Part shown: positions 1 to 6,183 of the stretch, piece after piece | How the letters are laid out: each line of letters begins with the position of its first letter | How positions within the stretch are numbered: position 1 is the first letter of the stretch | The notes under the pieces: generated by a model | Database searches by the model: none | What the model saw: the letters and a program-made list of their open reading frames with translations, nothing else | Told to the model about the DNA's origin: nothing | Position numbers and translations under genes: made by a program | IMG/VR virus record: IMGVR_UViG_2579778660_000006 | Length of the DNA: 6,183 nt | Source: a virus | Lineage: Duplodnaviria > Heunggongvirae > Uroviricota > Caudoviricetes | Direction: 5' to 3' (one strand)

Positions 1-906
1 GTGGATAGCGCACGCGCCCTTATTGCCCGGGGATGGGGAGTAAGCTTAGTCAGCCGTTGTCTCCGGGTGTCGCGTGCGCAGTTGCACGTCATTCTCAGAC
101 GAACCGATGACTGGATGGATGGCCGCCGCAGTCGTCACACTGATGATACGGATGTGCTTCTCCGTATACACCATGTTATCGGAGAGCTGCCCACGTATGG
201 TTATCGTCGGGTATGGGCGCTGCTTCGCAGACAGGCAGAACTTGATGGTATGCCTGCGATCAATGCCAAACGTGTTTACCGGATCATGCGCCAGAATGCG
301 CTGTTGCTTGAGCGAAAACCTGCTGTACCGCCATCGAAACGGGCACATACAGGCAGAGTGGCCGTGAAAGAAAGCAATCAGCGATGGTGCTCTGACGGGT
401 TCGAGTTCTGCTGTGATAACGGAGAGAGACTGCGTGTCACGTTCGCGCTGGACTGCTGTGATCGTGAGGCACTGCACTGGGCGGTCACTACCGGCGGCTT
501 CAACAGTGAAACAGTACAGGACGTCATGCTGGGAGCGGTGGAACGCCGCTTCGGCAACGATCTTCCGTCGTCTCCAGTGGAGTGGCTGACGGATAATGGT
601 TCATGCTACCGGGCTAATGAAACACGCCAGTTCGCCCGGATGTTGGGACTTGAACCGAAGAACACGGCGGTGCGGAGTCCGGAGAGTAACGGAATAGCAG
701 AGAGCTTCGTGAAAACGATAAAGCGTGACTACATCAGTATCATGCCCAAACCAGACGGGTTAACGGCAGCAAAGAACCTTGCAGAGGCGTTCGAGCATTA
801 TAACGAATGGCATCCGCATAGTGCGCTGGGTTATCGCTCGCCACGGGAATATCTGCGGCAGCGGGCTTGTAATGGGTTAAGTGATAACAGATGTCTGGAA
901 ATATAG
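1..906 (+). CDS. insD: IS2 transposase OrfB (InsD), DDE integrase-core domain; in intact IS2 it is expressed as an OrfAB fusion by frameshifting
   Basis: 301-aa [24 protein letters not shown]...[11 protein letters not shown], recognised as IS2 InsD. Stop codon 904-906 lies inside the right terminal repeat, as expected for IS2. Confidence 0.93.
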
Positions 907-917
907 GGGCAAATCCA
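877..917. repeat. IS2 right terminal inverted repeat (about 41 bp, extent approximate)
   Basis: Terminal sequence ...TAGGGGCAAATCCA ends at 917. IS2 terminal repeats are about 41 bp. The left repeat is outside the window, so pairing cannot be shown here. Confidence 0.7.
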
Positions 918-1098
918 CCCACTCCCCCAAACCAATAAAAAAGATGCCGGAGGACAAAAAACCCAATGGAACAACGGGATATCTGTCAAAAAAAGACGTT
1001 CCATTAAAGACAAACAACGCAGCGCCAACAACTGTAAGCGCTTTATACCAGTAATCAATTTTCATGTTCTTAAGCGGATTTATTGGTGGTTGCGACAT
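918..1098 (-). pseudogene. 5' fragment (first 60 codons) of a small membrane-protein gene with two predicted transmembrane helices, interrupted by the IS2 insertion
   Basis: Minus-strand ORF starts at ATG 1098-1096 and reads MSQPPINPLKNMKIDYWYKALTVVGAALFVFNGTSFFDRYPVVPLGFLSSGIFFIGLGEW. It then runs straight into IS2 terminal-repeat sequence at 917, where the frame continues 13 codons to a stop inside IS2. Two clean hydrophobic segments support a real gene. An SD-like AAGGA sits 11 nt upstream of the ATG. Identity unknown. Confidence 0.4.
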
Positions 1099-1107
1099 TG
1101 CTTAATG

Positions 1108-1137
1108 AATCCTTAAAACTGTGGTGATTTTAAGGAT
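1108..1137. promoter_or_regulatory. Inverted repeat ATCCTTAAAA-N9-TTTTAAGGAT (10-bp arms, 11 bp counting the flanking pair), candidate operator or SD-sequestering hairpin in the divergent region
   Basis: Arms 1109-1118 and 1128-1137 are exact reverse complements and extend one further base pair outward (1108/1138). On the minus-strand transcript one arm contains the AAGGA Shine-Dalgarno-like element of the 918-1098 gene. Confidence 0.3.
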
Positions 1138-1375
1138 ACCACCTCGCCTGACGTGGTTAAAAGCAGGCACACAACACGAAAGCGCACGGCGAAGTTCGTC
1201 TCACTGTACGGTGTCGTTAAATTTAATTCGACCGTGCGCTTCCGGTTGTGGCAACCCGCGAAATGGCGCGGCGGTAAGTATGGCGGGGGTATTCCTTCCC
1301 CGTTGAGGACACCGAGTTGTCAGGTTGACCATACGCTTAAGTGACAACCCCGCTGCAACGCCCTCTGTTATCAAT

Positions 1376-1428
1376 TTTCTGGTGACGTTTGGCGGTATCA
1401 GTTTTACTCCGTGACTGCTCTGCCGCCG
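1376..1428 (+). ncRNA. dicF: DicF-family Hfq-dependent small RNA (prophage-encoded antisense inhibitor of ftsZ translation)
   Basis: TTTCTGGTGACGTTTGGCGGTATCAGTTTTACTCCGTGACTGCTCTGCCGCCG matches my recollection of the 53-nt E. coli DicF over its whole length, with possibly one difference at the last base. It is followed by TTTTT. Gene order dicF-dicB-ydfD and the ~174 bp dicF-dicB spacer match the Qin prophage dic operon. Confidence 0.85.
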
Positions 1429-1433
1429 TTTTT
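1391..1433 (+). terminator. DicF 3' stem-loop plus U-tract (intrinsic-terminator-like 3' end)
   Basis: GGCGG (1391-1395) pairs with CCGCC (1423-1427), enclosing an internal structured region, followed by T5 at 1429-1433. Confidence 0.55.
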
Positions 1434-1602
1434 AAAGTGAATTTTGTGATGCGGTGAATGCGGCTAAGCGCACGCGGAACAGTTAAAACCAAAAACAGTG
1501 TTATGGGTGGATTCTCTGTATCCGGCGTTAATTGTTAACTGGTTAACGTCACCTGGAGGCACCAGGCACTGCATCACAAAATTCATTGTTGAGGACGCGA
1601 TA

Positions 1603-1791
1603 ATGAAAACGTTATTACCAAACGTTAATACGTCTGAAGGTTGTTTTGAAATTGGTGTCACTATCAGTAACCCTGTATTTACTGAAGATGCCATTAACAA
1701 GAGAAAACAAGAACGGGAGCTATTAAATAAAATATGCATTGTTTCAATGCTGGCTCGTTTACGTCTGATGCCAAAAGGATGTGCACAATGA
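1603..1791 (+). CDS. dicB: DicB cell-division inhibitor (acts through MinC), 62 aa
   Basis: ATG at 1603 preceded by GAGGA (1591-1595, 7-nt spacing). Product MKTLLPNVNTSEGCFEIGVTISNPVFTEDAINKRKQERELLNKICIVSMLARLRLMPKGCAQ matches my recollection of E. coli DicB in sequence and length. The 97-aa ORF from 1498 in the track is an unsupported upstream extension of the same frame. Confidence 0.85.
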   Translation: MKTLLPNVNTSEGCFEIGVTISNPVFTEDAINKRKQERELLNKICIVSMLARLRLMPKGCAQ

Positions 1792-1979
1792 ATTCAGCAT
1801 TTGCGCTTGTTCTGACAGTTTTTCTTGTTTCCGGAGAGCCAGTTGATATTGCAGTCAGTGTTCACAGGACAATGCAGGAGTGTATGACTGCAGCAACCGA
1901 ACAGAAAATTCCCGGTAACTGTTACCCGGTCGATAAAGTTATTCACCAGTATAATATCGAAATCCCGGCAGGTCTTTAA
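1788..1979 (+). CDS. ydfD: YdfD-family small membrane protein (Qin prophage lysis protein family), 63 aa
   Basis: ATG at 1788 overlaps the dicB stop (ATGA, 1788-1791) and is preceded by AAGGA (1775-1779). Product MNSAFALVLTVFLVSGEPVDIAVSVHRTMQECMTAATEQKIPGNCYPVDKVIHQYNIEIPAGL has an N-terminal hydrophobic helix, and its length and sequence fit my recollection of YdfD. Confidence 0.8.
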   Translation: MNSAFALVLTVFLVSGEPVDIAVSVHRTMQECMTAATEQKIPGNCYPVDKVIHQYNIEIPAGL

Positions 1980-2072
1980 AACAGTTCCGTAATAAATATC
2001 CGGTTTCATTCTTATATGCCAGCAATGGCAGGGATTTGTTCATCCTTAAATCTGTCATGAGGTTAAAACAAA

Positions 2073-4544
2073 ATGAGTAAAGTCTTTATTTGCGCCGCTA
2101 TTCCTGACGAACTGGCAACAAGGGAAGAAGGCGCTGTGGCTGTAGCCACAGCCATTGAAGCTGGCGACGAACGCCGTGCTCGAGCAAAATTTCACTGGCA
2201 ATTCCTGGAACATTATCCGGCTGCTCAGGACTGCGCTTATAAATTTATTGTCTGCGAGGATAAACCTGGCATACCCCGCCCTGCCCTCGATTCATGGGAT
2301 GCTGAATATATGCAGGAAAACCGCTGGGATGAGGAGTCTGCTTCTTTTGTCCCGGTTGAGACTGAATCCGATCCGATGAACGTCACTTTTGACAAGCTGG
2401 CCCCTGAAGTACAGAACGCTGTCATGGTTAAGTTCGACACATGTGAAAACATCACCGTTGATATGGTTATTAGCGCACAGGAATTGTTGCAGGAAGACAT
2501 GGCAACATTCGACGGACATATCGTTGAAGCGTTGATGAAAATGCCAGAAGTTAACGCCATGTATCCGGAGCTTAAGTTGCACGCCATTGGGTGGGTTAAG
2601 CATAAATGTATTCCTGGTGCTAAATGGCCCGAAATTCAGGCAGAGATGCGCATCTGGAAAAAACGTCGCGAAGGTGAACGCAAGGAAACCGGAAAATACA
2701 CGTCTATTGTTGATCTCGCCCGCGCCAGAGCCAATCAACAGTACACTGAAAATTCAACAGGAAAAATCAGCCCGGTCATTGCTGCCATTCATCGCGAATA
2801 CAAGCAGACATGGAAAACACTGGATGACGAACTGGCCTACGCTCTCTGGCCTGGTGATGTGGATGCCGGAAACATTGACGGCAGCATCCATCGCTGGGCA
2901 AAAAATGAAGTTATCGATAACGACCGCGAAGACTGGAAGCGTATCTCGGCATCAATGCGCAAACAGCCTGATGCCCTTCGCTACGACCGCCAAACTATTT
3001 TTGGCCTTGTCCGTGAACGTCCGATCGACATTCACAAAGATCCCGTAGCACTGAACAAATATATCTGCGAATACCTGACGACAAAGGGCGTGTTTGAGAA
3101 TGAAGAAACAGACCTGGGCACTGTTGATGTTCTCCAGTCATCAGAAACACAAACTGATGCAGTGGAAACTGAGGTATCTGATATCCCAAAAAATGAAACC
3201 GCGCCGGAAGCTGAACCATCTGTAGAGCGTGAGGGGCCGTTCTATTTCCTCTTCGCAGATAAGGACGGAGAAAAATACGGTCGCGCAAACAAACTTTCTG
3301 GTCTGGATAAGGCACTGGCTGCTGGCGCCACTGAAATCACAAAAGAAGAATATTTTGCCCGAAAAAATGGCACATACACGGGCTTACCGCAAAATGTAGA
3401 TACCGCTGAAGATTCAGAACAACCAGAGCCGATAAAAGTTACCGCTGACGAAGTAAACAAAATTATGCAGGCAGCCAATATCATCCAGCCTGACGCCGAT
3501 AAGTTGCTTGCTGCATCACGTGGTGAATTTGTTGAAGGGATTAGTGACCCGAATGATCCGAAATGGGTTAAGGGGATCCAGACCCGCGATTCTGTGAACC
3601 AGAACCAGCATGAATCGGAACGGAACTACCAAAAAGCGGAACAAAACAGCCCAAATGCGTTACAAAACGAGCCAGAAACGAAACAGCCTGAATCAGTGGC
3701 GCAACAGGAAGTGGAAAAAGTCTGCACCGCCTGCGGTCAGACCGGCGGCGGCAACTGCCCTGATTGTGGCGCGGTAATGGGCGACGCAACATACCAGGAA
3801 ACATTCGATGAAGAGTATCAGGTTGAAGTTCAGGAAGATGATCCGGAGAAAATGGAAGGCGCTGAACATCCACACAAGGAGAACACTGGCGGCAATCAGC
3901 ATCACGATAGCGATAATGAAACTGGCGAGACGGCAGATCACTCAATTAAGGTGAACGGTCATCACGAAATCACATCCACCAGCAGGACGTGTGACCATCT
4001 AATGATCGACCTTGAAACCATGGGAAAAAATCCTGATGCCCCGATCATCTCAATAGGTGCAATATTTTTCGATCCGCAAACCGGAGATATGGGACCGGAA
4101 TTTAGTAAGACTATCGATCTGGAAACTGCTGGCGGAGTCATTGATCGGGACACCATTAAATGGTGGCTTAAGCAATCACGCGAAGCGCAATCTGCCATTA
4201 TGACCGATGAAATCCCGTTAGATGATGCACTGTTACAATTGCGGGAATTTATCGACGAAAACTCCGGTGAATTTTTTGTTCAGGTCTGGGGAAATGGAGC
4301 CAACTTCGACAACACGATTTTGCGCCGTTCATACGAACGGCAGGGGATCCCCTGCCCGTGGCGTTACTACAACGATCGCGATGTACGCACAATCGTTGAG
4401 CTGGGGAAAGCCATAGACTTCGATGCCAGAACGGCTATTCAATTCGAAGGTGAGCGCCATAATGCACTTGATGACGCCCGTTACCAGGCAAAATACGTTT
4501 CAGTTATCTGGCAAAAACTGATCCCGAGTCAGGTTGATTCTTAA
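2073..4544 (+). CDS. Large prophage early-region protein (823 aa): N-terminal domain of unknown function, acidic linker, Cys4 zinc ribbon, His-rich linker, C-terminal DEDDh (DnaQ/RNase T/Rv2179c-like) 3'-5' exonuclease domain
   Basis: Uninterrupted 2472-nt ORF with GAGG about 10 nt upstream of the ATG. The C-terminal ~180 aa carry DEDDh motifs in the right order: Exo I MIDLETMG (D646, E648), Exo II WGNGANFDNTIL (D746), Exo III HNALDDARY (H796, D801). CTACGQTGGGNCPDCG (aa 551-566) is a CxxC-N7-CxxC ribbon. Residues 477-506 (KLLAASRGEFVEGISDPNDPKWVKGIQTRD) resemble a segment I associate with Rac RecE, and the N-terminal ~300 aa resemble what I recall of the truncated K-12 ydfE product. Both recollections are unverified. 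Confidence 0.9.
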   Translation: MSKVFICAAIPDELATREEGAVAVATAIEAGDERRARAKFHWQFLEHYPAAQDCAYKFIVCEDKPGIPRPALDSWDAEYMQENRWDEESASFVPVETESDPMNVTFDKLAPEVQNAVMVKFDTCENITVDMVISAQELLQEDMATFDGHIVEALMKMPEVNAMYPELKLHAIGWVKHKCIPGAKWPEIQAEMRIWKKRREGERKETGKYTSIVDLARARANQQYTENSTGKISPVIAAIHREYKQTWKTLDDELAYALWPGDVDAGNIDGSIHRWAKNEVIDNDREDWKRISASMRKQPDALRYDRQTIFGLVRERPIDIHKDPVALNKYICEYLTTKGVFENEETDLGTVDVLQSSETQTDAVETEVSDIPKNETAPEAEPSVEREGPFYFLFADKDGEKYGRANKLSGLDKALAAGATEITKEEYFARKNGTYTGLPQNVDTAEDSEQPEPIKVTADEVNKIMQAANIIQPDADKLLAASRGEFVEGISDPNDPKWVKGIQTRDSVNQNQHESERNYQKAEQNSPNALQNEPETKQPESVAQQEVEKVCTACGQTGGGNCPDCGAVMGDATYQETFDEEYQVEVQEDDPEKMEGAEHPHKENTGGNQHHDSDNETGETADHSIKVNGHHEITSTSRTCDHLMIDLETMGKNPDAPIISIGAIFFDPQTGDMGPEFSKTIDLETAGGVIDRDTIKWWLKQSREAQSAIMTDEIPLDDALLQLREFIDENSGEFFVQVWGNGANFDNTILRRSYERQGIPCPWRYYNDRDVRTIVELGKAIDFDARTAIQFEGERHNALDDARYQAKYVSVIWQKLIPSQVDS

Positions 4545-4555
4545 TGTTCAACTGT

Positions 4556-4587
4556 CGCCGGTTGTGACTGGTATTCTGCAACCGGCG
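4556..4587 (+). other. GC-rich stem-loop (9-bp stem CGCCGGTTG/CAACCGGCG, 14-nt loop) just downstream of the 823-aa gene; not followed by a U-tract
   Basis: 4556-4564 is the exact reverse complement of 4579-4587. No T-run follows, so it is not a canonical intrinsic terminator. It may be an RNA processing or stability element, or a protein binding site. Confidence 0.4.
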
Positions 4588-4616
4588 CTCGTCTAATGTA
4601 AGAGATAAAGAAATCG

Positions 4617-4868
4617 ATGAGCGAAGTAATCATGATTGTCTCTCCCGGCAAATGGGTATCCGAAGAGCAGTTAATTGCGCTGAAAGGAATAAAAAAAGGT
4701 ACGTTAAAAAAGGCCCGGGAAAAATCGTTTATGGAAGGAAGGGAATATAAGCATGTCGCTCATGACGGTATGCCATGGGATAACAGTCCATGCTTTTACA
4801 ACCTGGAAGAAATTGATCGCTGGATTGAGCGCCAGGCATCAGCAAGACCAAGACGTCATCTTACTTGA
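4617..4868 (+). CDS. xis: Excisionase-like protein (lambda Xis-type winged-helix recombination directionality factor), 83 aa
   Basis: Small ORF immediately upstream of and co-oriented with the integrase. The segment KKAREKSFMEGREYKHVAHDG resembles the conserved GREY(L/K) wing region of lambda Xis. The start is uncertain: ATG 4617 has a weak RBS, and ATG 4632 is an alternative. Confidence 0.65.
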   Translation: MSEVIMIVSPGKWVSEEQLIALKGIKKGTLKKAREKSFMEGREYKHVAHDGMPWDNSPCFYNLEEIDRWIERQASARPRRHLT

Positions 4869-4887
4869 CTAAAAGCCACACTAACTA

Positions 4888-6183
4888 ATGAGAGAAGTTG
4901 AAATGAAATATCCGACAGGCGTGGAAAACCATGGAGGGAAATTACGTATCTGGTTTGTTTATAAAGGCGTAAGAGTCAGGGAAAACCTGGGGGTTCCTGA
5001 CACAGCAAAAAACAGGCGCGTTGCAGGTGAGCTACGCGCCTCTGTTTGTTACGCAATAAAAACTGGTGTTTTCGACTATGCAAAACAGTTTCCCTCCTCA
5101 CGCAATCTGGAAAAATTTGGTGAGGCCCGACAAGATTTAACCATAAAAGAACTGGCTGAAAAATTTCTGGCACTGAAAGAAACTGAAGTCGCAAAAACAT
5201 CACTCAACACATACCGTGCCGTCATCAAAAATATCCTGAGCATAATCGGTGAAAAAAATCTTGCCTCATCGATTAATAAAGAAAAATTACTGGAGGTTCG
5301 TAAAGAGCTACTGACTGGATACCAGATCCCCAAAAGTAACTATATTGTTACACAACCAGGGAGATCGGCTGTAACTGTAAATAATTACATGACAAATCTT
5401 AACGCCGTGTTCCAGTTTGGTGTTGATAACGGTTACCTGGTAGATAACCCGTTTAAGGGGATCTCGCCATTAAAGGAATCAAGAACCATTCCGGATCCTC
5501 TTTCGCGGGAGGAATTCATCCGTCTTATCGATGCGTGCAGAAATCAGCAAGCCAAAAATTTATGGTGTGTTTCTGTTTATACTGGCGTTCGCCCTGGTGA
5601 GCTGTGTGCACTTGGATGGGAGGACATAGATCTGAAAAATGGAACAATGATGATCAGGAGAAATTTAGCAAAAGACCGTTTCACGGTACCAAAAACACAG
5701 GCGGGAACCAATCGGGTCATTCATCTTATTAAGCCAGCAATCGACGCTCTCCGGAGTCAGATGACATTAACGAGACTGAGCAAAGAGCATATCATTGATG
5801 TTCACCTCAGAGAGTATGGCAGAACAGAAAAACATAAATGCACCTTTGTTTTTCAACCTGAAGTGTCAGCGAGAGTAAAAAATTATGGTGACCATTTTAC
5901 CGTTGACTCAATAAGGCAGATGTGGGACGCAGCGATAAAACGTGCCGGACTCCGCCATCGAAAATCATATCAGTCGAGACATACTTATGCCTGCTGGTCG
6001 CTGACAGCTGGTGCTAACCCGGCATTTATAGCAAACCAGATGGGCCATGCAGATGCGCAAATGGTATTTCAGGTATACGGAAAATGGATGTCTGAAAACA
6101 ATAATGCACAGGTAGCTTTGTTAAATACACAGTTAAGCGAGTTTGCCCCAACCATGCCCCATAACGAAGCAATGAAAAATTAA
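4888..6183 (+). CDS. int: Tyrosine site-specific recombinase (phage integrase) with N-terminal arm-binding-type domain, intact
   Basis: 431-aa ORF. The C-terminal catalytic region has the tyrosine recombinase signature in order: R in VYTGVRPGELCALGWEDIDL, K in KTQAGTNRV, HxxR in SRHTYA, and the H...Y box MGHADAQMVFQVYGKW. The N-terminus KYPTGVENHGGKLRIWFVYKGVRVRENLG is typical of the arm-binding domain of enterobacterial prophage integrases. The true start may be ATG 4903 (MKYPTG...), which has a slightly better RBS. The stop is the last codon of the window. Confidence 0.95.
   Translation: MREVEMKYPTGVENHGGKLRIWFVYKGVRVRENLGVPDTAKNRRVAGELRASVCYAIKTGVFDYAKQFPSSRNLEKFGEARQDLTIKELAEKFLALKETEVAKTSLNTYRAVIKNILSIIGEKNLASSINKEKLLEVRKELLTGYQIPKSNYIVTQPGRSAVTVNNYMTNLNAVFQFGVDNGYLVDNPFKGISPLKESRTIPDPLSREEFIRLIDACRNQQAKNLWCVSVYTGVRPGELCALGWEDIDLKNGTMMIRRNLAKDRFTVPKTQAGTNRVIHLIKPAIDALRSQMTLTRLSKEHIIDVHLREYGRTEKHKCTFVFQPEVSARVKNYGDHFTVDSIRQMWDAAIKRAGLRHRKSYQSRHTYACWSLTAGANPAFIANQMGHADAQMVFQVYGKWMSENNNAQVALLNTQLSEFAPTMPHNEAMKN

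Follow-up and report, generated by a model that had tools for sequence, protein, structure and literature searches.

An IS2 element upstream of the intact dicF, dicB and ydfD genes of an apparent Qin-type Escherichia coli prophage

Introduction

How is a set of genes that can block division and lyse the cell held in check when no repressor gene lies beside it? The question is raised by the DNA analysed here, a 6,183-nucleotide stretch of a Caudoviricetes record (IMG/VR IMGVR_UViG_2579778660_000006, referred to in full length as the window), in which the original prediction, made from the letters alone, had placed a complete three-part growth-inhibitory cassette of the DicF small RNA, DicB and YdfD. 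The three genes form an already-known, widespread and genetically characterised division-inhibition module, and the dicBF operon they belong to is the early-left, PL-like operon of the Qin-type prophage, induced in K-12 in stationary phase, by urea and by heat. In K-12 this operon gives a polycistronic transcript from dicBp, a DicA-repressed promoter upstream of ydfA and the only one found by primer extension, Northern blots and RT-PCR; an older study cited in the same work had proposed a further promoter 5' of dicB, for which no evidence was obtained there (PMC10448788).

The dicF, dicB and ydfD genes

Rfam, Pfam, NCBIfam and near-identity to K-12 agree in identifying DicF, DicB and YdfD at 1376-1979 (Table 1), and with such near-identity to annotated genes a chance match is not an issue. 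Judged from its sequence, the segment almost certainly represents the dicF-dicB-ydfD part of the dicBF operon in a Qin-type lambdoid E. coli prophage located beside rspB. As predicted, the trio is intact, contiguous and in operon order, with ribosome-binding sites for both coding genes (GAGGA at 1591-1595, 7 nt 5' of the dicB ATG, and AGGA at 1776-1779, 8 nt 5' of the ydfD ATG) and an ATGA overlap of the dicB stop and ydfD start at 1788-1791. Alignment to K-12, the check proposed at the outset, revealed no substantial divergence: 52 of 53 nucleotides are identical in DicF, all 62 residues in DicB (188/189 nt) and 61 of 63 residues in YdfD, where the differences are V6A and D55Y.

Table 1 Features of the window
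Feature	Position	Strand	Basis and remarks
IS2, 3' 917 bp	1..917	+	insD/orfB frame 1-906; right inverted-repeat tip ...GGGGCAAATCCA ends at 917
Small membrane-protein ORF, truncated	877..1098	-	ORF lists; in the place of K-12 ydfC
Long RNA hairpin 5' of dicF	1170..1250	+	Fold; candidate RNase III substrate
dicF, 53-nt DicF sRNA	1376..1428	+	Rfam RF00039; K-12 alignment
dicB, 62 aa plus stop	1603..1791	+	K-12 identity; Pfam PF05358; NCBIfam NF049927; ATG 1603, stop 1789-1791
ydfD, 63 aa plus stop	1788..1979	+	K-12 identity; Pfam DUF1482; ATG 1788, stop 1977-1979
Terminator-like hairpin, weak	2017..2030	+	Pattern scan; in the 93-nt gap 3' of ydfD
Exonuclease, 823 aa	2073..4544	+	Intact form of K-12 pseudogene ydfE; next gene of the early-left operon
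Excisionase, 83 aa	4617..4868	+	Pfam DUF1233, putative excisionase
Tyrosine integrase	4888..6183	+	Intact form of K-12 pseudogene intQ; Pfam Arm-DNA-bind_2 and Phage_integrase

The match of DicF to its Rfam family lies at 1377-1428 on the plus strand and covers model positions 1-52 of 52 (72.5 bits, gathering score 48, E = 4.7e-15), and the RNA ends in a terminator hairpin (1391-1427) followed by U5 at 1429-1433. Its sole difference from the 53-nt K-12 dicF is C53G in the last base. We rejected this change as a functional variant: the minimum free energy structure is the same for the window and K-12 alleles (-16.6 vs. -15.9 kcal/mol), RNAduplex pairs both in the same way with the ftsZ leader (-60 to +30; -38.9 vs. 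-38.5 kcal/mol), this leader being that of K-12 (the ftsZ, minC and ispG genes of the host lie outside the window), and nucleotide 53 is unpaired in the predicted duplex. G53 is present in 14 of 16 relatives examined, and the change is an ordinary polymorphism. In K-12, base pairing between the 3' region of DicF and the ribosome-binding site of ftsZ represses translation, and the 5' end regulates xylR (PMC5069750); by identity, the window's DicF would likewise repress FtsZ synthesis by pairing at that site through its 3' half, and its 5' end would act on other mRNAs such as xylR. Two IS2-bearing relatives carry other point changes in DicF, C4T in the 5' seed (L004, position 7797) and G16A in the first base of the terminator stem (L003, position 8428; alignment A1 holds both changes, in columns 40 and 52). 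These may be ordinary polymorphism or early decay, in a small sample of two.

DicF is cut from the polycistronic RNA by RNase III, yielding a 190-nt species, and by RNase E, yielding the 53-nt species (PMC10448788). Folding of 1159-1433 gave a minimum free energy of -101.9 kcal/mol (z = -3.1), with the stem of the long hairpin 5' of dicF present in both the minimum free energy and the centroid structures. On this model the hairpin could be the RNase III site, which would put the 5' end of the 190-nt species near 1239, in the 3' arm. A separate, sub-threshold match to STnc100 (RF02076) extends over the full model at 1426-1635 (34.5 bits vs. a gathering score of 47, E = 8e-5) and runs from the sequence between dicF and dicB into the 5' end of dicB. 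Its probable basis is a structured leader of dicB, conserved and shared with Salmonella prophages.

DicB matches its Pfam family over positions 1-62 of 62 (136.8 bits, cut-off 27) and its NCBIfam family at 132.8 bits (cut-off 100). By identity to K-12 it would prevent Z-ring assembly together with MinC and would inhibit ManYZ-dependent entry of phage lambda. Phage exclusion had been put forward for DicB and DicF together, and only the DicB half of that proposal stands, as lambda resistance arises from a MinC-dependent effect of DicB on the ManYZ inner-membrane receptor, whilst deletion of dicF or ydfD has minimal effect on resistance (PMC6832061).

YdfD matches DUF1482 (PF07358) at 90 bits (cut-off 25) over residues 4-61, and its V6A/D55Y allele is shared by 11 of the 16 relatives (L001, L007-L016). 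Its termini (MNSAF... and ...IPAGL) are the same as in K-12. YdfD binds IspG and causes lysis when expressed ectopically, and lysis is abolished by L63A and by terminal deletions, even of single residues (PMC8835842). Extrapolating from K-12 YdfD, the V6A/D55Y protein would be expected to bind IspG and to lyse the cell when overproduced.

The claim that toxicity is three-part thus needs qualification: YdfD lysis was shown ectopically (PMC8835842), whereas on induction of the whole operon dicF and dicB account for most of the toxicity, and deletion of both relieves growth inhibition in the operon context (PMC5069750); DicB has been described as the main source (PMC6832061).

Prophage context and distribution

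Read across the window and its relatives, the order is IS2, dicF, dicB, ydfD, exonuclease, excisionase and integrase, followed by rspB; every reading frame from dicB through the integrase gene is intact. The integrase gene marks the end of the prophage, and in relatives rspB comes next, on the attachment side of K-12 Qin. The weak hairpin downstream of ydfD, a putative terminator, would fit the finding of a ydfABC-dicFB-ydfD transcript but of no longer species (PMC10448788). In the exonuclease, a Pfam Rv2179c-like 3'-5' exonuclease domain occupies residues 642-813, the protein belongs to PHROG 2082 (exonuclease), and the YdfE_N and YdfE_C families are on record for an identical protein. PADLOC gave no match for the exonuclease, DicB or YdfD.

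Gene order, spacing and overlap are as in Qin of K-12 MG1655 (dicF b1574, dicB b1575, ydfD b1576), which occupies the same chromosomal position beside rspB. Homology to K-12 Qin starts at 1159, with 98.2% DNA identity over 1159-2839, and at the level of alleles the window differs from K-12 by the DicF and YdfD substitutions given above. The surroundings differ more. In K-12, ydfA-ydfB-ydfC lie directly upstream, whereas the window has there a 240-bp segment (919-1158) that is unrelated to ydfC and without K-12 counterpart, and IS2 at 1-917. Downstream in K-12, an IS2 fragment joins ydfE to intQ and both are pseudogenes; the exonuclease, excisionase and integrase genes of the window, by contrast, are intact. 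Homology to K-12 (L002, 5079-7709) ends at window position 2839 and resumes at 5024, the gap being filled by an IS2E fragment, and 5024-6183 is 99% identical to intQ. From this alignment, the K-12 pseudogenes look as if they arose when ~2.2 kb was lost, in an IS2-associated deletion, from an arrangement such as the window has.

The module is common. A 1.2-kb query around the cassette was found in 4757 of 5426 complete E. coli genomes (~88%), the median being two sites per genome and the maximum ten. The 604-bp segment 1376-1979 is also covered in full in deposited lambdoid phage genomes at 96.7-99.5% identity, with Escherichia phages Tritos (OV696610, where it is annotated as DicF, DicB and YdfD), HannyBb and PhiR42_1 at 99.0-99.5% and mEp460 at 96.7%; these four are complete phage genomes, whereas the window is an IS-interrupted prophage arm. 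Phage lambda has a functional analogue in Kil, a single small protein of the PL operon that transiently blocks FtsZ ring formation. The analogy carries no sequence relationship, and the dic module differs in combining an sRNA with a MinC-dependent protein.

Close relatives are IS-free Qin-like prophages of other E. coli (for example strain 7/2, NZ_CP023820; GCA_050372775), with 99.8-99.96% identity over 919-6183; at the upper end only 2 of 5265 positions differ (99.96%). They lack IS2, and their DicF (G53), DicB and YdfD alleles and 823-aa exonuclease are identical to those of the window. Immediately upstream these contigs encode a ydfB remnant, ydfA, a DicC-family gene (NF007282, 162 bits) and a DicA-family gene (NF007257, 239 bits), with a Rem antirepressor gene further away.

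Elsewhere, between hokD and the DUF977/replication genes, Qin-like prophages that are otherwise collinear have a slot with differing cargo (L001 2976-4615, L005 935-1960, L007 3508-5295, L015 3284-5077, L004 1186-2492), which includes a KwaB-like protein with a partner, RelA/SpoT-domain, DUF7380/EMARD_N and GmrSD_N proteins, and a NUDIX and HAD hydrolase pair. The slot looks like a variable hot spot for defence genes.

The IS2 insertion

The one local peculiarity of the window is a strain-specific IS2 insertion upstream of dicF that truncates a neighbouring ORF. The element, of which the window contains the 3' two-thirds, is in the same orientation as the cassette and ends 458 bp upstream of dicF. 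Its segment matches Pfam rve, rve_3 and HTH_21, positions 212-918 are 100% identical to K-12 IS2E, and RefSeq annotates it in relatives as 'IS3-like element IS2 family transposase'. Homology to IS-free genomes begins at 919, just past the right end of IS2, and the junction was placed at 917/918. Position 1 of the window is the GTG of insD, and the left end of IS2 and its target duplication are therefore outside view. The exact junction was absent from the 5426 complete E. coli genomes and from GTDB species representatives, and IS2 was absent from all contigs that code for the identical 823-aa exonuclease.

IS2 occupies the position where relatives hold the ydfB remnant, ydfA and the DicA-like and DicC-like genes. 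Neither dicBp with contiguous ydfA nor adjacent dicA and dicC occur in the window, where IS2 stands in their place, and neither the ORF list nor the Pfam matches contain a DicA/DicC-like or other HTH repressor. The original prediction had correctly reported that no such gene is visible in the window; its main omission was the tie to IS2, for the repressor is absent from the window because IS2 sits between the cassette and the control region. The window begins within IS2, and that the source genome has dicA and dicBp is therefore an assumption drawn from its relatives. With intact genes on one side of IS2 and the expected position of dicC-dicA-dicBp-ydfA on the other, the cassette is separated from its native control region.

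The truncated ORF runs on the minus strand, antisense to the operon. Its native part (919-1098) encodes the N-terminal 60 residues and its final 13 codons lie within IS2, whereas in IS-free relatives it is intact with 106 aa and three hydrophobic segments (L001, 8860-9180, minus strand). The 106-aa ORF has no match in Pfam, PHROGs, NCBIfam or PADLOC and is unannotated in RefSeq, with some gene callers giving instead a plus-strand ydfB read-through over it; from its sequence it could be a moron-type membrane protein. Just upstream of its ATG (1098-1096), a perfect 10-bp inverted repeat at 1109-1137 (ATCCTTAAAA, a 9-nt loop, TTTTAAGGAT) lies over a likely AAGGA ribosome-binding site.

This disruption of a neighbour, together with the loss of contact with the only known promoter and the DicF point variants of other IS2-bearing relatives, would suit a decaying remnant, in which the genes still look intact but the locus has been transcriptionally dead since IS2 arrived and now serves no function. 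The window differs from IS-free relatives by just 2 mismatches in 5265 bp, however, and the frames from dicB to the integrase gene are intact, so the insertion is recent and has left no visible decay; we consider this reading rather doubtful.

Similar insertions are rare. Using a query of the IS2 right end plus flank for co-oriented insertions and a mirror query for opposite ones, we found ~7 and ~6, respectively, among the 5426 genomes (~13 in all), and a hot spot, an orientation bias or selection for IS2 upstream of dicB was rejected on these rare and unbiased counts. In three other genomes IS2 was inserted independently, in the orientation of the operon, between dicBp and dicB, and a separate 5-bp target duplication marks each event. 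In GPEC1035 (NZ_CM142796; L005, 6245-7996) and two sister genomes, IS2 separates dicF from dicB, ends 46 bp short of the dicB ATG and has the target duplication GGCAC; for the displaced upstream leader the RefSeq 'partial DicB' CDS looks like an annotation artefact.

Transcription of the interrupted operon

The description of the trio as a complete, self-contained cassette does not hold. These genes are the distal part of an operon for which dicBp is the only promoter found in K-12 (PMC10448788); the trio is not autonomous, having no known promoter of its own, and the operon is interrupted here. On the plus strand, a consensus scan, a type of scan that can miss real promoters, found no promoter-like site of at least 9/12 in 861-1610, and no plus-strand promoter was found by scanning 850-2100. 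The sole plus-strand promoter-like match upstream of dicB is a weak one at 1411-1438 (GTGACT, 16-bp spacer, TAAAGT; 8/12), which overlaps the DicF terminator.

Could the element itself supply the promoter? In the IS3 family, IS2 included, the right inverted repeat contains an outward-facing -35, which can combine with a -10 in the flanking DNA into a fusion promoter (PMC9330008), and the right end of IS2 abuts the cassette side. A promoter within IS2 or at its right end, or read-through from the transposase promoter, would then drive DicA-independent, low constitutive expression of DicF, DicB and YdfD. At spacers of 15-19 bp from the right-end -35 (TGGAAA, 896-901), however, there is no -10, the hexamers matching TATAAT at 0-2 of 6 positions, and we rejected a fusion promoter as the likely driver for want of a usable -10. 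The empty scan of 850-2100 also speaks against an IS2-driven cassette, and a constitutive toxic operon would be counter-selected, which makes this explanation improbable.

The insertion may, in contrast, be neutral, with DicA-repressed dicBp upstream of IS2 reading through the 1.3-kb element and regulation remaining normal. IS2 is co-oriented with the operon, a scan of 850-1375, covering the end of IS2 and the adjoining sequence, gave no plus-strand site resembling an intrinsic terminator, and the candidate RNase III hairpin and the entire dicF processing region are kept downstream of IS2, all of which would allow such read-through. Against this, dicBp upstream of IS2 is itself an assumption, and a transcript would have to cross ~900 nt of poorly translated insD. 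Such sequence would be expected to be polar through Rho-dependent termination, the classical polarity of IS2. We regard normal regulation as unlikely.

Instead, with neither a promoter-like site nor an IS2 fusion promoter found, the cassette is probably attenuated in its expression and at least partly uncoupled from DicA. We infer that most likely only read-through, crossing IS2 or coming from it, still transcribes the cassette.

Implications

Beyond correct annotation the significance of the locus is small, as the segment is a textbook prophage module present in most E. coli genomes, and the rarity of comparable insertions and their occurrence in both orientations give no sign of a general phenomenon. 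There is a slim chance that IS2 turned a repressor-controlled toxic operon into a DicA-independent locus that makes low levels of DicF, DicB and YdfD by read-through from IS2. Were this so, the insertion would represent a domestication step, in which phage exclusion by DicB could stay whilst the risk of lethal derepression is gone. The strain-specific IS2 offers a small natural experiment on the disarming or rewiring of toxic prophage operons.

Follow-up and report, generated by a model that had tools for sequence, protein, structure and literature searches.

Evidence for a Mosaic RecE-Type Protein with a DEDDh 3′-5′ Exonuclease Domain in a Qin-Type Prophage Operon

The window analyzed here (the whole stretch of viral DNA, 6,183 nucleotides) carries part of an insertion element followed by a run of genes on the same strand. 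Its features are as follows.

1-918, plus strand: 3′ part of an IS2 element (Pfam rve, rve_3, and HTH_21), with the IS2 transposase ORF (orfB/InsD) at 1-906
1377-1428, plus strand: DicF small RNA (Rfam RF00039, 72.5 bits against a gathering score of 48, E 4.7e-15)
1603-1791, plus strand: dicB, a cell-division inhibitor and kil-like gene (PF05358, E 1.9e-40)
1788-1979, plus strand: ydfD, DUF1482 (PF07358, E 9e-26)
2073-4544, plus strand: full-length ydfE, the gene for an 823-aa putative chimeric nuclease (ORF; PHROG 2082; match to phage HannyBb)
2073-3107, plus strand: N-terminal region, aa 1-345, predicted to consist of an alpha/beta unit and two helical subdomains
3108-3431, plus strand: variable acidic linker, aa 346-453
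3432-3938, plus strand: segment B, aa 454-622, common to RecE (BLASTP against RecE; DNA identity to recE and to phage 813R8)
3939-3940, no strand: mosaic breakpoint at codon 622/623 (blastn)
3976-3983, minus strand: Chi octamer, reading GCTGGTGG on this strand; distance to the breakpoint 37 nt
3996-4511, plus strand: predicted DEDDh 3′-5′ exonuclease domain, aa 642-813, of the DexA/EcD/Rv2179c family (PF16473)
4617-4868, plus strand: excisionase, DUF1233 (PF06806, E 1.6e-31)
4888-6183, plus strand: tyrosine integrase of the intQ type, intact in the window (PF12167 and PF00589)

The gene order, dicF-dicB-ydfD-ORF-xis-int, is that of a Qin-type early-left operon; set beside the order in Rac (kilR-...-recE-recT-...-xisR-intR), it bears out the proposal of an earlier note on this DNA that the 823-aa gene occupies the slot of recE or exo. 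The ydfD product is annotated as a lysis protein in strain AH01 and in K-12, and the K-12 intQ pseudogene matches positions 5024-6183 of the window. The IS2 sequence (1-918) is 100% identical to IS2 of strain AH01 and to K-12 IS2E; it is inserted upstream of dicF and cuts the operon off from its normal repressor-controlled promoter region. The dicB operon is controlled by DicA, and the early-left operon is repressed in lysogens. No promoter-like site was found inside the 823-aa gene.

The gene begins with ATG and encodes 823 aa with no internal stops, and phage HannyBb encodes a protein 98.9% identical to its product. The family is already named in databases: PHROG 2082 spans aa 1-822 (profile positions 1-822 of 823), and cluster representatives at least 92% identical to the window protein carry YdfE_N (PF27430) and YdfE_C (PF27432), families of newer Pfam releases that lie in the noncatalytic part. 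Local Pfam searches, run separately on aa 1-345 and 346-635, gave zero matches. The N-terminal region is predicted to comprise an alpha/beta subdomain (aa 1-95) and two helical subdomains (aa 101-205 and 245-340), and no informative fold match was found for its model. A full-length AlphaFold2 model built from a 20-sequence alignment was unusable (mean pLDDT 41.6), with linker residues at about aa 390-430 reaching a pLDDT of 75-81 within the otherwise poor model; a small linker element (aa 386-435, nucleotides 3228-3377) is predicted with moderate confidence to form a pair of beta-hairpins plus helices. The linker has the highest dN of all segments and no homology to phage 813R8 by blastn. A search for alignment depth with a distant-homolog query returned 120 near-identical Klebsiella proteins.

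The central part of the protein is related to RecE, as the earlier note had recognized. Residues 262-625 align with RecE 278-591 (BLASTP, E 2e-61), the alignment stopping at RecE 591, and the RecE equivalog model NF007259 gives 281 bits where its cut-off is 1,269, its match being confined to aa 246-625. Segment B contains a conserved motif, GISDPNDPKWVKGIQTRD, and a zinc ribbon with four cysteines (C551, C554, C562, and C565; nucleotides 3723-3767), and it ends in an acidic tail. The two ends of the protein differ from RecE. Exonuc_VIII (PF06630), found in K-12 RecE, HK225 RecE, and the 813R8 protein, has no match in aa 1-345; the PD-(D/E)XK family PF12684 (DUF3799), which RecE itself matches at aa 615-850, has no match anywhere in the window protein.

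Comparison at the DNA level places the change at a sharp breakpoint at position 3939, upholding the suggestion of a domain-swapped RecE relative. Sequence L007 is 98.4% identical over window positions 919-3939, where homology ends, and the 78% DNA identity to K-12 recE over 3497-3939 ends at 3939 too; phage 813R8, 97% identical in segment B from position 3433, has separate breakpoints against the window (blastn throughout). Bodies 97-98% identical to that of the window protein are found joined to the PD-(D/E)XK nuclease, with recT directly behind them: a 900-aa RecE-type protein, 97% identical over aa 1-622, carries PF12684, and its gene overlaps the following recT by 8 nt. All four combinations of N-terminal domain and nuclease occur, and the fused DEDDh forms fall into seven distinct 50%-identity clusters that include both N-terminal domain types. 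Muyrers et al. reportedly found in 2000 that RecE cut down to about aa 588-866 is enough for function with RecT, and a joint exchange of nuclease and recT fits that observation. The Chi octamer near the breakpoint is kept in all five fused DEDDh loci checked.

The C-terminal domain matches PF16473 (Rv2179c-like 3′-5′ exonuclease) at aa 642-813 with E 3.1e-67 and 226.1 bits (the cut-off is 27), in an alignment that takes in positions 2-177 of the 177-position profile. The match to this family, with none to PF12684, agrees with the earlier assignment of the C-terminus to the DEDDh rather than the PD-(D/E)XK nucleases; the motifs are D646-x-E648 (Exo I), D746 (Exo II), and H796-x4-D801 (Exo III), so the earlier numbering of D646 and E648 was correct. 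These five residues align with D7, E9, D119, H186, and D191 of T4 DexA and are invariant in two alignments (A4 and A5) down to 25-30% identity. In a phmmer search of the PDB, T4 DexA was matched (8KEL, E 1.9e-6) and was the only match at E ≤ 1; no Rv2179c chain appeared at that threshold. EcD, the E. coli homolog of DexA, is 38% identical to the C-terminal domain over 183 aa (E 1e-37), and both T4 DexA and EcD have been shown experimentally to be 3′-5′ DNA exonucleases (Kang et al. 2025; PMC12153337). The equivalent of DexA W152, a residue reported to stack on 5hmC and a tryptophan in DexA, EcD, and five stand-alone homologs, is Y766 here, and DexA D169, a glutamate in EcD, corresponds approximately to K779, the equivalence lying in a gapped loop. 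As for the DexA tetramer contacts, whose loss marks the dimer-only state of 5hmC-recognizing exonucleases (HREX), S87 aligns with P715 and D90 with D718, so that one is lost and one kept in a gapped region of the alignment. The Pfam family takes its name from the RNase Rv2179c (RNase AS), an observation that weighs against the explanation preferred below. Taken together, the profile matches and alignments make it very probable that the protein is a mosaic chimera carrying a DEDDh 3′-5′ exonuclease.

In K-12, ydfE was thought to survive as an IS2-truncated remnant, and this is what the comparison reveals: the K-12 gene corresponds to aa 1-256 of the 823-aa protein, with 255 of 256 residues identical, and window positions 2840-5023 are missing, an IS2 remnant standing in their place.

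Elsewhere the fused gene is common and conserved. Of 5,426 complete E. coli genomes, 2,580 have an intact junction of segment B, DEDDh domain, and xis, and 1,729 have segment B followed by the PD-(D/E)XK nuclease and recT; the DEDDh version is thus more widespread in E. coli than recE-recT. A genome may carry as many as nine copies, and in many cryptic prophages the gene has stayed intact. Translation of six orthologous loci, among them one from a plaque-forming phage and others from E. albertii and E. ruysiae, gave an unbroken ORF in every case. The N-terminal region has a dN/dS of 0.11, YdfE_N being under purifying selection, and segment B and the DEDDh domain differ by only 2-12 substitutions between the copies compared, which left their dN/dS uninformative. 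Top-strand Chi sites are modestly enriched in HannyBb (five, versus about 0.85 expected).

A tblastn panel of annealases, made up of RecT (two types), Red-beta, Erf, and the Rad52-like module only, gave zero matches in the window, in eight fused loci of other species, and in the whole HannyBb genome. In contrast, recT follows every PD-(D/E)XK version examined, and it adjoins the body only when the body carries that nuclease. The earlier view that the nuclease has no recombinase partner therefore holds for the window and for the related phages and prophages examined, and its proposed survey of homologs for an adjacent annealase comes out the same way. The N-terminal region was considered as an annealase substitute and rejected because the same region coexists with recT in the PD-(D/E)XK version. 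Clustering of the neighbors at 55 loci gave xis and int as the only recurrent partners, and 44 of 49 stand-alone homologs have no recombination gene of the panel nearby. The gene has the early-left operon location and the encoded nuclease that are criteria for a lambdoid Rec module; the strand-annealing protein that is a further criterion (Zheng et al. 2025) is absent as judged by the RecT/Red-beta/Erf/Rad52-like panel. Such a protein is found in all but nine of 246 Enterobacteriales-infecting panel phages with recognizable Rec-module genes (PMC12315714), and the same study counts DnaQ-like 3′-5′ nucleases among the components of lambdoid Rec modules (Zheng et al. 2025; PMC12315714).

A third C-terminal module is found in 710-aa proteins of Klebsiella prophages (and as a product of the “Stenotrophomonas phage” BUCT708), whose N-terminus carries PF27430 and is 28% identical over aa 11-365; these may be what Zheng et al. 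call “RecE-2.” Their genes lie before xis-int, as in the window, and a Gp157-family gene comes after them. The C-terminal region of about 270 aa is neither of the two nucleases and is probably a Rad52-like annealase. An hhalign comparison of its signature helix is Rad52-like (E 0.026), seven of ten members give weak matches to PF04098 (best E 0.0034), and a profile of the module found nothing significant among PDB sequences; we grade the assignment as probable because its support consists of the helix comparison and the weak PF04098 matches.

The explanation that we prefer, with a probability of roughly one-half as a whole, is that the mosaic RecE-family protein is a DNA-end 3′-5′ exonuclease of a module that lacks an annealase and relies on host recombination. 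Upon prophage induction, the early-left transcript (dicF-dicB-ydfD-ORF-xis-int) would lead to synthesis of the protein, and the body would deliver it to the target of the RecE body, the likeliest candidates being the ends of linear double-stranded DNA or a protein sitting on such ends. There the DEDDh domain would trim 3′ ends by two-metal-ion catalysis through D646, E648, D746, H796, and D801, leaving blunt or 5′-tailed ends, in contrast to the 3′ tails made by RecE. With the phage annealase absent, these ends would pass to host RecBCD, Chi, and RecA rather than to phage single-strand annealing. By analogy with its characterized relatives, DNA seems somewhat the better guess as the substrate; the hand-off to host recombination is a tentative suggestion. 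In favor of the preferred explanation, the other two C-terminal partners of the body have recombination functions (the RecE nuclease and the probable Rad52-like annealase), which suggests a role in DNA-end processing and recombination rather than the host takeover, anti-defense, or exclusion that the earlier note put forward. Against it, we know of no way to assign DNA or RNA as the substrate of a DEDDh domain from its sequence. In addition, the usual effect of 3′-5′ exonucleases on homologous recombination is to inhibit it, not to promote it (PMC12315714), most of the stand-alone homologs lack a neighboring recombination gene of the panel, defense against T4 by EcD is the sole published phenotype of a close family member (PMC12153337), and the role of the first ~600 residues of RecE is still unknown (reviewed in PMC11611040). 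Should the DEDDh form indeed supply RecBCD of the host, it would count among the components of a class of lambdoid phages, described recently, that rely on the recombination machinery of the host.

A broader and rather doubtful extension is that the RecE-type body is a general adaptor that brings interchangeable effector modules to one shared target within infected cells; these would be a 5′-3′ exonuclease together with RecT, a 3′-5′ exonuclease alone, and a fused Rad52-like annealase. Were this so, the DEDDh version would represent an undescribed annealase-independent pathway of end processing with opposite polarity, which would serve the phage by priming host RecBCD/Chi recombination or else would destroy 3′ tails on which the Red or RecET systems of competing phages depend.

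Exclusion of other phages by a nuclease like EcD (“HREX”), selectively digesting superinfecting DNA such as that of T-even phages with modified cytosines and thereby shielding the lysogen, appears unlikely. EcD belongs to the same Pfam family, is 38% identical, degrades T4 DNA containing 5hmC, and gives cells protection against T4 (PMC12153337). The number of copies per genome, their intactness in many cryptic prophages, and the purifying selection on YdfE_N are consistent with such a function; however, both residues that PMC12153337 links to 5hmC recognition are changed (W152 to Y766 and the D169 equivalent to K779), PADLOC gives zero matches, and neither the RecE-type body nor the clean alternation with recE-recT is explained. 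Moreover, an early-left operon is silent in lysogens, and the gene has no internal promoter-like site of its own. Were exclusion nevertheless the true function, the gene would be among the commonest prophage-borne defense genes in E. coli.

It is also quite improbable that the protein is a 3′-5′ exoribonuclease acting on host or phage RNA, whether by RNase AS-like trimming of poly(A) or by TONDO/ISG20-like trimming of RNA-phage 3′ ends. PF16473 was founded on an RNase, PGAP labels many copies as “3′-5′ exoribonuclease,” and there are prophage-encoded DEDDh exonucleases, fitted with auxiliary domains, that protect against MS2 and Q-beta (PMC13344964). Yet the PDB search retrieved T4 DexA only, the two nearest characterized relatives are DNases, the body is shared with the DNA recombination enzyme RecE, and the TONDO proteins are, according to their authors, ISG20 homologs of less than 500 aa.

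An anti-defense enzyme that destroys an immune signal or guide (retron msDNA, or linear or cyclic oligonucleotides) draws its sole support from the precedent of phage nucleases and from early expression, and is very unlikely: homology to known anti-defense families was absent from all searches, cyclic oligonucleotides offer a DEDDh exonuclease no free 3′ end, and the RecE-type body and recE-recT alternation point elsewhere. A functionless by-product of chance in-frame fusion in decaying prophages is scarcely credible, for although many copies lie in defective prophages, the K-12 copy is truncated, and IS2 separates the operon here from its promoter region, the ORF is intact in six of six loci translated, the catalytic residues are invariant to 25-30% identity, dN/dS is 0.11 in the N-terminal region, and the seven 50%-identity clusters of fused DEDDh forms span both N-domain types.

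The protein had been described as effectively unstudied. This stands for the full-length form, on which no functional study was found in the literature on ydfE or on exonucleases of dicB/ydfD prophages; it does not stand for the nuclease family, which was characterized in 2025 (DexA and EcD; PMC12153337). It is wrong to label these genes “exodeoxyribonuclease VIII,” and the name “3′-5′ exoribonuclease” is unsupported. RecE/RecT is a recombineering workhorse, and nature also pairs the same body, with no annealase beside it, with a nuclease of the opposite polarity; together with the related body that bears a probable fused annealase, this makes three natural “experiments” that bear on the function of the body.

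Among known systems, the founder of PF16473, Rv2179c (RNase AS) of M. tuberculosis, has DEDDh chemistry in common with the window protein; it is an RNase encoded by a chromosomal gene of housekeeping type, not by a phage. T4 DexA (PDB 8KEL/8KEN) and EcD have PF16473 and the five catalytic residues in common with it, but they stand alone, at 189-227 aa, whereas here the domain forms the C-terminal end of a protein of 823 aa. Free-standing DnaQ-like nucleases of lambdoid and P22-like phages (mEp460 gp26, g341c gp30, and that of epsilon34) are 55-60% identical to the C-terminal domain and lie at the distal end of the early-left operon, some of them in an erf-ssb-exo-abc2 arrangement; they lack a RecE-type body and keep the tryptophan equivalent to DexA W152, and some adjoin an annealase, which none of the fused forms examined does. 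RecE (exonuclease VIII of Rac) has a homologous central region that includes the zinc ribbon and acidic tail; its PD-(D/E)XK 5′-3′ nuclease is replaced in the window protein by what is very probably a DEDDh nuclease of opposite polarity.

The gene for the 823-aa protein occupies the slot between kil-like genes and xis-int where an earlier note had placed an intact nuclease, and both the reading frame and its neighbours bear this out. The window carries the following features:

1-918: IS2, 3' part
1377-1428: DicF sRNA (Rfam, 72.5 bits)
1603-1791: dicB
1788-1979: ydfD
2073-4544, plus strand: uninterrupted ORF of 823 codons with an ATG start
3976-3983, minus strand: Chi octamer, 37 nt from the 3939 breakpoint, inside the DEDDh module
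4617-4868: DUF1233 excisionase
4888-6183: tyrosine integrase, intact

The same gene order without IS2 is present in the complete genome of the plaque-forming Escherichia phage HannyBb, whose nuclease protein is 98.9% identical, and in a Qin-type prophage adjoining rspB in strain AH01. The K-12 pseudogene ydfE corresponds to residues 1-256 (255/256 identical), and window 2840-5023 is missing from K-12, with an IS2 remnant in its place, in line with the IS2 truncation that the same note had suggested. The gene lies within the induced early-left transcript. In the window, IS2 ends (918) directly upstream of the dicF-dicB-ydfD-nuclease operon and severs it from the ydfA/B/C and dicA promoter region found ahead of it in AH01 and HannyBb, so nuclease expression in this strain may differ from that in an intact prophage; no promoter-like sites were found inside the operon on the coding strand (850-4950). 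A 73-aa membrane-like ORF (877-1098, minus strand) extends into the IS2 end.

The protein combines a RecE-family body (the non-catalytic aa 1-622) with an intact DexA-family DEDDh active site. Its sole local-Pfam match is PF16473 (Rv2179c-like 3'-5' exonuclease; aa 642-813, E 3e-67), with all motifs of the DEDDh C-terminus that had been claimed (D646-x-E648, D746, and H796-x4-D801); the catalytic residues are invariant in alignments down to T4 DexA at 25% identity. The suspected RecE-like central segment is also real: RecE 278-591 aligns with aa 262-625 (E 2e-61), with near-identity across the GISDPNDPKWVKGIQTRD motif, a CxxC-x7-CxxC zinc ribbon (C551, C554, C562, and C565), and an acidic tail, and the alignment stops just short of the RecE PD-(D/E)XK domain (PF12684, RecE 615-850). 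Residues 1-345 have no local-Pfam match; precomputed protein-database annotation assigns close relatives to the newer families PF27430 (YdfE_N) and PF27432 (YdfE_C). In the predicted model, aa 1-65 (window 2073-2267) form an N-terminal alpha/beta unit that resembles numerous free-standing, uncharacterised phage proteins of ~65 aa in BFVD (TM-score 0.7-0.8 on target, E about 0.1-1), and this small domain may be widespread among phages. The otherwise disordered acidic linker includes a ~45-residue element, GPFYFLFADKDGEKYGRANKLSGLDKALAAGATEITKEEYFARKNG (aa 386-435, window 3228-3377), predicted as two beta-hairpins plus helices (pLDDT 75-81); K-12 RecE is without it.

Searching with aa 1-635, the non-catalytic part, recovered two kinds of protein that share an almost identical body. 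Those ending in PF16473 have 812-826 aa, with 23,183 sequences in a single 90%-identity cluster; those ending in PF12684 have ~900 aa and are 97% identical over aa 1-622. Both loci fetched for the second kind read dicB - ydfD - [body + PD-(D/E)XK] - recT - ... - xis - int at the Rac attachment site, with recT overlapping the nuclease gene by 8 nt. DNA of one such locus, L007, matches window 919-3939 at 98.4% identity, and K-12 recE matches window 3497-3939 at 78%; neither alignment goes beyond base 3939 (codon 622/623). The DEDDh module has been exchanged against PD-(D/E)XK plus recT at this fixed junction. In phage 813R8, DNA 97% identical to window 3433-4588 is found, and the RecE PF06630 N-terminal domain stands where the window has 2078-3432. 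Each of the two N-terminal domains thus occurs with each of the two nucleases, giving four combinations in all. The DEDDh unit (about 3940-4588) acts as a self-contained mosaic module. The window Chi octamer is kept in five other fused copies, all those checked.

It is the PD-(D/E)XK nuclease, and not the body, that the annealase accompanies; the annealase is absent exactly where the nuclease is DEDDh. Directly 3' of the PD-(D/E)XK gene, recT is found in K-12 Rac, L007, the similar locus L008, and HK225. In a set of 5,426 complete E. coli genomes, 1,729 have an intact junction from segment B (aa 454-622, shared with RecE) through PD-(D/E)XK to recT, in every case annotated recE + recT, and 2,580 have an intact segment B-DEDDh-xis junction, at up to nine copies per genome. 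A tblastn panel of annealases (two RecT types, Red-beta, Erf, and the Rad52-like module) gave no match in the window, none within ±7 kb at eight fused DEDDh loci of other species' reference genomes, and none in the entire HannyBb genome; the proposal of a lone nuclease therefore survives the refuting observation that the note itself had named, a bet/recT-like partner next to it in homologous prophages.

T4 DexA (8KEL/8KEN, E 2e-6) was the only PDB protein found in a single-sequence search. Work by Kang et al. 2025 (PMC12153337) established that DexA acts on DNA as a 3'-5' exonuclease, and that EcD, a stand-alone homologue from E. coli, attacks T4 DNA containing 5hmC, leaves unmodified dsDNA undigested, and shields cells from T4; prophages, RecE, and larger architectures go unmentioned in that paper. 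Recovered via the published primer sequences, EcD is a 189-aa PF16473 protein with Ala78, matching PMC12153337, and is 38% identical to our C-domain (E 1e-37). The publication presents it as a bacterial exonuclease that defends against T4; its gene lies on IMG/VR contigs classed viral (L013, L018, L028, L031, and L034) and is probably carried by prophages, as its relatives are. Compared with these contigs, the reverse primer given in the paper has a single-base difference in an A-run. Stand-alone phage homologues are closer to the C-domain than EcD: mEp460 gp26 (60% identical) is the last gene before xis, and Salmonella phage g341c gp30 (55%) lies within kil-erf-ssb-exo-abc2. At stand-alone DEDDh loci, phage ssb is directly upstream in 5/49, with erf too in three of the five; the only other recurrent neighbours are xis and int. 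An HD-domain-like protein is encoded at most three genes from the stand-alone exonuclease in 6/55 loci (L090:5981-6646 and five other species-representative loci), which suggests a possible pairing in nucleotide salvage. In mEp460, the gene at L009:2178-2714, which precedes the exonuclease gene by several positions and is annotated deoxyribonucleoside 5'-monophosphate phosphatase, may encode a protein of the same kind.

By analogy with EcD, the 823-aa protein could plausibly be an exclusion or defence nuclease. However, the proposed 5hmC-reading residues are not kept: DexA W152, which is Trp in EcD and all stand-alone homologues, is Y766, and the acidic residue equivalent to DexA D169 is K779. 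Moreover, the gene sits in a repressed operon, and this explanation leaves the RecE body unaccounted for. Pfam and PGAP names point to an RNase, or a TONDO-like enzyme (PMC13344964), but the nearest characterised relatives are DNases, making this unlikely; the "exoribonuclease" label on such genes is unsupported, and "exodeoxyribonuclease VIII" is wrong. Nothing in the analysis supports anti-defence via signal degradation, which is very improbable. A functionless fusion is equally improbable: the ORFs are intact, the catalytic residues do not vary, selection is purifying, and fused forms arose in independent lineages.

The body family is narrow, with only 245 clusters (50% identity) at E<=0.001 among 1.84 billion representatives. 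Of 50 representatives of at least 450 aa, 7 end in DEDDh, 14 in PD-(D/E)XK, and 16 in a third type of module of ~270 aa; the remaining 13 carry nothing recognised at the C-terminus. The ~270-aa module is probably a Rad52-like annealase, judging from profile comparisons: its invariant motif (KKSLTD-x3-K-x-LS-x-LGF) maps to the human RAD52 signature helix, residues 140-161 (hhalign, E 0.026; RAD52 sequence checked against 1H2I/1KN0), and PF04098 (Rad52/Rad22) weakly matches 7/10 members (best E 0.0034); a PDB profile search with the module found nothing. If so, all other partners of the RecE-type body are recombination functions. The ~710-aa proteins concerned (P0121-P0240, 16 cluster representatives; L037:4974-7106, plus strand) have a YdfE_N-type N-terminus and the conserved module with the signature KKSLTDAxKKALSxLGF, are followed by a Gp157-family gene, and go under 'hypothetical' or 'exonuclease' in databases (PHROG 2489/7838). 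Their layout resembles a fusion of body and annealase, and they may correspond to the 'RecE-2' proteins for which Zheng et al. gave no explanation. Klebsiella pneumoniae genomes by the dozen encode proteins 100% identical to the 710-aa protein of 'Stenotrophomonas phage vB_SmeS_BUCT708' (L037, OM816834.1; P0121, 87 contigs), so the host stated for this phage looks doubtful. Contigs assigned to unrelated phyla, from a Veillonella parvula MAG (L042) and Chryseobacterium sp. (L074), carry Enterobacteriaceae-type copies of the gene for the 823-aa protein (DEDDh domains 99% and 57% identical), probably through binning or assembly contamination.

The family already has database entries (PHROG 2082; Pfam YdfE_N/YdfE_C; PGAP "exonuclease"). 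Characterisation of its nuclease domain family came in 2025, and the presence of DnaQ-like nucleases in lambdoid Rec modules has been reported. "Effectively unstudied" thus holds for the full-length protein, for which the searchable literature yielded no functional study, and not for the nuclease domain; nor did that literature yield a description of the precise RecE/DEDDh swap with recT co-loss or of a three-way effector exchange on the RecE-type body. The DEDDh-type gene is extremely common, in part mis-annotated, and gives a way into the N-terminal two-thirds of RecE, which have long lacked an explanation.

We propose that the enzyme trims nucleotides from DNA 3' ends and that the body would steer the DEDDh domain to the same place as RecE's, probably linear DNA ends. 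Full-length RecE outperforms its isolated nuclease domain, and does so in linear-linear recombination specifically (review PMC11611040). Blunt or 5'-tailed ends might then be used by host recombination and not by a phage annealing pathway. This is the weakest step; it fits the lack of an annealase and the top-strand Chi excess of HannyBb (5 top-strand and 2 bottom-strand sites vs about 0.85 expected per strand). "DnaQ-like 3'-to-5' nucleases" are listed among lambdoid recombination module members, and such 3'-5' enzymes usually inhibit recombination (Zheng et al. 2025, PMC12315714). The Chi excess recalls the RecBCD-dependent lambdoids without a Rec module described in the same study, whose phage LLS carries a stand-alone homologue.

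Follow-up and report, generated by a model that had tools for sequence, protein, structure and literature searches.

Architecture and RecE kinship of the N-terminal region of full-length YdfE from Qin-type prophages

Our analyses have shown that the first 345 residues of a Qin-type prophage protein, the full-length form of E. coli K-12 YdfE, are not a single domain but three folded units and a linker. Its evolutionary equivalent is the N-terminal part of RecE, the exonuclease VIII of the Rac prophage (approximately RecE residues 12-366). The gene lies within a 6183-base stretch of DNA (here called the window), of which at least 80% is present at one place in 1643 E. coli genomes, and it is also found in the sequenced phages HannyBb, Tritos, Evi and mEp460. 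Positions 2073-3107 are exactly codons 1-345 of an 823-codon ORF (2073-4544, + strand), which starts at the same ATG as in the K-12 ydfE annotation and to which phrog_2082 aligns over residues 1-822. Residues 1-345 are an already catalogued region without an assigned function, and the object itself is ordinary for a genome scan. In the literature, ydfE was found only in incidental listings, and no report joining Rv2179c with a prophage was found.

Domain architecture and conservation

A sequence-only reading had described residues 1-345 as one domain of about 345 residues lacking any catalytic or binding motif. No catalytic motif was found, in agreement with that description, but the single domain is replaced by the units A1, A2 and B, with a linker between A2 and B (Table 1). 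The expectation of a non-repetitive, well-behaved sequence was borne out by an AF2 model of residues 1-345 with a mean pLDDT of 92.5. Intrinsic disorder, which would have refuted the same reading, was ruled out for residues 1-206 and 246-340, where pLDDT exceeds 95, and holds for the linker alone (pLDDT 49-75, with residues 224-235 the sole stretch below 50 within residues 1-345). The relative placement of A1, A2 and B is not defined by the model (pTM 0.53). A2 consists of helices at residues 111-121, 129-140, 146-156, 165-178 and 185-205, and B of helices at 247-257, 270-281, 286-296, 306-314 and 324-338. A natural boundary falls at residues 340-345, where the last of these helices closes B and an acidic low-complexity stretch begins (net charge -13 over residues 341-385). 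In relatives, two evolutionary modules are each found independently, A (residues 1 to approximately 230) and B (approximately 231-345). B is the family's most widely shared module, and many large proteins carry it, at different places along the chain.

Table 1. Features of the window protein and of its gene, in window coordinates
Feature	Residues	Position	Strand	Basis or remark
ORF of Qin-type prophage 'exonuclease' (window protein), full-length form of K-12 ydfE	823 aa	2073..4544	+	ORF call
Sub-domain A1, small alpha/beta unit, corresponds to Pfam YdfE_N	1-98	2073..2366	+	
Sub-domain A2, helical, corresponds to Pfam YdfE_C	99-206	2367..2690	+	AF2, hhalign, dN/dS
Flexible basic linker	207-245	2691..2807	+	pLDDT, pI, dN/dS
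Module B, five-helix domain homologous to RecE residues 271-366	246-340	2808..3092	+	
Last base common to K-12 ydfE	end of codon 256	2840	+	K-12 then runs into IS2E, then intQ'
Middle region, acidic, largely low-complexity	341-641	3093..3995	+	charge, conservation, recE identity, motifs
DEDDh (DnaQ-like, Rv2179c-like) 3'-5' exonuclease domain	642-813	3996..4511	+	PF16473, E 3e-67

Conservation mapping, which had been suggested as a check, revealed strong purifying selection on the folded parts, with dN/dS of 0.05-0.09 for A1, A2 and B (0.08-0.09 for A2 and B). The values were approximately 0.45 for residues 346-640 and, against L009, approximately 0.9 for the linker; a comparison with L010, whose copy is interrupted or mosaic, was uninformative. 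Conserved positions in residues 1-345 are mainly G, P, A, L and W, and the mapping revealed no conserved polar, catalytic-looking constellation there. A Pfam set without PF27430 and PF27432 gave no match in residues 1-345, nor did PADLOC or PDB sequence searches, and the sole NCBIfam match was RecE-like and covered residues 246-340. A Foldseek search of the model against BFVD returned nothing significant, the only hits being uncharacterised phage proteins of approximately 65 residues. A confident match to a well-characterised domain, which would have undercut the earlier description, was therefore found by neither structure nor sequence searches. Residues 1-345 are, judging from sequence comparison, non-catalytic.

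The remainder of the protein confirms the earlier claim that a nuclease follows the N-terminal region. PF16473, the Rv2179c-like exonuclease, is the only match of the whole protein in the Pfam set searched, and its DEDDh motifs are complete (DLE 646-648, NGANFD 741-746 and HNALDD 796-801, providing D646/E648, D746 and H796/D801). An exodeoxyribonuclease, 8kel, is a weak PDB sequence match of this C-terminal domain. The middle region holds a small conserved unit (residues approximately 386-436), and its residues 349-461 are conserved along with A-type proteins. It also contains a RecE-like motif at residues 476-506 and a CxxC-x7-CxxC element at 551-565, and the DNA encoding residues 476-623 is approximately 78% identical to recE.

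Relationship to RecE and to K-12 ydfE

The sequence-only reading could place residues 1-345 in no family, and this does not hold for either module. B matches positions 271-366 of the NCBIfam model PRK09709 (exodeoxyribonuclease VIII) with an E value of 2.7e-12, and a BLASTP alignment with RecE begins at residue 262 of the window protein. No Pfam model exists for B in the Pfam set searched or in the precomputed lists of homologues. Comparison of A1 and A2 with RecE residues approximately 12-221 by hhalign gave a probability of 98.1-98.2% (E 1e-13), whereas the negative control gave 0.1%; a re-run after removal of a chimeric sequence and of the linkers gave 98.1% (E 1.1e-13). The homology of A is distant, with 8-9% identity in the hhalign alignment and no direct BLAST match to RecE. 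PF06630 (Exonuc_VIII), which spans only residues 2-178 of RecE, has no match in the window protein at E values up to 1, and the kinship of A to this family is visible only by profile-profile comparison. The link to RecE is one of homologous superfamily and not of orthology. The window protein scores 281 bits against the PRK09709 equivalog (NF007259) over model positions 271-602 only and does not reach the curated cut-off of 1269 bits, which indicates that it is not a RecE orthologue.

RecE and the window protein share the N-terminal position of the region, an acidic linker, a DKLLAASRGEF...IQTRD motif and the CxxC-x7-CxxC element, and both genes lie close to xis/int at the same place in the early-left operon of lambdoid phages. 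They differ in their enzymes: RecE carries PF12684 (DUF3799), a PD-(D/E)XK 5'-3' nuclease, at residues 615-850, whereas the window protein carries the DEDDh 3'-5' exonuclease. No recT-like gene follows the window gene, and xis and int come directly next.

The A module also belongs to named families. PF27430 (YdfE_N) and PF27432 (YdfE_C) are named for the K-12 YdfE pseudogene product and give no functional information. Close homologues, including proteins 99% identical over residues 1-345, all carry both families in precomputed annotation, and the window protein almost certainly belongs to them as well, an assignment made through these homologues. Neither family appears to include B, because only PF06630 and PF16473 are listed for the homologue P0132, whose module B shows 66% identity with that of the window protein.

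K-12 ydfE had been put forward as retaining the whole of residues 1-345 and as a ready-made natural truncation. The K-12 DNA is 98.2% identical over window positions 1159-2839, and K-12 YdfE keeps only residues 1-256, which comprise A1 and A2 but not module B (255 of the 256 identical), before the IS2 junction. With its IS2-derived tail, it is not a clean construct of the N-terminal domain.

Module shuffling and operon context

Among cluster representatives at 50% identity and of at least 600 residues, nearly every pairing of an A-type or RecE-type N-terminus plus B with a DEDDh, RecE-PDDEXK or SSAP-like C-terminus was found. The shared region is always N-terminal and on a long flexible tether. 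The sequence-only reading had regarded residues 1-345 as the likeliest place for a specificity, sensing or targeting function. Specificity for the attached nuclease is weakened, since the same modules precede enzymes of opposite polarity and a non-nuclease annealase, and a generic role in recombination or end processing is likelier than substrate specificity for the DEDDh enzyme. The results are in keeping with an accessory or targeting role.

Where genes with DEDDh, annealase or uncharacterised C-termini were seen, each was the last large gene of the lambdoid early-left operon, beside xis/int. An overlapping RecT-family gene comes next after an A+B+PDDEXK protein. No annealase gene was found near DEDDh-type genes in the loci examined, and 'recombination' may thus be the wrong frame for the window protein. 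Proteins of PHROG 2489, labelled 'exonuclease', share the N-terminal A(+B) modules with the window protein, and their genes lie at the same point of the operon. Their SSAP-like C-terminus had no match in a PDB sequence-profile search; fold search alone resolved it as a Rad52/Mgm101 fold and not a nuclease fold. Unlike these proteins, the window protein has a DnaQ-type nuclease. Passages of PMC12315714 (Genome Res 2025) describe 'RecE-2' of lambdoid phages as distant RecE relatives without a recognisable nuclease domain and of unknown role, and the PHROG 2489-type proteins fit this description. The window gene sits where DnaQ-type nucleases of lambdoid early-left operons do, according to the same source, which in the passages used here makes no mention of a RecE-like N-terminal region on such nucleases.

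Possible roles of the N-terminal region

Based on these observations, we tentatively propose that residues 1-345 serve phage recombination and end-processing enzymes as an accessory or tethering platform with no catalytic activity of its own, a function assigned by association. The proposal builds on the fold, boundaries, RecE homology, purifying selection, modular shuffling and genomic position described above. The long acidic flexible region (residues 341-641) would tether the platform to its effector, here the DnaQ-type 3'-5' exonuclease, and lambdoid phages would recombine the platform with a RecE-type 5'-3' nuclease, a DnaQ-type 3'-5' nuclease or a Rad52-fold annealase. One platform on three kinds of effector suggests that its job is most likely independent of effector chemistry. 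As an accessory module, it would most likely act through protein-protein interactions or in assembly, localising the enzyme of the early-left operon, oligomerising it or coupling it to partners or substrate ends, and it would bind partners rather than DNA. A1, A2 and B have net charges of -10, -4 and -2 (-65 for the whole protein), and this acidic make-up argues against a classical DNA-binding domain. The analogy is with RecE, whose N-terminal region of approximately 600 residues is not needed for nuclease activity and boosts recombination between linear molecules. The function of that region is likewise unknown (PMC11611040).

Full-length RecE specifically raises recombination between two linear molecules (PMC11611040; PMC5861427), which would also suit DNA-end binding or synapsis, with B and the basic linker (pI 9.7) contacting DNA, holding or bridging ends and feeding the effector. 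Two conserved arginines of B, R296 and R306, also speak for it. We nevertheless consider this explanation unlikely, as A1, A2 and B are all acidic to neutral, and conservation is lowest in the basic linker, where pLDDT is below 60.

A role in oligomerisation or auto-regulation is less probable still. Here the N-terminus would govern how the effector assembles or how active it is, and might for example keep a potentially toxic nuclease or annealase off until a signal or partner arrives; the strong conservation of the platform and its constant N-terminal position on a long flexible tether are consistent with this. The known relatives of all three kinds of effector function as oligomers, rings in the case of Rad52-type annealases. 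For the nuclease domain of RecE, tetrameric packing has been described (PMC11611040). However, one regulatory domain is unlikely to suit three unrelated folds, and the AF2 model of residues 1-345 contains no coiled coil or known oligomerisation motif.

A host-directed role, in which the acidic N-terminus would bind and neutralise or hijack a host factor (nuclease, SSB or replisome) or act in exclusion or defence, is improbable: the protein is very acidic, like DNA-mimic inhibitors, its early-left operon neighbours include host-directed genes (dicB, the ydfD lysis protein and kil-type genes), and the modules examined contain no gam-type gene, but PADLOC gave no match and the constant covalent joining to DNA enzymes points to action in cis. 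A host-directed action might depend only in part on the attached enzyme, in which case the K-12 fragment might have remained active. An anti-RecBCD decoy role was ranked low, as RecET recombineering constructs still include Red-gamma, which inhibits RecBCD and so lets linear DNA persist (PMC5861427); full-length RecE therefore seems not to neutralise RecBCD.

The accessory platform proposal can be carried further, although we regard the extension as rather doubtful. A1-A2-B could be a portable 'recombination hub' of lambdoid phages that docks on DNA ends or on one particular factor of host or phage and gives the attached enzyme a common in vivo capability, an example being the linear-linear boost seen with full-length RecE. 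RecE/RecT is a recombineering workhorse. If true, the hub reading would explain the 600-residue N-terminus of RecE, would reveal a new class of annealase now mis-annotated as 'exonuclease' and would offer recombineering design a module that can be transferred. Experiments in viable phages (such as HannyBb and mEp460) can now draw on defined domain limits and natural chimeras.

Organisation and constraint of the N-terminal region

The window is the left arm of an E. coli Qin-type lambdoid prophage, and a place in each of 1643 complete E. coli genomes covers at least 80% of it. The 823-codon ORF is real and common. It is also found in sequenced phages (e.g., HannyBb, PhiR42_1, Tritos, Evi and mEp460) with 96-99% identity over aa 1-345, and its C-terminus is a DEDDh exonuclease with intact motifs by Pfam and a motif check. 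The dicF region of the window aligns with K-12 inside a 98.2% identical block (window 1159-2839), with no exact copy of the 53-nt K-12 dicF. The ydfD product ends ...VIHQYNIEIPAGL where K-12 DNA gives HQDNI, so that this lysis protein has Y in place of D close to its C-terminus. A related genome (L003) has a complete IS3-family transposase gene where ydfC would be, and its ydfB is truncated; an insertion sequence upstream of the dicF-dicB-ydfD-exonuclease block may alter transcription of the downstream operon.

Features of the window and of the exonuclease ORF
Feature	Window	aa	Remarks
IS2, right part	1-918		insD ORF 1-906; upstream of dicF-dicB-ydfD-exonuclease block
dicF sRNA region	~1379-1431		between IS2 part and dicB
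dicB	1603-1791
ydfD	1788-1979
Exonuclease ORF	2073-4544	1-823	+ strand
A1		1-98	small alpha/beta unit (AlphaFold2)
A2		99-206	helical (AlphaFold2)
Linker		207-245	basic, low confidence (AlphaFold2)
B		246-340	five helices (AlphaFold2)
Middle-region unit	3228-3380	386-436	small, conserved
recE-like DNA	3497-3939	476-623	similar to recE nt 1365-1765
CxxC-x7-CxxC	3723-3767	551-565	possible zinc ribbon
DEDDh domain		642-813	Rv2179c-like 3'-5' exonuclease
Excisionase gene	4617-4868
Integrase gene	4888-window end

Searches with aa 1-345 gave zero matches in our local Pfam copy, PADLOC and PDB sequences. An AlphaFold2 model built from an alignment of 51 diverse sequences had a mean pLDDT of 92.5 over these residues, indicating that they are folded and ruling out disorder; given a pTM of 0.53, the mutual placement of A1, A2 and B is undefined in the model. 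The sequence-only reading had described one domain of about 345 aa. A folded, conserved region is indeed present, but its three units fall into two modules, A (A1 and A2, aa 1-~230) and B (aa ~231-345), which occur independently when segments are mapped onto long relatives. Since B stops near aa 340, where acidic low-complexity sequence takes over, the boundary placed at 345 is a natural one. P0001, a homologue with 83% identity to the window protein, carries a ~45-aa tandem duplication within A2 (aa ~145-235; VDGHIVEALMKMPEVNAMYPELKLHAIGWVKHKCKPGAKWPEIQA, twice).

Comparison of the window with two diverged alleles gave dN/dS values of 0.05-0.09 in A1, A2 and B, indicating strong purifying selection on the folded units. 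For the linker, one comparison allowed an estimate, of about 0.9; aa 346-640 gave about 0.45. Most conserved columns hold G, P, A, L or W, and a few charged residues (E46, E62, D76, E166, R203, E253, D262, R296 and R306) are scattered among them. No catalytic-like constellation was seen among the conserved columns of aa 1-345, which bears out the sequence-only reading of a region with no recognisable catalytic motif.

Only 168 relatives were found among 1.84 billion cluster representatives. The object is already catalogued, as Pfam YdfE_N and YdfE_C, PHROG 2082 and RefSeq 'exonuclease'. Homologues are precomputed as PF27430 (YdfE_N) and PF27432 (YdfE_C), newer families named for K-12 YdfE that our local Pfam copy lacks, and A1 and A2 correspond to these. 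Of the modules, B is shared most widely, and the Pfam copy and lists examined contain no model for it. The region, which the sequence-only reading could not assign to any family from motifs alone, can therefore be placed: A corresponds to families that carry no function, and B matches an exonuclease VIII model.

Counterparts in RecE and shuffling of effectors

Pfam's RecE N-terminal family (PF06630) covers RecE 2-178 only. B matches positions 271-366 of the NCBIfam exonuclease VIII model (E 2.7e-12), and a BLASTP alignment of the window protein with Rac RecE runs from aa 262 (RecE 278) onwards. For module A, hhalign against a profile of RecE-type N-termini gave 98.2% probability (E 2.7e-14, 204 columns). 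With one chimeric sequence and the columns of the linker taken out, the probability was 98.1% (E 1.1e-13), and window aa 15-204 lined up against RecE aa 12-221; an unrelated control alignment gave 0.1%. Taken together, these matches indicate that aa 1-345 correspond in full to RecE ~12-366, part of an N-terminal region described as 'of unknown function' in a 2023 review (PMC11611040).

Farther downstream, both proteins share a DKLLAASRGEF...IQTRD motif and a CxxC-x7-CxxC element (CTACGQTGGGNCPDC in the window, amid acidic low-complexity sequence). Both lie in the sole stretch with DNA-level similarity to recE (78% identity), which stops just short of the nuclease domain and looks like a recombination joint for nuclease-domain exchange.

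In representatives 600 aa or longer, YdfE-type (A) or RecE-type N-termini, usually followed by B, pair in almost every combination with three C-terminal effectors: a DEDDh exonuclease, a RecE-type PD-(D/E)XK nuclease and a third domain of ~270 aa. This last is the one most often joined to A, in 17 of the 29 representatives that contain A. Many relatives annotated 'exonuclease' were found to be, by prediction, Rad52-fold annealases. Proteins with the third domain fit, by description rather than accession, the 'RecE-2' proteins of a 2025 paper in Genome Research (PMC12315714), which are RecE-related, lack a nuclease domain and have no known role. The small middle-region unit (GPFYFLFADKDGEKYG...KEEYFARKNGTY) accompanies A-type N-termini regardless of effector; in relatives, it matches in part phrog_6784, a family of unknown function.

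Wherever flanking DNA sufficed, the gene was the last large one of the early-left operon, adjoining xis/int. In P0128 (A+B+PD-(D/E)XK) an overlapping RecT-family gene follows. No annealase gene was found near DEDDh versions, including those of the window and phage HannyBb, in agreement with a remark in PMC12315714 on sporadic DnaQ-type nuclease genes very near int. In an annealase-type locus (L004), a Sipho_Gp157 family gene (8202-8702; PF05565, E 3e-43) comes next and overlaps it; its product may be a functional partner.

Truncated copies in K-12 and other prophages

K-12 ydfE had been thought to preserve the N-terminal region. Its match to the window protein ends at aa 256 (255/256 identical), so that it keeps A1, A2, the linker and the first ~10 residues of B and lacks a functional B. 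The ORF runs into a 707-bp IS2 fragment (IS2E; L001 4844-5550), 100% identical to window 212-918 and joined to a 5'-truncated intQ. This structure corresponds to the loss of window 2840-5023 in an IS2-associated deletion, which took out the remainder of the exonuclease gene together with xis and the 5'-terminal 136 nt of int. Several other prophage copies are pseudogenes (including L009 1801-4268 and L010 1801-2831). The PPompW_EH1846 copy is frameshifted after codon 506 and the phage 204576 copy interrupted after codon 326, in both cases 3' of the N-terminal modules.

Possible roles of the N-terminal region

The region has been shuffled between nucleases of opposite polarity and an annealase that is not a nuclease, which suggests a function independent of effector chemistry. 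We tentatively favor an accessory platform: this compact, constrained and acidic region, tethered to the effector by a long flexible acidic segment, would bind a host or phage protein, or itself, and so localize, assemble or couple the attached enzyme. Direct DNA-end binding or synapsis would fit the linear-linear phenotype of full-length RecE and weak helix-turn-helix-like structural matches, but is unlikely given that the folded units are acidic (net charge A1 -10, A2 -4, B -2) and the sole basic segment, the linker, is poorly conserved. In the fold search, the helical parts resembled ECF sigma factors, NLR and ORC winged-helix domains, RuvA and phi29 p16.7, all of them generic helical or winged-helix folds; PDB and Foldseek searches gave no confident match to a characterised domain, and Foldseek against BFVD returned nothing at E 1e-3 or better. 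We consider oligomerisation or autoregulation by aa 1-345 quite improbable, and a host-directed function partly independent of the attached enzyme very doubtful.

Beyond existing annotation, this analysis adds a domain map and shows homology with the RecE N-terminus across all of aa 1-345. It also identifies module B, which had no annotation, as the common core, and predicts Rad52-fold C-termini in many 'exonuclease' relatives. The sequence-only reading had proposed that the region serves the nuclease in specificity, sensing or targeting. This is supported in part: an accessory function is plausible, but the modular distribution suggests one shared by phage recombination and end-processing proteins in general rather than specificity for this nuclease.
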